Positions 1 to 64,000 of a DNA stretch of 64,000 nt are shown one piece after another (position 1 is the stretch's first letter; each line of letters starts with the position of its first letter). The DNA lies in contig OZ252299.1 in assembly GCA_965250285.1 (NCBI GenBank), forward strand, positions 5,696,001 to 5,760,000, in the 5' to 3' direction. This stretch comes from Myxococcota bacterium (GTDB lineage Bacteria > Myxococcota_A > UBA9160 > UBA4427). The notes beneath the pieces were generated by a model that saw nothing but the letters and a program-made list of their open reading frames with translations, was not told where the DNA came from and ran no database searches. Both the position numbers and the translations under genes were made by a program.

Positions 1-594
<594 letters not shown>

Positions 595-702
595 GGGATG
601 CTCCTCGTGGACGCCCCGGCTCGGCGGAGCGCGTCGTTCGTTGGGGATGGGTGGGGGCCGTTCGAAGTGGGTGGCGTCGAGGCCTCCGCGTACGCCGAGA
701 CC

Positions 703-753
703 TTTATCCGTTTATGCGGATAAACGAATACAAAGGATGAGCGGCGAGGTCAA
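703..753 (-). promoter_or_regulatory. Putative sigma70 promoter and palindromic operator upstream of ahcY
   Basis: Minus strand TTGACC-N17-TATTCG (753-725), immediately followed by the perfect inverted repeat TTTATCCG-N6-CGGATAAA (703-724). Confidence 0.6.
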
Positions 754-863
754 CCCCTGGACGGCATTCCGCCCCCCGTATCCCCTTGGGGGGGGGTAGG
801 GAGAGGGCATCGGAGGGATTCTCGGGATCCGGGCCCGGCCGCAGGCCCGGGCGCGGAGCGCGC

Positions 864-1583
864 TCAGATCAGCAGCCAGACGAGCAGCGCGCCGAAGACC
901 GCGACGATGGCACCGGCGCCGATGGTGATGCGTCGCGCAAGCGTGTGCAGCGCGTCGGCGGTCTCTTCCTGGTTCGCCCGCATCACCGCGAGCTGGGCTC
1001 GCACCTCTTCGAGCCCCATCTGCTCCTCGAGCTCCCAGAGCCGAGTCAGATTGTGCTCGAACTCCTCGAGCCGTTCGTGCAGCGCTTTCTGCTCGCGCTC
1101 GAAGCGGCGCGTGAGGTGGTCGATGCGCTCGATGGCCGGCTTCAGCAGGTCTTTGGGGATCTCGACGCTCGGCGGCGGCGGCGCCGGCTCGGCCTGCGGA
1201 CGCACCATCGAGAGTCGCTTCCAGAACGGGCGGCGCTTGCCCTCCTCGACCGGGGCGGCCGGGTCGGGGCGCACGGCCGGTGTGGCGAGCGGCGCCGCCT
1301 TCGGCCGGGCTTCGTTCACGTCTTGCGGCGGCGACGGATCCGTGGCCCACTCCTCGCTCGCCGCCTCGACGATGGGGTCGAGTCGGCGACGCTCGGGGTT
1401 CGAGGTCGGCGCCTCGCTTCGTGGGTCGGCTGAGGGTTCGGTCCCGGTGTTGGATGCATCGGCCTTCGCGTCATCGGCGGCTTCGGGCCGGGGGCGCGCG
1501 TACCGGGACAGAGCCGGTACGGGCAGCGCCTCCGAGGGCTCCGAAACCTCGAATCGTGAAGCGTTGTCAGTGGGTTGCGCCAA
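864..1583 (-). CDS. Hypothetical tail-anchored membrane protein (Pro-rich N-terminus, coiled coil, C-terminal TM)
   Basis: 3' part of ORF 864..2843. TTG start with AGGAG RBS; E/R/L heptad region; ends ITIGAGAIVAVFGALLVWLLI. Confidence 0.7.
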   Translation of the reverse strand: MAQPTDNASRFEVSEPSEALPVPALSRYARPRPEAADDAKADASNTGTEPSADPRSEAPTSNPERRRLDPIVEAASEEWATDPSPPQDVNEARPKAAPLATPAVRPDPAAPVEEGKRRPFWKRLSMVRPQAEPAPPPPSVEIPKDLLKPAIERIDHLTRRFEREQKALHERLEEFEHNLTRLWELEEQMGLEEVRAQLAVMRANQEETADALHTLARRITIGAGAIVAVFGALLVWLLI

Positions 1584-1676
1584 CGGGGGGCTCCTGGGCT
1601 GCGTCGAGGCTAGCCCGAATGATTCGACCGCGCCCCGCCGCGAACCGCTGGCCTTTGCGGCCTTTCGACGAACCAC

Positions 1677-2426
1677 ATGGAGATGAACATGGAGAGACGG
1701 CTCGCCCTCGAGGGCTGCTTCAACTTTCGTGATCTGGGGGGCTATCCCACCGCTGACGGGCAGAGGATCGCCTGGCGTCGACTGTTTCGCAGCGACGGCC
1801 TGCACGCCCTCACGCCCGGCGATGTCGAGCTGTTGCTCGGAGACGCGGTCGGGCTGTCGGACGTGATCGACCTGCGCTCGACCGCCGAGCTCGAGAGCGA
1901 GGGGCGGGGGCCGCTCGAGGCCACCCCGACCTCGTTCCACCACACGCCGCTCTTCGACGGCGCCGCGAGCGCGGGAAGGAGCATGGCGGCCGACATGAGT
2001 CTCGCCGAGCGCTACTTCGGATTGCTCGAGATCGCGATGGATCCGATCGCACGCATCGTCGGTGTGGTCGCCGATGCCGAGGGCGCGTCGGTCTATCACT
2101 GTGCGGCGGGCAAGGATCGCACTGGCGTGATCTCGGCCGTGCTGCTCGGTCTGCTCGGCGTCGCCGACGAGGTGGTCGTCGCCGACTATGCGCTCACGCG
2201 CGAGAACCTCGATGCGATCCTCGACCGGTTGAGCTCGCTCGAGGGCTACAAGGACATGCTCGACACGCTGCCGCCCGACACCCACCACGCCCACCCCGAG
2301 ACGATGGCCGAGCTGATCGAGCGTGTGGGCGATCGTTGGGGCGGGTTCGAGGGCTACGTGCGCGAGGCGGGCGTCGATGCGACGACACTCGAGAAGCTGC
2401 GCGCCCGGGTGCTCGAAGCGGCCTGA
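1677..2426 (+). CDS. Tyrosine-protein phosphatase (Y_phosphatase3/PtpB-like)
   Basis: NFRDLGGY, LFRSD, IDLRS and P-loop HCAAGKDRTG motifs. Confidence 0.93.
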   Translation: MEMNMERRLALEGCFNFRDLGGYPTADGQRIAWRRLFRSDGLHALTPGDVELLLGDAVGLSDVIDLRSTAELESEGRGPLEATPTSFHHTPLFDGAASAGRSMAADMSLAERYFGLLEIAMDPIARIVGVVADAEGASVYHCAAGKDRTGVISAVLLGLLGVADEVVVADYALTRENLDAILDRLSSLEGYKDMLDTLPPDTHHAHPETMAELIERVGDRWGGFEGYVREAGVDATTLEKLRARVLEAA

Positions 2427-2550
2427 GCGTCGATCCGGTCGGTCGTTCCGCCCCGATTCACCGTGCTCGCTGCGGGTGATCGCGGCGGTGAACCGACTAT
2501 GATTGACGCCCTTTTGCAGACCTCCACATTTCGAAACGAAGGACCCCCAC

Positions 2551-3321
2551 ATGGAAATCGAAGGCGCATCGGCCGTCGTCACCGGCGGTGCATCGGGCAT
2601 CGGCGAAGCCAGCGCGCGACGCCTCTCGGTGCTGGGCGCAAAGCCCGTCATCGCAGACCTCAACGAAGAGAAGGGCAAGGCGATCGCCGACGAGCTCGGC
2701 GGCACGTTCGTGAAGTGCGACGTGACGCAGACCGACCAGAACCAGGCGGCCGTCGACGCGGCCCTCGAGCTGGGTCCGCTGCGCGCCGTGGTGAACGCGG
2801 CGGGCATCGGCAACGCGAACCGCACGGTGAACCGCGAAGGCAACCCCTTCCCCCTCGATCAGTATGAGTTCGTGATCAAGGTCAACCTGATCGGCACCTT
2901 CGACATGACGCGCCTCGCCGCTGCGGCGATGTCGAAGCAGGAGCCGGTCGACGCCGACGGGCAGCGCGGCGCCATCGTCAACATCGCAAGCGTCGCGGCG
3001 TTCGACGGCCAGATCGGCCAGGCCGCCTACTCGTCGTCGAAGGGCGGCGTGGTCGGCATGACGCTGCCGGTCGCACGCGACCTCTCGGCGCTCGGGATCC
3101 GCCTCAACTGCATCGCCCCCGGTCTGATCGACACCCCGATCTACGGCTCGGGCGAGGGCAGCGACGCGTTCAAGGCGAACCTCGGCCGCAACGTGCTCTT
3201 CCCCAAGCGGCTGGGCGTGTCGACCGAGCTGGCTTCGATGGTCGGCGAGCTGATCGTCAACGATTACATGAACGCCGAGGTCATCCGCGTAGATGGCGGC
3301 ATTCGGATGCCCCCGAAGTAG
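2551..3321 (+). CDS. SDR oxidoreductase, 3-hydroxyacyl-CoA dehydrogenase type II-like
   Basis: TGGASGIG, ASVAAFDGQIGQAAYSSSKGG, IRVDGGIRM. Confidence 0.93.
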   Translation: MEIEGASAVVTGGASGIGEASARRLSVLGAKPVIADLNEEKGKAIADELGGTFVKCDVTQTDQNQAAVDAALELGPLRAVVNAAGIGNANRTVNREGNPFPLDQYEFVIKVNLIGTFDMTRLAAAAMSKQEPVDADGQRGAIVNIASVAAFDGQIGQAAYSSSKGGVVGMTLPVARDLSALGIRLNCIAPGLIDTPIYGSGEGSDAFKANLGRNVLFPKRLGVSTELASMVGELIVNDYMNAEVIRVDGGIRMPPK

Positions 3322-3445
3322 AGATCCAAGCCGTTGGAGCAGACAGCGCTTTGCGCTGCAGCTCAACGGCTTGGCGGCCGCAAGCGGAGCTTGCGGCCTT
3401 CGCGTTCTTGCGAGGGGTGCCTTTTGGGGATGGGAGTGAGTTGGG

Positions 3446-4198
3446 ATGGCAGATGAAGTCTTGATCGAGGATCGGGGGCGGGTTCGGGTGATCACGCTCA
3501 ACCGGCCCGAGGCGAAGAACTCGGTGAACAATGCGCTGGGTGAGGCGCTCGTCGCCGCGATCGAAGAGCTCGACTCGAACGAGGGGTTGACCGCGGGTGT
3601 GCTCACCGGTGCGGGGGGTGGCTTCAGCGCGGGGATGGATCTCAAGGCGTTCGCGAAGGAGGGGCCGCCGGCCTCGTTCGGCAAGTTTCTTCGCGCGGGG
3701 GCTCAGAAGCCGCTGATCGCGGCGGTCGAGGGCTTCGCGCTCGCTGGGGGGCTCGAGATCGCTCTGAGTTGTGACCTGATCGTGGCCGCGAAGGGTGTGA
3801 AGCTCGGCATTCCCGAGGTGAACAAGGGGCTCTTTGCGGCGGGCGGCGGGCTGTTCCGTCTGCCGGCCCGCGTCGGTTACGGCAAGGCGATGGAGATGGC
3901 ACTGACGTCGGATCCGATCCTCGCCGAAGAGGCGGCCGAGATCGGGCTCGTCGCACGGCTCGCCGAGCAGGGCGAGGCGGCGAACGTCGCGATCGAGCTG
4001 GCCGAGCGGATCGCCAAGAACGCGCCGTTGGCCGTTGCGGCGAGCAAGCAGGTGATCCGCGATACGCAGGGGCTCACCGAAGACGAAGCATGGAAGATGC
4101 AGGGACCGCTCCAGGGCAAGGTCTTCACCAGCGAAGACGCGAAGGAAGGCCCCCGCGCCTTCGCCGAGAAGCGCGAGCCGAACTGGTCGGGCCGCTAG
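3446..4198 (+). CDS. Enoyl-CoA hydratase/crotonase family protein
   Basis: ITLNRPEAKN, FSAGMDLK, ALAGGLEIALSCD, PEV, EGPRAFAEKR. Confidence 0.93.
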   Translation: MADEVLIEDRGRVRVITLNRPEAKNSVNNALGEALVAAIEELDSNEGLTAGVLTGAGGGFSAGMDLKAFAKEGPPASFGKFLRAGAQKPLIAAVEGFALAGGLEIALSCDLIVAAKGVKLGIPEVNKGLFAAGGGLFRLPARVGYGKAMEMALTSDPILAEEAAEIGLVARLAEQGEAANVAIELAERIAKNAPLAVAASKQVIRDTQGLTEDEAWKMQGPLQGKVFTSEDAKEGPRAFAEKREPNWSGR

Positions 4199-4324
4199 GC
4201 TCGAGAGCGATTCATCCCGCGCCCGGGGCGACGGCCCCGCGGCGCCGGCTTGTCATGGTCCGCTTGTCGGCTTTCCGCGGCGCGGGCGGATCGCCGTCTG
4301 CGTGTCTGCTTCGCGCGGCGAGCC

Positions 4325-5272
4325 TCAGGCGTCGGGCAACACCGACCCGAGCTCGTCGGGGCCGAACTCGTAGGCGCGGCCGCAGAACTCGCACTTCACC
4401 TCCTGTGTGACGCCGTCGCGCACCATCTCACGAAGCTCTTCGCGACCGAGCAGCTGCAGGGAGCGGTGCGCGCGCTTGCGCGTGCAGGGGCAGTAGAAGA
4501 TCGGCGCCTCCTGGTGCCGCTCGCGGCCGCCGACCCCGTCGAGCAGCAGGTCGAGCAGGTCGTGGGCCTCGATCCCGGCCTGGACGAGGCGCGAGAGCGG
4601 CGGCACGTTGCGCACGTTCCGCTCGATGAGCGCGACCTCCTCGGGGTCGGCGTCGGGCAGCTGCTGCACCAGGAACCCGGCGCTCGAGACGACGTGCGCA
4701 CCCGCCCCGATGAAGACGCCCAGGCCCATGGCAGACGGCGTCTGTTCGCTCTCGGCGAGGTAGAGCGTGAGGTCGCCCGCGATCTCGCCCGACGTGAGCG
4801 GCACGGTGCCCGAGTAGGGCTGACCGACCCCGGGGCGATGCCGGATCACCGAGATCGAGCCGAGCCCGATCGCACGGGCCACATCGGGCTGGCCATTGCC
4901 GAGCCGGAGATCGGACGCCGGATTGCTGACGGTGCCGCGCACGCGTCCCTGAGCATCCGAGATCGCCACGATCTGCCCGAGCTCGCCTTGCCCGCGGATC
5001 TGTACCTGCACCTGCTCGTCTTGTCGCAAGTCGTCGGCGTCGATGCGTTCGTCTTCCCCCGGCGACACCGCCAGCAGCACCGTGCCCATCAGGGCGCGGC
5101 CGAGCGCGTCGGCGGCGGTGCCGGCCATCGGGCGCCGATCGAGGGCCGCCTCGAGCAGCGGCCCGCCGAGGAGCGCGCGCACGGCGACGCCTCCTCCGGC
5201 AGACAGGGTCCGGACGAGCACACCGGGCCGGGCATCGGTCGGCGCGTCGAAGGTCGGGTCGGTTTCGGTCAA
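4325..5272 (-). CDS. hslO: Hsp33 redox-regulated chaperone
   Basis: ALGRAL, GEIAGDLTLYLAESEQTPSA, C-terminal CPC...CEFC zinc centre. Start (TTG) approximate. Confidence 0.92.
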   Translation of the reverse strand: MTETDPTFDAPTDARPGVLVRTLSAGGGVAVRALLGGPLLEAALDRRPMAGTAADALGRALMGTVLLAVSPGEDERIDADDLRQDEQVQVQIRGQGELGQIVAISDAQGRVRGTVSNPASDLRLGNGQPDVARAIGLGSISVIRHRPGVGQPYSGTVPLTSGEIAGDLTLYLAESEQTPSAMGLGVFIGAGAHVVSSAGFLVQQLPDADPEEVALIERNVRNVPPLSRLVQAGIEAHDLLDLLLDGVGGRERHQEAPIFYCPCTRKRAHRSLQLLGREELREMVRDGVTQEVKCEFCGRAYEFGPDELGSVLPDA

Positions 5273-5473
5273 GGTCGGGCCAGAGGGTCGGGGTGGGTCG
5301 GGATCGGACGCACGCGCGGGTCGCCCGCGTGTCGAGCGGGCAGGAGCATAGCGGGCCGCGCGTTTCGCCCCTTGTTCGGCTCGCCCCGAAGGCGCAGGAT
5401 CGGGTGGTGGCGCGCGTCGAGGCGTGCCGGGGCGTCTCTTCCGGGGCGGCGCCCCGCACAGGGGGAGACGAAC

Positions 5474-6847
5474 ATGGAGCCTGCGCGGCTCGTCTTCTGC
5501 GGCGATCTCCACCTCGGCAAGCGGCCGAGCGCGCTGCCCGCTGCGCTCGGCGATCACGGACTGTCACCGCGTGACCTCGGCCCCGCCGCCGTCTGGCGTG
5601 CCACGGTCGAGCACGCGCTCGAAGAACGCGCCCACGCCGTCGTGCTCGCCGGGGATGTCGTCGACCGACCCGATGACCGCTTCGAAGCGGGTCGCGTGCT
5701 CGAATCGGGCATCGCGCGTCTGGTCGAAGCCGGGATCCCGGTGCTCGCGGTCGTCGGCAACCATGACGTCGATGCGCTGCCGCGGGTCGCGAACGCCATC
5801 CCCGACTTTCGCCTCATCGGTCGAGGCGGGCAGTGGGAGTCGGTCACGATCGAGCGCGCGGGGGTCGTGCCCTGCCGGCTCGTCGGCTGGTCGTTCCCGA
5901 GCGCCATCGTCGATCGCAGCCCGCTCGCCTCGTTCGACGCGGGATCAGCGGCGCGCGACGTCGCTTCGATCGGCGTCCTGCACTGCGACCTCGACGCGGC
6001 CGGCAGTCCGTATGCGCCCGTGCGTCGCAGCGAGCTGATCGACGCCGGGCTCGATGCCTGGATGCTCGGTCACGTGCACAAGCCGGCCGCGCTCGATAGG
6101 GAGCCGCTCGGCTATCTCGGTTCGATGGTCGGGCTCGACGCGGGTGAGCCCGGTGTACGCGGCCCCTGGCTCGTCGAAGTCGAGGGGCCCGGGCGCGTGC
6201 GCGCGCGCCACGTGCCGCTCGCGCCGGTGCGCTACGAGACGATCGACTGCTCGCTCGACGGTCTGCTCGAGGGCGACCGCGCCGACGTCGAAGACGAGTT
6301 CGCCGCGCGGATCGACGCATCGCTCGCCGCGCTCCACCAGCAGCTCGACCGGGGGGCGATGCTCGGTCGCGGCCGAGCGCGGGTCGTCGTCGCTCGGGTC
6401 CGCGTGCGGGGCAAGGAGCGCCATCGCGCTGCCGTTCGGCGCATGCTCTTCGACCCGCGCTTCGAGGGGCCCCGGCCGATCGAACAGACACTCTTCGTCG
6501 TCGAGAAGATCGTCGAGCCGGTCGTGCCCGACCTCGATCTCGACGCGCTCGCCGAGCGCGCCGACGCGCCGGGTCTGCTCGCGCGTCGGCTCGTGCAGCT
6601 GCGTGACGGCGACGCGGCGATCCGCCCCGTCGTCGAGCGAGCGCGAATCGCGTTCGAGGTCGTCGCGAACGAGTCGCGCTTCCAACCGCTCGAGCCGCCG
6701 CCCTGGCACCGTGACGCGCCGGCGAGCGCAGCGGGGGTCGAGGGAGAGCGCGTCGAGGCGATCCTGCTGCGCGCCGGGACGCGCGAGCTCGAAGGGCTGC
6801 TCGGCCAGGAGGCCACGCGCGACGCGTCGCCGGAGGCTGCACCGTGA
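5474..6847 (+). CDS. Mre11/SbcD-like metallophosphoesterase (YhaO type)
   Basis: GDLHLG, AGDVVD, GNHD, LHCD, LGHVH motifs. ATG at 5474 after GGAG. Confidence 0.9.
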   Translation: MEPARLVFCGDLHLGKRPSALPAALGDHGLSPRDLGPAAVWRATVEHALEERAHAVVLAGDVVDRPDDRFEAGRVLESGIARLVEAGIPVLAVVGNHDVDALPRVANAIPDFRLIGRGGQWESVTIERAGVVPCRLVGWSFPSAIVDRSPLASFDAGSAARDVASIGVLHCDLDAAGSPYAPVRRSELIDAGLDAWMLGHVHKPAALDREPLGYLGSMVGLDAGEPGVRGPWLVEVEGPGRVRARHVPLAPVRYETIDCSLDGLLEGDRADVEDEFAARIDASLAALHQQLDRGAMLGRGRARVVVARVRVRGKERHRAAVRRMLFDPRFEGPRPIEQTLFVVEKIVEPVVPDLDLDALAERADAPGLLARRLVQLRDGDAAIRPVVERARIAFEVVANESRFQPLEPPPWHRDAPASAAGVEGERVEAILLRAGTRELEGLLGQEATRDASPEAAP

Positions 6848-9800
6848 AGCTCGTCTCCGTCTGGGTCCGGCGGGCGCCCGGTCTCGACAAGGGCGTCGAG
6901 GAGCGACGCTTCACGTCGGGTCTGAACGTCGTGTTCGGCCCGAACGAATCGGGCAAGAGCACGCTCGCGCGCGCGATTCAGGACACGCTCTGGCCGGCGA
7001 AGAAGCGCCCGGCCCGAATCGTCGACGTCGAGACGCGATGGGAGCACGAGGGGGCGCAGTGGACCGCGCGTCACGACGGCGTGACGACCTGGGCACGTGA
7101 GGGCGAGGTCGGGCCAGCGCCGACGATCCCGGGCGCCGAGTACCGCGCGGCCTACCGGCTGCATCTGCGCGACCTGATCGCCGGAGAGGGCGAGAGCGAC
7201 GATGTGTTCGCGCGGCGCATTCGGTCGACGCTCGATGGGGGCTTCGACCTGAGCCCGCGCGCCCAGTCGACGCCGCGTCGCAGTCGCCGGCACGGGCGCA
7301 GCGACGGCCAGGCCCTTCGAGATGCCCAGCGCCAGCGAAGCGTGCTCGAAGGCGAGCGACAGAGTCTCGCGCGATCGGTCGAAGGACTCGGCGCGCGCGA
7401 AGCCGAGCAGTCGGCCGCGGAGGCCGAGCGGAACGATGCGGCGGCGCTGGCGAACGTACAGAGCTGGCACGACGCGCGGCGCGAGTGGCGAGAAGCCGAC
7501 GAGTGGCTGCGCGCGGACGACACGCCCGAGTCGTTCGGCGGCGAGGCCTTGCGCGAGCTCGACCGGGTCGAGACGGCGATCGCGAACGAGACGCGCGCGC
7601 TCGCCGACCTCGACGCCGAGATCGATGCTGCGCAGTCACGACTCGTGTCGACCGGGCTCGAAGGGCGGGTGCCTTCGTCGGCCGAGCTCGAGGCCTGGGC
7701 CGAATCGAGTCTCCGCGCGGTCGCGCAATCGCGCGAGCTCGAGCGGCTTCGGCGCGAAGAAGAGGGGGCGGCCGCGCGGGCGCGACAGGCGGCCGCCGAT
7801 GCCGGTGTGATCGAGGTGTCGCCTCCGCTGTTCGCCCCGTCACGGGAGGAGACGGCCCAGCTGGCGCAGTGGCTCGACGGCCGCGAGCGCCTGGCGGCCG
7901 AGCAGCGTGACCTCGATGCGAGGCTGCGCAATCAGGTCGAGCAGCGGGCCCGCGCCGCGTTCGACGATCCCTTCGAGGGGGTGGAGGACGACGCGCTCGT
8001 GCAGGCGCGCGGGCTCGTCGTCGCGTACCTGCGAGCGAACGGGGCACGCGGCAGCGCATGGCTCGGTCTGGTGGCGGCGCCGGTGGCCGTGCTGCCGATG
8101 TTCTCGGCGCGCTGGCCCGAGCTGCCGCCCTGGGCCTTGCCGGTGGCGATCGGCGTGGGCGCCGTCGTCGGCGTCGGGTTGACCGATTGGATCGTTCGGC
8201 GTCACGCATTTCGTGCGCTGCGTCGCGAGCTCGCGGCGCTCGGAGTCGAGTCGGAGGTGGCCGCTGCCGCCGAGCTGCTCGATGCACTCGACGACACGGT
8301 GCGGGCACGGCGCTCGCTGGCCGAAGCCGAGTCGACGCATCGCGCACTCGTCGCCCAGGCCGATGCGCTCGGCGAACGCGCCGCGGCCCTCGAGCCGGTG
8401 CGCGCCGACCTGGTCGCGCGACTCGATCTCGCGACCGACGTCGACGATCTGACCCTCGTCGAGGCCGCGCGCCGCTTCGCCGAGTTGCGGCTGGCGCAAC
8501 AGGCCTGGGCCGAGGCGAAGGGCGAACGCGAGGCGACCGAGACCGAGCGCGACGAAGGGGTCATGGCGCTTCGGTCGGCGCTGGCCCCCTGGCTGCGGGG
8601 TGAAGCGCCGAGCCTCGAAGCGCAGGCCGACGAGCGCGACGCCGATGCGCTCGCCGCCGCGCTGGCCGATCTGCGTGCGCGCATCACCGATGCGAAGGCG
8701 GCCAGCGCCGCGCTCGCCGGAGCCGAGCGGCAGCGGTCCCTCGCCGTCGAGCGTCGCGCGGGCGTGCGCCGCGAGCGCGATGCGCTGATCGGTGGGCTCG
8801 GCGTCGAGTCGCTCGACGCCGTGCAGGTGCGTGCGCGCGTCGCCGCCTGGGAGGAGCGCTGGCCCGTGCGCGTGCGGCGTCAGCAGACGCGCAGCGACGC
8901 GGCGGCGCGCATGAACGGGCTCGAGGCGGCGCTCGGCGAACGGCGGGGGCTCCTCGAACTCGATCTGGAGGAGGTGCGCCGCCGACGCGAGGCCGCCGAG
9001 GCGGCGGCCGCGCGCGTCGCCGAGATCGCCCGGACCATCGGCGAGGTGCGGGGGGCGGCGCAGGCCGCCGAGCACAGCCACGATCTCGAGGCCGCGTCGG
9101 CGGCGGTCGACGCCGCGACCGAGGCGCTCGCTGCGCGGCGTCGCGAGGTGATCGATGACGTCGCCGCGCGCTTCATGCTCGAGGAGGTGAGCGCCGACAT
9201 CGACCGCGATCAGCGGCCCGAGGTGCTTCAGCGCGCCGCCGATCTCTTCGAGCGCTTCACCGGTCACCGGTATGCGCTGCATGTCGACGACGACGATGCC
9301 GGGGGCGCCCGCTTCATGGCGATCGATCACGGGTCGGGGCGCGCGAAGCCGCTCGCCGAGCTCTCCGACGGCACGCGCATGCAGCTGCTGCTCGCAGCGC
9401 GGCTGGCCTTCGTGCACGAAGGCGAGGCGCTCGTGCATCCGCCGCTGATCCTCGACGAAGCGCTCTCGTCGAGCGACGCGGAGCGCATGCGTCAGGTGAC
9501 CGATGCGCTCGCGCAGGAGGTCGAGCGCGGTCGTCAGGTCTTCTACATGACGAACGACGCGGGCGACGTCGCCATTTGGCGCGCCGCGTGCGAGCGCGCC
9601 GGGCTCCCCGCGCCGAACGTCATTCGTCTCGACGCGCCGGCGTCGGCCGAGCAGGATTCGGTCTGGCATGCGCTGCCCGAGCCGATCGAGCGCGCCCCCG
9701 TGCCCGCGCCCGGCGGCCTCAATGCATCGCAGTACGCAGCACGGCTGCGGGTGCCGCCGCCCGACGCCTGGGCGCCGATCGGCGAGATCCATCTCTTTCA

Positions 9801-10380
9801 CCTGCTGATGGACGATCTCGAGACCCTGCACCGGCTGCTCGAAGAGGCCCGGGTGGATCGACTCGGTCGCTTCGAGGCGCTCGCCCGCAGCGGCGCGATC
9901 GAAGGGCTCTTCGGCGCCGGGCTCGTCGAGCGCGTCGAGACCCGTTCGCGCATCGCCGAGCGCTTTCTCGCCGCCTGGCGGGTCGGCCGCGGCCAGCGCC
10001 TGCGGCGCGGCGACCTGCAGGGCTGCGACGTGCTGAGCGACGACTTCAAGGATCGGTTCACCTCGCTTGCCGAAGACGACGACGTGGCGGGCGACGCCAC
10101 GATCTTGATGGCGCGCATCGTCGAGAACCGCGACGAGCGCGTGAAGCGCTTTCGCAGAGACAAGCGCGACGAGTTCGAAGCCTGGCTGATCGAGCGGGGC
10201 TACCTGGTCGAAGAGTCCGTCCTCGACGACGACGCGATCGCGCATGAGGTCGTGGCGCAGGTGGGCGACGTGATCGTCGGCCCCGGTGACGACGGCGTGC
10301 AAACGCGCATCGCCGATACCCATGCGCTGGTGCGGGCCTGGCTCGACGTGATGCATCACGTCGGAGGGAGCGAAGCATGA
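6844..10380 (+). CDS. Rad50/SbcC-like coiled-coil ABC ATPase (YhaN type) with central TM hairpin and C-terminal extension
   Basis: Walker A GPNESGKST, long coiled coil, signature LSDGT, Walker B LILDE. GTGA overlap with the upstream nuclease. Confidence 0.88.
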   Translation: MKLVSVWVRRAPGLDKGVEERRFTSGLNVVFGPNESGKSTLARAIQDTLWPAKKRPARIVDVETRWEHEGAQWTARHDGVTTWAREGEVGPAPTIPGAEYRAAYRLHLRDLIAGEGESDDVFARRIRSTLDGGFDLSPRAQSTPRRSRRHGRSDGQALRDAQRQRSVLEGERQSLARSVEGLGAREAEQSAAEAERNDAAALANVQSWHDARREWREADEWLRADDTPESFGGEALRELDRVETAIANETRALADLDAEIDAAQSRLVSTGLEGRVPSSAELEAWAESSLRAVAQSRELERLRREEEGAAARARQAAADAGVIEVSPPLFAPSREETAQLAQWLDGRERLAAEQRDLDARLRNQVEQRARAAFDDPFEGVEDDALVQARGLVVAYLRANGARGSAWLGLVAAPVAVLPMFSARWPELPPWALPVAIGVGAVVGVGLTDWIVRRHAFRALRRELAALGVESEVAAAAELLDALDDTVRARRSLAEAESTHRALVAQADALGERAAALEPVRADLVARLDLATDVDDLTLVEAARRFAELRLAQQAWAEAKGEREATETERDEGVMALRSALAPWLRGEAPSLEAQADERDADALAAALADLRARITDAKAASAALAGAERQRSLAVERRAGVRRERDALIGGLGVESLDAVQVRARVAAWEERWPVRVRRQQTRSDAAARMNGLEAALGERRGLLELDLEEVRRRREAAEAAAARVAEIARTIGEVRGAAQAAEHSHDLEAASAAVDAATEALAARRREVIDDVAARFMLEEVSADIDRDQRPEVLQRAADLFERFTGHRYALHVDDDDAGGARFMAIDHGSGRAKPLAELSDGTRMQLLLAARLAFVHEGEALVHPPLILDEALSSSDAERMRQVTDALAQEVERGRQVFYMTNDAGDVAIWRAACERAGLPAPNVIRLDAPASAEQDSVWHALPEPIERAPVPAPGGLNASQYAARLRVPPPDAWAPIGEIHLFHLLMDDLETLHRLLEEARVDRLGRFEALARSGAIEGLFGAGLVERVETRSRIAERFLAAWRVGRGQRLRRGDLQGCDVLSDDFKDRFTSLAEDDDVAGDATILMARIVENRDERVKRFRRDKRDEFEAWLIERGYLVEESVLDDDAIAHEVVAQVGDVIVGPGDDGVQTRIADTHALVRAWLDVMHHVGGSEA

Positions 10381-11117
10381 AACTCAGGCAAGCCGTCTTC
10401 GCCGCGGCCGAGATGGAGCCGCTGCGCGCAAACCTCTACGATCTGTTCGGCCTCGATGACGCCTACGTCGACCCGAACGTCGCCTACTTCGGCCTGACCA
10501 ACATCGTGATGTCGCTCGGGGACACCTTCCTCGAGGTCGTCGTTCCGGAGAAGGAGGGGACGACGGCCGGTCGTTTGCTCGACCGGCGCGGTTCGCCGTG
10601 CGGCTACATGCTGATCTTTCAGGTCGACGACTTCGCGACGACGTCGACCCGCCTGAGTGATCTCGACCTGCGCAAGGTGTGGGAGCACGAGGGCGCCGAG
10701 GCGAGCGCGTGTCATATCCACCCGAAGGACGTGGGCGGTGCCATCGTCTCGTTCGACGAGATGCGTCCACCGGGTGAGTGGATCTGGGGCGGACCCGCAT
10801 GGCGCACGCACCGCGCGGCCGACGTCCGGCGGGTGCTCGGCGCGACGCTCTCGGCCGCCGACCCGGCTGCGCTCGCCGCGCGTTGGGCCGAGGTGCTCGG
10901 TCGCCCCGCCGTCGAGGCCGAAGGCCGTCGGCGCATCGCGCTCGACGAGGGCACATTCGTCGAGTTCGTCGCCGGCAAGGATCCCGCCGGCATCTGTGGC
11001 TACACCTTCGAAGCCGACGATCCAGCGCTGCTCGTCGAGCGTGCGGCGAAGCTCGGGCTGGGGGAAGGCGAGGCGAAGGTCGGCGACGTGGCGCTGTCGT
11101 TCGTGCCACCCGCCTAG
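10377..11117 (+). CDS. VOC/glyoxalase-like protein
   Basis: MKLRQAVF...GDTFLEVV...IHPKDVGGAIVSFD. ATGA overlap with the ATPase gene. Confidence 0.75.
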   Translation: MKLRQAVFAAAEMEPLRANLYDLFGLDDAYVDPNVAYFGLTNIVMSLGDTFLEVVVPEKEGTTAGRLLDRRGSPCGYMLIFQVDDFATTSTRLSDLDLRKVWEHEGAEASACHIHPKDVGGAIVSFDEMRPPGEWIWGGPAWRTHRAADVRRVLGATLSAADPAALAARWAEVLGRPAVEAEGRRRIALDEGTFVEFVAGKDPAGICGYTFEADDPALLVERAAKLGLGEGEAKVGDVALSFVPPA

Positions 11118-11650
11118 GGCTCGGGCTGCCAGGTCTCGATCGTGAAGGCGTGGGCGTGCCGGTCGTCGGCTTCGTGCCGTTCGGCCTCGACGCGCTCCCA
11201 GCCGGGCGGTGCGCCGTCGCAGAACGCATCGAAGCGCACATCTCCCTCGACATCGGCGTGAACCCGCGTGACGTAGGCGACCGAGGCACGGCGCAGCGAC
11301 GCTTCGTAGAGGGCGGCGCCGCCGATCACGAAGACGACGTCGTCCCCCGCAGCTTCGGCGGGCGGATGCGCGGCGGCGAGCTCGATGGCCGAGTCGAGAT
11401 CGTGCGCGACCAGCGCACCGGGGGCAGCGTAGTCGCGCTGTCGGGTCAGCACGACGTGTGTGCGCTTCGGCAGCGGCTTGGGGAAGGTCTCCCAGGTCGC
11501 GCGTCCCATGACCATCGCGTGGCCGGTCGTCGTCTGCTTGAAGAAGCGCTGGTCGTCGGGCAGTCGCCACGGGATGCGGTCGCCGTCGCCGATCACGCCG
11601 TTCTCGGAGACCGCGACGATGAGCGCGATGCGAGGCATCGATCCGGCCAT
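11114..11650 (-). CDS. folA: Dihydrofolate reductase
   Basis: LIVAVSENGVIG, IPWRLPDD, MGRATWE, PLPKR, VIGGA. Confidence 0.96.
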   Translation of the reverse strand: MAGSMPRIALIVAVSENGVIGDGDRIPWRLPDDQRFFKQTTTGHAMVMGRATWETFPKPLPKRTHVVLTRQRDYAAPGALVAHDLDSAIELAAAHPPAEAAGDDVVFVIGGAALYEASLRRASVAYVTRVHADVEGDVRFDAFCDGAPPGWERVEAERHEADDRHAHAFTIETWQPEP

Positions 11651-11669
11651 GGCGCAGGCTCGCCCGCGC

Positions 11670-12464
11670 TCAGACCGCGATCGGCGCCGCGATGCGGGGA
11701 TGCGGGTCGTAGCCTTCGATCACGAAGTGCTCGTACTCGAAGTCGAAGACGCTCTTCACCGTAGGGTCGAGCCGAACGGTCGGCAACGGGCGCGGTTCGC
11801 GCGTGAGCTGCGTCTTCACCTGCTCGACGTGGTTCGAGTAGATGTGGGCGTCGCCGATCGAGATCACGAGATCGCCCGGCTCGAGCTGGGTCTGCTGGGC
11901 GATCATCATCGTGAGCAGCGCGTACGACGCGATGTTGAAGGGCAGGCCGAGAAAGAGGTCGCAGCTTCGCTGGTACATGCTGCACGAGAGCCGACCGTTC
12001 GTGACGTTGAACTGGAACATCATGTGGCACGGGGGCAGCTTCATATTCGGTACTTCGGCCACGTTCCAGGCCGACACGATGTGGCGTCGTGAGTCGGGAT
12101 CGGTGCGAATCTGCTCGATCACGTCGGTCAGCTGGTCGACGTGCTCACCTCCCGGGGTGGGCCAGCTGCGCCACTGCGAGCCGTAGACGGGGCCGAGCTC
12201 GCCGTCTTCGTCCGCCCACTCGTCCCAGATCGACACGCCGTTGTCCTGCAGGTAGCGGACGTTCGTGTCGCCGGCCACGAACCACAGGAGCTCGTGGATC
12301 ACGCTCTTCATGTGGATGCGCTTGGTCGTGACGAGGGGGAACCCCTGGGTGAGATCGAATCGCAGCTGCGCGCCGAACAAGCTGCGCGTGCCGGTGCCGG
12401 TGCGGTCCGCCTTGTCGACGCCCTCTTCGAGCACCTTTTGCAACAAGTCGAGATAGCTACGCAT
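11670..12464 (-). CDS. thyA: Thymidylate synthase
   Basis: [40 protein letters not shown]. 264 aa from ATG at 12464. Confidence 0.98.
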
Positions 12465-12604
12465 ACGCCCCCCAGCGCCAGAAGCTCGGCACGCCGGGCA
12501 ACGAGCCCAGCCGTCTGGGCAGGGTAGCAGCAGCGGCGCCGGTGAGGCGCCGGAATCACGGGGTGGGCCGTTCGGGCCGGCCCGCATGCGCCGGGGGATT
12601 CGGC

Positions 12605-12928
12605 TCAGTGCTGGCCGAGCGGGTCGGCGAACACGTAGCGGGCGGGCTTCACCACCATCGAGTTGAACGGCTTGCCGATGTCGCCGGGCCGGCTCACCAG
12701 CGTGAGCGGCGTAACCGGCGCCAGGAAGAGCGCCGTGCCGGCGAACATGCTGACGAGTCCGACCGGGCGGAGGAAGAGCAGATCGAAGGTGATGGGCGAG
12801 GTGCTCTCGGCGCCCGGATCCGTGTGCACGTCGCGTTCGAAGCCGTCGGCGTAGGTCGCGGAGACCCCGAGCAGCGTGACGACGACCGTGGTCGCGAGAG
12901 CGCGGCGGGCGATGCGGATGAGCTTCAT
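12605..12928 (-). CDS. Small exported/membrane hypothetical protein
   Basis: Signal-peptide-like N-terminus; [10 protein letters not shown]...[20 protein letters not shown]. Confidence 0.7.
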
Positions 12929-13112
12929 GACGATCCCTTCCTCGAGCGTCACGCCGCTCGGCCGAGCCCCTCGGCTCGTCGATCCGGCGAGACGTCCGCG
13001 TCATCGGAGCCCCGCGCGGGCGACTTGAGGCTCGTTCGGGGGGATCCGGGGCGGCATCGAGCCCGTCTCGATTTCGGGACGCCGGCCGGCCGCGGGGGCC
13101 GCGCGTGCGCGC

Positions 13113-14831
13113 TCAGCGAGTCTCGTCGGTCTCGAGGAAGAAGTTGAAATCCTCGCTCTCCTCGCCGTGGAGCAGGTCGTAGGCGTGGGCCGGGCTCTTC
13201 GCCTGAAAGAGATCCTCCTGGATGTCGGGGTCGATGCCGACGGTGCGTGCAAGCGTGGCGAGCACCTGGAGGTGGCGGTCCCGCTCTTCGGGGGCGGTCC
13301 CGAGCAGCACCACGCAGTGGACGGGCTGGCCGTCGGGCGTGTCGAAGGGCAGCCCCTCCCGCGAGAGCGCCATCACGCCCGTCATCGCGAGGCCCGGCGG
13401 CAGGATGCCGTGGGGCACCGAGAGACCGCCGCCGAGGCACGTCGAGGCCTGGGCCTCGCGGTCGAGCACGCTCTTCAGCAGGTCGTCCCGCGAGATCGAC
13501 TTGAGACCGTGCCGTCGGATCATCAGATCGACGAGCTTCTCGATCGCCTGCTCCTTCGACTCGGCGCGGAACCCGGTGACGATGTGCTCCTCCTGCAAGA
13601 AGTCGATCAGCCGCAAGCGGTCGCGGTCGATCTCTCCCGCGCGCTTGAGCGCTCGCCGCGTGAGCACGGGGCCGATGATCTCGTTCAGGGTCACCACGCT
13701 CAGCACGATGTCGGTGAAGAGCCCGGCCATGTCGGCGTAGGCCGGGTCGCGCTGGATCACGAGCACGAGCCCGACGGCGACGCCGGCCTGGGGCACCAAC
13801 GCCAGACCCAGGTTGCGACGCACGCGATCGGTGGCCTGGGCGATGCGCATGGCGAGGTCGGCGGCGAGCCACTTGCCGCCCATGCGCGCGACGAAGTAGA
13901 GCCCGGCGAGCGTGCCCACGGTGCCGATGTGCGAGACGTCGAGGTGCATGCCCGCGAGCGTGAAGAAGACGGCGAGGATCACGGGCTCGAAGTCGGCGAA
14001 GACCGAGTCGACGAGATGGCTGCGGGTCTGCGTGACGTTCGTCTGCACGACGCCGAGCACGAGGCACGAGAGCATCGGCGAGACGTCGAGGGCGTTGGCC
14101 AGGCCCGACGTGAGCACGAGCGCGAGCACGGCCCCGGTGGCGACGCGCTCGGGGCGGTGGGTCAGCCGGCAGACCTGATCGAGCGCGAGGGCCGCGAGCG
14201 AGCCGAGCAGCAGCGGGAGGCCGAGCTCACCGACGGCCGTCCAGGGGGCACCGGCGCGCAGGTCGGGGTCGGCGCCGGGCAGCCACGAGAGGCCAATCAC
14301 CCGCGCGATCTCGAACAGCGCGATGCACGCCATGTTGTTGAGCGCGACGGCCGCGATCAGCGTCTTCACGAAGACGCCCTTCGCGCGGCACTCGCGGACG
14401 ACGGCGACGATGGTGGCGGGCGCCGTTGCGACGGCCACGGTGCCGAGCAGCAGGGCGAGGGTCGGCGGCGCGCCGCCGATCCAAGTGAGCGTGGCGAATA
14501 CGACCAGCGGCGTGACGAGCGACTCGAAGAGCAGCAGCGCGCCGAGGCGGCGTCCGGCATTGCGCAAGCGATCGAGGTTCAGGTGGGCGCCGACGGTGAC
14601 GGCGATCAGTCCGAGGGCGAGATCGGTGAGCGGCGCGAGCGAGTCGATCGCTTCTTCGCCGACGAGGTCGAGGCCCGCGCGACCGAGCGCGACGCCGACG
14701 AGGATCTGGCCGGTGATGCCCGGCAGGCCGAGGCGGTGCGCGAGCGATCCCGCACCGATCCCGGCGAGGATCACGCACGCCAGCAGGAGCAGCGGCCCCC
14801 CCTGCTGCAGGAGCGTCGACACGGCTTCCAT
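13113..14831 (-). CDS. Cation:proton antiporter fused to a C-terminal PTS EIIA(Ntr/Fru)-type domain
   Basis: About 12 TM helices with ATAPA, ALNN and PQAGVAVG; C-terminal REAQASTCLGGGLSVPHG...HLQVLA. Confidence 0.88.
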   Translation of the reverse strand: MEAVSTLLQQGGPLLLLACVILAGIGAGSLAHRLGLPGITGQILVGVALGRAGLDLVGEEAIDSLAPLTDLALGLIAVTVGAHLNLDRLRNAGRRLGALLLFESLVTPLVVFATLTWIGGAPPTLALLLGTVAVATAPATIVAVVRECRAKGVFVKTLIAAVALNNMACIALFEIARVIGLSWLPGADPDLRAGAPWTAVGELGLPLLLGSLAALALDQVCRLTHRPERVATGAVLALVLTSGLANALDVSPMLSCLVLGVVQTNVTQTRSHLVDSVFADFEPVILAVFFTLAGMHLDVSHIGTVGTLAGLYFVARMGGKWLAADLAMRIAQATDRVRRNLGLALVPQAGVAVGLVLVIQRDPAYADMAGLFTDIVLSVVTLNEIIGPVLTRRALKRAGEIDRDRLRLIDFLQEEHIVTGFRAESKEQAIEKLVDLMIRRHGLKSISRDDLLKSVLDREAQASTCLGGGLSVPHGILPPGLAMTGVMALSREGLPFDTPDGQPVHCVVLLGTAPEERDRHLQVLATLARTVGIDPDIQEDLFQAKSPAHAYDLLHGEESEDFNFFLETDETR

Positions 14832-14945
14832 GAGGCGAGGCTAGCAGGGCGAAGCGCTGCGCCCGTCGTGTCTTCCGTGTCGGGCGGGCGTGCTCAGCGC
14901 CGGGTCCGCCCATCGCGGAGCCCGGGCCGGGCGATGGATCGGGGA

Positions 14946-16142
14946 TCAGCCCGGGAAGAGGTTGCGCGCGATCTCGACCCCGCCGACCACGCTGCCGAGG
15001 ATGCTGCCGAGCGACACCGCGATGAATGCCGTGAGGATCTTGAGCAGCCGGTTGCGCAGCCAACCCTTCCACTCGAGGGCATCGTTGCCGACGTCGCGAA
15101 ACTCGGAGACGCGGGGCGGCTGAACCCACAGCTGAACGAACGCCGCGACATAGCCCGCGCCGATGACGGGCGTCAGGCTCGTGAAGGGCGCAGAGACGGC
15201 GGCCGCCACGATGGTGATCGGGTGCGCCAGCGCGATCAACGCGCCGATGCCGGCCGGCACGGCGTTCGCGACGAACCAATAGAGCGCGTTGTCGCCGGCT
15301 TCGCCGGCGCCCTGGGTTGCGCCGATGTACGCGATCGAGCCCACGATGAAGGCGGGGATCGCCCAGCCCACCCACTTCCACACGCTCGAGACGGGCGGAA
15401 TCTCCTCGATCGCCGCGAGGTCGACGGGCTCGCCGCTCTCGATCGCGCGGGTCATACCCGCGACGTGCCCCGCGCCGACGACGGCGACGACGCGTTCGCC
15501 CGACGACTCGACGATCTTCTCGGCGAGGTAGGCGTCGCGTTCGTCGATGAGCACTTGCTTGAGCTCGGGCAACGACTCGCCGAGCTCGGCCATGAGCTCG
15601 CTCAGCACGTCCTGCTCGCGGATGCGCTCGAGCTCTTCTTCGGAGAGCTCGGGGCTCTCGAACGCACTCGCGAGCAGACCCGAGAGCGCCTGCAGCTTGC
15701 GCCAGAGACCGAGGCCCGCCCACGCCCGGCGCAGCGTGATGCGGATGTCGCGATCGCAGAGGGCGACGGGGATCTCGAGCGCCTCGGCGGTGCGCGCCGC
15801 CTCGAGCAGTTCGCTGCCCGGCGTCACCCCGAGCTTGAGACCGAGCCGGCGCTGATAGGCCGAGAGCATGAGGTTCACGATCAGCGTCGTGAGCTGCTGG
15901 TTGCGGATGATCTCGCGCAGATCCTGCGCTTCGAACTGCTTGGCTTCGCTCAGTGCTTGATAGCGCCGCTCGTCGAGCTCGATGCAGACCGTATCGGGGC
16001 GCTCCTGCTCGATCACGCGCCGCACCAGATCGACCGAGGTCTGCGAGATGTGCGCCGTCCCGACGAGGATGAAGGTGCGGCCGTCGCGCTCGAGGATGCG
16101 GACGTCGCTCGGGTAGGGCTCTGCTTCTGCGCCGGCGCTCAA
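14946..16142 (-). CDS. TraB/PrgY/GumN family protein
   Basis: LVGTAHIS, PDTVCIELD, PGSE, LIDERDAY, VVGAGHV, plus C-terminal TMs. TTG start with GAGG. Confidence 0.9.
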   Translation of the reverse strand: MSAGAEAEPYPSDVRILERDGRTFILVGTAHISQTSVDLVRRVIEQERPDTVCIELDERRYQALSEAKQFEAQDLREIIRNQQLTTLIVNLMLSAYQRRLGLKLGVTPGSELLEAARTAEALEIPVALCDRDIRITLRRAWAGLGLWRKLQALSGLLASAFESPELSEEELERIREQDVLSELMAELGESLPELKQVLIDERDAYLAEKIVESSGERVVAVVGAGHVAGMTRAIESGEPVDLAAIEEIPPVSSVWKWVGWAIPAFIVGSIAYIGATQGAGEAGDNALYWFVANAVPAGIGALIALAHPITIVAAAVSAPFTSLTPVIGAGYVAAFVQLWVQPPRVSEFRDVGNDALEWKGWLRNRLLKILTAFIAVSLGSILGSVVGGVEIARNLFPG

Positions 16143-16188
16143 AGGGTCGGACCTCTCTGGGGATCGGAAGGCGCCCCAAGTTCGCATA

Positions 16189-16344
16189 ATCGGTCGATTC
16201 GTGCCGAAGCCGAAGCGCGATCGGGCCGGGATTTCGGTCGAAGCGAGGACGCCCCAGCGCGCCCATATCGGTCGATTCGTGCCGAAGCCGAAGTGCGATC
16301 GGGCCGGGATTTCGGTCGCAGGCGGGACACCCCAGCGCGCCCAC
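16189..16344. repeat. 78-bp tandem repeat, 2 copies
   Basis: ATCGGTCGATTCGTGCCGAAGCCGAAG...CCCCAGCGCGCCCA starts at 16189 and again at 16267 with few mismatches. Confidence 0.92.
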
Positions 16345-16365
16345 CCGAGGGCGACGCGCGAACGC

Positions 16366-16977
16366 TCAGCTCGCGGTGCTGGCGGCGGGCGTCGATGTGC
16401 GCGCGCGCCGCCGCGTCGGCCAGAAGCGCGCGGCGAGCAGCACGACGACGAGGCCCGCGAACACGAGCGGCTGCACGACGTCGGCCTTCACGAGCCAGTA
16501 GTAGTGGGCGACGGCCGCGACGGCCGCGACCCAGACCAGGCGATGCAGTACGCGCCAGCGCGCCCCGAGCCGGCGCATCCAGGCCCGGGTCGAGGTGATC
16601 GCCAGCGGCAGCATGGCGAGCAGTCCGGTCGCCCCGAGCCAGACGAACGGGCGCTTGCTCAGGTCTTCCTGGATCGAGGGCCAGTGCAGCCCCTGATCGA
16701 GTACGGCCCACGTGAGCATGTGGAGCACGGCGTAGGCGAACGCGAGCAGGCCGAGCGTGCGGCGCTGGGGCGCGAGGCGCGACCAGCCGGTCACGCGTCG
16801 AAGCGGCGTGATCGCGAGGGTGACGACCAGCAGACGAAGCGCCCACTCGCCGGTCACGTGCGTGATGTCTTCGATCGGATTGGCCGAGAGCTTGCCGAGC
16901 ACGGCCCCGACGCCCACGCCGACGAGCGGCAGCAGCCCGATGGCGGTGACGATCAGGGTGTCGCGGCGCGTCTTCAT
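16366..16977 (-). CDS. msrQ: Heme-binding membrane subunit of methionine sulfoxide reductase
   Basis: TGEWAL, ITPLR, RRTLGL, YAVLH, LAITS, WRVLHRLV. Confidence 0.95.
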   Translation of the reverse strand: MKTRRDTLIVTAIGLLPLVGVGVGAVLGKLSANPIEDITHVTGEWALRLLVVTLAITPLRRVTGWSRLAPQRRTLGLLAFAYAVLHMLTWAVLDQGLHWPSIQEDLSKRPFVWLGATGLLAMLPLAITSTRAWMRRLGARWRVLHRLVWVAAVAAVAHYYWLVKADVVQPLVFAGLVVVLLAARFWPTRRRARTSTPAASTAS

Positions 16978-17057
16978 CGGTCGCTCCTCAGACGTTGCGG
17001 CTCAGATCCGAACCGGCCGTGCATCACGCGGCGGCCGTGAGTCGGATCGATCGTGCC

Positions 17058-18035
17058 TCAGTAGTTGCGGCTCAGATCCATGCCCTTGTAGAGCGAGGCG
17101 ACCTGGTCGCCGTAGCCGTTGAAGGGCAGCGTCGGGCGCTTGAAGAACTCGCCGATGCGGCGCTCGCGCGACTGGCTCCAGCGCGGGTGGTCGACGTCGG
17201 GGTTCACATTCGCGTAGAAGCCGTACTCGCGCGGGTTCTCGGCGCTCCAGCTCGTGTAGGGCATCTCCTTCTGGAGCCGGATCTTCACGATCGACTTGAT
17301 CGACTTGAAGCCGTACTTCCAGGGCACCACCAGGCGAATGGGCGCGCCGTTCTGGCCGGGCAGCACCTCGCCGTACATGCCCACCGCGAGCAGCGACAGC
17401 GGATTCATCGCTTCGTCCATGCGCAGGCCTTCGCGATAGGGCCACTGCAACACGCGTCGCCGCTGGCCTGGCAGCTGCTCCGGGTCATAGAGCGTCTCGA
17501 AAGCCACGTACTTCGCATCGCTCGTCGGCTCGAAACGCTCGAGCACCTTGCCGAGCGGCACGCCGACCCACGGGATCACCATCGACCACGCCTCGACGCA
17601 GCGCAGTCGGTAGATGCGCTCCTCGAGGTCGTAGGGGCGAATCAGGTCTTCGATGCCGATGCTGCCGGGCTTCGCGACCGCCCCCTCGATGGCGACGTTC
17701 CAGGGGCGGGTCTTCAGCGAACCGGCGTTGCGCGCCGGGTCGTCCTTGCCCGTGCCGAGCTCGTAGAAGTTGTTGTAGCTGGTCGCGTCGTCGATCGGCG
17801 TGATCTCGTCGTCGGCACCGAGGGGCGCGAGCTTCTTCGAGTTCGGCTGCACGTTGTCGAGCGGGCCGCTCGCGGGCAGCATGGCCGCCTGCGCAGCGCC
17901 CGGCGCGCCGAGGGAGCCCGCGAGCGCGGCCGCCCCCAGCCCGAGTGTGCCGCCGATGAATGAGCGGCGATCGAGGTAGTGGCGGCGGTCGGTCACGTCG
18001 CGTTCCGCGACGTCGGGGGCCGATCGAATCAGCAA
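17058..18035 (-). CDS. msrP: Periplasmic molybdoenzyme methionine sulfoxide reductase (Tat-exported)
   Basis: DRRSFI Tat motif, [37 protein letters not shown]. Confidence 0.97.
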
Positions 18036-18149
18036 GGGCGTCCTCCGTTCTCCCGAGCCCGTGCGGCGCGTGTGCCAGGCCGGGATCGAGAGTACGCGAT
18101 CCGTGCGATTCGGTTACACCGCGGGGGCGAGCCGATCTGGACGAACCGC

Positions 18150-18989
18150 TCAGCGGGCGGGCGTGTCCAGATATCGCTCGGCGAGCCAGCCGAGGGCCGG
18201 GTGCGGCGACTCTGCGCAGCGCGCAAGGCGGGTGTGCAGCGTGGCGAGATCGACCGCGTCGAAGTCGACCTCGCCGCCGATGCGCATGCGAATGCCGTCG
18301 AAATGGCGACGCAGGGCGTCGTCGAAGTGCGCGTCGAATTGCGGCCGCACGACGACGTAGCGGAACCCCCGGCGTCCCAGTGTGCGGCACAGGCTGCGAA
18401 TGCGACGCAGCATGCGCGCGCTCGGCACGCCTTCGCCGCGGGTCGCCTGGGCGGCGAGCTGCCGGCACCCCTCGAGATCGCCCCAGCCCGTCGGCGGATC
18501 GGGCAGGACGTGGGCGCAGGCCGACGCGCCGTGCGCGAGCTCGGCACCCCGGATCTCGATGAACACCGGTCGGTCACCGCCGCGATCGATGCGCACGAGT
18601 GGCGTCGGGGGCGTGCCTGCGTCGAGCGAATCGGAGGGGTGCACCCAGCCGCGCCGCACGGGCTCGCCCGGTGCACCCACGCTCGAGAGCAGGCCGCCGA
18701 TCGCATCGGGGCCGACCACCGCGATCAGGTTGCACGCGATTCCCCACGCCGAACCGAGCCGGCTGACCGCGGCCGGCTTGCCGACCTCGCCGAGCGGGCG
18801 GTCGGGATGGCGGCCGAGCCGCTCGCGTTCGTCTTCGCCGAGCGGCACGCACAGCGCGTCGTCGGCGTCGCTGAGGTGGTCGCCCGAGACGTCGAGCGCG
18901 AGACCGTGGCGGGTCGCCCAGCGGCGCTCGCGGGCGAGGATCGACTCGAGCGCGCGGGGCGCGATGTCGCGAAGCATCGGCATCGGCAT
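18150..18989 (-). CDS. Hypothetical protein, possibly a degenerate PD-(D/E)xK nuclease-fold protein
   Basis: 3' part of ORF 18150..19496, ATG after AGGA. Motif order S-x5-CN...TPP...VFIEIR...WGDLEGC...LAERY recalls PGN_0703-like putative endonucleases (from memory). Confidence 0.55.
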   Translation of the reverse strand: MPMPMLRDIAPRALESILARERRWATRHGLALDVSGDHLSDADDALCVPLGEDERERLGRHPDRPLGEVGKPAAVSRLGSAWGIACNLIAVVGPDAIGGLLSSVGAPGEPVRRGWVHPSDSLDAGTPPTPLVRIDRGGDRPVFIEIRGAELAHGASACAHVLPDPPTGWGDLEGCRQLAAQATRGEGVPSARMLRRIRSLCRTLGRRGFRYVVVRPQFDAHFDDALRRHFDGIRMRIGGEVDFDAVDLATLHTRLARCAESPHPALGWLAERYLDTPAR

Positions 18990-19105
18990 TCGGTTCCTGC
19001 GGCAGCGTTCCGCGGTGGCGCGAACGGCGCGCGTCCCCCGTTCATCGGTCGGACTCCCCGACCAGTTGAGACCCTCGGGCTGCGGCGCGCGAGAACGTGC
19101 GGGGC

Positions 19106-19873
19106 TCAGTCGCTGGGGAGGCAGATCTGCAGGTAGAGCAAGCCAGGCAGACCGAGCGGCCCGCGCCCGCGTTCGTCGAGCCACTGCGACTCGACGAGGT
19201 CGCCGGCCCGCGCCTCGACCCGGGCCCGCGCATCGGGGGTGGCTCGGACGGCGTGCGTGCGGTCGAGCCGGCGGCCGCCGTGTAGCGTCAGGCTGTGATC
19301 GACCTGCGCTTCGAAGCGGCGGGCGAGCATCTCGAGCGCATCGCGCCGCGCGCTCGCCGTGCGTCGCTGCGCACTCAGATCGACGCCCGCGACGCCGAGG
19401 GCGCAGTCGCGCCGCCGGGGGAGGGGCCTCGGCCAGATCGGCCGCACGCCGGGTGAGCGCCGCGCCCGCGCAGGCGGCGCCGCCTTGGGGCCACACGCGA
19501 CGACGTCGATGCGACCCTCGCCGTGCCGCCTGAGTGCGGCGATGTAGACCCCGCGCAGCACGCCGCTCACGCGTTCAGTGGCGACCTCTCGCATCTGCGC
19601 GTCGCGCCAGGCGATCTCGCTCGTCACCTCGGTCGGGCCCTGCTCGGCCGCCAGCGCAGCGAACGCGGCATCGCGCGCTTCGCGCAGGCTCGTCGCCTCG
19701 CGCAGCGCCGGCCCGCCGATGCCGAGCGCGCACCCCGGTGGCACGTCGAGGGCGCCCGGATCGGCGACCGCCGCGGTCGGCTCGAGCGAACCGAGCAGGG
19801 CGGCGACTCCGAGCACGCAAAGCACGTGCGTGACCGGAGCCGCGCGCCGGCTGCGCCCGGGGCTTCGGCTCAC
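19106..19873 (-). CDS. Secreted protein with two LPP20-like repeats
   Basis: Signal peptide; CALGIG...AR.AA..AL and CALGVAG...ARRDAL..LA units. GTGA overlap with the upstream lipoprotein. Confidence 0.6.
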   Translation of the reverse strand: MSRSPGRSRRAAPVTHVLCVLGVAALLGSLEPTAAVADPGALDVPPGCALGIGGPALREATSLREARDAAFAALAAEQGPTEVTSEIAWRDAQMREVATERVSGVLRGVYIAALRRHGEGRIDVVACGPKAAPPARARRSPGVRPIWPRPLPRRRDCALGVAGVDLSAQRRTASARRDALEMLARRFEAQVDHSLTLHGGRRLDRTHAVRATPDARARVEARAGDLVESQWLDERGRGPLGLPGLLYLQICLPSD

Positions 19874-20652
19874 TCGACGCTCGAGGTGCGCGGCGCGCCG
19901 TCGTCCCACTCGCTTCGCTGCGATGGCGCGGGGCGATCGTCGCGCGGCGGGTCGGCGGCGTCGCGCGGTGCGCGTTCGGCCTGCATCGGGGCCACACCGG
20001 TCTCCTCATCGAGCTCGCGGAACGCGGCGTCGGCCCGCTCGCGGACCGCCGTCCGGATCGACTCGGACAGGTTCGTCATGCCGCTGATCGAGTCGTTGAA
20101 GCGCTCGACGTCGAGGGCGACCAGCGTGTAGAGCGTGCCGTTGTTCGAGATCCACGTGTCCTGCAGCGCCGTGCCCGAGAGCGTCATCGACGTGATCTGC
20201 TTGCTGACGTCATCGATCGTCTGCTCGTCGGCGGCGGCGATGCCGAACTCGTCGCCGCCGGTCGTCGTCGATGAGTAGTCCTTCAGCATGGCGCGCACCT
20301 TGGTCTGCAGGCTCCGTGCGATCTCGGCGCGCGCCCGGCCCATGGCCGCCGTCCGCGCGAGCGCGGCGTTGCGCGTGCCCGCCACGGCACCGACGCCGCA
20401 GATGCGCGCGCCGTCGTCGTCTCCCCAATACGCCGCGCAGCCTCGGCTCACCCACTCGGGCGCGCCGTCGAGCTCGTCGGCCATGGCGGCGCCGGGGGGC
20501 GGTCGGTGCTTGCACGCGGCCGTCAATGCGACGGCTCCGGCGATCATCCAGACGAGCGCGACGCTCGATCGGGCTCGACGCCGCCGGGCGGCGCCTTCGC
20601 CCCCGCACGTCGGCGGCCGCTCTGCGGCGCCTCCATCGGGCTTGATGCGCAT
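19870..20652 (-). CDS. LPP20 family lipoprotein
   Basis: Lipobox LTAAC; APEWV...GVG...ARTAAMGRARAEIARSLQTKV; GAGGAG RBS. Confidence 0.85.
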   Translation of the reverse strand: MRIKPDGGAAERPPTCGGEGAARRRRARSSVALVWMIAGAVALTAACKHRPPPGAAMADELDGAPEWVSRGCAAYWGDDDGARICGVGAVAGTRNAALARTAAMGRARAEIARSLQTKVRAMLKDYSSTTTGGDEFGIAAADEQTIDDVSKQITSMTLSGTALQDTWISNNGTLYTLVALDVERFNDSISGMTNLSESIRTAVRERADAAFRELDEETGVAPMQAERAPRDAADPPRDDRPAPSQRSEWDDGAPRTSSVE

Positions 20653-20900
20653 TGTCTCTACTCCTCGCTGCCCCGGGGCTCGCACGCGAGTCGTGCGGGG
20701 CGGGCTCGTCCCCGGCGGCTCCGCCCGGCCTCTGCAGGGGGATCGCGCTCGGGGTGCGTTCTTGGGTGCGGGCCGGGCTCCGGTCAGGCGTTCCGCCACC
20801 GGCCTGCGTGTGGAACCCCGCCCGCGCAGCCGGGCCCTCCCTGCCACGACGACGGCCCCGGGTGAGACGGGCGGGCGCGCGGCGCGAGGAGGAGCCAGGC

Positions 20901-22499
20901 ATGTGGACAAGGGCGGCGGGGACGGATCGGGCGCGGCGGCACCGGGGGGTGGTCGTCGCGGTGGTGCTCTTCGTCGCGAGCATGCTCCCGACCGTCGCCG
21001 CCGCTTCGCCCGACTGGGTCGACTCGGGTGGGCGGGCCAAGCGCTACCCCGCCGAGCGCTACGTCACCGGCTATGGCCAGGCGCGGGGGCGGGACGCCGA
21101 GGTGCGCGCGCGTCAGGCGGCGATGGCGTCGCTCGCGCAGGCGATCAGCGTGCGGGTCGAGTTCGAGCTCGAAGACGATCGCCGAGAAGACGACGGCCGC
21201 TACGACGAGAGCGTCGCAACGCTGACGCGGACGTCGTCCCAGCTCGAGCTGCAGGACGTGCGCTTCGAGATTCACCGCGACTCGCGCCGTGTCCATGCGC
21301 TGGCGGTCGTCGAGCGCGAGCGGGCCACCGCGCGGCGCCGCAGCCTGCGCGACCGCGCGCTGGTGCGCGCCGAGGCCTGTCTCGCCGACGCCGAGCTCGC
21401 GCGCGAGACGGGCGACGAAGCGGGCGCCGAGCGTCGGCTCGGTCGCTGTCGCGCGGCGCACGCCGAGGCGCTTCGACACGATGCGGTGTCGGTCGCGCTG
21501 GGCGCGGGGGGCGACGGGTCGGAGGCACCGGCGCGGCTCGAACGCATCGTGCGCGACCTCGAGCGCGCGGAGCGAGCCCGGGCCGATGCGCCGGCTTCGA
21601 GCGTCGGGGAGGCCGCCGATCGTCTCGCTGCTCAGCTCGTCGCCCAGGGGTTCGCGCGGCCGCGTCGCCTCGACGTCGCCGCGCTCGCCGACTCGTCGAC
21701 CGATCTACCGAGCCCTTTCGGCCAGGTCATGGCCACCGAGGTCGAACGCGCGCTGGCGCGGGCCTGGAACGAGCCGATGTCGCTGCCCGACGATCCGCGC
21801 CGCATCGGCATCGAAGGCTCGCATCTCGAGACCGGCGAGGTGGTGCGGCTGACGGTCATCGCGCGAGAGTTCGGCACCGGGACGCTGCTTGCGAGCGCGG
21901 CCACGCCCCTCGAACGCGGCGCCGTGCCCGACGGCGTCGCCTTGCGACCCGGGAACTGGAAGCCCGCCCTCGCGAAGCGGGATCGACTCGCCCACTCGGT
22001 CGCGCCACCGCCGAAGCCGTCGAAGCGCGCCGCGCGCGCGCTGCGCGTCGAGCTGTGGACCGACCGCGGGCGCGATCGCGTGAGCTACACCGAAGGCGAG
22101 GCGATTCGGGTCTTTCTGCGCGTCAACGGCCCGGCCTGGGTGCGACTCGTCTACGTGCTGCCGAACGGCCTCACAGTGCCCATCGAAGAATCGTTCCACG
22201 TCGAGGCACAGCGTGCGCACAGCGCCATCGCGTACCCCGGAAGGCTCGAGGTCGTGCCGCCCTTCGGCGTCGAGATGCTCCACGCCGCTGCGTTCGAGCA
22301 GAAGCCACCGCCGCTTGCGACACGCCTCGTCGAGGTGTCGGGCGAGCGCTACGAGGTGATCGACGACGGCGTCGACGCGCTGGTGCGCGCTCGGGGGGTG
22401 CAGGTGCGGCGAGGTGAGGCGGTGGCGGAAGACGTCGTGACGATCACGACGCTCGACGCGGCCGGGGCTGACGAGCTGAGGCCGCGCGACGCGCGCTGA
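20901..22499 (+). CDS. Secreted multidomain protein: LPP20-like + FlgO/CsgG-like + DUF4384-like
   Basis: Signal peptide; PDWV...TGYG...ARQAAMASLAQAISVRV; SPFGQVMATEV...TGTLLASA; WTDRG...YTEGEAI...PPFGVE. Confidence 0.7.
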   Translation: MWTRAAGTDRARRHRGVVVAVVLFVASMLPTVAAASPDWVDSGGRAKRYPAERYVTGYGQARGRDAEVRARQAAMASLAQAISVRVEFELEDDRREDDGRYDESVATLTRTSSQLELQDVRFEIHRDSRRVHALAVVERERATARRRSLRDRALVRAEACLADAELARETGDEAGAERRLGRCRAAHAEALRHDAVSVALGAGGDGSEAPARLERIVRDLERAERARADAPASSVGEAADRLAAQLVAQGFARPRRLDVAALADSSTDLPSPFGQVMATEVERALARAWNEPMSLPDDPRRIGIEGSHLETGEVVRLTVIAREFGTGTLLASAATPLERGAVPDGVALRPGNWKPALAKRDRLAHSVAPPPKPSKRAARALRVELWTDRGRDRVSYTEGEAIRVFLRVNGPAWVRLVYVLPNGLTVPIEESFHVEAQRAHSAIAYPGRLEVVPPFGVEMLHAAAFEQKPPPLATRLVEVSGERYEVIDDGVDALVRARGVQVRRGEAVAEDVVTITTLDAAGADELRPRDAR

Positions 22500-22528
22500 G
22501 TCGGGTGCGGGTCGGCGGCCGCGCTGAT

Positions 22529-22596
22529 TTCGGACCGCCCCGATCGGTGACGCGCCGGCGCCGGCTTCGAACCGCCCCGATCGGCGGCGCGCCGGC
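22529..22596. repeat. Degenerate direct repeat (37-bp period) between convergent genes
   Basis: TTCGGACCGCCCCGATCGGTGACGCGCCGGC at 22529 and TTCGAACCGCCCCGATCGGCGGCGCGCCGGC at 22566. Confidence 0.75.
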
Positions 22597-22610
22597 AGGC
22601 TGCGCCGACG

Positions 22611-23888
22611 TCAGGTCGCCGCCGCCTCGACCGCGATCAGCTCCGAAACGACGAGCCCGGCTTCGTCGTCGCCGTCGCTCACGTCGACCCGCTGCATCAC
22701 CTGCGTGATCTCTCGGGCCAGACCGTCGGTCAGGTTCAGGAAGCGCAGGAAGATGCCGTCGGGGCCATCATCGCGATCGACCACGGCCTCGACGAGCACG
22801 GGCTCACTGCGCGGGCCGGCGTGGAGCGCGAGCTTGACCTTGAATCCGAGGCCGAGCTCGGGGTGGCTATCGACCCGCATGCCGCCGGTGGAGATGTCGC
22901 GGCCGAGAAAGACGCGCGCGGCCTCGTCGACCAGCGCGACGACTCGGCTCTCGTAGTTCACGCGATCGGCGCCGCGGCGCTCGTTCGGTGCGGGCTCAGC
23001 GACCGCCGCCGGCGCTGCCGGGCCAACGACCGATGCGACCTTGGGAGCGGTCTTCGCGCGAGCGGGCGCCGGTCGCGCCGGGCGCTCGGCGACCGGCGAA
23101 GATTCGGCGACGTTGTTCATCACGCGCGAGACGCCGGCCACCTGGTGGCGCACCTGCACGGGACCTCGTCGGTGCAGATCGACGAATCGCTTGACGTGCT
23201 CGGCTGCCTTCTTGCTCATCTCGTCGAAGCGGATGCCGACGATCGTGCCGTCTTCGTCGCCGTCCTGGATGCGGACGGCCGTGCCGTTCACGCGCAGCAT
23301 GCCGGCCTTCGTGAGCTCTCGGCCGATCGCGAGGCGCAGTTTCGTGCCCTTCTCGACCGGTTGATCGGTGAGGATGCGGGCGCCCTTCTGCGAGATCTCG
23401 GCGAGCGTGGCCGGCTTGGCGAAGAGGCCGGTGCGCACGCGAATCTCGGCGCCAATGCTGACGCGTTCGCGCTTGCGCCGTTCGGGGCCGTTGTAGACCG
23501 CGTGCAGGAGCAGCAGCCGCAGCGCCATCGGATGCACGGGTCGATTCACGACGTAGTCGATGCGCAGACGCTGCATCTGACTGCGCAGCGTCTTCGAAGC
23601 CTGGTCGGCGATGGCGACGAGCGTCGGGCGCGGGCCGCCTGGCTGACTGAACTCGAGCAGCCGCTTGGGCGTCGCGATCACGGTGCGCCACTGGGCCTTC
23701 GCCTCGGCCGGCCGGAGCGCGCCGACGCGCTCCCGGATCGGGATCCCGAACGCGTCGAGCTGGGAGCGTAGATCGCGCAGCTCTCCGTCGTGCAGCAGCA
23801 GGATCAACGGGTCTTCGGTCGAGTGGGCCAAGTTCGGATGTTCCGCGACGGTGATGCGCCGCCCCGGCGGCGGCGTGGGTTGGGTCAC
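22611..23888 (-). CDS. Double PilZ-domain protein with N-terminal pseudo-receiver-like domain
   Basis: ERRKRER...EISQKG and ERRGADR...DISTGG c-di-GMP motifs. Start uncertain (ORF open to 24017). Confidence 0.85.
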   Translation of the reverse strand: MTQPTPPPGRRITVAEHPNLAHSTEDPLILLLHDGELRDLRSQLDAFGIPIRERVGALRPAEAKAQWRTVIATPKRLLEFSQPGGPRPTLVAIADQASKTLRSQMQRLRIDYVVNRPVHPMALRLLLLHAVYNGPERRKRERVSIGAEIRVRTGLFAKPATLAEISQKGARILTDQPVEKGTKLRLAIGRELTKAGMLRVNGTAVRIQDGDEDGTIVGIRFDEMSKKAAEHVKRFVDLHRRGPVQVRHQVAGVSRVMNNVAESSPVAERPARPAPARAKTAPKVASVVGPAAPAAVAEPAPNERRGADRVNYESRVVALVDEAARVFLGRDISTGGMRVDSHPELGLGFKVKLALHAGPRSEPVLVEAVVDRDDGPDGIFLRFLNLTDGLAREITQVMQRVDVSDGDDEAGLVVSELIAVEAAAT

Positions 23889-24049
23889 CCTCTCAATCGT
23901 CCGCCGGTGCCTCACGCTGAAGGGCTTCGCCGACACCGCAGGGTGCCGAGGGGGCGCGTTCCAATTGCAGTGCGAGTGCAAAGGTTCCAGCGCCCGGCCA
24001 CGCGCCCGAAGCGGCACACCGGTCCGCGATCGGTAGAGTCCCGTTCACG

Positions 24050-24538
24050 ATGGCAGACCGAGACGGCACCGGGCGTGGAAGACCGCCGAGCGACGGCGAT
24101 GCGGGCGGGGATCTCGACGTCGGCTTCGGTGTGTCGATCCCGGCCCGCGAGCTGTCGGTTCGCGTCAGCCGATCGAGCGGGCCCGGGGGGCAGCGCACCA
24201 ACAAGGTCGCCACCCGGGTCAGCCTTCTGTGGGATGTCCGCCGCAGCGTTGCCCTCGATGACGCTCGCCGGGCGCGCGTGCTCGAGCGACTGGCCTCGCG
24301 GCTGACCGCGCGAGGTGAGCTCGTCGTGCACGCCCAGGCCAGCCGCGAGCAGACGCGCAACCGCGCCGAGGCGCGGCGCCGGCTCGCGGCGATCGTGCGT
24401 GAAGCGCTGACGCCACCCGGCCCGCCGCGTCGCGCGACCAAGCCGACGCGGGGCTCGGTCGAGCGACGCCTCGGTGAGAAGCGGCGCCGCGGCGAGACCA
24501 AGCGGGGACGCCGTCCCACGTCGCGCGACGACGACTGA
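24050..24538 (+). CDS. arfB: Alternative ribosome rescue factor B (peptidyl-tRNA hydrolase)
   Basis: SRSSGPGGQRTNKV, basic tail RRATKPTRGSVERRLGEKRRRG. Confidence 0.95.
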   Translation: MADRDGTGRGRPPSDGDAGGDLDVGFGVSIPARELSVRVSRSSGPGGQRTNKVATRVSLLWDVRRSVALDDARRARVLERLASRLTARGELVVHAQASREQTRNRAEARRRLAAIVREALTPPGPPRRATKPTRGSVERRLGEKRRRGETKRGRRPTSRDDD

Positions 24539-24810
24539 GCCGATCGCCACGGGTGTACGCGCACGCGCCGTCACGGCCCCGACCGAAGGGCGTTCCATCG
24601 CTCGGCGACACGGCTCGCCCTTCGACGTGACAGGGCGATGCGAAGAGTCACGTCACCGTCTGGTGTTGGACTCTGGTCTGGATCGAGGTCCATGGGTGGA
24701 TCGACGTCTCGGCGCCCCCGAACGGGTGCGGCTCGACCCATGCGAAAGCTCCGTGGCATCGATCGAAACCCTTGGTTCGAGCCACTCGAAAACCGGTCCG
24801 TTTGTGAAAC

Positions 24811-24847
24811 CGACACCGCATGTGACCGAGCACGGTGTCGCCTTTTC
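24811..24847 (+). terminator. Possible intrinsic terminator hairpin
   Basis: CGACACCG-N14-CGGTGTCG followed by CCTTTTC. Confidence 0.35.
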
Positions 24848-25239
24848 GCTCTAAATCACGCGATTCACGTGGGAATCGAGTGCGAAGGCGCTATATCACA
24901 AGGCGGGTTGGAGAGGGATGCTCGCGATGACCGCCCCTTGTTAAGCACACCGATTTTCAAGATCCTGCGGGTCTCGTTATCGGAACAACGGGTCGGGCCC
25001 ACCAGATCCCTTGCTTCAGCCGCCAACGGAATCGGGCTCCATGCCCTCGGGCATGCGCGGCAGGTCGATCGAGCCGAACCGGGGAGGTCGTGCCGAACGC
25101 TCGTGCGGACGGGTCGCAGGGCACCACCTGCGACCATCGCCCCCGCACGCGGACGAGCATCGGCATCACGTCCCCGGGCCAACACATCGCCATGTGGCTG
25201 GACATGCTCTCTCGACGGGTCCGAATTGACGGAGACGCA

Positions 25240-25476
25240 ATGGCAGCACGAAAGAGTTCGAAGAAGACGGCAAAGAAGAAGGGGACCTGGGGAGGCCGGC
25301 GCCCGGGCGCGGGTCGCCCGAAGGGCTCCGGCAAGGGCCCGTCACCCGATTCGCGGCGAAACCGGGTGGCGGTGATGCTCACGGACATCGAGCTGAAGTC
25401 CTTGCGCAGCCAGGCGAAGAAGAAGGGGCTTCCGGTCTCGACCGTGGCCTACGAGTACATCGCCCGGTCCCTCTAG
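25240..25476 (+). CDS. Small basic DNA-binding protein (AT-hook-like motif plus RHH-like C-terminus)
   Basis: MAARKSSKKTAKKKGTWGGRRPGAGRPKG...RVAVMLTDIELKSLRSQAKKKGLPVSTVAYEYI; GGAGA RBS. Confidence 0.8.
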   Translation: MAARKSSKKTAKKKGTWGGRRPGAGRPKGSGKGPSPDSRRNRVAVMLTDIELKSLRSQAKKKGLPVSTVAYEYIARSL

Positions 25477-25589
25477 TCCGAGTAGTCCGAGCACCTCGAG
25501 GACGAAGGCAAGGGATGCATCGAGGCCCGGTTCGCGTGCGCGGAGCACGCGGGCCGGGCGCTTCTGCATTCGAGGCACGCGAAGCCGGT

Positions 25590-26372
25590 TCAGCTGCCCT
25601 CGGCTGATTGGGGCAGCAGTGCATCCACGCGCTCGACGAGTCGCTGCATGTCGTCGCGCACCCGCTGTCCGCGGATGTGCGGGATGATCTCGACGCGCCG
25701 CCAGTACGGATAACACTCGCGGTTTCGCTCGGGGCAGCTCGCCGGCGGGCGGGCGTACGACGAAGACGAGATCAGCCCGAGCCGCTGCATGTCGTCACGG
25801 TCGCTCTTCGAGAGCGCCCACTCACTCGACAGGTAGATCATCACGCCGAGCGGTCGCTGATGCGATCCGACGAGGTTGGTCACATACGGGTCGCGTCGGG
25901 CGCGCGGGTCGGCGTGGCCGCGCAGCTCGATCGCTTCGACGTTCTGCCAGACGGCGTCGCGCTGGCGCAGTGATCGGAGCAACAGCGAGACCGCCAGCTG
26001 CACCTTGCGCATGCCCTCTTCGTTCAGCTGAGCGCTCGTTGGATCGTCGAAGAGCCGGTCGCCGAACGTGATCGCGCCCGTCTCGCAGCTGGGCGACAAA
26101 CCCTCGGCCTGCAGCTCGACGTTCTCGCAGATCTCTCGAAGCGTGTCCCGCCACGCGAGGGCGAGGGACGACCGCGCATCGAGCTCGGCGCGGATGCGCG
26201 GGGACGGGTCGGGGGCCGGCTCGACCGGGGCCTGGACCGGTGCGTCTCGATCCACCGCAGCCACCAGCAGCAGGATGCCGGCCACGGCCGCGCCGATGTA
26301 GGCGATCGCGACGAAGACGTCGCCGGCGGGGCTGGTCTCGCGGCCGCCGAACGCCGAGTGCCGGCGCGCCAC
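25590..26372 (-). CDS. ZorB/MotB-like protein: N-terminal TM plus OmpA-like peptidoglycan-binding domain
   Basis: Asp before TM (AGDVFVAIAYIG); GAITFGDRLFD, IELRGHAD, NLVGSHQR, WRRVEI. Confidence 0.8.
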   Translation of the reverse strand: MARRHSAFGGRETSPAGDVFVAIAYIGAAVAGILLLVAAVDRDAPVQAPVEPAPDPSPRIRAELDARSSLALAWRDTLREICENVELQAEGLSPSCETGAITFGDRLFDDPTSAQLNEEGMRKVQLAVSLLLRSLRQRDAVWQNVEAIELRGHADPRARRDPYVTNLVGSHQRPLGVMIYLSSEWALSKSDRDDMQRLGLISSSSYARPPASCPERNRECYPYWRRVEIIPHIRGQRVRDDMQRLVERVDALLPQSAEGS

Positions 26373-26375
26373 GGC

Positions 26376-28835
26376 TCAGCGCTCCTGCTCTTCTTCGGCC
26401 GGGGTTTCGTCCTCCGCCCCCGCGTCGCTCGGCGTCGAGTCTGCGTCGGCGCTGCCGGGTCGGCCCCCGAGCAGGCCGGCGAGGCTCAGCTCCTCGGCCT
26501 TCTCCTCGAGGGTCGCGTCCGGGGCGAGGTCGGTCGCAAGCGGGCGGGGCGGTCCGACGTCGGCCGGGTCCCCCTGCGCGCCGTCGCGGCGGGCATACGG
26601 ATCGGGCCCCAGCTCACGACCGGCGAACGATGCGCGACCGGTCGTCGCATTGGCGAGGTCGCTCGACGTCTGGCGCAGAAAGTCGTAGCCGCTGGCCCGG
26701 GGCGCCGAGACCGGTGGCCAGCTCGGGCCGCTCCCGCGCTCGTCGCCGCTCGTCGCGCTGGGCGCCGGCGCGCGGTCGATGCGGAAGCCGGGCGAAGTCT
26801 GGCTCGCGGCCGGGTCGGGCGAGCTCGAGGCCGGGTGTCCTCCCTCGGTCGGAGGCGGACCGGGATTGGAGCTCGGGGCTGCGGTGCCCTGCCGAAGCGC
26901 TTCGCGGCTCATCTGCGGGGCGGGGGTCTGGCTCGTCGCCGCTTCGGACGTACTCGAGGGAGCCGTCGGGGCGCCGCCGGGGTCGGAAGGCGGCGCGCCC
27001 TGGGCCTCGACTGCGAGCGGTCCGCTCGTCGCGGGGTTCGGCCAGCCGAAGGGGCCCCGGCCCGCGCGGGGGTCGAGCGACGCGCTCGCCTGCTCGATGG
27101 TCGCCAGCGCCTCGGCCGTGTTGTTGAGCTTTCGGGAGAGATCCGCCGTCGAGGCTCGGAACTTGCGGCCCTCTTCGCGCAGATCGCCGCGCAGGGCGTC
27201 CATCGTCTTGTCCATGCCGAGCGCGTGATCGCCGAAGTTCGCGAGCGCGCGCGCGACGTCGGACGTGCGCTCGTCGAGCTGGGTGAGCGACGAGCGCACG
27301 GGCTTCATGGCCTGGGTCATCCACTCGCCGAGGCCCGTGATCTCGGATCGCGCGCGTTCGAGCGCGCTGTGCAGCTCGCGCGCCGTACCCTCGGCCGAGC
27401 GCATGGGCTGGCTCATGCGTTCGATGGTGTCGTTGCTCTCGGTGATCGTCTCGCGCAGGCGTCCGACGGTCTGGCCGAGCGCGTCGTCGACGGCACGGAG
27501 CGACTTGGTCAGGTTCTCGCCCAGGCCGGTGGACAGCGCTTCGAGCGTCGCGCGGATCTCGCCGAGGCTGACCTCGACGAAGTCGCGCTGCTCGCCGACG
27601 GCCGCGGCGGCCTGCTGCAGCGAGGCGCGGACGTCTTCGGCCGACTGGGCCACGACGACGTGGGTCGAGTCGATGCGCTCGGCCGTCGAGTCGAGACTCA
27701 CCCCGGTTTCGCGCAGGCTCGAGAGCACGGGCTGGAAGTCGACGACGGTCTGCCGGAACGACCCCGAGGCGGCGTCGACGGTGGCCGCCGCGGCATCGAG
27801 GGTCTGGGTCACGCGTGCGTGTGCTTCGCTCTGATCGGCCATCTGATTGAACGCCGCCGCGAGGCCGCCGGTGACTGAATCCTGGTGCTCGGTGGCGCGC
27901 TCGAGCGCGCCCTGGAGGGCGCCCATGTGATCGTCGACGCCCTGTCGCACCTGCAGCGCGAGGTCGCGGATCACGCTCTGTACGCCGGCGCGTTGCTCGT
28001 CGCTGACGAGCGTGGCGGCGTTGGCCGTCGAGCGCTCGATGCGCTGCAGACCCCGGTCGATCCGCTCGGTCAGGTCGGTGGTGAACCGCGTCAGCTCGCT
28101 GCCGAGCGCGACCAGCGACTCGTGCTGTGCGCGCTGGCCGAATGCGGTGAGCTCCGAACTCGAAACGAGCGGGAAGCAGCGCTGGACGCTGCGGTCGAGG
28201 ACCGATGCGGCGCCATCGAAGGCGCCGTCGATCATTCGGCCCGCGATGCCGGCCACGATCGACAGGCCGATCCCCCAGAGCGAGGCCCGCAGCGACAGTC
28301 CGACCTGGGCGACCAGACGGGCGGTATCGATCGGATCGGCTGCGTCGCCGGGGTCGAATGCCTCGCTGCCGAGCGCGAGGCCGAGCCCGACGAAGGTGCC
28401 GAGCAGGCCGATCGCGAGGAAGAGCGACGGGATCGCGGGCAGGAGCGAGCGCCGCGCTCCCATCGGGAGCAGCGGGTGCTCTTCGAGGACGTCGAGGAAG
28501 CGCACGGGCGACCGTTCGTCGGCGCCGTCCGTCAGGGCCGCGCGCCAGCGTTGGATGAACAGGGCCCACTCACTCTCGAGCGACGACTCGGCGAATGTGG
28601 ACATCACCTCGTTGCGCTGCGAGGGCGTCGGCTGGTCGCGGTCACCGGCGGCGAGAGAGACGGCGCGGCTCAGCGAGAGCACCCGCCACAGACGGATCAA
28701 CAACGGGACGTAGACGAACGCCACAGCCAGCAAGAAGGCCACGAGCACGAGCCCGATGGCCATCTGGCTGGTCGGATCGGGCGACCACAAGAGGTCGAAC
28801 AACCCGATCGAAGCGTTGGGGGCATACGAATTCAA
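26376..28835 (-). CDS. ZorA-like MotA/ExbB-family protein with long cytoplasmic helical tail and disordered C-terminus
   Basis: Three TMs including IPSLFLAIGLLGTFVGL and ASLWGIGLSI, about 385 aa helical tail, about 230 aa P/S/A-rich end. 3 bp gap to the ZorB-like gene. Confidence 0.8.
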   Translation of the reverse strand: MNSYAPNASIGLFDLLWSPDPTSQMAIGLVLVAFLLAVAFVYVPLLIRLWRVLSLSRAVSLAAGDRDQPTPSQRNEVMSTFAESSLESEWALFIQRWRAALTDGADERSPVRFLDVLEEHPLLPMGARRSLLPAIPSLFLAIGLLGTFVGLGLALGSEAFDPGDAADPIDTARLVAQVGLSLRASLWGIGLSIVAGIAGRMIDGAFDGAASVLDRSVQRCFPLVSSSELTAFGQRAQHESLVALGSELTRFTTDLTERIDRGLQRIERSTANAATLVSDEQRAGVQSVIRDLALQVRQGVDDHMGALQGALERATEHQDSVTGGLAAAFNQMADQSEAHARVTQTLDAAAATVDAASGSFRQTVVDFQPVLSSLRETGVSLDSTAERIDSTHVVVAQSAEDVRASLQQAAAAVGEQRDFVEVSLGEIRATLEALSTGLGENLTKSLRAVDDALGQTVGRLRETITESNDTIERMSQPMRSAEGTARELHSALERARSEITGLGEWMTQAMKPVRSSLTQLDERTSDVARALANFGDHALGMDKTMDALRGDLREEGRKFRASTADLSRKLNNTAEALATIEQASASLDPRAGRGPFGWPNPATSGPLAVEAQGAPPSDPGGAPTAPSSTSEAATSQTPAPQMSREALRQGTAAPSSNPGPPPTEGGHPASSSPDPAASQTSPGFRIDRAPAPSATSGDERGSGPSWPPVSAPRASGYDFLRQTSSDLANATTGRASFAGRELGPDPYARRDGAQGDPADVGPPRPLATDLAPDATLEEKAEELSLAGLLGGRPGSADADSTPSDAGAEDETPAEEEQER

Positions 28836-28897
28836 GACAGGGGGGCCTCACTGCGGGGCCCCGATCCTGTGACCCAGGACACCGACCGGCGTGAGTC

Positions 28898-28915
28898 TAT
28901 CAGTGATGGCTGATA
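28898..28915. promoter_or_regulatory. Palindromic putative operator upstream of the zorA-like gene
   Basis: TATCAG-N6-CTGATA, 63-80 bp upstream of the TTG start. Confidence 0.45.
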
Positions 28916-28919
28916 TCTG

Positions 28920-28976
28920 AAGGGAATTCTCGTGGGCTTATGCCCACGAATCACCCTTGGGGATCACAAAATCCCC
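28920..28976 (-). terminator. Twin hairpins after the gcvP stop
   Basis: TCGTGGGC-TTAT-GCCCACGA (28930-28949, flanked by AAGGG/CCCTT) and GGGGAT-N6-ATCCCC (28959-28976). Confidence 0.5.
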
Positions 28977-28987
28977 TCGAGCGCCGC

Positions 28988-31900
<2,913 letters not shown>

Positions 31901-32136
31901 GGGATCCGGGGGCTCGCGACCCGGTGCGCGAGCGGCACGCGCGCTCGCACGACGGGTCGACCTGGATCGGGCGAGCGCCGACGGCATGGTGGAGGGGTCG
32001 TCCGTCGCCCGCGACCGATGCATGCAATGGGTAGCAGACAACGGCGCGCGCTCAGAGTGTCGGCGCTCGGTTCGCGCGTTTCTATGTGTTCGCGCGTTCG
32101 CCGCGGACGCTTCTCGCGCCGGTTTCTCTCGCGGGC

Positions 32137-34155
32137 TCAGGGGCGCAGGTCGCTGGGATCGCCGATGTCCGGATCCGCCGACTCGGCGAGCGCCCGCTCG
32201 AGCTGCGCGAGACCCGGCGCGTCGCCGATCACGAGCAGGCGATCGCCCCCGTGCAGCGGATGATCGGCGTCGGGGTTGCGAAAGCTCTGACCGTGGTGCT
32301 CGACGATCAGCACGCTGCAGCCCGTTCGGGCACGCAGGTCGAGCGAGCGCAGGCTCGCACCGTCGGGGAACCCGTACGGCACCTCGACCCACTCGGGGCT
32401 GGCCTCTTCGAGCACCTCCATCACCCATGGATCGATCGGCATCATCGCGGCCGCGCGCATGGCCTCGTAGCCCTCGTCGCGCAGCGCCTCGGTGAAGCGC
32501 TGGATCGCGCCGGTCGGCGAGCCCAGGTGGGCCAGGGTGCGCGCGACGACCTCGATCCCGCCCTCGAACTCTTCGGCAACGATCTCGGTGGCGCCGGCCT
32601 CCGAGAGCTTGTCGACGTCGGCGACATAGCGTGTGCGCGAGAGGATGCGCGCCCGGTCGGTCATGACGCGCAGTCGGGAGACGACCCGCCGCGTGGCGAG
32701 CGGATCGCTGATCGCGACCACGATGAGTCGGGCGTCGCGTACACCCATGTGCTCGAGCACGGCCGGACGCGTGGCGTCGCCGAAGTGGATGTCCTCGCCC
32801 CGCGCCTTCGCCGCCTCGACCCCCTTCGCGTTGCCGTCGAGCACCGTGTACGAGACGCCCATCGAGCGCAGCACCCGCGCGAGCGTCTGGCCGGTGGGCC
32901 CGTAGCCGATCAGCACGACCGGTCCATCGGGCAGAGGCGCTTCAGCGTCGCCGGCCTGATCGTCGCCCGGCTGTTCGCCGCGTTCGATCCACGCGAAGAC
33001 TCGTTCGGTAATGCGGGGTGCGGCGCGCAGGATGAACGGGCTGGCGATCAGCGACAGGATCGAGCCCGCGAGGATCACCTGGTGCAGGCCCGCGTCGAGC
33101 AGCCCGGCTCGGCGCGCCGCCTCGGCCAGCACGAACGAGAACTCGCCGGTCTGCGCGAGTGCGAGCCCGGCCATCAACCCGGCGCGCCGGCTGCGACCGA
33201 GGAACCACCAGTTGGCCGCGGTCACGAGCCCGACTTTCAGCACCACCGTGGCGACCAGATAGAGGAGAACCGCGAGCTCGTTGCCCGCCAGCGCCGACGG
33301 ATCGAAGAACATGCCGACGGCGGTGAAGAAGAGCCCGAGCAGCACGCCGCGCAGCGGCACCACTTCGCTGAAGAGCTGGCTCGCGAACGGCGAGCGGGCC
33401 GCGGCCATGCCGGCGAGGAACGCGCCGACGGCGAGCGTCAGGCCCAGCTCCTCGGCGACGAACGCGGAGCCGAGGACGAGCAGGATCGCGAGCAGGCTGA
33501 AGAGGTCGGCCGAGCCCTCGCGGGCCACGCGCGTGAGCACCCGCGGCACGACGAAGCGCACGACGAAGAGCAAGAACGCGAGGGCGGCGGCCATTCGCGC
33601 GATCGCCAGCAAGAGCGCTTCGCCATCGGCGCCGCTGCCCGCTGCGAGCAGCGGCACCGCGAGGAGCACCGGCACGACCGCGAGATCCTGGAAGAGCAGC
33701 ACCGAGAGCGCGAGCTGGCCATGGGGCGCGTCGACCTGGCCCTCGTCGGTCAGCAGCTTCATCACGAGCGCGGTGCTCGACATCGCGACCGCGGCACCGA
33801 GAATCACCGCAGCCGGCCACGCGAGTCCGAACCACGTGCCGGCGAGGGCGGTGACGGCCGCGGTGCCGACGACCTGCGGCCCGCCGACGCGGAGCGCCTC
33901 GCGACCGAGATCGCGCAGGCGCTCCATGGGCAGCTCGAGGCCGATCTCGAAGAGAAGAAAGACGACGCCGAGCTCGGCGAGCACGCGCACGCGCTCGGGA
34001 TCATCGATCAAGCCGAGCGCGCCGGGCCCCGCCAGCGCACCGACCACGAGGAACCCGACAACGGCCGGCAGCTTGAAGCGCTCGAAGACCGCGAGTCCGC
34101 CGGCCGCGAGACCGAGCAGCAGGACGAGCTCGAAGAGATGGAACGACTCGTTCAA
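32137..34155 (-). CDS. CPA2 (Kef-type) cation:proton antiporter with TrkA-N and TrkA-C domains
   Basis: [43 protein letters not shown]. Confidence 0.92.
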
Positions 34156-34353
34156 TGCGCGCTCCGCCCGTCGACGTCGATCGGGCTACGACGATTCTCA
34201 CGCCGACGCCCGTCCGACCGGGCCCGGGCTTTCGGTGGGCCTGCCCAGGTTACCCCTCGACTTCGACACTGCGCGGGGTGTGCATGCGCAGATTAACCTC
34301 AAGGTGCCCGTCGTGACTCGCGATACGAAGGGTCGGAGATCGCGGCGGCCCGG

Positions 34354-34602
34354 GTGGAGGACACTCCGGGCCGACCCGAAGCAGCGCCAGGTTCAACATT
34401 GCCGCCCAGCCATCGCACGCGCCCCGGTTTCGACCCGACTCAATCCGACGTTCGCACGGTCGCCTTCGACCACGGTCTCGTGACCGAAGAGGCGAGCTTT
34501 CTCGAGCATCGCGCGGCGCTCGATGCGACCGTGCTCGCACCCACCTCGGGTGAAGAGGTCGTGCTCGAGCTGCGTGCCGGCGTGCTCCGTCGCTCCGTCT
34601 GA
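34354..34602 (+). CDS. Possible small hypothetical protein or gene remnant
   Basis: 82-aa ORF; 3' half has GC3-rich codons; no recognised motif. Confidence 0.3.
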   Translation: MEDTPGRPEAAPGSTLPPSHRTRPGFDPTQSDVRTVAFDHGLVTEEASFLEHRAALDATVLAPTSGEEVVLELRAGVLRRSV

Positions 34603-35063
34603 CTCGGTCTTCCGGGTTTCGACCGCAGCCCGAGCCCCCGCACGCACCCGCGATCCGTCACGCGTCCCATTCGACGATCCCGCACCACCAGCATCCCCAG
34701 AGGGCCTGTGCTTCCGGCGATCTTCGGGTGATCGACCCCGATTGACGGCCTTGGTGTGGGGTAATGGCATCGCTTGATGCGGGTCAACGGACGCGCGCGG
34801 CTCCTCGATGCCGCTAAGCTGTCGCGAAGCGCCGGGCCCCCGGGTGGACTGACGATGGCCCGCCGCGCCGCACCATTCGTGACCGGAAGTGCGCGTCGCC
34901 GAACCCTCGCTGCAACATGGTGTAGGGCCATATCGGCGACCACGCACAGCCGTCGGGTCGCGACCTCGGTCGTCTTTCGGCACCGAGCGACGCACTCGAC
35001 GCGGGGCAGCCGAGAGCCGGCCGCCCGACCGATCGCGCGCATGGTCGGGTACCGGGAGAACCA

Positions 35064-36134
35064 ATGGGACTGCACCCGCTCATCGAGCTGTCGGAAGACC
35101 GCGAAGTGCGGCAGGCGAAGGGCTTTCGTGCTCGCGCCGCCGAACTGAACGGCGCGGCGCTCGAGGCCGACTACGAGGCCGAGAAGCGAAACGCGCCGAG
35201 CCGCGCGGCCGAGGGCAAGAAGTACCTCGGGCAGAAGAACGTACGGATTCCGTCCGCCCCGCAGAAGGGCAAGGACGATCGACATCTCTCGCTCGCGACC
35301 TCCGCATTCATTGCCGCGGGCGGGGCGTCACCCGAGCTGCCGAACGGCGACGAGCTGACGGTGCTCGACGCGATGGTGCCGCTGCGCACCGCCGCGCCTG
35401 ACAAGGCCAAGGGTGACTCGGATCCGAACAAGGGTGTCGATGACATCGATCTGCTGGGCCTGCTGCCCGACGGCCGACCGGCGGTGGTGTGCGTGCGCTA
35501 TTTGGCGCCCGATGCGACGCGCGGTGGCGCCGGTGACACACCCCTGCGTGCGTTGCTGCGCGGCCTCGCGCTCGTCGCGATGGTCGACGGCAACAAGGAA
35601 GAGCTCGGCGCCGAGATCGAGGAGAAGGCGGGTCGCCCGACCGACAAGGAGCAGGCACCGGCGCTCATCATCGCGGGCGCGCCCCGCTACTGGGAGCTGT
35701 GCCGCAAGCGAGAGGCGCAGAAGGGCGCGGCGTGGATTCGCGAGATGGAGCGCCTCGGGCGCGAGATCTCGGAGCAGATCGGCGTCGAGGTGCTCTTCGT
35801 GTCGTGGGATCTCGATGGCAATCCGCCCTGGAGCTACGGCGAAGGCGGTCCGGTTCTGAACGAACCCTTCGGCTTCAAGGCCGCGTGGGAATCGGGAGCC
35901 GGCAAGCTCAAGCCGAAGCCCAAGGCGAAGAAGTCCGCGCCCACGGTCGAGATCATCGAAGCCGATCCGTCGAAGCCGGTGCGTTCGTACAACATGCGCG
36001 AGTCGTATGAGCCGGGCGATGCCATCGATCACCCGACGCTCGGTCAGGGCGTCGTCCAGGCCGTGACCGGCCGCGGCAAGATCGCCGTCCGCTTCGGCGA
36101 AGAGACCAAGCCGCTCATTCACGAGCGCGCCTGA
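35064..36134 (+). CDS. Hypothetical protein: degenerate PD-(D/E)xK-like domain plus C-terminal UvrD/PcrA-type Tudor domain
   Basis: VPLR...GVDDIDLLGL...AVVCVRY...GDTPLRALL; C-terminus YEPGDAIDHPTLGQGVV...KIAVRF; GGGAG RBS. Confidence 0.7.
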   Translation: MGLHPLIELSEDREVRQAKGFRARAAELNGAALEADYEAEKRNAPSRAAEGKKYLGQKNVRIPSAPQKGKDDRHLSLATSAFIAAGGASPELPNGDELTVLDAMVPLRTAAPDKAKGDSDPNKGVDDIDLLGLLPDGRPAVVCVRYLAPDATRGGAGDTPLRALLRGLALVAMVDGNKEELGAEIEEKAGRPTDKEQAPALIIAGAPRYWELCRKREAQKGAAWIREMERLGREISEQIGVEVLFVSWDLDGNPPWSYGEGGPVLNEPFGFKAAWESGAGKLKPKPKAKKSAPTVEIIEADPSKPVRSYNMRESYEPGDAIDHPTLGQGVVQAVTGRGKIAVRFGEETKPLIHERA

Positions 36135-36190
36135 AGCGCCGAGGCGAGCCAGGCAGCAGCACGCGGGCGAGGCCCGCACAGAGGAAGAGC

Positions 36191-37078
36191 ATGTCCGAAG
36201 GAAGCAACCCCGACTTTTACAAGTTCACCGGCACCGACGGCTACATCGTCTCGCGGTCGCTGGTCGAGGCGGTGAACTGCGCGATCGCCCTCGAGCGCCC
36301 GCTGCTCATCAAGGGCGAACCGGGCACGGGCAAGACCCTGCTCGCGCGCCACGTGGCCGAGGGGCTCGGCATGCCGATGGAGCAGTGGCACATCAAGTCG
36401 ACGTCGAAGGCGAACGAGGGCCTCTACGTCTACGACACGCTGCAGCGCCTGAACGACGCGCGTTTCGGCGACGGCGATGTGAGCGACATTCGTCACTACA
36501 TCAAGTACGGCCCGCTCGGGCGCGTGTTCGCGGCGAAGGATCGGCACGTGCTGCTGATCGACGAGATCGACAAGGCCGATCTCGAGTTTCCGAACGACAT
36601 CCTGCGCGAGATCGACGAGATGCGCTTCACGGTGATGGAGACCGGCGACGAAGTCGTCGCGAAGGAGCGACCCGTCGTCATCATCACGTCGAACAACGAG
36701 AAAGAGCTGCCGGACGCGTTTCTGCGCCGCTGCGTCTTTCACTTCATCGAGTTCCCCGAGCCGCCGCTCATGAAGCAGATCGTCGACGTGCACCACCCGA
36801 ACATCGACACGACGCTGCTCGACCAGGTGCTGATCAAGTTCTACTGGCTTCGCGGTCAGAACGAGCTGCGCAAGAAGCCGTCGACGAGTGAGCTCATCGA
36901 CTGGATCTCGGCGCTGCTGCGGTCCGGCGTCAGCCAGGAGCAGCTCGAGCAGCACATCCCGTTCCTGGGCTCGCTGCTGAAGAACGAGCAGGATTCGGTG
37001 GCCGTCGCGAACTACGAAGAGCAGGGCGGCACCATGCCCACCGAATGGTCGGAGCTCGGCCCCAAGTACAATCAGTAG
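36191..37078 (+). CDS. MoxR family AAA+ ATPase
   Basis: GEPGTGKT, LLIDEIDKAD, ITSNNEKELPDAFLRRC, KKPSTSELIDW. Confidence 0.95.
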   Translation: MSEGSNPDFYKFTGTDGYIVSRSLVEAVNCAIALERPLLIKGEPGTGKTLLARHVAEGLGMPMEQWHIKSTSKANEGLYVYDTLQRLNDARFGDGDVSDIRHYIKYGPLGRVFAAKDRHVLLIDEIDKADLEFPNDILREIDEMRFTVMETGDEVVAKERPVVIITSNNEKELPDAFLRRCVFHFIEFPEPPLMKQIVDVHHPNIDTTLLDQVLIKFYWLRGQNELRKKPSTSELIDWISALLRSGVSQEQLEQHIPFLGSLLKNEQDSVAVANYEEQGGTMPTEWSELGPKYNQ

Positions 37079-37098
37079 CCACGCATCGAGGTACGAAG

Positions 37099-38310
37099 GT
37101 GTTCCTGGATCTGTTCTACGGTCTGAAAGAAGAAGGCGTGCCGGTCTCCATCCAGGAGTGGCAGATGCTGATGACCGCGCTCGAGCAGAACCTGCACAAG
37201 AGCGATCTGCTCACCTTCTACAACCTCTCGAAGTCGATCCTCGTCAAGAGTGAGACCTACTACGACGCCTTCGACCGCGTCTTCGCGAAGATCTTTCACG
37301 GCGTCGAGGGCGAGTTCGAGGCGAGCGACGAGCTGTGGGACTGGCTCGCCGAAGCGAAGGAGTTCGAAGAGCTCACCGAGGAGCAGCGCAAGGCCCTCGA
37401 AGAGCTCGACGCCGACGAGCTCATGCGCAAGTACCTCGAGACGCTCGAGGAGCAGGACGAGCAGCACGATGGCGGCGGCAAGTGGATCGGCACGGGGGGG
37501 CGCTCGCCCTTCGGGCACGGCGGCGAGCATCCGACCGGGATCCGAGTCGGCGGGAAGTCGCGCAACCGCTCGGCCATGAAGGTCGCCGAGGATCGTCGAT
37601 TCCAGGACTACCGCACCGACATGAACCTCGACCTGCGCAACACGAAGCTCGCGCTCAAGCGACTGCGTCACCTGACGCGCACGGGGCCTCAGGACGAGCT
37701 CGATATCGACGCGACCGTCGACACCACGTGCAAGAACGCGGGCGAGATCGAGCTCGAGTACACGGCCCCGCGCCGCAACAACGTACGTCTCGCGCTGTTC
37801 ATGGACGTCGGTGGCACGATGGATCCGTACTACGAGCCGGTCAGCCGGCTGCTGACGGCACTGCACGAAGAACGCGGTTTGCGCGACTTCAAGGCCTACT
37901 ACTTCCACAACTGCATCTACGAGCGCGTCGGCACGACCGCCGACATGTACGTGAAGGACGCGCTCCCGACCGGGCAGATCCTGCGCACCCTCGACGAGCG
38001 CTGGAAGGTGCTCATCATCGGCGATGCGGCCATGCACCCCGCCGAGCTGCTGAGCGAGCGGGGCAACATCAACCCGCGCTATCAGGCCGATACACGCGGG
38101 ATCGACTGGCTGCAGCGTATCCGGGAGCACTTCGAACGCGTCGTCTGGCTGAATCCCGATCCCCAGGCCGACTGGGAGTACACGCGGACGACGCGCATCA
38201 TCGGAGAGCTCTTCCCGATGCTGCCGCTCTCGCTCGATGGCATTCAAGATGCGGTGACGATGCTCGTGGGCGGACGCCCCTCTGCACCCGAAGGACACAT
38301 GCGCCACTGA
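37099..38310 (+). CDS. VWA-domain (CoxE-like) MoxR partner
   Basis: GGGKWIGTGGRSPFG, MIDAS-like DVGGTM, YYFHNCIY, IGDAAM, WLNP. GTG start. Confidence 0.9.
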   Translation: MFLDLFYGLKEEGVPVSIQEWQMLMTALEQNLHKSDLLTFYNLSKSILVKSETYYDAFDRVFAKIFHGVEGEFEASDELWDWLAEAKEFEELTEEQRKALEELDADELMRKYLETLEEQDEQHDGGGKWIGTGGRSPFGHGGEHPTGIRVGGKSRNRSAMKVAEDRRFQDYRTDMNLDLRNTKLALKRLRHLTRTGPQDELDIDATVDTTCKNAGEIELEYTAPRRNNVRLALFMDVGGTMDPYYEPVSRLLTALHEERGLRDFKAYYFHNCIYERVGTTADMYVKDALPTGQILRTLDERWKVLIIGDAAMHPAELLSERGNINPRYQADTRGIDWLQRIREHFERVVWLNPDPQADWEYTRTTRIIGELFPMLPLSLDGIQDAVTMLVGGRPSAPEGHMRH

Positions 38311-38334
38311 GGCTGGGCCCCGCTTCGGCTTCGT

Positions 38335-38402
38335 TCAGTTGTGGCTCAGGTCAGGCCGGCCCGCGCGGTCAGTTGTGGCTCAGGTAGGGCCGGCCCGCTC
38401 GG
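38335..38402. repeat. 34-bp tandem duplication of a gene 3' end including the stop codon
   Basis: TCAGTTGTGGCTCAGGTCAGGCCGGCCCGCGCGG then TCAGTTGTGGCTCAGGTAGGGCCGGCCCGCTCGG. Confidence 0.9.
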
Positions 38403-40030
38403 TAGAGCGCGAGCCGCTGCTCGAGGCCAGGCACGCCAGGAAGATTCGTCGCGCGGATCGTCGCGAGCGCGGCATCGCAGGTCGCGACCGCGTCCCTGAA
38501 GCGACCGACCCGCGCATAGGCCGCGGCGAGCGTGTCGAGGGAGTCGGGCTGCCTTCGTCCTTCGCGATCGACGGCCTCTTCGGCGTAGGCCACCGCCTCG
38601 AGATGCTCTTCACGATTCGACTTCGGATCCGTCGCGAGCTTCCAGGCGATGTTGTTCAGCAGGGTCGGGCTGCGCTCGATCTCGAGCGCGCCCCGCATGA
38701 CGTCGAGGCCGGCGTCGCGCTGACCGGCGTCGATGTAGGCGCGGCCGAGCTTCTCGACCATGTCGACGCGATCGCGTCCGATCAGCTCGAGGCGCCACAC
38801 CGCCGACTTGAGGCGAGCGAGATCGCCGCTCTCGTCGGCGCGCAGGTCCCAGATCTCGACGACGAGCGCCAGCGTGCAGAGCACCGCGGCGGCCCAGAGC
38901 CCGCGCGCACTCCAGCGCAGGGCGCGCGATGGCTCGGCGTCGACGTCGGCCGAGGTGTCGTTGCCGAGCAGGATCTTGGCCACCTGGCCATCGCGCAGCT
39001 TCCAGATCGCGCCGTCGATCACGAAGTGATGCAGGTTCACGACTGAAGCGCCGAGCACCCCGAGGCCGCCGATCCACGAAGGCGCGCCCGACAGCAGATG
39101 CGCTGCGGCGAGGCCCGGTAGTACGACGGCGAAGGAGCCTGCGAGCAGCACGCGCAGCGTCCACGCCCCCCAGCCGAAGCCCGCCTCTTCGCGCCGGGTG
39201 TAGTACGACGTGACCCAGAGGTACTGCGCCGAATGCGCCACCGATGCCCAGAAGGCGGTGAAAGCGAGTGAGGTGAGCGGATAGCCGGTGGCCAGGCCGA
39301 TGGCCGGCACGACGAACCAGCACGCCTGGCACGCGACGAGCGACGCGACGGCGAAGAGGCCCGAGCGCGGAGCGCCGGCCGAGCCGAGGCGCACGATCGA
39401 AACGAGCGTCAGTACGACGTACGCCACCGATAGCGCGAGCACGATCGGGATCGTCCAGGTGGCGGGGAGCCCTGCCCGCAGCGCGCCCAGGCCGGCCGAT
39501 GTGGCCGTGATGTCGGCGGCGAAGGTCGACGACTGCCCCTCGGTCTGGAACACGGCCAGGGCGACACCGAACGAGAGCCAGAACGCGACGTAGAGCATGC
39601 GGCGAGTCGTTGCGTCGACCGCTACGCCCTGGCGTCGCATGAAGGTGAGGGCGAGGCCGTAGTTCTGCCCGGCGAAGTGCCAGGGGCTCCAGAGCAGGTA
39701 AGCCGTGATGATGGCGGATCCGACCAAGGGGAGCTGGGTGCCAGCCACGAAGAGCAGGGCGAGCACGGCGGTCGTCCAGCGCATGATCGCGCCGTAGCGG
39801 GCGCGTGCCCGGGGCGTACCGAGCACGCGAATCAGCGTGGCGCCGTAGTGCGGGGTATTGAAGAGCAGGCTCAGGACGAGCACGGTCTCGGGCGCCCAGG
39901 CCTGCAGACCGTCGCGCGCGGCGTAGGCGAGCAGCGGCACCGTGATCAGATAGCCGGCCCCGGCCCCCACCAGCAGATCGACGGTGCGACCGTGGAGCCA
40001 GGCGTCGCCTTGATTCGCTGTTCGCGCCAT
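38369..40030 (-). CDS. Polytopic His-motif membrane protein with C-terminal TPR repeats
   Basis: About 10 TMs; PHYGAT, PWHFAGQNYG, AHSAQY, LHHFVIDGAIWKLRD; TPR LNNIAW...LDTLAAAYA. Confidence 0.8.
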   Translation of the reverse strand: MARTANQGDAWLHGRTVDLLVGAGAGYLITVPLLAYAARDGLQAWAPETVLVLSLLFNTPHYGATLIRVLGTPRARARYGAIMRWTTAVLALLFVAGTQLPLVGSAIITAYLLWSPWHFAGQNYGLALTFMRRQGVAVDATTRRMLYVAFWLSFGVALAVFQTEGQSSTFAADITATSAGLGALRAGLPATWTIPIVLALSVAYVVLTLVSIVRLGSAGAPRSGLFAVASLVACQACWFVVPAIGLATGYPLTSLAFTAFWASVAHSAQYLWVTSYYTRREEAGFGWGAWTLRVLLAGSFAVVLPGLAAAHLLSGAPSWIGGLGVLGASVVNLHHFVIDGAIWKLRDGQVAKILLGNDTSADVDAEPSRALRWSARGLWAAAVLCTLALVVEIWDLRADESGDLARLKSAVWRLELIGRDRVDMVEKLGRAYIDAGQRDAGLDVMRGALEIERSPTLLNNIAWKLATDPKSNREEHLEAVAYAEEAVDREGRRQPDSLDTLAAAYARVGRFRDAVATCDAALATIRATNLPGVPGLEQRLALYRAGRPYLSHN

Positions 40031-40316
40031 CGGGGGAGGATATGGCGAGACGGCCTCGCCGGTGCAGAGAAATCGGCATCGACGCGCGGCCGGATCCGCT
40101 TTTTCGCTGCATGCTTCCTCGGGGGCAAGGCGTTGCTCCCGGTGGCCTCGGCAGCTCGAACGCGATCGTCGGCTGCGCTTCGGTACGCTCGGTCGGGGCG
40201 CACGACGAGCGCGTGGGTCGCGAGCGAGATCGACTGCGCTGCACATGCGTTGCGCATCGAGGCGACGCGCGAGTGAAGGCCCGCGTGCACGCACGACAGA
40301 GAGAGGAGCCCGCATC

Positions 40317-41330
40317 ATGTGGATCGCGCTGCTCGTCGCGGCCGGATTGGTCGGCGCCTTCCTGTACGAGAAGTCGAAGCGCAAGACCCACCCCGTTGAG
40401 GGTGGGCTGCACCGCGAGATCACCCTACCGCACGAGGCCGAGTTCGAGCTCTACCACAACGCGCTCTCGCTCTGCTCGATGAAGGCGCGATTCTGCCTGA
40501 CCGAGCTCGGCATCGACTACGTCGGCCATCACGTACACCTGATCGAGACGGGCGCGTACGAGACGCTGAGCCGCGACTTCCTGCGCGTGAACCCGGCCGG
40601 CACGGTGCCGGTGCTGGTGCACGAAGGGCACCCGGTCTACGAGTCGCACGATCAGATCGTGTACGCGGCCGAGCATGCGCCGCCCGGTCATCCCCAGCTG
40701 ATGCCCGAGGATCCCGCTGCGCGCGCGATCGTCGAGCGTCACGTCGATGGCACGGGCATCGTGGGCGACCCGATGGCCGACCTCGGCCACGGCGTGGGCA
40801 ACGCGGTTCCGCCGCTGACGGTGCCGCTCTTCGCGGCGATGATCGACGACATCCCGACATGGAAGATTCTCGAGGGCCTGCTCTTTCACATCGATCGGCG
40901 CCGCCCCGTGGTCTTTCTCGCACTCAAGCTCTTCGGCCTACGCGGCTTCACGCGGCTCGGGCCCGCAACCAAGCTGATGGCGCGATCGCGCGTTCTGGTC
41001 GCCGGGCACCTCGATGCGCTCGAGGCCGAACTCGAGGAGCGCGGCGGGCCGTGGATCGTGGGCGATCAGTTCACGCTCGCTGACGTCGGCTGGTGCGCGA
41101 TCCTCGAACGCCTTCGGCAGGCATGCTGGATCGATCTCTATCTCGGGTCGGGCCAGCGCCCTGCGTGCGCGGCGTACTGGGAGCGCCTGCAGAAGCGCCC
41201 CTCGTACGATGTCGCGATCCTCGAGAACGGCCACCCGGCCATCGACCGGGGGATGCAGCGTCTGGCCGATGCCAAGGCTCGAGACCCGGGGTTTCGCGCG
41301 GCGCTCGAAGGCGAGGCGACTGCACTCTGA
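40317..41330 (+). CDS. Glutathione S-transferase family protein with N-terminal membrane anchor
   Basis: MWIALLVAAGLVGAFL; LYHNALSLCSMKAR, NPAGTVPVL, ESHDQI, GDQFTLADV; GAGGAG RBS. Confidence 0.88.
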   Translation: MWIALLVAAGLVGAFLYEKSKRKTHPVEGGLHREITLPHEAEFELYHNALSLCSMKARFCLTELGIDYVGHHVHLIETGAYETLSRDFLRVNPAGTVPVLVHEGHPVYESHDQIVYAAEHAPPGHPQLMPEDPAARAIVERHVDGTGIVGDPMADLGHGVGNAVPPLTVPLFAAMIDDIPTWKILEGLLFHIDRRRPVVFLALKLFGLRGFTRLGPATKLMARSRVLVAGHLDALEAELEERGGPWIVGDQFTLADVGWCAILERLRQACWIDLYLGSGQRPACAAYWERLQKRPSYDVAILENGHPAIDRGMQRLADAKARDPGFRAALEGEATAL

Positions 41331-41376
41331 CCGGAGTCGGGGCCCGCGCCCCGCTCCGGCTTGGTCCGCGCCCCGC

Positions 41377-43005
41377 TCAGCGCGCGGTGCCGGTCGACGT
41401 CGAGCGTCCGCAGTTGCGGCCGCTGAACACGCAGTCGGCGAGCGACAGGCCGCTGATGTACGAGTTCGAGCAGATACCGGCGGCCGTCCGCCCCGCCGCG
41501 TAGAGCCCCTCGATCGGCGTGCCGCTCTCGTGCAGGACCTGCCCTGAGAGTCCTTCGACCGTCAGGCCACCGAGCGTGATGCACGGCAGTGGGAACCAGG
41601 CGTTGCCGATGGTGCAGTTCACGGCGTAGTACGGGCCGCTGCCGAGGGGCACGAAGTGCTCTTTCGACTTGCCCTGCTCGTCCGGTGCGCCCGATCGCGC
41701 GCGTTCGTTGTAGGCGGTGATCGTGCGCTCGAGTTGGCGATGGGGGATCAAGCACTTCTCTTCGAGCTCGCCGATCGTGCCGGCTCGCTTTCGGTTGATG
41801 AAGAGCGCGATGAGCGCCGTGACATACTGAAAGTTGAGCTTCTTGGCGCGCTTCACATCGGCGAACACGCGATCGCGTCCGGCCTTGTCGAACACGAGCC
41901 ACGCGCGCCCGGCGTGATCGTCGACCGTCTTCTGGCCGATGGCCGAGCCGTAGAGCTCCTCGTTGCAGATACGCTCACCCTCGCCGTCGACCATGATGCC
42001 CTCGACCATGGGCACGGGCGGGTTGATGAACCGCCAGGCACCGACGCGATCCATCTGTGCGAGTCCGGCGCCGACGGTCTGCCCGAGCGAGAGGCCGCTG
42101 CCGTCGTCGGCCGCCGTACCGAGGGCCATGCCTTTCAGGTACGGCGCCGCGAAGCGCCGCATCAGCGCGCGGTTGTACACGAACCCGCCCGCCGCGAGCA
42201 CGACGCCGCCGCGCGCTCCGATGCGCACCGTGCGTCCGTGGTCACGCTCGAGGTCGGCGATCTTCTGCATCGTCCGCTCGTAGAAGCGCTCGCTGAACAT
42301 GCCGAGCTGGGTGGCCCGGGCCCGGAGCCGGGCGAGCTTCTTTGCGATCGGCCCCGAGCTCGGCAGCTCGCACATTTCGGCTCCGATGACGCGCCCCGAG
42401 GCGTCGATGACGAGCCGCTGCACGCGCGTATTCAGGCGAATCTCGGCCCCCGATGCCTTCGTCGCCTCGCGTACGTGTCGAAACAGCACGTTGCCGGTGA
42501 GCGCGTGCCCGAGTGCTCGGTGTCCGCGCGGGACGCTCGGCGTCGTGTCGCTGTACGGCGGGCACAGCTCGTTGCCCGAGAAGTAGAGTGTGACGTCGTC
42601 TTCGGGGTACGACGTCTTCGGTGCGTGACCGCTCGGCGGGAAGGGCACGCCCATGTCTTCGAGGAAGGCGAGGTCGTCGAGGCTTCGGTCGCAGTAGGCG
42701 CGCAGCACCTCGTCGGGCACACAGCCCTGTGTCTCGAGCGAGAGATAGCGGTACATCTGCTCGGGGTCGTCCTGATAGCCGGCCGCCACCTGCTGTCGCG
42801 AGCCGCCGCCGGCGATGAAGACGCCGCCGCTGCGTGCGCTCGCGCCACCGCCCCCGAATCGATCGACGATGCAGACCGAGGCGCCCGCGCGCCGCGCTTC
42901 GATCGCGGCGCTGGCCCCCGCGAGGCCGAAACCGACGACGAGCACGTCGACATGATGGTCGAGCGCGTCCTCGGTGAGCGTGACGGGCGGCAGGATCGGC
43001 TGCAT
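41377..43005 (-). CDS. FAD-binding oxidoreductase, 3-ketosteroid dehydrogenase-like
   Basis: VVGFGLAG, GGASARSGG, VLAAGGF, TLGGL, GLYAAG, YISGLSLADCVFSGR. Confidence 0.88.
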   Translation of the reverse strand: MQPILPPVTLTEDALDHHVDVLVVGFGLAGASAAIEARRAGASVCIVDRFGGGGASARSGGVFIAGGGSRQQVAAGYQDDPEQMYRYLSLETQGCVPDEVLRAYCDRSLDDLAFLEDMGVPFPPSGHAPKTSYPEDDVTLYFSGNELCPPYSDTTPSVPRGHRALGHALTGNVLFRHVREATKASGAEIRLNTRVQRLVIDASGRVIGAEMCELPSSGPIAKKLARLRARATQLGMFSERFYERTMQKIADLERDHGRTVRIGARGGVVLAAGGFVYNRALMRRFAAPYLKGMALGTAADDGSGLSLGQTVGAGLAQMDRVGAWRFINPPVPMVEGIMVDGEGERICNEELYGSAIGQKTVDDHAGRAWLVFDKAGRDRVFADVKRAKKLNFQYVTALIALFINRKRAGTIGELEEKCLIPHRQLERTITAYNERARSGAPDEQGKSKEHFVPLGSGPYYAVNCTIGNAWFPLPCITLGGLTVEGLSGQVLHESGTPIEGLYAAGRTAAGICSNSYISGLSLADCVFSGRNCGRSTSTGTAR

Positions 43006-43045
43006 GACGAACGGGTCTCCAAAGAACGGACGGTCAAGAGTAACA

Positions 43046-43191
43046 CCGGTCGTGCCGGCTTCGGACGTGCGCGCCGCGATCCGGTCGTGCCGGCTTCGGA
43101 CGTGCGCGCCGCGATCCGGTCGTGCCGGCTTCGGCGATGCGCGCGCCGATCCGGTCGTGCCGGCTTCGGCGATGCGCGCCCCGATCCGGTC
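43046..43191. repeat. 35-bp tandem repeat, 4 copies plus a partial
   Basis: CCGGTCGTGCCGGCTTCGG(ACG/CGA)TGCGCGC...CGAT at 43046, 43081, 43116, 43151; partial at 43186; no spacers. Confidence 0.95.
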
Positions 43192-43261
43192 TGACGCGCA
43201 CCGATCGCAGCCGCCACGGGGCGAGCTACGCTCGAAGGCGAGCCCCCGACGAGGAGTGCGG

Positions 43262-44485
43262 ATGGAACCCGTGAGCTGGTTCGAAGACGCGATCGTGCCC
43301 GTCCGAGCCGATATCGGCGAGGCCCACGCCGAGTACTGGCGTCGTCTCGCTGCGCCCGGCACGTGGTGGACGGGCGCCGAGCGCGTCGCCATCGCAGCGG
43401 AGAGCCGCGCGGCGCTCGACTGCAAGCTGTGTCGCGAGCGCAAGGTCGCGCTCTCGCCGAACTCGGTCGTCGGTGAGCATGACACCGCGCCGGGTTCGAC
43501 CGAGTGCCTTCCGTCGGCAGCCATCGACGCCGTCCACCGCATCGTGACCGACGCCGCGCGCCTGTCTTCGGGCTTTCTGCGCAGCATCGAGAGCGAGGGG
43601 GTCGACGACGGGCGCTACGTCGAGCTCGTCGGGATCGTCGTCGCCATGATCAGCATCGACGAGATGGCGCGGGGTGTCGGCGCACCGCTCGCGCCCTTGC
43701 CCGAGCCGATCCCGGGTGAGCCGACCCGCAAGCGACCCGACGAGGCCAAGCCCGACGGCGCGTGGGTGCCGATGCTCCCCGAGTCACAGCCCAAGGGTGA
43801 GAACGCCGATCTCTGGCCCCGCGGCGCAAACGTCATCCGCGCGATGAGCCTCGTGCCGAATGCGGTGCGCGATCTCAAGCTGCTCTCGGCCGTGCACTAC
43901 CTGCCGATGGAGCAGGTCATCGACATGTCGCAGGGCGGCATCATGTCGCGCCCGCAGATGGAGCTCGTGGCGGGCCGCGTCAGCGCCCTGAACGAGTGCT
44001 TCTACTGAACGTCTTCACACGCGATGATGCTCCGTGCGAGCGTCGAGATGGATGGCGGTGAGGTCGATCTGAATGCGGTGACGAAGCCCGGCGAGGATCC
44101 GGGTGAAGCGCTCGAGGGCGCGACCGAGCTCCTTGCGTTCGCCGACGCCATGGTCGGGCGTGACGAGGCCGAGCTGGACCAGGCGCGACGAGCACTGATC
44201 GACCGCCTGGGTGCCGAGCAATTCGTCGAAGCGGCGGCCGTGGTCGCCAACTTCCAGCGCATGGTGCGCATCGCCGATGCGACGGGCATCCCGCTCGACG
44301 GCATCGTGATGACGATGACCGACGACTTTCGCGGCGAGCTCGGCATCGATGCCTTCGAGGGCGCGGCGCGATCGAAGCCGGTCGGCGTCGTCGGGAAGGT
44401 GACCGCTCCGCTGCTGCGCGGTTTCTTCAAGCGGGTGATGCCGCGGCTTGCGAAGCGGATGGCGCCGGGCCCGGTCGAGCGCTGA
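43262..44485 (+). CDS. AhpD/CMD-like alkylhydroperoxidase-related selenoprotein (Sec at UGA 44006-44008)
   Basis: The ORF ending ALNECFY-TGA is in frame with the next ORF. Read-through gives ELVAGRVSALNECFYUTSSH, matching the AhpD NxCxxCxxxH motif. GAGGAG RBS at the start. Confidence 0.8.
44009..44050 (+). promoter_or_regulatory. Putative bacterial SECIS element
   Basis: Stem GATGCTC/GAGCGTC (44026-44044) with loop CGTGC containing GU, 24 nt after the UGA. Confidence 0.7.
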
Positions 44486-44523
44486 GTGCGCGCCGCTGGC
44501 CCGAGCGGCCGCGTACCCGTCGC

Positions 44524-45228
44524 TCAGACGCCTTCGGCGGGCAGACCGAACTGCACTCGGATCTCTGCGAGGGGCTCCTCGAAGCGATCTTCCCAGCGCT
44601 CGAGCTGAAGGTTCTGTGTCTCGCGCCCGAGTCGCCAGCCGCGACTGATTGCGTCCATGACCGGCACGATGCCATCGGGCTCGAGGAACGTCATGCGCGA
44701 CGTCGTCGTCGCCATCCACATCCCGAAATAGGGAAACTGGAGCTGCGCCAGGCAGAACGCCTGCAGCTCGAGCTCGTGCAGCGAGCTCGGCGTGTAGCCC
44801 GTGACGACGTGCAACAGGTCGTGAATCTGGAACCCGCGGATGATCGCGTACTTCAGGTCGGCCGGCATTCGGTCGAGCCGGCCCTTCGCCGACATGAACT
44901 CATGGAGCTGCGCGTAGTTGGTGGCGAGATTCTTCTCGAGCCCGTTGTGGGTCAGAAACTCGAAGTAGCTCCGTCCGAGCGATCCCGCCGGCATCGCCTC
45001 GAGCGTCGCGAGCTCGATCGGGTCGGCGAGGTACCCGGCCTCGAGGAACGCCTTGGCGCCGGGCGTCTTGCTGAAGCCATCGAGGTAGCGTTCGATCGTG
45101 ATCTCGGGAGCGGTCGCCCACCACTCGTTGAAGAGCAGATGGACCCCGTGTGCCTGCGGATCGTCGAAGGTCTGCACCATCTTCTCGACGAAGTCGGGGT
45201 GGAGTCGCGGCTTGTCCGAAGTCGCCAT
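44524..45228 (-). CDS. Coq4 family protein
   Basis: LEAMPAGSLGRSY; HDLLHVVTGY...ELELQAF (HDxxH-x11-E). Confidence 0.85.
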   Translation of the reverse strand: MATSDKPRLHPDFVEKMVQTFDDPQAHGVHLLFNEWWATAPEITIERYLDGFSKTPGAKAFLEAGYLADPIELATLEAMPAGSLGRSYFEFLTHNGLEKNLATNYAQLHEFMSAKGRLDRMPADLKYAIIRGFQIHDLLHVVTGYTPSSLHELELQAFCLAQLQFPYFGMWMATTTSRMTFLEPDGIVPVMDAISRGWRLGRETQNLQLERWEDRFEEPLAEIRVQFGLPAEGV

Positions 45229-45376
45229 CGCGTGCTCCCGCGCGCGGCCGAGTCGACGGCCGCCTGGGTTGGCCGGCACGACCGACCCTGCGCGCGATCA
45301 TGCCCCTCGCGGGCATCAGATGGCAACCGCTTCGCGCTCTCGGGCGACTCGCGGCGCTCCGGGAGCGAGTCTGTGC

Positions 45377-46141
45377 TCAGTCGGCGCCCGGCAGCCACTT
45401 CATGCGAACGCCGGCCGACCAGCCGCCGTCGCTCACGAACTCGGAGCCCGTCGAGTACGAGCAATCGTCGCTCGCGATGAAGAGCGCCATGCGCGCGATG
45501 TCCTCGCTGCGACCGCAGCGGGGCAGCGCCTGGTCCTTGTAGAACTCGTCGATGGTCTCGATCGCGGTCGGGTTGCCCATGATCGTGTCGACCCCACCAG
45601 GATGCAGCGAGTTGACGCGGATGCCGTGGTGGCCGAACTCGAGCGCTGCGACCTTGGTCATGCCGCGGATCGCCCACTTCGACGATGCGTACGCGACGAT
45701 GCCGTTCTTCGCCTGGAGCCCGTCGATCGAGGACACGTTGACGATCGAGCCGCCGCCGCCCGCCTTCATGACGGGCGCGACGCTCTTCATGCCGAGGAAG
45801 CATCCGAGCTGATTGATCTCGATGATGCGCATGTAGTCCTCGATCGACTGCTCTTGGATCGAAGCGAACTGCATGACGGCCGCGTTGTTCACGAGGACGT
45901 TCAGCGTGCCGTAGTCGGCCGCGGCATCGAGGGCCGACTTCCAGCTCTCGGGCTGGCGAACGTCCATTTGAACGAAGGTGCAGGCGTCGCCGATGTCTGC
46001 GGCGACGGCCCGGCCCTCTTCTTCGAGGACGTCCCCGATCACGACCTTCGCGCCCTCGTCACAGAAGAGGCGCGCCTCGGCCTCACCCTGTCCGCGGGCA
46101 CCGCCCGTGATGATCGCCACCTTGCCGTCGAGCCTGCCCAT
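45377..46141 (-). CDS. SDR oxidoreductase (3alpha,20beta-hydroxysteroid dehydrogenase-like)
   Basis: TGGARGQG, NNAA, YASSKWAIRG, VNSLHPG. Confidence 0.9.
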   Translation of the reverse strand: MGRLDGKVAIITGGARGQGEAEARLFCDEGAKVVIGDVLEEEGRAVAADIGDACTFVQMDVRQPESWKSALDAAADYGTLNVLVNNAAVMQFASIQEQSIEDYMRIIEINQLGCFLGMKSVAPVMKAGGGGSIVNVSSIDGLQAKNGIVAYASSKWAIRGMTKVAALEFGHHGIRVNSLHPGGVDTIMGNPTAIETIDEFYKDQALPRCGRSEDIARMALFIASDDCSYSTGSEFVSDGGWSAGVRMKWLPGAD

Positions 46142-46217
46142 CGAGTCGTTCTCCTGTCGGGGTTCGGCGTCGCCGCGCAGGTCGCGCCGGGCGCCGAGGG
46201 GGCGATATCGTACCGCC

Positions 46218-46931
46218 ATGGAGACCCTGGCGCTGCGCGTGAGTCACAAGCGGCCGGAGCCCGTCGACTTCGAAGTGCCGACGGGCTTCGTCGAGATCCA
46301 GCATGAGCGCTCGCATGGCGTGTTGCTGACTCCGGAAGAGATCGATCCCGACGCCACCTATCCGCTGGTCACCGTGTTGCACGGCGCGGGCCGCATGGAA
46401 GAGGCGTTCGTCAAGATGTGCCGCCGCATTCCGGACGAGCGGCAGATGCTCGTCTTCATTCCGGTGTCGGTCGAGCCGACGTGGGATCTCATCGTGCGAG
46501 ACGGCACACGACCCGACGCAGACTTCCTCGAGCATGCGTTCGACCTGATCTACCGGCGATTTCCGGTGGCCGAGCACAAGCAGGCGCTGCTCGGGTTCTC
46601 GGATGGCGCGAGCTATGCGCTCTCACTCGGGCTCTCGAACCCTGCGCTCTTCGATGCGCTGATGGCGTGGGCCGCCGGCTTCGTCGCGGTCGACGGCGCG
46701 ATCGTCACCGACGACGATCCGAAGCAGCGCGTCTATCTCGAGTACGGCACCCACGACGAGCTCTTCCCCTTCGAGCAGGTGGCGCTGGGCATGAAGCAGA
46801 GCCTCGAGCAGGCCGGGCACGACGTGACGTTCAGCGTCGACGAAGGCGGTCGCCACTGGCCCTCTGGGTCGTTCCTTCCCGAGGCGCTGCAGTGGTGGCT
46901 GGGCGATCCGCCGCCGCGGCGGGTGGGCTGA
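46218..46931 (+). CDS. Alpha/beta hydrolase (phospholipase/carboxylesterase)
   Basis: LHGAG, nucleophile GFSDG, GTHDELFP, GGRH. Confidence 0.88.
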   Translation: METLALRVSHKRPEPVDFEVPTGFVEIQHERSHGVLLTPEEIDPDATYPLVTVLHGAGRMEEAFVKMCRRIPDERQMLVFIPVSVEPTWDLIVRDGTRPDADFLEHAFDLIYRRFPVAEHKQALLGFSDGASYALSLGLSNPALFDALMAWAAGFVAVDGAIVTDDDPKQRVYLEYGTHDELFPFEQVALGMKQSLEQAGHDVTFSVDEGGRHWPSGSFLPEALQWWLGDPPPRRVG

Positions 46932-46949
46932 AGCGAAGGCGCGCGAAGC

Positions 46950-47540
46950 TCAGGTGGCATCGCGGCATAGGATGAAGGTGCCGATCACCTTCTTCTCGCG
47001 CTTGTGGGCCTGGCCGATCGACACGTGGGACGAGACGCGGCGCATGTAGTCGCGGGTCTCGAAGTACACGAAGCGCTGCAGCCCCTGGCGGTTCGGTCGC
47101 ACGGGCGGCCAGCTGGTTGCGACCTCGGCGTCGGGCACCATGTAGTAGTCGACGACGATTGCGCCGCGGGAGTCGCCGGCTTCGGTCTCATGCGCCACGA
47201 AGTAGCCGGGCCCGATCAGGGGGCGACTCGGCCCCTCGTTGAAGCCGAACAGCCGCGACCCGTCGCCCGCGGGTCGGCAGAATCGCTTCTCGAAGAGCTT
47301 GAACGCCGGCAGACTGTTGCGGCCGAAGTGGACGACCTCGTCCCGGGCCGCCGTGTCGCTCGGCACGAAGAACGAGAGATCGAGCGGCGGACTCGATGCG
47401 GCGCATTCGAACAGTCGCCGCTGATCGGCCCCGCCGAGGGCTTGCGTCTCCGCCCGGCGCCTGGCCGGGTCGAGCGCATCGAGGTGCGCCGAGATCTCGT
47501 CGATCTTCGCGTCACCTCGCACGAGCGATTCGAGCGACAC
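46950..47540 (-). CDS. Hypothetical protein
   Basis: GTG start with GAGGAG RBS; typical codon bias; GRNSLPAF, GPGYFV, DYMRRVS. Confidence 0.75.
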   Translation of the reverse strand: MSLESLVRGDAKIDEISAHLDALDPARRRAETQALGGADQRRLFECAASSPPLDLSFFVPSDTAARDEVVHFGRNSLPAFKLFEKRFCRPAGDGSRLFGFNEGPSRPLIGPGYFVAHETEAGDSRGAIVVDYYMVPDAEVATSWPPVRPNRQGLQRFVYFETRDYMRRVSSHVSIGQAHKREKKVIGTFILCRDAT

Positions 47541-47648
47541 GCGGTCTCCTCTGCGACCCCGTCCCAGGCAGCAGACCCCGGACTCACGCGAGCATAGTCG
47601 ACTCGGGAGGCCGCAGTGTCGCGGGTCGCGCGCCGGAGCGCAGCCCGA

Positions 47649-48947
47649 TCACGAGGCGTCGAAGAACGGGTCGTCGGGCTCTTCGCGATCGATGAAGCGG
47701 TGCCGGTGGCCGCCCTGCTGCTTGGCCGCGTACATGGCCGCGTCGGCTGCCTCGTGCAGCTCCTCGACCGTGTCGCCGTCGTCGGGATAGAGGGCTACGC
47801 CGATGCTGGCCGAGAGTGTCCCCACGACGCCGGGCGCGATCTCGACGTCGCCCGAGAGCTCGCTCTGCAAGCGCAGTGCAAACGTGTGAGCGGCCTCGCG
47901 CGAATCGAGAAGCTCGACGAGGACCGCAAACTCGTCGCCGCCGAGGCGGGCGACCGCGTCGGTCACGCGCAGGAACCGGCGCAGTCGGTTGCCGACCGCC
48001 TGCAGCATCCGATCGCCCGCCGGGTGACCGTGTTCGTCGTTGACCGACTTGAACTCGTCGAGGTCGATCATGAACAGGCCGACCTTCTGTTTGGTGCGGT
48101 CGGCGCGGCGCAGAGCCGTTTCCTGCAGCTCCATGAAGAGCCGGCGATTGGGCAGCTGCGTGAGGATGTCGTGTCCGGCCTGGTAGCGGAACTTCGCGCG
48201 CTCGAGCGCGATCGTTCGGCGGAGATTGGCGTTGATGGTTTCGTACGCACCGATCACCGCCGATGCCCCGATGCACGCGATCGAGAGGTTGATCAGAGCG
48301 GTGGCCCGGTAGGTCGGGATGTCCATCGAAGGGATGTACACGAGGCCCGTCTGCTGGAGCACGAAGAGCGTGGCGGTCGTCGCGATCACGGCGCCGCTCC
48401 AGGCGGTACACGCGCGCTTTCCACTCAGCAGGCCGGCGACGATCGGGGCCATCACCCAGAGCGCGACGACCGAAGACTGAATGCCGCCGAGCATCAGGGC
48501 CGAGACGGCCATCGTCGCAAAGACGTTGGCGACGGTCGTGTGCGCGGCGAGTTCGAGCGCGCCGACTCGCACGGCGGTGAGGCCGACGCCGAGGCCGACG
48601 ACGAACGCGGGCATGACCACGATGGCGACCTCGCGGCTCACCTGCGGCATGTCGAGCACCGTCACCATGAGGATCGCGACACCGGCCGCGAGCACCCCGA
48701 AGATCAGATTGAATGTGACGACGAGCTCGGCTCGCAGCCGTTCCAGCTCGCTCTGGATCGCGGGGCGGGGCAGGAACCAGCCCACCGCGGAACGTCCCAG
48801 CGCGAACACGCGACCGACGCCGTGCCGCCCGGCCGCCCGGCCGGACGGGGGCTCTTCGCCGCCGATCCGGGCGCCGTCCTGGAGATCCTCGAACATGCGT
48901 TCTGCATCGACGACGAGGAACTCGCTCTTGAGCGAGGCGCTGCGCAC
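47649..48947 (-). CDS. Membrane-bound diguanylate cyclase
   Basis: Multiple TMs; HDILTQLPNR, IDLDEFK, I-site RVTD, intact GGDEF. Start uncertain. Confidence 0.92.
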   Translation of the reverse strand: MRSASLKSEFLVVDAERMFEDLQDGARIGGEEPPSGRAAGRHGVGRVFALGRSAVGWFLPRPAIQSELERLRAELVVTFNLIFGVLAAGVAILMVTVLDMPQVSREVAIVVMPAFVVGLGVGLTAVRVGALELAAHTTVANVFATMAVSALMLGGIQSSVVALWVMAPIVAGLLSGKRACTAWSGAVIATTATLFVLQQTGLVYIPSMDIPTYRATALINLSIACIGASAVIGAYETINANLRRTIALERAKFRYQAGHDILTQLPNRRLFMELQETALRRADRTKQKVGLFMIDLDEFKSVNDEHGHPAGDRMLQAVGNRLRRFLRVTDAVARLGGDEFAVLVELLDSREAAHTFALRLQSELSGDVEIAPGVVGTLSASIGVALYPDDGDTVEELHEAADAAMYAAKQQGGHRHRFIDREEPDDPFFDAS

Positions 48948-49040
48948 CCCGCGCTTCCGCGCCCGGCATGGCGCGATCGACGCTCGGGTTTCGAAGCAGT
49001 TCGGGCGGGGTCCCAGGCGAGTGCGTGTATTCCGCTCAGG

Positions 49041-50399
49041 CTAGAACGCGTACTCGAGTGAGACGCGCAGGGCGTTGTACTGCTGTGCGCCGGTGTAGGT
49101 GAGGCCGATCGACGCGCGGTCGCGCACCGCGCCGCTGCCGAGCGACCGCGTGGCCCCGAAGTGCAGGCCCACTTCGTTGTAGTGCTCGGTGAACACGCGT
49201 GAGCCGAGCAGCCAGTTGTCGGTGAAATCGAGGCGCACGAACATCGGCTGCTGACGGAATCGGAGCGGGAGCGCTTGCTCGACCTCGAAGCCGTTGCGGA
49301 CGAGATAGTTCGTGATCGCGTAGGTGATCTCGTAGCCGAGCCACTCGATGCCGTCGATGCTCGACGAAGCGCTGAAGCTGTTGCCGAGTCGGAGCGTCGT
49401 GCGGCCGATCTTCCACTGCATGTGGCTCGAGACCGCGGTCGAATAGAGCACGGCGAGCCCGCCGAGCTGGAGCGAGCCTGCGATTCCGGCGCGACCCTGC
49501 GTGTAGATGTTCCACCAGGGCGTGGCGCGGTACAGCAGGCCGATGCCCGCATGGGCCGACGCGGTGTGTGCGTCGCGTTCGGTCTGCGTGTAGGCGATCG
49601 GCATGTCGAAGGTGATCGCGAGCCGTGGTTCCTTCAGGTTCAGGGTGTACTCGAACGCCAGATCGGCCACGAAGCCGTTCCACGGGCCGCCCCAGAATGG
49701 CGAGTAGTCGGCACGCACGTTGAAGACGTCGTCGCCTGTCCAGACCTCGCCGTTCTCATCGGCGGCGAACTCGTCCTTGGGGCGAAACGCCGCGCGAGCG
49801 GCGAGGTCGTAGGGTGCCTGCATCATGCGCGACTGCAGGCTGAAGGGGTTGCCCGCGACCGGGTCGACGGCCGAGTCGGCGACGAAGGCCTGCAGCAGGT
49901 TGGTGAGCGCGGTGGCTTCCGAGTCGGGGAGCGGCAGGCCGTTCTCGAGCCAGCTCTCGAAGAGGTCGAGCGACTCCTCGCGGCTGTCGCCGTCGAAGGC
50001 GATGTCGATCCCTGCGGCCTCGATCTGGAAGAAGAAGGCGGCGTCGTTCTCGTTGAACCCGGCCCGCGCCGCGACGCCGCGCAGGTTCAGGTTGGCGTAG
50101 ACGCGATCGGTCAGCGGATCGTAGTTGCCGCTGGTCAGGTCGTTCAGCGCCGAGCCATCGAAGAGCGTGTCGACGTCGAAGACCGAATTCACACCGCGCT
50201 GGAGGTTCGTGTAGACGCCGATCTCGTAGTTCGCACGGAACAGCTGATCGCGGACGTCGGCCCTCGCGTCGCTGGCAAGGCCGAAGCCGAGCACGACCCC
50301 CCAGAGCACGACGCCGAGGCGCAGGCTGTGGATGCTCGGGCGGCGTCGAAGGGCCAGGCTGGACTGTCGCGGAGCGGGCATGGCGGCGACTCGGGTCAC
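49041..50399 (-). CDS. Outer-membrane beta-barrel-like protein (solitary autotransporter-barrel-like)
   Basis: Signal peptide (ARA-D), alternating aromatic beta strands, C-terminal VSLEYAF. Confidence 0.65.
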   Translation of the reverse strand: MTRVAAMPAPRQSSLALRRRPSIHSLRLGVVLWGVVLGFGLASDARADVRDQLFRANYEIGVYTNLQRGVNSVFDVDTLFDGSALNDLTSGNYDPLTDRVYANLNLRGVAARAGFNENDAAFFFQIEAAGIDIAFDGDSREESLDLFESWLENGLPLPDSEATALTNLLQAFVADSAVDPVAGNPFSLQSRMMQAPYDLAARAAFRPKDEFAADENGEVWTGDDVFNVRADYSPFWGGPWNGFVADLAFEYTLNLKEPRLAITFDMPIAYTQTERDAHTASAHAGIGLLYRATPWWNIYTQGRAGIAGSLQLGGLAVLYSTAVSSHMQWKIGRTTLRLGNSFSASSSIDGIEWLGYEITYAITNYLVRNGFEVEQALPLRFRQQPMFVRLDFTDNWLLGSRVFTEHYNEVGLHFGATRSLGSGAVRDRASIGLTYTGAQQYNALRVSLEYAF

Positions 50400-50540
50400 A
50401 CGGTGAAAGGCGCGGCCGCAGATTGCCCGACCGAATTGCGCGGGGCAAGCAGCGGCGTCCGCGAAGGTGGACTCGATCGTGCTTTGTGTCTCGCGGTCGA
50501 TGAATTCCGCCGGCTTTCACGTCCCACGTTGCGGTTCGCG

Positions 50541-51347
50541 TCAGGCTCGTCGCTCGTCGTTCGCGAGCTCTGCGAGCACCGTGCTCGCATGCACGAGTCG
50601 GCTGCCGAACCACGAGAACGCCTCGCCGTCGACCAGACGGACCTCGGCGTCGGGCAGCAGGGCGGCGACTTCGGGCACGTGCTTCTCGGCGAAGGGAAAC
50701 GGCTCGGACGACAAGAGCACGATCTCGGGTGCGGCCTCTCGAAGCGCGTCATCGCTGAGTTCGGGGTACCGCTCGAGTCCCTGCTCGGCGAGCACGTTCA
50801 CGAAGCCGCAGCGATCGAGCAGGTCGTGGATGAACGTGTTCGACCCGGCTCCCATCCATGGTCGGCGCCAGATCAGATACGCGACCCGGCGCCCATCGGC
50901 GTCGGGCAGGGCGTCGAAGCCCGACCGGATCTTGCGCCGGAGCGCGGTCGCCCGATCGGCGGCAGCCACGACGTCGCCCAGCGCACCGATCATCTCGAGC
51001 GCGTCGTCGAGTGTCCGCACGTCGCTCATCCACACCGGGTAGAGATCGGCGAGCTGTTCGATCTGCGTCCGCTCGTTCTCTTCCTTGTTGCCGATCAGCA
51101 GGTCGGGACGGAGCGGTGCCACGCGCTCGGGATGGATCTGCTTGGTGCCTCCGACCCGGGGAACGTCGGTCAGCGCCTCCTTCGGGTGTACGCAGAAGCG
51201 TGTCGCTCCGACGACGCGATCGCCGACACCGAGATCGAAGAGCAGCTCGGTCTGCGACGGCACGAGCGAGACGATGCGCTTGGGGTCGAGAGGCACCTCG
51301 ACCTCACGGCTCATCTGGTCGTGCACGCGACGGGTCTCGGCCTTCAT
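50541..51347 (-). CDS. Helical-backbone metal receptor (BtuF-like ABC substrate-binding protein)
   Basis: RIVSLVPSQTE, TRFCVHP, VGGTK, NKEEN, LSSEPFPF, DGEAFSWFG. Confidence 0.9.
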   Translation of the reverse strand: MKAETRRVHDQMSREVEVPLDPKRIVSLVPSQTELLFDLGVGDRVVGATRFCVHPKEALTDVPRVGGTKQIHPERVAPLRPDLLIGNKEENERTQIEQLADLYPVWMSDVRTLDDALEMIGALGDVVAAADRATALRRKIRSGFDALPDADGRRVAYLIWRRPWMGAGSNTFIHDLLDRCGFVNVLAEQGLERYPELSDDALREAAPEIVLLSSEPFPFAEKHVPEVAALLPDAEVRLVDGEAFSWFGSRLVHASTVLAELANDERRA

Positions 51348-51702
51348 GGCACCTCGCTGCGCTGGCCGGTCTGGTCGAGCGCCCTCGGTTGGGATCGTTC
51401 GTCGACTTGCGCCGGCGAGGGTGCGCTCGGTGGCCCCACCGGTCGAGAATCGGGACAGACGGCGGTTTTGGTCGATTCCGCTCCGATTCCCGGGTGGTCT
51501 CTGTCACACTGACGACTCGGACGGGCCCGATGCTCATGCGCGGGGCCCAGCATGCCGAATCAGAGAGGGATCGGCCCGGCCCGCGTTCGAGACGCACCCG
51601 AGCTCGACTCGCCGCGCTCGCACCGCGCGCATCACGGGTCGAACCGGATTCGAGCGTGTTCTGGGCCCGATGCGTTGGGTTCGACGAGAGGCGCGGCAGT
51701 TG

Positions 51703-53076
51703 ATGACGAGCAAGACGTGGGACAACGCGAGGGCGGCGCGCGGTGCGCCCCTGCGCGCAAGCCGTTGGATCGGGGCGATCCTGGCTCTGCTGGGCCTCCT
51801 CGGCGTCGCCGACCCCGCGCGGTCTCAGGCACCGAGGGTCTGCTTCAAGGATGCACCGCTTTCGCCCGGAGCCGAGGCGGCCTTCGCCGAGATGGCGGCC
51901 GCGCAGGCCGCAGCGCCACGGGCCGCTTTCGCCGATGACCGCTGGATCGTGACCGCGACCAACGGCTCCACCGGCGTGGCCGGTGATCCGGTGATCATCA
52001 CCTGGGGTGTTGCCGCCGACGGCACTGCGATCGGCGCCGCCTTCCCTGCGGCCGGGGAGGTGCCCGGGCCGAGCGATCTCATCGCCACCTTCGATGGCTG
52101 GTACGGGCGTGCGACCTGGATGGCGCTCTTTCAGGAGTCGTTCGACGCGTGGACCGAGCTGACGGGCGTCGAGTTTCGCTACGAGGACGACGACGACGCG
52201 GCGACGATCCCCTCGGTCTCGCCGCCGGCGCCCGGGATCCTCGACGTGCGCGCCGACATCCGCATCGGCGGCCACCCGATCGATGGCGACTTCGCGATCG
52301 TCGCGTACGCGTATCCGCCCGACAATGGCGAGATCGTGCTCGACACCGACGACCCGCTCTTCTTCCAGAGCCCGGGCGACAACTTCCGCCGCCTTCGCAA
52401 TACGCTGATGCACGAGATCGGGCACGCGATGGGGCTCGAGCACGTCTGCCCCGTCAATCAATCGAAGCTCATGGAGCCCGACATCGTCACGAACTTCGAC
52501 GGGCCGCAGCACGACGATCTGATCGCCATGCAGAGCATCTACGGTGACGTTCGAGAGAACGACGACGACCAGATCGAAGCCATCGATCTCGGGCTCGACT
52601 TCGGCGAGACACTGACGCGCCTCGACCTCAGCATCGACAGCTCGAGCGACGAAGACTGGATCAGCCTGCCCGACCAGCCCGGCCTCTACGTTCAAGTCAC
52701 GGTCTCGCCCTACGGCGAGGCCTACTCGATCGCCGACTCGGACTCGAACGGGTCGTGCAGCGGCGTTCCATCGGGTTTCGACAACACGTTCACGAACCAG
52801 GATCTCTCCGTCGAGGTGCTCGCCGCCGATGGTGTGAGCGTCGTCGCGGCATCGGACGTGACTGGCGCCGGCGGCAACGAATCGATCTCGGCCATCCCGG
52901 TTCCGGGTGGTGGCTTCGTGCGGGTCGTCGGTGATGGTGCGTCGGACGTGCAGATCTACGACATGAGCGTCGAGTACATCCCCGAGCCGAGCGCTTCGGC
53001 GTCTGCGCTGACCGGGCTACTGACCCTCTTCGCACTCGCGCGCCACCGCGCGCGCCAGGTACGCTCTCGGCCGTAG
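51703..53076 (+). CDS. Matrixin-family zinc metalloprotease with PEP-CTERM sorting signal
   Basis: HEIGHAMGLEH, Met-turn LMEP; ends IPEPS-TM-RHRAR. Confidence 0.9.
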   Translation: MTSKTWDNARAARGAPLRASRWIGAILALLGLLGVADPARSQAPRVCFKDAPLSPGAEAAFAEMAAAQAAAPRAAFADDRWIVTATNGSTGVAGDPVIITWGVAADGTAIGAAFPAAGEVPGPSDLIATFDGWYGRATWMALFQESFDAWTELTGVEFRYEDDDDAATIPSVSPPAPGILDVRADIRIGGHPIDGDFAIVAYAYPPDNGEIVLDTDDPLFFQSPGDNFRRLRNTLMHEIGHAMGLEHVCPVNQSKLMEPDIVTNFDGPQHDDLIAMQSIYGDVRENDDDQIEAIDLGLDFGETLTRLDLSIDSSSDEDWISLPDQPGLYVQVTVSPYGEAYSIADSDSNGSCSGVPSGFDNTFTNQDLSVEVLAADGVSVVAASDVTGAGGNESISAIPVPGGGFVRVVGDGASDVQIYDMSVEYIPEPSASASALTGLLTLFALARHRARQVRSRP

Positions 53077-53116
53077 TCGCGCGTCGGTGGCCCCGCGCGC
53101 GAGCGAGGAGACACCG

Positions 53117-53530
53117 ATGAGCGATCGAGTGAGCGACCTCAACGCGTTCACGCGCGACCGGCACCCGGGCCTCGTCGGCGTCGAGCTGACGAGCTGCACC
53201 GAAGAGTCCGTGACGGGCCGGCTCGTCGTCCGCGAGGATTGCGTGGCGGGGACCGGCTATCTCTGGGCGCCGGTGGTGATTACCCTCGCCGACTGGCTCT
53301 GCGCAGCCGGGACGCCGCTGCACTACCGCGAGGGCGCGCAGAGCTTCACGACGATCGAGCTCAAGACGAACTTCCTCGGCAGCGCCCAGACGGGCGAGCT
53401 CGTGACGGGACGCGCGGTGCCGAGCCATGTCGGCCGCACGACGCAGGTCTGGGACGTCGAGGTGCGCAACGAAACGAGGGATCGCACCATGGCCTTGTTT
53501 CGCTGTACTCAGATGATCTTGTATCCCTGA
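53117..53530 (+). CDS. PaaI family thioesterase
   Basis: TTIELKTNFL, HVGRTTQVW, FRCTQ; GAGGAG RBS. Confidence 0.9.
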   Translation: MSDRVSDLNAFTRDRHPGLVGVELTSCTEESVTGRLVVREDCVAGTGYLWAPVVITLADWLCAAGTPLHYREGAQSFTTIELKTNFLGSAQTGELVTGRAVPSHVGRTTQVWDVEVRNETRDRTMALFRCTQMILYP

Positions 53531-53566
53531 GCCCGCCGTTGGTCGAGGCCCGCCCGGGAGCCCGCC

Positions 53567-54388
53567 GTGCCGCGCATGCATCTCTTCGAGTTCGAGGATC
53601 AGCCGTGGTTCCCCGCTCTGTGGCGCGGCTTCGGCACCGATGTGCTCCGCTTCAACCAGACGATCGTCGACCAGAGCTCACCGCTCGCCGCGCCGCTCGC
53701 CGAGCTGGCGCGCAGCGCGGGGGCACGTCGTTTCGTCGATCTCTGCTCGGGCTCTTCCGGCCCGTGGACGCGGCTCGTCGACCACCTCGCCGAGGCGGGC
53801 TGTGACCTGCCGGTGTTGCTCACCGATCTGTATCCGAACGAGACGTCGCGCGGCGACGACGACGACGACATGTCGGACGGCCGCATCGCGCACCACGAAG
53901 CGCCCGTCGACGCGACGGACGTGCCGAACGATCTCGACGGTGTCCGCACGCTGTTCAACGGCTTCCACCACTTTCGACCCGAAGCGGCGCGCCAGATCCT
54001 GCAGGACGCCGTCGACGACGGGCAGCCGATTGCCGTGGCCGAGATGGTGGCCCGCTCGCCGCTCGCGATGCTCGGCATCGTCATCGCGGGGCTGATCGTC
54101 ACCCCGATCGTGACGCTGGCCATTCGCCCCTTTCGCTGGAGCCGGCTGCTCTTCACGTACGTGATCCCGGTCGTGCCGCTGCTGGTGCTGTGGGATGGGC
54201 TCGTCTCGTGTCTGCGCGTCTATTCGCCCCGAGAGCTCGACGCGCTGGTCAGTGGGCTCGACGCCGAGGGCTGGCGATTCGAGACGGCGCGCTTGAAGAA
54301 CCCGAGCGGCCCGATCCCGATCACGCTGCTGATCGGCTGGCCGCCCGGCACCCGCGCGACGCCAAGCGAAGCCGGAGCAGCGGCGTGA
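53567..54388 (+). CDS. Class I SAM-dependent methyltransferase-like protein
   Basis: VDLCSGSSGP, LTDLYP, VDAT, FHHF, WDGLVSCLRVY. Confidence 0.8.
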   Translation: MPRMHLFEFEDQPWFPALWRGFGTDVLRFNQTIVDQSSPLAAPLAELARSAGARRFVDLCSGSSGPWTRLVDHLAEAGCDLPVLLTDLYPNETSRGDDDDDMSDGRIAHHEAPVDATDVPNDLDGVRTLFNGFHHFRPEAARQILQDAVDDGQPIAVAEMVARSPLAMLGIVIAGLIVTPIVTLAIRPFRWSRLLFTYVIPVVPLLVLWDGLVSCLRVYSPRELDALVSGLDAEGWRFETARLKNPSGPIPITLLIGWPPGTRATPSEAGAAA

Positions 54389-55257
54389 CGCTCGACATCG
54401 GGATCGGACTCGGCATGCTGCACCCGTCGGCCTTCGATGCCGCGGCCGAAGCGGCCGACCGGGCGGGGTTCGAATCGATCTGGCTGCCCGAGCATCTCGT
54501 CTTTCCGCTCGAGATGGGCGGTTCGCCTTACCCCGGTGACGACCACCCGCCGGTTCCGCCCGAGACGCCGCTCTTCGACGTGTTTGCCTATCTCTCGTAT
54601 CTGGCGGCGCGCACCGAGCGCGTTCGGCTCGGCACGTGGGTGTATCTGCTCGCATTGCGTCACCCCTTCGTGGCGGCGCGGGCCGTCGCCACACTCGATC
54701 AGGTATCGAAGGGGCGAGCCGTGTGCGGTGTGGGCGTCGGCTGGCTGCGCGAGGAGTGGACCGCGGCCGGGCTCGATCCGCGCACACGCGGGCAGCGACT
54801 CGACGAGGCGCTGGCCGTGTGCCGGCGACTCTGGACCGACGAAACGATCGAGCATCGGGGGCGCTTCTACGACTTCGACCCGGTGCGCTTCGAGCCGAAG
54901 CCGGTGCAGCGACCGCATCCGCCGCTGCTGGCCGGGGGTGAATCGGAGGCCGCGCTCGCGCGCGCCGCGGCGACGTGCGAAGGGTGGATCGGCGTGAACC
55001 ACACCCCCGAGTCGGCCGCCGAGCGTGTCGCCGATCTTCGCCGTCGGCTCGAGGCGAATGGTCGAGACCCCGCTGCGTTCGAGTACGTCGCCGGCGGCGC
55101 GATCGCCACGCCGGCGGACGCGGCGGCCTACGCCTCGGCCGGGCTCACGCGCGTGATCGTCTCGCCTTGGCGCCGATCGCGCGAAGCGTGCGACGGCATC
55201 GAGCGCCTCGCCGACGAGCTCGGCCGGGCTGGCGTCGGGCTCTGCCGCGACGCCTGA
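54385..55257 (+). CDS. LLM class (probably F420-dependent) oxidoreductase
   Basis: GFESIWLPEH, RLGT, LRHP, GVGWLREE, PKPVQRPHPP. GTGA overlap with the upstream gene. Confidence 0.9.
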   Translation: MTLDIGIGLGMLHPSAFDAAAEAADRAGFESIWLPEHLVFPLEMGGSPYPGDDHPPVPPETPLFDVFAYLSYLAARTERVRLGTWVYLLALRHPFVAARAVATLDQVSKGRAVCGVGVGWLREEWTAAGLDPRTRGQRLDEALAVCRRLWTDETIEHRGRFYDFDPVRFEPKPVQRPHPPLLAGGESEAALARAAATCEGWIGVNHTPESAAERVADLRRRLEANGRDPAAFEYVAGGAIATPADAAAYASAGLTRVIVSPWRRSREACDGIERLADELGRAGVGLCRDA

Positions 55258-55341
55258 GGCGAGACCCCGCGACCCAGGAGCCATCGAGAGAGAGCTGCGC
55301 ACCGGTTGCCGGTGCGTGATGGCGACGTGCGCACGGTCGAG

Positions 55342-55359
55342 TCGAATGTGCACATCCGA
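55342..55359. promoter_or_regulatory. Near-perfect palindrome upstream of the PEP-CTERM gene
   Basis: TCGAATGTGCACATCCGA, about 90 bp before the start. Confidence 0.35.
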
Positions 55360-55447
55360 TCGGAACAATCGAATGCATGGGCCGATCCGCGCTCAAGGGC
55401 CTCTTCTTCGTGGCCGATCTCACACTTGGACTCGGAAGGATTTCGCC

Positions 55448-56338
55448 ATGGCACGACGCAACCCGATCATGAAGCGACTGCGCCTGCACGCGCTCGTCGC
55501 GGCCGCGGCGGCCGCGATCGCTTCGCCGGCCATGGCCCTCGACATCACCGACGGCGACGTGGTCGTGCGCAACCTCGGCGATTTCGGCTTCACCGCGAAC
55601 GATTCGTTTCTCTCGTTCGACAGCGGCGGAACGGATCAGCTCTTTCAGATGTTCGGCTACCTCGGCACCGCCGCGGGTGTCGAGCGCGTGAACGGCACGA
55701 ACTTCGACGTGGTCACCTCGCTCTCGAACGTCGGGCCGGTGGCGACGTCGGTACTCGAGCTGAACGCGACCGGCGCAGCCGCGCTCGGCCTGACCGCGGG
55801 CGACATCCGGCTGCAGTACACCTTCGAGCTGGTGAACGACACGACGCCGGACGACCTCGATGGCTTCAACTGGGACTTCAACATCACGAACCAGTCGGCC
55901 CTCGACCTCGATCTGACGTTCTACTCGTACCTCGATCTCGACCTCGACGGCGCGGGCGACTTCGGCGACGACATCGCGACCGCCGATCGGCGTCAGATCA
56001 TCGTGCAGGACGCCAACTCGTCGACCGTCTACCACTGGAACGCGTCGAGCTCGGGCCTCGCCGACCACTTCCAGGTGCAGCAGTTCCCGACCGTCCGCAA
56101 CTTCCTCGACGGTCTCTCGACGGTGACCGACCTGTCGGACAACGACACGAACTTCGGCCCCGCCGATTTCACGGCCGCGTACCAGTACGACTTCACGATT
56201 GCCGCCGGCGACACCGACGGCAACGGCGTCGGCTCGATCTCGCCGATCCCCGAGCCCTCGACCGGGCTGCTCGTGATGCTCGGTCTCGCGGGCCTCGCGC
56301 GCCGGCGGCGCTCCGCGCTCGGCCCCGCGCGCGCGTAG
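55448..56338 (+). CDS. PEP-CTERM sorting domain protein
   Basis: Signal peptide (AMA-L), D/N/T-rich beta domain, IPEPSTGLLVMLGLAGLARRRR. Confidence 0.92.
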   Translation: MARRNPIMKRLRLHALVAAAAAAIASPAMALDITDGDVVVRNLGDFGFTANDSFLSFDSGGTDQLFQMFGYLGTAAGVERVNGTNFDVVTSLSNVGPVATSVLELNATGAAALGLTAGDIRLQYTFELVNDTTPDDLDGFNWDFNITNQSALDLDLTFYSYLDLDLDGAGDFGDDIATADRRQIIVQDANSSTVYHWNASSSGLADHFQVQQFPTVRNFLDGLSTVTDLSDNDTNFGPADFTAAYQYDFTIAAGDTDGNGVGSISPIPEPSTGLLVMLGLAGLARRRRSALGPARA

Positions 56339-56407
56339 CTCCGACCGGCCCACTCCTCGCTCGGCCCCGCTCCGCCTCGCCCGCTCCGGCGTCGGTGCGT
56401 GCGCGCG

Positions 56408-57457
56408 CTATTGGACCAGCGTCAGGATCGCCTCGCGCGTGGCGTCGATGGCCGCGGCGTCGATGATGCGGGCGTTGCGTGCACGCGCGGCGTCGAGATT
56501 GTCGTACGTCGTGACCGCGCGCAGCGGTCGACTCACGGTGCGACCCGACTCGCCGGCGAGCGTGAGCTGCATGAGACCTTCGAGGATCAGCAGCTCCATG
56601 TCGGCCGACTCGCTCGTCGACTCCTCGAGCGTCACGTACACCAGACCCGTGCCGAACTCGGATGTCGTCATGTAGTACTGCCCGAGCACGCTCTCGACGG
56701 CGGCCGAGACCCCGGGCACCCGGGCGCCTTCGATGACGACACGCACCTGGTGCTCGGAGAGCACCGAGCGCGCGAGTCGCACGAGGGCATCGCGCTCGAG
56801 CCCCTGCGGCTCGGGGAGCGCTGCCCCGGAGAAGTACGCGTGGCGCGCGTTCCACTGCGCTCGCTCGTCGACCACGTGCAGCATCGTGAGCGCCGCCCCC
56901 ACGCGGTCCGAGTCGGACGTGCGCGGGTCGAGCACGGTGGCCTTCTCGGCGTCGAGGATGTCGTCGAGCTCGGCCAGGCGGTCGGCGGCCTCCTGGGCCT
57001 CGGTCCCCTTGTCGAGCACGGCGAGCACGTACCACGTGCGTCCCTCGGTATCGAAGACCAGCTCCGAGAACTGGATGCGCTGCGGATCCTGGGGCAGGTC
57101 GTCGGAGAAGCCGAGCGGCGCCTCGGTCTCGAGCCCCGACTCGCGCATGTGCTTGACGACCGAGTCGCGTCCGCTCTGCATGGCCGAGTAGAGATCCTGA
57201 CCGGCGTCGCGCTTGGCCCGCGCCGTGCCGATGCCGTAGATCTGGCGCCCGTCGTCGCGCTCGTGATTGACCCAGTCGGGCTTGCCCTCGACCTGATCGG
57301 CCTGCTCGACCAGCATGTCGGAGGCCTCGCGCAGGTTCGACACGGCGGGGATCGGGACGCGGTTGTCCTCGGGCGTGTTCTTGCCGCCGCAAGCGACCCC
57401 CGCTCCGAGCAGCAGCGTCATCGAGAGGGCGAGCCCTCGGCGTTGGGCGAAGCGCAT
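56408..57457 (-). CDS. Lipoprotein with LPP20-like N-terminal domain
   Basis: Lipobox GVAC; KPDWV...IYGIGTA. Confidence 0.7.
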   Translation of the reverse strand: MRFAQRRGLALSMTLLLGAGVACGGKNTPEDNRVPIPAVSNLREASDMLVEQADQVEGKPDWVNHERDDGRQIYGIGTARAKRDAGQDLYSAMQSGRDSVVKHMRESGLETEAPLGFSDDLPQDPQRIQFSELVFDTEGRTWYVLAVLDKGTEAQEAADRLAELDDILDAEKATVLDPRTSDSDRVGAALTMLHVVDERAQWNARHAYFSGAALPEPQGLERDALVRLARSVLSEHQVRVVIEGARVPGVSAAVESVLGQYYMTTSEFGTGLVYVTLEESTSESADMELLILEGLMQLTLAGESGRTVSRPLRAVTTYDNLDAARARNARIIDAAAIDATREAILTLVQ

Positions 57458-57603
57458 GGCAGTCGTCTCCGTGATCTCGTTCGGGTGGGCGGTCGATCCG
57501 CGGCCGGTCGAGGGTACCGAATTCGGTGTGGGGCCCGTCGCCTGGCCCCGTTCGGCCCGCGCCCCATCGGTCCCGGGTCAGACCCGGGCCGGGGCACGCC
57601 GGT

Positions 57604-58089
57604 TCAGTCGGCTTCGGCAATGAGGCGGATCGGCAGCTTCGTCGTGCCCTTCGTCTCGTTGAGCACGATCTGCGAGTGCACCTCGCGCACCGTGGGCAGC
57701 TGCAGCAGTTGATCGCGCAGCAGCCGCTCGTACGACTCGATGTCGCGCGTCACCACCTTCAAGAGGTAGTCGTTCTCGCCGGTGGTCACGTACGCCCCGA
57801 TCACCTCGTCGAGCTCGGCCACGGCGTCTTCGAACTCGGGCAGGGCGCGGGTGCCGTGCTCTGACAGCTTGATGCTTGCAAAGACCATGACCTCGAGGCC
57901 GAGCCGCTGCCGGTCGAGGACACCGACGCGGCCCTGGATGACGCCGGCCTGCTCGAGGCGGCGGATGCGACGCCAGCACGGGGATTGGCTCAGGCCGACC
58001 CGTCGGGCGATCTGGGCGGTCGAGAGGCTGCCGTCCTCCTGCAGGCAGTCGAGGATGCGGCGGTCGATGGAATCGGTGCGGACCTTCAC
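57604..58089 (-). CDS. Lrp/AsnC family transcriptional regulator
   Basis: DRRILDCLQEDG, VGLSQSPCWRRIRRLE, TGENDYLLKV. Confidence 0.95.
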   Translation of the reverse strand: MKVRTDSIDRRILDCLQEDGSLSTAQIARRVGLSQSPCWRRIRRLEQAGVIQGRVGVLDRQRLGLEVMVFASIKLSEHGTRALPEFEDAVAELDEVIGAYVTTGENDYLLKVVTRDIESYERLLRDQLLQLPTVREVHSQIVLNETKGTTKLPIRLIAEAD

Positions 58090-58099
58090 GGAAGTGCCT

Positions 58100-58215
58100 C
58101 AGCGAGAATTGTATTACTCGAATCGGGAGAATTTGAGAATCACTTGATTCGCATTTCGACTAGATCGAGGCAAGATCGCAAAGAAAATCCCCTCTCGAAA
58201 GGGCACTCTTACTCC
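58100..58215. promoter_or_regulatory. AT-rich divergent control region (probable Lrp sites)
   Basis: GAGAATTGTATTACTC and GAATCACTTGATTC quasi-palindromes between the Lrp gene and the IOR gene. Confidence 0.5.
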
Positions 58216-58354
58216 GACCTGCATGAGGAGGGAATCCCGACTTCTGGCGCTTTCGAAGGCCTGCCAGAGCCCCGCTGCGGTGCCTCAGGCGGCCTGCGAT
58301 CGAGCCGGACTCGGCGGTCCTGGACCACCGCCGGGCGATCTCGGAGCGATGCTC

Positions 58355-61300
58355 ATGGCTGCCAACGCGCTCGACTTCCCCACGGCGCCCACCGCGCCCA
58401 CCGACGACGAGGCCCTCCTCGAGCGAAAGTGGTCTTCCCCTGAGGGGGAGGTGCTCGTGACCGGTGTGCAGGCGCTCGTCCGCGCGCTGATGATGCAGGC
58501 CGACCGAGACACGCTGCTCGGCCTCGATACCGGCGGCTTCGTGTCGGGCTACCGCGGCTCGCCGCTCGCGGGGCTCGACCAGCAGCTCGAGCGGGCGGCG
58601 GGGCCGCTCGGCGAGCGGGGCATCCACTTCGAGCCGGGGCTCAACGAAGAGATCGCCGCCACCGCCGTGCAGGGCAGCCAGCGCGTGGGGCTTCGTGCCG
58701 GCGCGCGGCACGATGGCGTATTCGGACTCTGGTACGGCAAGGCGCCCGGGCTCGACCGCGCGACCGACGCGATCCGCCACGCGCACGCGACCGGGGTCGG
58801 GCGCCACGGGGGTGTGCTCGCCGTCGTCGGCGACGACCACGCGTGCAAGTCGAGCAGCCTGCCGTCGCAGAGCGAGACGCTGATGGCGCATCTCGAGATG
58901 CCGGTGCTCGCACCCTCGAGCGTGCAGGAGGTGATCGAGCACGCGCTGCTCGGCTGGGCGATGAGTCGCTACACCGGTGGCTGGGTCGGCCTGGTCGCTC
59001 TCGCCGATTTGATGGACGCGTCTGCGGTCGTCGACGTGTCGCCCGAGCGGTCGGCGTTCGTGCTGCCCGAGACCGACGCGCGCCCGGTCGATGGCCTCAC
59101 GATTCGCGCGGGGCACGATCCCGTCGCGCTCGAAGCGCGCATGCGACACGGTCGGTTCGACGCGGCCCTTGCGTTCGCCCGCGCCAACGCGATCGACCGC
59201 GTGATCTTCGATGCGCGGCGGCCTCGACTCGTAGTCGTCGCCAGCGGCAAGGGGCTCGCCGAGACGCGTCACGTCTTCGGTGATCTCGGCCTCGATGCCG
59301 CGAGCTGCGAAGCGTTCGGCGTGCGCCTGGTCGGGGTCGGGATGCCGTGGCCTCTCGATGCCGAGACCCTGCGCGGCTTCTGCCGCGGCGCCGAAACCGT
59401 GCTCGTCGTCGAGGAGAAGCGCGGCTTCATCGAGCCCCAGCTGAAGGACGCGCTCTACGACCTCGCCGACGCCGAGCGGCCGCGCGTGCTCGGCAAGCGC
59501 GACGCGCGGGGCGAAGCGCTGCTCCCCGACGTGATGGAGCTGAGCGGGCGCGAGATTCGGTCGGCCCTCGAGCGCGTATGGGGCGATGCGCCACAGCCGG
59601 CGTCGATGCGCAGCGAGGCCTCGAGCGCCGCGCTGATCCACCTCGACCCGAGCCCCATCGCCCGCAAGCCCTTCTTCTGCTCGGGCTGTCCCCACAACAC
59701 CTCGACCCGGCTGCCCGAGGGCAGCCGGGCCATGGTCGGCATCGGCTGCCACTACATGGCGCAGTGGATGGATCGTGCCCACGACGACGTCTGCCAGATG
59801 GGCGGCGAGGGCGTCGGTTGGATCGGTGAGTCGCCCTTTACCGACGAGCCCCACGTGTTCGCCAATCTCGGCGATGGCACCTACGCGCACTCGGGGAGCC
59901 TCGCGATCCGGGCGGCGGTCGCCGCCAAGACGCCCATCACGTTCAAGCTGCTCTTCAACGACGCCGTCGCGATGACCGGTGGCCAGAGCGTCGAGGGCGC
60001 CCTCGACGTGCCGCGGCTCGTGCAGCAGCTCGTCGCCGAAGGGGTCGAGCGCGTGGTCGTCGTCGCGGAGGACGTCGACCGGTATCGCGCCCTGCCGCCG
60101 CTGCCCGCCCGTGTGCGGCTCGAGCCGCGCGCGAATCTCGATGCCGTACAGCGTGAGCTGCGCGAGATCGCCGGACCGACCGTGCTGGTCTACGACCAGG
60201 TGTGTGCGGCCGAGAAACGTCGTCGCCGCAAGCGCGGATTGCTCGAGGCGCCGAAGCGGCGGCTGTTCATTCACGAAGCCGTCTGCGAGGGCTGCGGTGA
60301 CTGCAGCGCGGCGTCGAACTGTCTCTCGATCGAGCCGGTCGAGACCGAGCTCGGACGCAAGCGCCGTATCGATCCGTCGAGCTGCAACGCCGACGAGACG
60401 TGTCTCGATGGCGCGTGTCCGAGCTTCGTCAGCGTGATCGGCGGCCGCGTGCGATCGCGGGCGACGCCGTCGATCGATCACGCCTTCGAGGCCCTGCCCG
60501 AACCGCCGATGCGCGACGCGGCCGACGTGACCGAGCTGGTCTGGGCCGGCGTCGGCGGCACCGGCGTCACGACCGTGGCGGCGCTGGTCGGCATGGCCAG
60601 TCATCTCGAGGGGCGCCGATGCAGCGTGCTCGACATGACGGGGCTAGCGCAGAAGGGCGGCGCGGTGCTCTCGCACGTGCGCATCGGACAGCCCGGGGTC
60701 GAGATCCACGGCGGTCGCGTGCCCGAAGGAGGCGCGCACGTGCTGATCGCAGCCGATGCGGTCGTGGCGACGAGCGACAAAGCGATGGCGCTGCTTCAGC
60801 GTCAGCGCACCCACAGCCTCGTCGATGAGCACGTCAGCCCGACCGCCGCGTTCGTGGCCGATCCCGACGCCGGCATCGATGCGGTCGATCTACAGCGCCG
60901 GCTCTCGGGCGTGTCTCGTCGACTCGAGGCGTTCGATGCCACGGGCATCGCCGAGCGGGTGCTCGGCGATGCGATCGGCGCGCACGTGCTGATGCTGGGC
61001 TTCGCCTGGCAGCGTGGGCTGCTGCCGCTCGAGGCCGCGTCGATCGAGCGGGCGATCCGCGCGAACGGTGTCGCCGTCGACGCGAACCTGCGCGGCTTTC
61101 GCCTCGGTCGGCTGCTGGCCGTCGACCCGAAGCGGGTCGAGGAGTGGGATGCCGAAGGCGGTCACGCGCCCGACTTCGAGGCCGGGCACCTCGACGATCG
61201 AGTGGCCCAGCGCGCCGCACATCTGGCCGCCTACCAGAACCGGGCCTGGGCGCGGCGCTACGAGGCGTGGGTCGACCGTGCACGTGCGGTGCAGGCGCGC

Positions 61301-61810
61301 ATCGATCCCCGAGACGATCGCTTCGTGCGTGCGGTTGCGTTGGGAGCCCACGTCTTGATGTCGCCCAAGGACGAGTACGAGGTCGCCCGCCTGTACACCG
61401 ACCCCGACTTCCGGGCTTCGGTCGAGCGGCAGTACGAAGGCGATTTCCGCATGCGGTTCCACTTCGCGCCGCCCTTGCTCTCGCGGCGCGGTGTGAGCGA
61501 CGAGCGGCCGAAGAAGTGGAGCTTCGGGGCGTGGATCCTGCCCCTGCTGCGCGCCATGGCGTTCGGTCGCCACGTGCGAGGCTCGTTCATCGATCCGCTT
61601 CGGTCGACGAGCGAACGACGGCTCGACCGCGAGCTGCTCTCCACGTTCGAGTCGCTGGTCGAAGCGGCCGAACGGGGCGCGTGCACCGAGACCCTCGATG
61701 CCTGGTCGGCGCTGCTCGAGCGGGCGATGGAGGTGCGCGGCTTCGAGCACGTGCGGCGGCGCAACGCCGAGCCGGTGCTCGCGGCGTGGCGCGAGGCGCT
61801 GGCAGGCTGA
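58355..61810 (+). CDS. Indolepyruvate:ferredoxin oxidoreductase family protein (fused alpha/beta)
   Basis: SGYRGSPL, GLNEE, FCSGCPHN, GDGTYAHSG, CEGCGDC, GVGGTGV, GLAQKGG, KDEYEVARL. Confidence 0.95.
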   Translation: MAANALDFPTAPTAPTDDEALLERKWSSPEGEVLVTGVQALVRALMMQADRDTLLGLDTGGFVSGYRGSPLAGLDQQLERAAGPLGERGIHFEPGLNEEIAATAVQGSQRVGLRAGARHDGVFGLWYGKAPGLDRATDAIRHAHATGVGRHGGVLAVVGDDHACKSSSLPSQSETLMAHLEMPVLAPSSVQEVIEHALLGWAMSRYTGGWVGLVALADLMDASAVVDVSPERSAFVLPETDARPVDGLTIRAGHDPVALEARMRHGRFDAALAFARANAIDRVIFDARRPRLVVVASGKGLAETRHVFGDLGLDAASCEAFGVRLVGVGMPWPLDAETLRGFCRGAETVLVVEEKRGFIEPQLKDALYDLADAERPRVLGKRDARGEALLPDVMELSGREIRSALERVWGDAPQPASMRSEASSAALIHLDPSPIARKPFFCSGCPHNTSTRLPEGSRAMVGIGCHYMAQWMDRAHDDVCQMGGEGVGWIGESPFTDEPHVFANLGDGTYAHSGSLAIRAAVAAKTPITFKLLFNDAVAMTGGQSVEGALDVPRLVQQLVAEGVERVVVVAEDVDRYRALPPLPARVRLEPRANLDAVQRELREIAGPTVLVYDQVCAAEKRRRRKRGLLEAPKRRLFIHEAVCEGCGDCSAASNCLSIEPVETELGRKRRIDPSSCNADETCLDGACPSFVSVIGGRVRSRATPSIDHAFEALPEPPMRDAADVTELVWAGVGGTGVTTVAALVGMASHLEGRRCSVLDMTGLAQKGGAVLSHVRIGQPGVEIHGGRVPEGGAHVLIAADAVVATSDKAMALLQRQRTHSLVDEHVSPTAAFVADPDAGIDAVDLQRRLSGVSRRLEAFDATGIAERVLGDAIGAHVLMLGFAWQRGLLPLEAASIERAIRANGVAVDANLRGFRLGRLLAVDPKRVEEWDAEGGHAPDFEAGHLDDRVAQRAAHLAAYQNRAWARRYEAWVDRARAVQARIDPRDDRFVRAVALGAHVLMSPKDEYEVARLYTDPDFRASVERQYEGDFRMRFHFAPPLLSRRGVSDERPKKWSFGAWILPLLRAMAFGRHVRGSFIDPLRSTSERRLDRELLSTFESLVEAAERGACTETLDAWSALLERAMEVRGFEHVRRRNAEPVLAAWREALAG

Positions 61811-61818
61811 GGTCGCCG

Positions 61819-61889
61819 ACTGCGCGTAGGCCACGCTCGGTCGCCAGATTGAGGCGGTCTACTGCGCGTAGGCCACGCTCGGCAGCCAG
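61819..61889. repeat. Duplication of the TRAP large-permease 3' end (42-bp period)
   Basis: ACTGCGCGTAGGCCACGCTCGG..GCCAG at 61819 and 61861. Confidence 0.85.
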
Positions 61890-63214
61890 GTGACGATCTC
61901 GGGCCAGACGAAGAGCAGCACGAGGCCGACGCCTTGCATCGCCACGAAGGGCGCGACGCCGCGGTAGAGCACCCCCACGCCGACCTCGGGCGGCGCGACC
62001 CCCTTCATGTAGAAGAGCGCGAAACCGACCGGCGGCGTGAGGAACGACGTCTGAAGGCAGACGGCGAAGAGGACGGTGAACCATACGAGGTCGAAGCCGA
62101 GCGCTTCGACCGTGGGGGCGACGAGCGGGAGTACGATCAGCGTGATCTCGATCCAGTCGAGGAAGAACCCGAGCAGGAACGTCGCGAAGAGGATGGCGGC
62201 GATCACGCCGAGCGGCGGGAAGGGCAGGCTCGCCAGCGCCCGCGAGATCAGCTCGTCGCCGCCCAGGCCGCGCAGCACCAGCGAGAACGCGGTCGCCCCG
62301 AGCAGGATCCCGAAGAGGTAGCCGGTCGTGCGGGTCGTCTCGCCGAGCACCTGACCGAGTTTGCCCTCGCCGAGGCGCCTCTTGGCGAGGGCGAGCAGCA
62401 GGGCACCTGCTGCACCGACGCCGGCCGCTTCGGTCGGCGTGGCGATCCCGAAGAAGATCGTGCCGAGCACCGAGAGGATCAGGCCGGCGGCCGGGATCAC
62501 CGATCGCGCGACGTCGCGCACGACGGTGATGTCGACCGGCGGCGCATCTTCGGGCACGGGTGCCGCGTCGGGGCGCGCCGTCGCGAAGGCGAGGATGAAC
62601 GCGACATAGAGCGAGCCGAGCAGCAGGCCGGGCAAGAGCGCGCCGAGGAAGAGATCGCCCACCGAGATCGCGAGGCGGTCGGCCATCATCACGAGCATGA
62701 TCGAGGGGGGGATCAGGATGCCGAGTGTGCCGACGGCGCAGACCGTGCCCGCGGCGAGCTCGGGCCGGTAGCCGCGTTCGAGCATCGGCGGCAGACCGAG
62801 CAGCGCGAGCAGCACGACCGAAGCGCCGACGATGCCGGTCGCGGCGGCGAGCATCATGCCGATCACGGCCACGGTGACCGCGAGGCCGCCGCGGACCCGG
62901 CCGAAGAGCCGCGCGAAGTCGTGCATCAGGTCGCCCGCCACACCCGAGCGATCGAGCAGCAGCCCCATGAAGACGAACATCGGCAGCGCGACGAGCACCC
63001 AGTTGTTCATGAGGTCGAACGACCGGTCGACGACCAGCGATGCATACGCCCAGTCGACCCCGGTATGCAGGCCCAGATCGACCTCGGCGATGATGCCGAA
63101 CGCCGTGAAGACGACGGCGAGGCCGCCGAGCACCCACGCCACCGGAAACCCGGTGAAGATCAGGGCCATGAACGAGACGAACATGGCGATGGCGAGCGCT
63201 TCACGCGCCTCCAC
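61859..63214 (-). CDS. TRAP transporter large permease (DctM family)
   Basis: GFPVAW, ALPMFVFMG, GTLGILIPPSI, ATPTEAAG, QTSFLTPPVGFALFY. Confidence 0.95.
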   Translation of the reverse strand: MEAREALAIAMFVSFMALIFTGFPVAWVLGGLAVVFTAFGIIAEVDLGLHTGVDWAYASLVVDRSFDLMNNWVLVALPMFVFMGLLLDRSGVAGDLMHDFARLFGRVRGGLAVTVAVIGMMLAAATGIVGASVVLLALLGLPPMLERGYRPELAAGTVCAVGTLGILIPPSIMLVMMADRLAISVGDLFLGALLPGLLLGSLYVAFILAFATARPDAAPVPEDAPPVDITVVRDVARSVIPAAGLILSVLGTIFFGIATPTEAAGVGAAGALLLALAKRRLGEGKLGQVLGETTRTTGYLFGILLGATAFSLVLRGLGGDELISRALASLPFPPLGVIAAILFATFLLGFFLDWIEITLIVLPLVAPTVEALGFDLVWFTVLFAVCLQTSFLTPPVGFALFYMKGVAPPEVGVGVLYRGVAPFVAMQGVGLVLLFVWPEIVTWLPSVAYAQ

Positions 63215-63824
63215 GCGGAGCCTCGGGCGGCTGGGGCGGCGGCGTGCCGAAGAGGAGCGAGCCCACCCGCGTGAGTCGCGAGAGGGCCGATAGCCCGAGC
63301 AGGGCGAAGCCGGTCGGCAAGGCGGCCTTGATGAGCCAGCGAAGCGGCAGGCCGCCGGGCGAGGGTGAGATCTCGCTCTGGGCGAACGATTCGGCGACGA
63401 ACGGCAACGACGTCACGAGCACGAGCGCCACGAAGGGAAACAGCAGCAGCAGCAGGCCGTAGAGCTCGATCCAGGCGCGAGTCTCGAGCGAGAAGTGATC
63501 GCGCAGCACGTCGACGCGGATATGGGCATCGGCCTGATCCGCGACCGAGAGTCCGACGAGGAAGCCGACGGCGTAGAGATGCCACTGCAGCTCTTCGAAC
63601 TCGATGCGTCCCGAGCCGAGGACGTATCGCATCGCCACGTTCAGCACGATCACGCCGAGCAGCACGAGCCAGAGCCACGAGGCGGCGCGGCCGATCTTTG
63701 CGAGCTGTGCGTCGACGGCGCGAGAGAACCGGGTCGTCGGAAACGCGTCGGGCGGGTGCTCCATCGCCGCCACGACGTCGTCGTTCATCTCGGGTGCTGC
63801 GGAGCCGTCGCTCGCGTCGCTCAT
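63201..63824 (-). CDS. TRAP transporter small permease (DctQ family)
   Basis: NVAMRY, ELQWHLY, HIRVD, SPSPGGLP. Confidence 0.93.
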   Translation of the reverse strand: MSDASDGSAAPEMNDDVVAAMEHPPDAFPTTRFSRAVDAQLAKIGRAASWLWLVLLGVIVLNVAMRYVLGSGRIEFEELQWHLYAVGFLVGLSVADQADAHIRVDVLRDHFSLETRAWIELYGLLLLLFPFVALVLVTSLPFVAESFAQSEISPSPGGLPLRWLIKAALPTGFALLGLSALSRLTRVGSLLFGTPPPQPPEAPRGGA

Positions 63825-64000
63825 CGCGGCCCCGTCGCATCGTCGGCGCTTCGCTCGGCTCCGCCGGGGCGGGGTGAACCGCTGGAGCGTGGTGGATAAG
63901 CGAGCGCGCGCCAGCGATCGTGGTCGACCGCGAACGCGCGCTGCGAGGCGAGCACGCGCGCGAAGTCGGCGTCGGCCGCGGCCTCCTCTTCGAGCACCTC
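63821..64000 (-). CDS. TRAP substrate-binding protein (DctP family), 3' end only
   Basis: Manual translation EVLEEEAAADADFARVLASQRAF...GPR*. ATGA overlap with the small permease. Confidence 0.75.
   Translation of the reverse strand, partial: EVLEEEAAADADFARVLASQRAFAVDHDRWRALAYPPRSSGSPRPGGAERSADDATGPR

Follow-up and report, generated by a model that had tools for sequence, protein, structure and literature searches.

A ZorAB-derived gene pair without the motor aspartate or Zorya effectors, held at one chromosomal site and probably acting as a passive envelope tether

What does a zorAB-like gene pair do in a chromosome where no Zorya effector gene stands beside it? Such a pair lies in the window analysed here, a 64,000-nt stretch of a Myxococcota genome, and a first-pass annotation had read it as an orphan rotary motor. 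To our knowledge, Zorya is known solely as a mobile defence system, and for 5:2 membrane motors a universally conserved, indispensable Asp has been described. The pair and its neighbours occupy the following positions.

26376..28835, (-) strand: ZorA-derived subunit A; 819 aa, TTG start; three TM helices, a cytoplasmic domain, a long helical tail and a disordered tip
25590..26372, (-) strand: ZorB-derived subunit B; 260 aa; one TM helix, a Pro-rich linker, an OmpA-like peptidoglycan-binding domain and four conserved cysteines
28988..31900, (-) strand: gcvP (glycine dehydrogenase), the fixed upstream neighbour that marks the site; unlikely to be a functional part
25240..25476, (+) strand: convergent gene of a 78-aa basic protein with a weak NikA-like (ribbon-helix-helix type) match; a host neighbour, present also where the pair is absent

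The analysis confirmed the ZorA/ZorB-like pair and its lack of Zorya effectors. The order A then B with a 3-bp gap is the zorA-then-zorB arrangement of Zorya systems. GLLGTFVG and ASLWG in A and GHAD and RRVE in B were all present, and the AlphaFold model of A showed its three TM helices and long helical tail. The best PADLOC models were ZorA1 (1.8e-15) and ZorB1 (1.6e-8), and profile searches of the PDB matched 8qyk (1.6e-14) and 8qyd (8.8e-7). Foldseek gave ZorA as the best match for A and ZorB for B, with MotAB, ExbBD and TolQR types weaker; the kinship with ZorAB, not with ordinary MotAB or TolQR, was thus upheld by both sequence and structure. The curated NCBIfam cut-offs were missed (NF033914, 67.5 vs 190 bits; NF041788, 11.3 vs 400), Pfam MotA_ExbB stayed under its cut-off on A (18 vs 22.9 bits), and Pfam OmpA did not match B. 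A single-sequence phmmer search of the PDB with B gave nothing meaningful, whereas the B profile did match.

By homology, the pair evidently descends from ZorA-ZorB of type I Zorya. It shares with the type I systems of E. coli (ZorA5B2, PDB 8qyd, PMC11946911) and Shewanella sp. ANA-3 (PDB 8vvn, PMC11890865) the gene order, a three-helix A with membrane-proximal cytoplasmic domain and long helical tail, the prolines P126 and P136 of ZorA (P121 and P136 in the window), and in B the OmpA-like wall domain with two cysteine pairs. It differs from them in lacking the catalytic Asp and zorC/D, in a Pro-rich linker that replaces the fused helix, in filter Thr/Ser residues not conserved across orthologues, in its fixed core-genome position, and in a tail of ~54 nm that ends in a ~230-residue disordered tip with new motifs. 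MotAB/PomAB, ExbBD and TolQR have the same 5:2 membrane scaffold but no long tail, and all need the Asp.

The closest Asp-bearing relative with known context, a term that leaves out P0018, P0022, P0025 and P0027, is a complete zorA-zorB-zorC-zorD locus (L067) in genome G158 of the same family. It keeps the Asp and lies on an IS-rich, low-GC island (~60% GC); window A and B align to its products with 30% and 29% identity. A Desulfobacterium locus (L102) holds zorA, zorB, a 398-aa gene and zorD. Together these loci form an intact type I branch (PADLOC ZorB1 PDLC00609, ZorD1 PDLC00633), although zorC was confirmed by HMM in G158 alone and the third gene of L102 gave no match. The G158 copy resembles the window pair in GG[DE]FW, the four cysteines, an Arg before the TM3 Thr/Ser pair and a tail colinear to about residue 540. 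In contrast to the window pair, the branch retains the Asp, a helical linker and zorD, and G158 ZorA has no GPDPY motif. Related-locus searches with window B, and with P0018 in metagenomes, found no relative. In quick trees the Asp-less B proteins nest among Asp-bearing B, with or without the membrane part. Support for one single loss of the Asp was 94 and not starred; two changes are required without the membrane columns.

Subunit B determines whether the pair could still be powered. Its relevant features are listed here.

26298..26300, (-) strand: Tyr25 (TAC), at the position of the ZorB/MotB catalytic Asp (GAC) in pairwise alignment with intact ZorB
26319..26321, (-) strand: Asp18, the acidic residue of GG[DE]FW, two before the conserved Trp; also in intact ZorB that keeps the catalytic Asp
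26199..26252, (-) strand: Pro-rich non-helical linker, residues 41-58, from the TM helix to wall-domain helix 1 (in the model, 41-56 are non-helical with pLDDT about 54)
25617..26204, (-) strand: peptidoglycan-binding domain with C82, C96, G152-H153-x-D155, Y163, N166, S170, R173, C213, C220 and R226-x-E228

The TM-proximal Asp that had been taken for the motor residue, D18, aligns to the D of GGDFW, and it is Tyr25 that aligns to the catalytic Asp. This position is non-acidic in each of the 34 orthologues whose sequence covers the helix (V in 12, A in 11, Y in 5, G in 3, and L, I or M). The rigid helix between membrane and wall domain has been replaced by the linker, with at least one Pro in 34/34 orthologues; at least two Pro follow the TM helix in 29 of 34, vs 3 of 20 Asp-bearing relatives. 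Hu et al. (PMC11946911) found that E. coli ZorB D26N abolishes defence and that ZorA T147A/S184A is non-functional. Established work on ZorAB predicts no ion-driven rotation once the catalytic Asp is gone. The pair is, as far as its residues tell, almost certainly not a working motor, and the reading as a rotary motor was not supported. Four exbD/tolR-type genes of the source genome have an intact Asp motif.

The wall-binding core of B has been retained at the residue level: D155 is conserved in 34, N166 in 32, S170 in 37 and R173 in 35 of 37 orthologues, and each of the four cysteines in 36 of 37. The clade mostly has Gly, Ala or Thr in place of the wall-binding residue L155 of E. coli ZorB, and Thr in place of Y151, so peptidoglycan binding by B may be altered.

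Subunit A is divided as follows.

28176..28775, (-) strand: membrane region, helices 21-63, 125-156 and 171-220 (AlphaFold); P136, T147 and S185 are the equivalents of P136, T147 and S184 in E. coli ZorA
27081..28160, (-) strand: continuous helical tail, residues 226-585 (AlphaFold model)
26379..27077, (-) strand: disordered Pro/Ser/Ala-rich tail tip, residues 587-819 (AlphaFold model)
26589..26612, (-) strand: motif LGPDPYAR, 742-749, conserved among A homologues; candidate docking site
26466..26489, (-) strand: amphipathic motif LSLAGLLG, 783-790; L785, L788 and L789 at least 90% conserved; candidate docking site

If extended, the tail of the model would measure about 54 nm (360 residues x 0.15 nm); residues 241-300 within it are the best conserved part of A. 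Both short motifs are conserved inside an otherwise poorly conserved disordered tip. GP[DE]P[YWF] occurs in 36 of 44 A homologues and is absent from three intact ZorA.

The pair lies between gcvP and the convergent 78-aa gene, as first annotated, and the reported lack of a low-GC island and of effector genes was also borne out. GC over the pair is host-like (0.68-0.75 vs 0.686 for the genome), none of zorC, zorD, zorE, zorF and zorG was found in the window, and zorC/D matches were absent from 42/42 orthologous loci, some of which have only 2-3 kb or less of downstream sequence. The scan of 24500-29300 returned no promoter-like and one terminator-like site, both at chance level, and a search of sequencing runs listed none with RNA. 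gcvP lies upstream within 1 kb in 32 of the 42 loci and within 4 kb in 35. Among the 68 family genomes (those examined appear metagenome-assembled), A has matches in 50 and B in 41; the 18 without an A match include incomplete MAGs. The A tree agrees with the RpoB tree in most groupings (quick trees). Median dN/dS, a crude pairwise estimate, was 0.27 for the membrane part of A, 0.23 for its tail and 0.16 for the wall domain of B, with 0.24 for kefC and 0.11 for gcvP. These synteny, phylogenetic and rate comparisons demonstrate that the pair is vertically inherited, holds a fixed core-genome site and is under purifying selection; together with the lack of zorC/D, they bear out the term 'domesticated' used in the first-pass annotation. 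Two neighbours found no support as partners. One is a small lipoprotein often encoded 3′ of B, considered as a dedicated third subunit; 149 of 225 class genomes have a member of its family, and it is missing from the locus of the source genome, G000. The other is an FHA-FHA-cyclase-like protein, of which G000 is without a full-length orthologue.

Because the pair has no nearby effectors and no Asp, yet is kept at one chromosomal spot and conserved family-wide, it is likely to be a passive link from wall to cytoplasm. We consider it probable that it is a domesticated, non-powered ZorAB descendant, a core pair in one family, which tethers peptidoglycan, inner membrane and cytoplasm. Five A and two B would still assemble, and the B dimer would hold on to the wall. 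With the flexible linker, the A ring would be free to swivel or shift, like the GGGSGGS linker mutant of E. coli, which appears free to rotate (PMC11946911). The ~54-nm tail and the two new motifs might then serve as a landmark or scaffold, keeping a putative cytoplasmic partner a set distance away from the envelope. A Zorya island may have been captured beside gcvP in the family ancestor, with loss of zorC/D and the Asp-to-Tyr change to follow, in that probable order. More tentatively, an anti-phage motor may have become a family-wide structural 'pseudo-motor': an unpowered swivel, anchored to the wall, that positions a cytoplasmic machine through its 50-nm tail and new tip motifs.

If the tether reading is true, a defence system was turned into a part of core cell architecture by switching its motor off, and the pair bears on how defence genes turn into core genes. 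It is a natural ZorAB that combines two changes known from E. coli mutants (Asp gone, flexible linker), kept under selection at one site throughout a family. With the intact ancestor type in a related genome, it offers a matched pair for ZorAB without rotation and for the need of torque in Zorya signalling. Orphan zorAB calls in defence surveys need an Asp check. We found no description of an Asp-less or domesticated ZorAB in the literature searched; supplements and most subscription papers lay outside the search.

The pair might instead be a rotation-free sensor of phage or envelope damage that signals to a host effector encoded elsewhere, other than ZorC/D/E/F/G, and docked by the tail motifs. 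The wall-binding dimer and tail are intact, the new conserved motifs could recruit a new effector, and the patchy loss across the family is a common trait of defence genes. HMMs can miss the divergent ZorC of this branch; one search overlooked the G158 copy, and the third gene of L102 was unmatched. However, neither type I nor type II Zorya defends without the Asp (PMC11946911, PMC11890865), and the fixed site, the host-like GC, the lack of defence neighbours and the vertical inheritance also speak against a sensor. ZorC, ZorE, ZorF and ZorG were not found in the source genome (95% complete) with PF15611, PDLC00616, PDLC00643, PF11828, PF11445 and three ZorC queries, two of these models matching no control genome. 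The nearest intact ZorC, used as query, matched 1 of 68 family genomes, its own, and ZorD N-termini had no match in G000. In the genome the ZorD model matched a single protein, over its SNF2 core; the N-terminus of this protein has a weak SWIM-finger match. The gene (G000:2187378-2190341) was rejected as a trans-acting ZorD, the match being limited to the helicase core and the context being housekeeping. The suggestion that the effectors act in trans thus found no support for the known Zorya effectors, and we regard the sensor as unlikely.

Still less probable is a slowly decaying Zorya remnant of little function, held by no more than weak selection against misfolding of a membrane protein and lost bit by bit. 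B, A or both have been lost independently across the family, and membrane helices drift freely. B is missing 3′ of A in eight loci, and the copies of G138, G152 and G167 are broken or deleted; these losses, family-wide, indicate that the pair is dispensable, which also counts against the tether reading. Against decay, the frames are open, the tail and wall domain have dN/dS of 0.04-0.35 at genus-level distances, near the housekeeping neighbours, and the four cysteines and the motifs within the disordered tip are conserved. A-tail dN/dS was 0.04-0.30 in nine pairs with B and 0.62-0.82 in three pairs without B, which are also the most diverged. This pattern indicates that A and B act as a pair, with selection on A relaxing where B has been lost. 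A decayed Zorya at this locus had been named as the alternative to domestication: its descent from type I Zorya stands, but synteny showed relatives without zorCD here and no decay where both genes are kept.

It is very improbable that the pair is still an ion channel or motor by other chemistry, with the conserved Arg183 of A and the acid at Trp-2 of B (two residues ahead of the Trp) as examples. Of 40 A proteins 35 have R183, 28 of 34 B proteins have D/E at Trp-2, and window A retains T147 and S185; in the window pair, therefore, only B is clearly disabled. Across 40 orthologues, the filter positions (E. coli T147 and S184) are both S/T in six and neither in 12. However, R183 and the Trp-2 acid are not replacements, because both occur in the intact island copy that keeps the true Asp; Trp-2 also sits on the cytoplasmic edge of the helix, and 6 of 34 B lack the acid there. 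All seven residue types at the Asp site are apolar or Tyr, and no conserved acidic residue that could replace the Asp was found in TM helix 2 or 3 of A. Arg183 was likewise rejected as a novel ion-site plug, being carried by G158 ZorA too. Nor can a missing Ca2+ site (E. coli E86/E89) serve as a marker, since the intact island copy, judged by eye, has neither residue.

Inactive subunit copies can poison oligomers, and the pair would limit self-toxicity if it mixed with incoming mobile Zorya subunits or absorbed their effectors. G158 and G005, which hold the pair (A alone in G005) plus an intact Zorya, are compatible with such a dominant-negative role, but it is scarcely credible: identity to the intact sister is only about 30%, and ZorC-type genes, found in 2 of 68 family genomes, are too scarce to account for selection across the family.

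The first-pass annotation had placed two adjacent ORFs in the window and read them as an orphan ZorA/ZorB-like rotary motor without Zorya effectors. Both ORFs were recovered:

26376-28835, minus strand: A, ZorA-like, 819 aa
25590-26372, minus strand: B, ZorB-like, 260 aa

The genes are 3 bp apart, and both were scored as genes by a hexamer-trained gene caller (GC 0.68-0.75 vs 0.686 for the genome). PADLOC matched A to ZorA1 (1.8e-15) and B to ZorB1 (1.6e-8); neither reached the NCBIfam cut-offs. E. coli ZorA and ZorB were the first matches in a PDB search with orthologue profiles, and for the AlphaFold models of A and B, ZorA (8qyh, 8qyd) and ZorB (8vvn, 8qyd), respectively, ranked above MotB and ExbB. 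The A model has three membrane-region helices, a helix at 226-585 and a disordered end. In the ESM Atlas, A fell among ZorA clusters (0.95), the recognition value being slightly below the tool threshold. By homology, the pair belongs to the ZorA/ZorB lineage, and this part of the annotation was confirmed.

The available text of Hu et al. (PMC11946911) describes the catalytic Asp of the ZorB membrane helix as universally conserved and essential, and reports that D26N and T147A/S184A each eliminate defence; in that of Mariano et al. (PMC11890865), D24 is crucial in types I and II. The annotation's TM-proximal Asp, D18, aligned with the D of GGDFW in the intact copy of a relative (G158, below), and the catalytic position is occupied by Tyr25 (TAC, vs GAC for Asp in the intact copy). 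We collected 37 B orthologues at ≥160 bits, 34 of which cover the membrane helix. The catalytic position was V in 12, A in 11, Y in 5, G in 3, and L, I and M in one each; none had D or E. Helices 2-3 of A have no acidic residue conserved among orthologues. Window A retains both filter residues (E. coli T147 and S184), but only 6/40 orthologues have the complete pair and 12/40 have neither. All 20 comparison sequences carry the Asp but were picked for that motif, and a few other distant ones lack it. These (P0043, P0115, P0134, P0105 and P0090, with Asn or another residue) are ZorB-like proteins outside the clade, suggesting further independent losses. Within 22 residues above the membrane, at least one Pro was found in 34/34 orthologues and at least two in 29/34 (10/20 and 3/20 in the comparison set), and the B model is non-helical above the membrane. 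According to the same portion of Hu et al., the ZorB wall domain is joined without a linker, and inserting GGGSGGS as a linker seems to let the complex rotate freely. The alignments showed that the pair clade lacks the Asp and has an altered linker. It would follow from published ZorAB work that the pair performs no ion-driven rotation; lacking the defining Asp, it does not qualify as an ion-driven motor. With 0/34 acidic residues and a Pro-bearing linker, the proposed rotary motor was not upheld.

Searching 1.8 billion representatives with a profile yielded 25 matches at E up to 1e-30, followed by a drop. The top matches P0018, P0022, P0025 and P0027 retain the motif GGD[FS]W[AI]SYSDL. The relative G158 carries two copies, an ordinary one after gcvP and a second on an IS-rich island of ~60% GC whose flank climbs to about 70%. 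The same gene order was found in Desulfobacterium:

L067:5591-12503 (G158:C2): zorA, zorB (Asp kept), zorC and zorD, a complete type I Zorya on the island, at the contig end
L102:414-7412 (Desulfobacterium): zorA, zorB, a 398-aa gene and zorD

The island ZorB scored 9.3e-37, ZorC exceeded the PF15611 cut-off, and ZorD scored 4.7e-242. Among intact systems, this Zorya is the closest relative of A and B in the window (A 30% over 595 columns; B 29%). Because the G158 assembly is a MAG in which the island reaches the end of its contig, G158 is the likely but not the certain host. In a quick B tree of 66 rows, the 43 Asp-less rows were set apart by a single branch (support 94), nested among Asp-bearing rows. 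The nesting persisted in a reduced tree (48 rows, without the membrane part and five long-branch rows and with genus group g14 thinned), in which the placement of P0022 was unsettled, giving two Asp changes. These comparisons showed that A and B descend from type I Zorya. Close to the complete G158 Zorya lie PDC-S11-like genes and one for a patatin-like phospholipase. Two more distant type I Zorya were found in relatives, at L071:6283-13206 (G030; confirmed by PADLOC) and L072:6397-13733 (G005; confirmed by PF15611 and gene order).

The pair is no island. The B profile matched 42/225 class genomes: the window genome, 40/67 other family members and, weakly, one outside the family, inside a flagellar operon. 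A matched 50/68 family genomes, a few as fragments; among 401 phylum genomes, just six outside the family matched (E 2.6e-21 or weaker), and the one inspected has a zorC-like gene after B. Two homologues bear the source label Myxococcota. gcvP lies upstream of A within 1 kb in 32/42 loci and within 4 kb in 35/42. The A tree (21 rows) and the RpoB tree (19 rows) agreed on the eight g14 genomes with their subgroups, G022+G013 and the g6 trio, and conflicted on truncated long-branch g19 copies and the branching order within g6. Vertical inheritance of the pair was shown. As a point against the role inferred below, the pair is dispensable: A had no match in 18/68 family genomes (including all g7 and all g17), B is absent after A in eight loci, and three genomes have broken copies. 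In two g7 genomes, at most ~2 kb separates gcvP and the small neighbour gene, and neither A nor B lies between them. In the three genomes with broken copies, loss is under way: A is deleted and a B remnant remains in L069 (G138) and L100 (G167), and B is broken and A intact in L092 (G152).

No zorC/D match was found in any of the 42 A loci, some of which reach only 2-3 kb or less downstream. In the window genome (a single contig, 95% complete), PF15611, PDLC00616, PDLC00643, PF11828 and PF11445 found none, PDLC00616 and PF11828 giving matches in no control genome; tblastn with three ZorC queries and three ZorD N-termini was also empty. The only ZorD-model match is confined to positions 431-883; the protein concerned has housekeeping neighbours and, at its N-terminus, a weak SWIM match. 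The 398-aa third gene of L102 had no PADLOC match at 1e-6 and no Pfam match at 0.01; ZorC of this intact sister branch can therefore escape HMMs, and the finding that it is absent depends chiefly on the direct queries. The annotated lack of effectors was borne out, and the pair does not qualify as a Zorya system. In the available text of Payne et al. (PMC8565338), ZorAB is insufficient for defence.

Across the 37 B orthologues, each of four cysteines is conserved in 36, D155 in 34, N166 in 32, S170 in 37 and R173 in 35. Wall binding by B is only probable, because the residues matching E. coli L155 and Y151 are altered. Pairwise dN/dS (Nei-Gojobori with Jukes-Cantor; 17 chosen pairs) had medians in A of 0.27 for the membrane part (12 pairs), 0.23 for the tail (13) and 0.46 for the tip (11), and in B of 0.16 for the wall domain (13) and 0.27 for the N-terminus (12), vs 0.11 for gcvP (11) and 0.24 for kefC (5). 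Between the window genome and G001, values were 0.25 (A membrane part), 0.18 (A tail) and 0.23 (B wall domain). These values and alignments showed that wall domain and tail are conserved. Within the disordered tip, 36/44 homologues carry GP[DE]P[YWF], which three intact ZorA do not have, and L785/L788/L789 are at least 90% conserved, whereas conservation is 0.17-0.22 over residues 601-720. The C-terminus is basic-aromatic (e.g. RRGFFGRRK) in many A orthologues and in the intact island ZorA but acidic in window A.

We infer, with moderate confidence, that A and B would assemble as A5B2, attach to peptidoglycan and act as a passive swivel, with the conserved surfaces of the tail and two short motifs exposed to a putative cytoplasmic partner ~50 nm into the cell. 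A sensor that works without rotation through a new effector is an unlikely alternative. Slow decay of the pair is somewhat less likely still: three B-less pairs gave A-tail dN/dS of 0.62-0.82, against 0.04-0.30 in nine B-keeping pairs and 0.38 in a mixed one; the B-less pairs are also the most diverged, yet kefC is at 0.10 and 0.32 in two of them. Other ion chemistry is very improbable. We give least credence to a damper of mobile Zorya; ZorC-type genes were seen in 2/68 family genomes, each within its own Zorya locus. Literature searches, at the level of listings apart from the papers cited here, found no such Asp-less, effector-less ZorAB; as far as its available text goes, a stator phylogeny preprint (10.1101/2024.07.22.604496) left ZorAB out.

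Several genes accompany the pair in the window or in relatives:

L014:10416-11849 and L068:7111-8619 (relatives): FHA-FHA-cyclase-like gene, conserved neighbour
L068:8627-9172 and G000:C1:5169966-5170508 (elsewhere in the window genome): small lipoproteins with the motif PxDxPxYP and a Pro-rich linker
window 25240-25476: basic protein of 78 aa, conserved family-wide, with a weak NikA-like match and the motif WGGRRPGAGRP
window 22611-23831: protein with PilZ domains in tandem (PF07238 over two stretches; TIGR02266 weakly)

The first encodes a pair of FHA domains plus a class III cyclase-like domain of divergent sequence; it is convergent on the pair in many relatives and has no full-length orthologue in the window genome. 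The lipoprotein family (ESM Atlas lead AF_1845/PF27226 at 0.91) occurs in 149/225 class genomes; one copy is often located after B, or after A where B is lost. The 78-aa gene is preceded by ~700 bp of lower-GC intergenic sequence towards arfB. The tandem PilZ gene is syntenic with the pair, and in g14 a pilin-like gene is adjacent or fused (L076:12418-14604).

Follow-up and report, generated by a model that had tools for sequence, protein, structure and literature searches.

The locus studied here raises a simple question: does an in-frame TGA end a gene, or is it read as selenocysteine (Sec) in the middle of a longer one? Within the window, the whole 64,000-nucleotide stretch of DNA that was analysed, positions 43262-44485 of the + strand form one continuous frame, interrupted by one TGA, at 44006-44008. 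The initial annotation had noticed that a first ORF ends NECFY-TGA and that the next continues in frame, and the sequence bears this out, with the next ATG at 44024, in frame and 15 nt past the TGA. Read through, the frame consists of 248 codons, the TGA, 158 further codons and a terminal TGA, giving a protein of 407 aa with Sec at residue 249 (U249), and the AhpD/CMD active-site pattern N-x-C-x-x-U-x-x-x-H that had been proposed for it is present as N244-E-C246-F-Y-U249-T-S-S-H253. The features discussed below are as follows.

43251..43256, + strand: RBS-like GAGGAG in the sequence, 5 nt upstream of the ATG, a start that agrees with the 248-aa length of the public gene call
43262..44485, + strand: full coding sequence, 407 aa with U249, a member of NF041238 (AhpD_rel_CFYUT), residues 14-366 aligned to model positions 1-356 of 357 at 467 bits
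43298..43756, + strand: N-terminal AhpD-like lobe, residues 13-165, without selenocysteine (its own predicted fold, pLDDT 94; Foldseek)
43421..43432, + strand: C54-K-L-C57, half of a putative Cys2His2 metal site with H73 and H92
43478-43480 and 43535-43537, + strand: codons of H73 and H92, the other ligands of the putative Cys2His2 metal site
43757..44341, + strand: C-terminal AhpD-like lobe, about residues 166-360, which holds the catalytic motif (6k40, E 4.8e-13; fold matches)
43997..44020, + strand: motif C246-F-Y248-U249-T-S-S-H253, which together with E234 is spaced like the relay residues of AhpD-type proteins
44006..44008, + strand: in-frame TGA, predicted Sec codon (TGA in 121/122 distinct homologous motifs)
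44026..44044, + strand: predicted bacterial SECIS, a 7-bp stem with loop CGUGC from 24 nt past the UGA (conserved among homologues)
44387..44461, + strand: basic C-terminal helix, residues 376-400, beyond the NF041238 model (9 K/R against 1 D/E after residue 370)

A search of the gene's strand for a sigma-70 promoter and a terminator found neither. The gene is flanked by a divergent FAD-binding oxidoreductase gene and a convergent Coq4-like gene, followed by an SDR gene. Between the Sec gene and the divergent FAD-oxidoreductase gene lies a 35-bp tandem repeat (window 43046-43191, 4.2 copies, 95% matches); short blastn found one partial match elsewhere in the genome (G000:C1:127027), so the repeat does not belong to a genome-wide REP-like family. 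Two nearby ORFs, at 46950-47540 (- strand, 196 aa) and 35064-36134 (+ strand, 356 aa), had no Pfam match at E<=0.001. The basic C-terminal helix (44387-44461) is found in most close relatives of the Sec protein and is missing from some NF041238 members; speculatively, it could serve as a membrane tether.

When the read-through protein was searched against NCBIfam, it matched NF041238 with 467 bits against a curated cut-off of 175 over nearly the full length of the model, and it carries the CFYUT (CxxU) motif that characterizes this family as C246-F-Y-U249-T. Searched singly, the two halves match NF041238 only, at the adjoining model positions 1-238 and 245-356. This family corresponds to the Sargasso Sea "hypothetical protein 1" (2005), and a 2026 review lists it as a predicted selenoprotein only. 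The frame at 43262-44485 is thus one more member of a curated, published family first reported in 2005, in keeping with the earlier remark that AhpD-like selenoproteins are known. The generic AhpD models all miss their cut-offs (TIGR00777, 13.9 against 191.95; TIGR00778, 23.3 against 27.8; TIGR01926, 32.1 against 81.8), and PF02627 is likewise sub-threshold for the read-through protein (19.5 against 23). Judging by its residues, the NF041238 member appears to work like AhpD, yet it falls outside the TIGR00777, TIGR00778 and TIGR01926 families.

All the Sec machinery genes that the initial annotation had suggested looking for are present in the genome, over cut-off and without internal stops: selA (492 bits), selB (317), selD (281) and tRNA-Sec (selC, 62.6). 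The selD match (L010, G000:C1:5312234-5313154) is part of an open frame of 781 codons, which is extended far at the N-terminus and contains a CGGC motif, and which looks similar to the Ndh-SelD fusions mentioned in PMC2398784. The genome has three NF041238 paralogues, two besides 43262-44485, with one TGA each. A fourth match (L023) was rejected: it encodes a small protein resembling CMD, for which TGA is the normal stop.

The family occurs in 40 of the 301 genomes searched from the phylum, every one of the 40 within the class of the window. There are 55 matches over the cut-off in these 301 genomes, and 54 of them contain one TGA, in all 54 at the motif, while a contig end truncates the remaining match. 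All 39 other carrier genomes have selA (39/39), as do 13 of the 18 non-carriers of the same class that were tested, with 5 lacking it; selA is absent from 5/57 tested genomes, all 5 of which are also without the family, and because the carrier genomes are kin these co-occurrence counts are not independent. In a GTDB sample made up of the best 80 of 545 loci, with record titles that include Gammaproteobacteria, Myxococcota and Binatia among others, the motif has TGA in 79/80 and CGA in one. Two loci yielded no motif (L125 and L127, the latter stopping at a contig end), and an ACA match of the regular expression in L126 was dropped as it lies outside the family gene. Pooled and de-duplicated, the homologous motifs have TGA in 121/122 and never TAA or TAG. 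A real stop would be expected to drift to TAA or TAG and to lose the histidine behind it, so the retention of both the TGA and the catalytic His argues that this is not one. The CGA (Arg) at the Sec codon belongs to L112:4688 (P0015), where the SECIS stem is still present, and may be an artefact of assembly or a mutation that has recently inactivated the gene. Paired copies of the family were also seen, L130 and L132 each having a tandem pair separated by about 1.1-1.2 kb and L032 a convergent pair.

At the protein level, 116 of the best 120 database relatives stop at C-[FY]-[YF], three are full-length with Cys at the Sec position and one is full-length with Arg. An in-frame UGA kept among homologues, with an apparent Cys in 3/4 of the full-length database proteins, is what is expected of a bacterial selenoprotein. 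The suspicion that gene callers would split this protein was well founded, as the public record P0002, 100% identical, is only 248 aa long and represents a truncated gene call. Since those 116 relatives end exactly at the Sec codon, the database entries for a widespread family lack half of the catalytic lobe.

It is very improbable that the TGA is a genuine stop, an error or a nonsense mutation confined to one strain, which would make the region a pseudogene or a pair of genes encoding 248 and 153 aa: gene callers do split the locus, the in-frame ATG follows after 15 nt and some start codon stands within 10 codons in 88/121 homologues, but an ATG is there in only 63/121 and an SD-like 4-mer in 1/121, the TGA is kept, the downstream frame stays open for a median of 150 codons with the catalytic His253 past the TGA, and no other letter was seen at the codon in contigs of three runs (X1-X3, all of one study and possibly the source of the assembly). 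A genome-wide code with UGA as Trp is ruled out, as the Sec gene and many of its relatives end in TGA and the sole tRNA with a UCA anticodon is tRNA-Sec. From these comparative sequence data we conclude that UGA 44006-44008 almost certainly encodes selenocysteine.

A SECIS-like hairpin had been proposed downstream of the UGA. Its 7-bp stem pairs 44026-44032 with 44038-44044 around the loop CGUGC at 44033-44037 (-8.5 kcal/mol), which agrees with the stem and GU-containing loop of the proposal; the distance of 24 nt given there runs from the UGA to the loop, and the stem starts after 17 nt. The published model of the bacterial SECIS has a loop of 3-9 nt, a stem of 4-16 bp, a distance of 16-37 nt from the UGA, a minimum free energy <= -7.5, and, among the first two loop nucleotides, a G that precedes G or U (PMC13188914 Fig. 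2A). With a 5-nt loop CGUGC, 7 bp, 24 nt and -8.5 kcal/mol, the hairpin lies within this model on every count. As a single sequence its folding is unremarkable (z -1.49 to +0.13, in windows starting one base into the TGA), and a crude SECIS filter lets through 1344/8593 of the genome's TGAs located behind long open frames, so the evidence for the hairpin is its conservation. In 33 homologues, 98.7% of stem cells are paired, compared with 27-57% in slid controls, and the same stem was recovered unprompted by RNAalifold. One compensatory pair was found among these 33 (CG in 22, AU in 10, GC in 1), with a covariation score matched by 0/500 shuffles, though this covariation consists of only one pair changed on both sides among related sequences. 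All 121 homologues (121/121) have the four core pairs intact and a G at loop position 2, followed by U (82) or G (39). Constraint on silent sites is also apparent, with a Leu codon that is CTC in 119/121, compared with 48% elsewhere in these genes, and a loop Arg that is never CGC (0/108), compared with 55% elsewhere in these genes.

The AlphaFold model of the read-through protein has a pLDDT of 95.1 and a pTM of 0.94, and predicts a single chain in which two AhpD-like lobes are joined so as to imitate a dimer of the 2prr/6k40 type, as in sestrins. The C-lobe is related to AhpD-core proteins by sequence (6k40, E 4.8e-13), with peroxidase-related proteins leading the profile matches. When the N-lobe was modelled alone (pLDDT 94), Foldseek ranked 2prr and 6k40 first, with prob 1.0, a TMq of about 0.55 and an E of about 0.01; at E<=0.001 Foldseek gave no match for either the full or the N-lobe model. 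Human Sestrin2 heads a fold search of 48,161 chains (Z 16.3, rmsd 3.4, 239 aligned, covering model residues 1-344 at 8% identity), and single-lobe proteins rank below it at Z 11-12.6, including the C-lobe matches 2pfx (Z 12.6), 3lvy (Z 12.2) and 2gmy (Z 11.2); these values should be read with the caution that helical proteins can reach about Z 13 by chance. Aligning the two halves with hhalign gave a weak duplication signal (probability 4.8%, P 0.008) that places C54/C57 in register with C246/U249.

In the C-lobe, C246, Y248, H253 and E234 are invariant in 36/36 rows, and the protein has what marks an AhpD-type site, a CxxC-type pair with a Glu/Tyr/His relay in a helix-turn-helix motif. The second cysteine of the AhpD pair is the attacking one, and a Sec at that position would fit. 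Mapped by spacing and alignment, E234/C246/Y248/U249/H253 correspond to Glu74/Cys86/Tyr88/Cys89/His93 of YP_296737.1, as numbered in the available text of PMC4674687, where the attacked cysteine of AhpD is described as going to a sulfenic acid that its neighbour resolves to a disulfide. We propose that SelB with Sec-tRNA would bind the hairpin directly past the UGA, as in established bacterial Sec biology, and that in the finished protein the U249 selenolate of the C-lobe would attack an organic hydroperoxide or the disulfide of a partner. The U249 intermediate could then be resolved by C246 to a selenenyl-sulfide, with E234, Y248 and H253 relaying protons, and a reductant would recycle the U249/C246 site. 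Given that the UGA is Sec, reductase chemistry like that of AhpD is likely on the strength of these residues, and the reading as a whole, in which this is a Sec-read NF041238 protein that serves as an AhpD-type peroxide or disulfide reductase, we regard as probable. Neighbourhood clustering of 80 loci found no conserved partner gene or AhpC-like partner; the commonest recurring neighbours, recognised by eye, were an SDR (~7 loci), an acyl-CoA ligase-like ORF (~7) and a selB-like ORF (4). The selB-like ORF lies within 4 kb of the family gene in these 4/80 GTDB loci (L075, L096, L099 and L130) and, by eye, has a GTPase N-terminus.

The second CxxC that had been pointed out in the N-terminal half, CKLC, is indeed there as C54-C57, but a role as half of a metal site seems likelier for it than one as a second redox centre. 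C54, C57, H73 and H92 are invariant in 82/82 long-type proteins, and D97, E121 and D133 are further invariant N-lobe residues. The CCHH set is complete in 107/123 rows, and about 11 rows are without the CxxC and both histidines together, a joint loss of C54/C57/H73/H92 that may have been a single event. A His-to-Cys swap was seen by alignment in 3/123 rows, one row lacks C57 and H73, and one is apparently frameshifted. Joint loss and His/Cys exchange are the usual pattern of metal ligands, and for this reason a zinc site is favoured over a second redox centre. The CxxC, in register with the Sec site, would likely bind a metal such as zinc together with H73 and H92, an arrangement that the short subtype appears to manage without. 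This subtype keeps CFYU and the SECIS and has lost the N-lobe CxxC and both histidines (L022, at G000:C1:3185751-3186734, L141, L144 and L146-L153); L022 is a paralogue in the genome of the window, and several genomes hold long and short types together. It is possible, if doubtful, that the N-lobe CxxC instead passes electrons to the Sec site, as its register with C246/U249 means that it probably derives from a duplicated active site; it is, however, without the +4 His of the AhpD motif, and its loss along with two distant histidines and the His-to-Cys swaps speak against such a role. A zinc site is somewhat the better reading of the N-lobe residues.

The main chemical rival accepts a selenoprotein whose chemistry would resemble that of Bmp8, a debrominase of AhpD fold: it would dehalogenate reductively or reduce some other small molecule; Sec deiodinases offer an analogy for Sec-based dehalogenation. 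In the wide fold search Bmp8 (6ohi) ties for second place at Z 12.6 (rmsd 3.0, 174 aligned), the three paralogues in the genome suggest a variety of substrates, and debromination by Bmp8 has been proposed to proceed via cysteine oxidation to a disulfide (available text of PMC5577590). Bmp8 is nevertheless not among the sequence-profile matches, which peroxidase-related proteins lead, and no recurring halogenase neighbours are among the clusters listed, so that a function of this kind, argued by analogy, appears unlikely next to the AhpD-type reductase.

The likeness to Sestrin2 could suggest a mainly regulatory protein with two functions, a redox Sec lobe and a lobe for metal or ligand sensing or for partner binding. 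Sestrin2 does head the fold search and covers both lobes, and the N-lobe has invariant residues of its own (C54, C57, H73, H92, D97, E121 and D133). Against this, identity to Sestrin2 is 8%, the sestrin Pfam family was not found at E<=1 in any of 36 members, the redox lobe sits at the opposite end (C-terminal, against N-terminal in sestrin), and a subtype exists without CCHH. The electronegative DDYDY hinge that stands in place of a helix in the sestrin C-lobe (available text of PMC11429811) is missing, and the C-lobe has an intact CxxU helix-turn-helix. Sestrin membership fails for the NF041238 protein. Bacterial proteins in which an AhpD dimer is fused and the C-lobe holds the active pair have also already been published, in the same available text, so the architecture is of a known kind. 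All told, we consider a mainly regulatory protein improbable. A bolder idea, also unlikely, is that the NF041238 proteins are bacterial mirror-image sestrins, single-chain AhpD pseudo-dimers with a Sec peroxidase lobe and a zinc Cys2His2 sensor or regulatory lobe derived from a duplicated CxxC. If true, a widespread and routinely truncated family would gain a second function, and there would be a bacterial model for the sestrin split of catalysis from sensing. In the literature, mostly openly readable main texts, we found neither a sestrin-like two-lobe fold nor a metal site stated for NF041238. To the AhpD-type selenoprotein that we favour, the candidate metal site and a predicted fold like that of sestrin add modestly, and they offer concrete residues to test.

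Comparison with known systems places the protein as follows. With Bmp8 (PDB 6ohi) it shares the fold of a lobe (Z 12.6) and would share cysteine redox chemistry, whereas Bmp8 is a single lobe with no sequence-profile match, and its biosynthetic context was not seen at the Sec locus. Sestrin2 (PDB 5cuf), described in the available text of PMC4674687 as a duplicated YP_296737.1 (2prr) monomer, and E. coli YciW (available text of PMC11429811) are pseudo-symmetric two-lobe proteins with one redox and one diverged lobe, as is predicted here. Unlike in Sestrin2, the redox lobe is the C-terminal one and holds Sec, the CCHH set is in the other lobe, and identity is 8% with no sestrin Pfam match; the likeness to Sestrin2 and YciW is one of architecture only. 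The peroxidase-related proteins with an AhpD core (TIGR01926; PDB 6k40, 2oyo, 2pfx and 2prr) and M. tuberculosis AhpD (1gu9) share the sequence, fold and Glu/Cys/Tyr/Cys/His spacing of the C-lobe, but each consists of one lobe of about 190 aa bearing CxxC, where the NF041238 protein has two fused lobes with CxxU. Compared with the NF041238 model, the protein has about 40 extra C-terminal residues, common to many relatives and no defining difference, and it is like the family in its full-length match, its CFYUT motif, its single Sec in CxxU and its bacterial SECIS.
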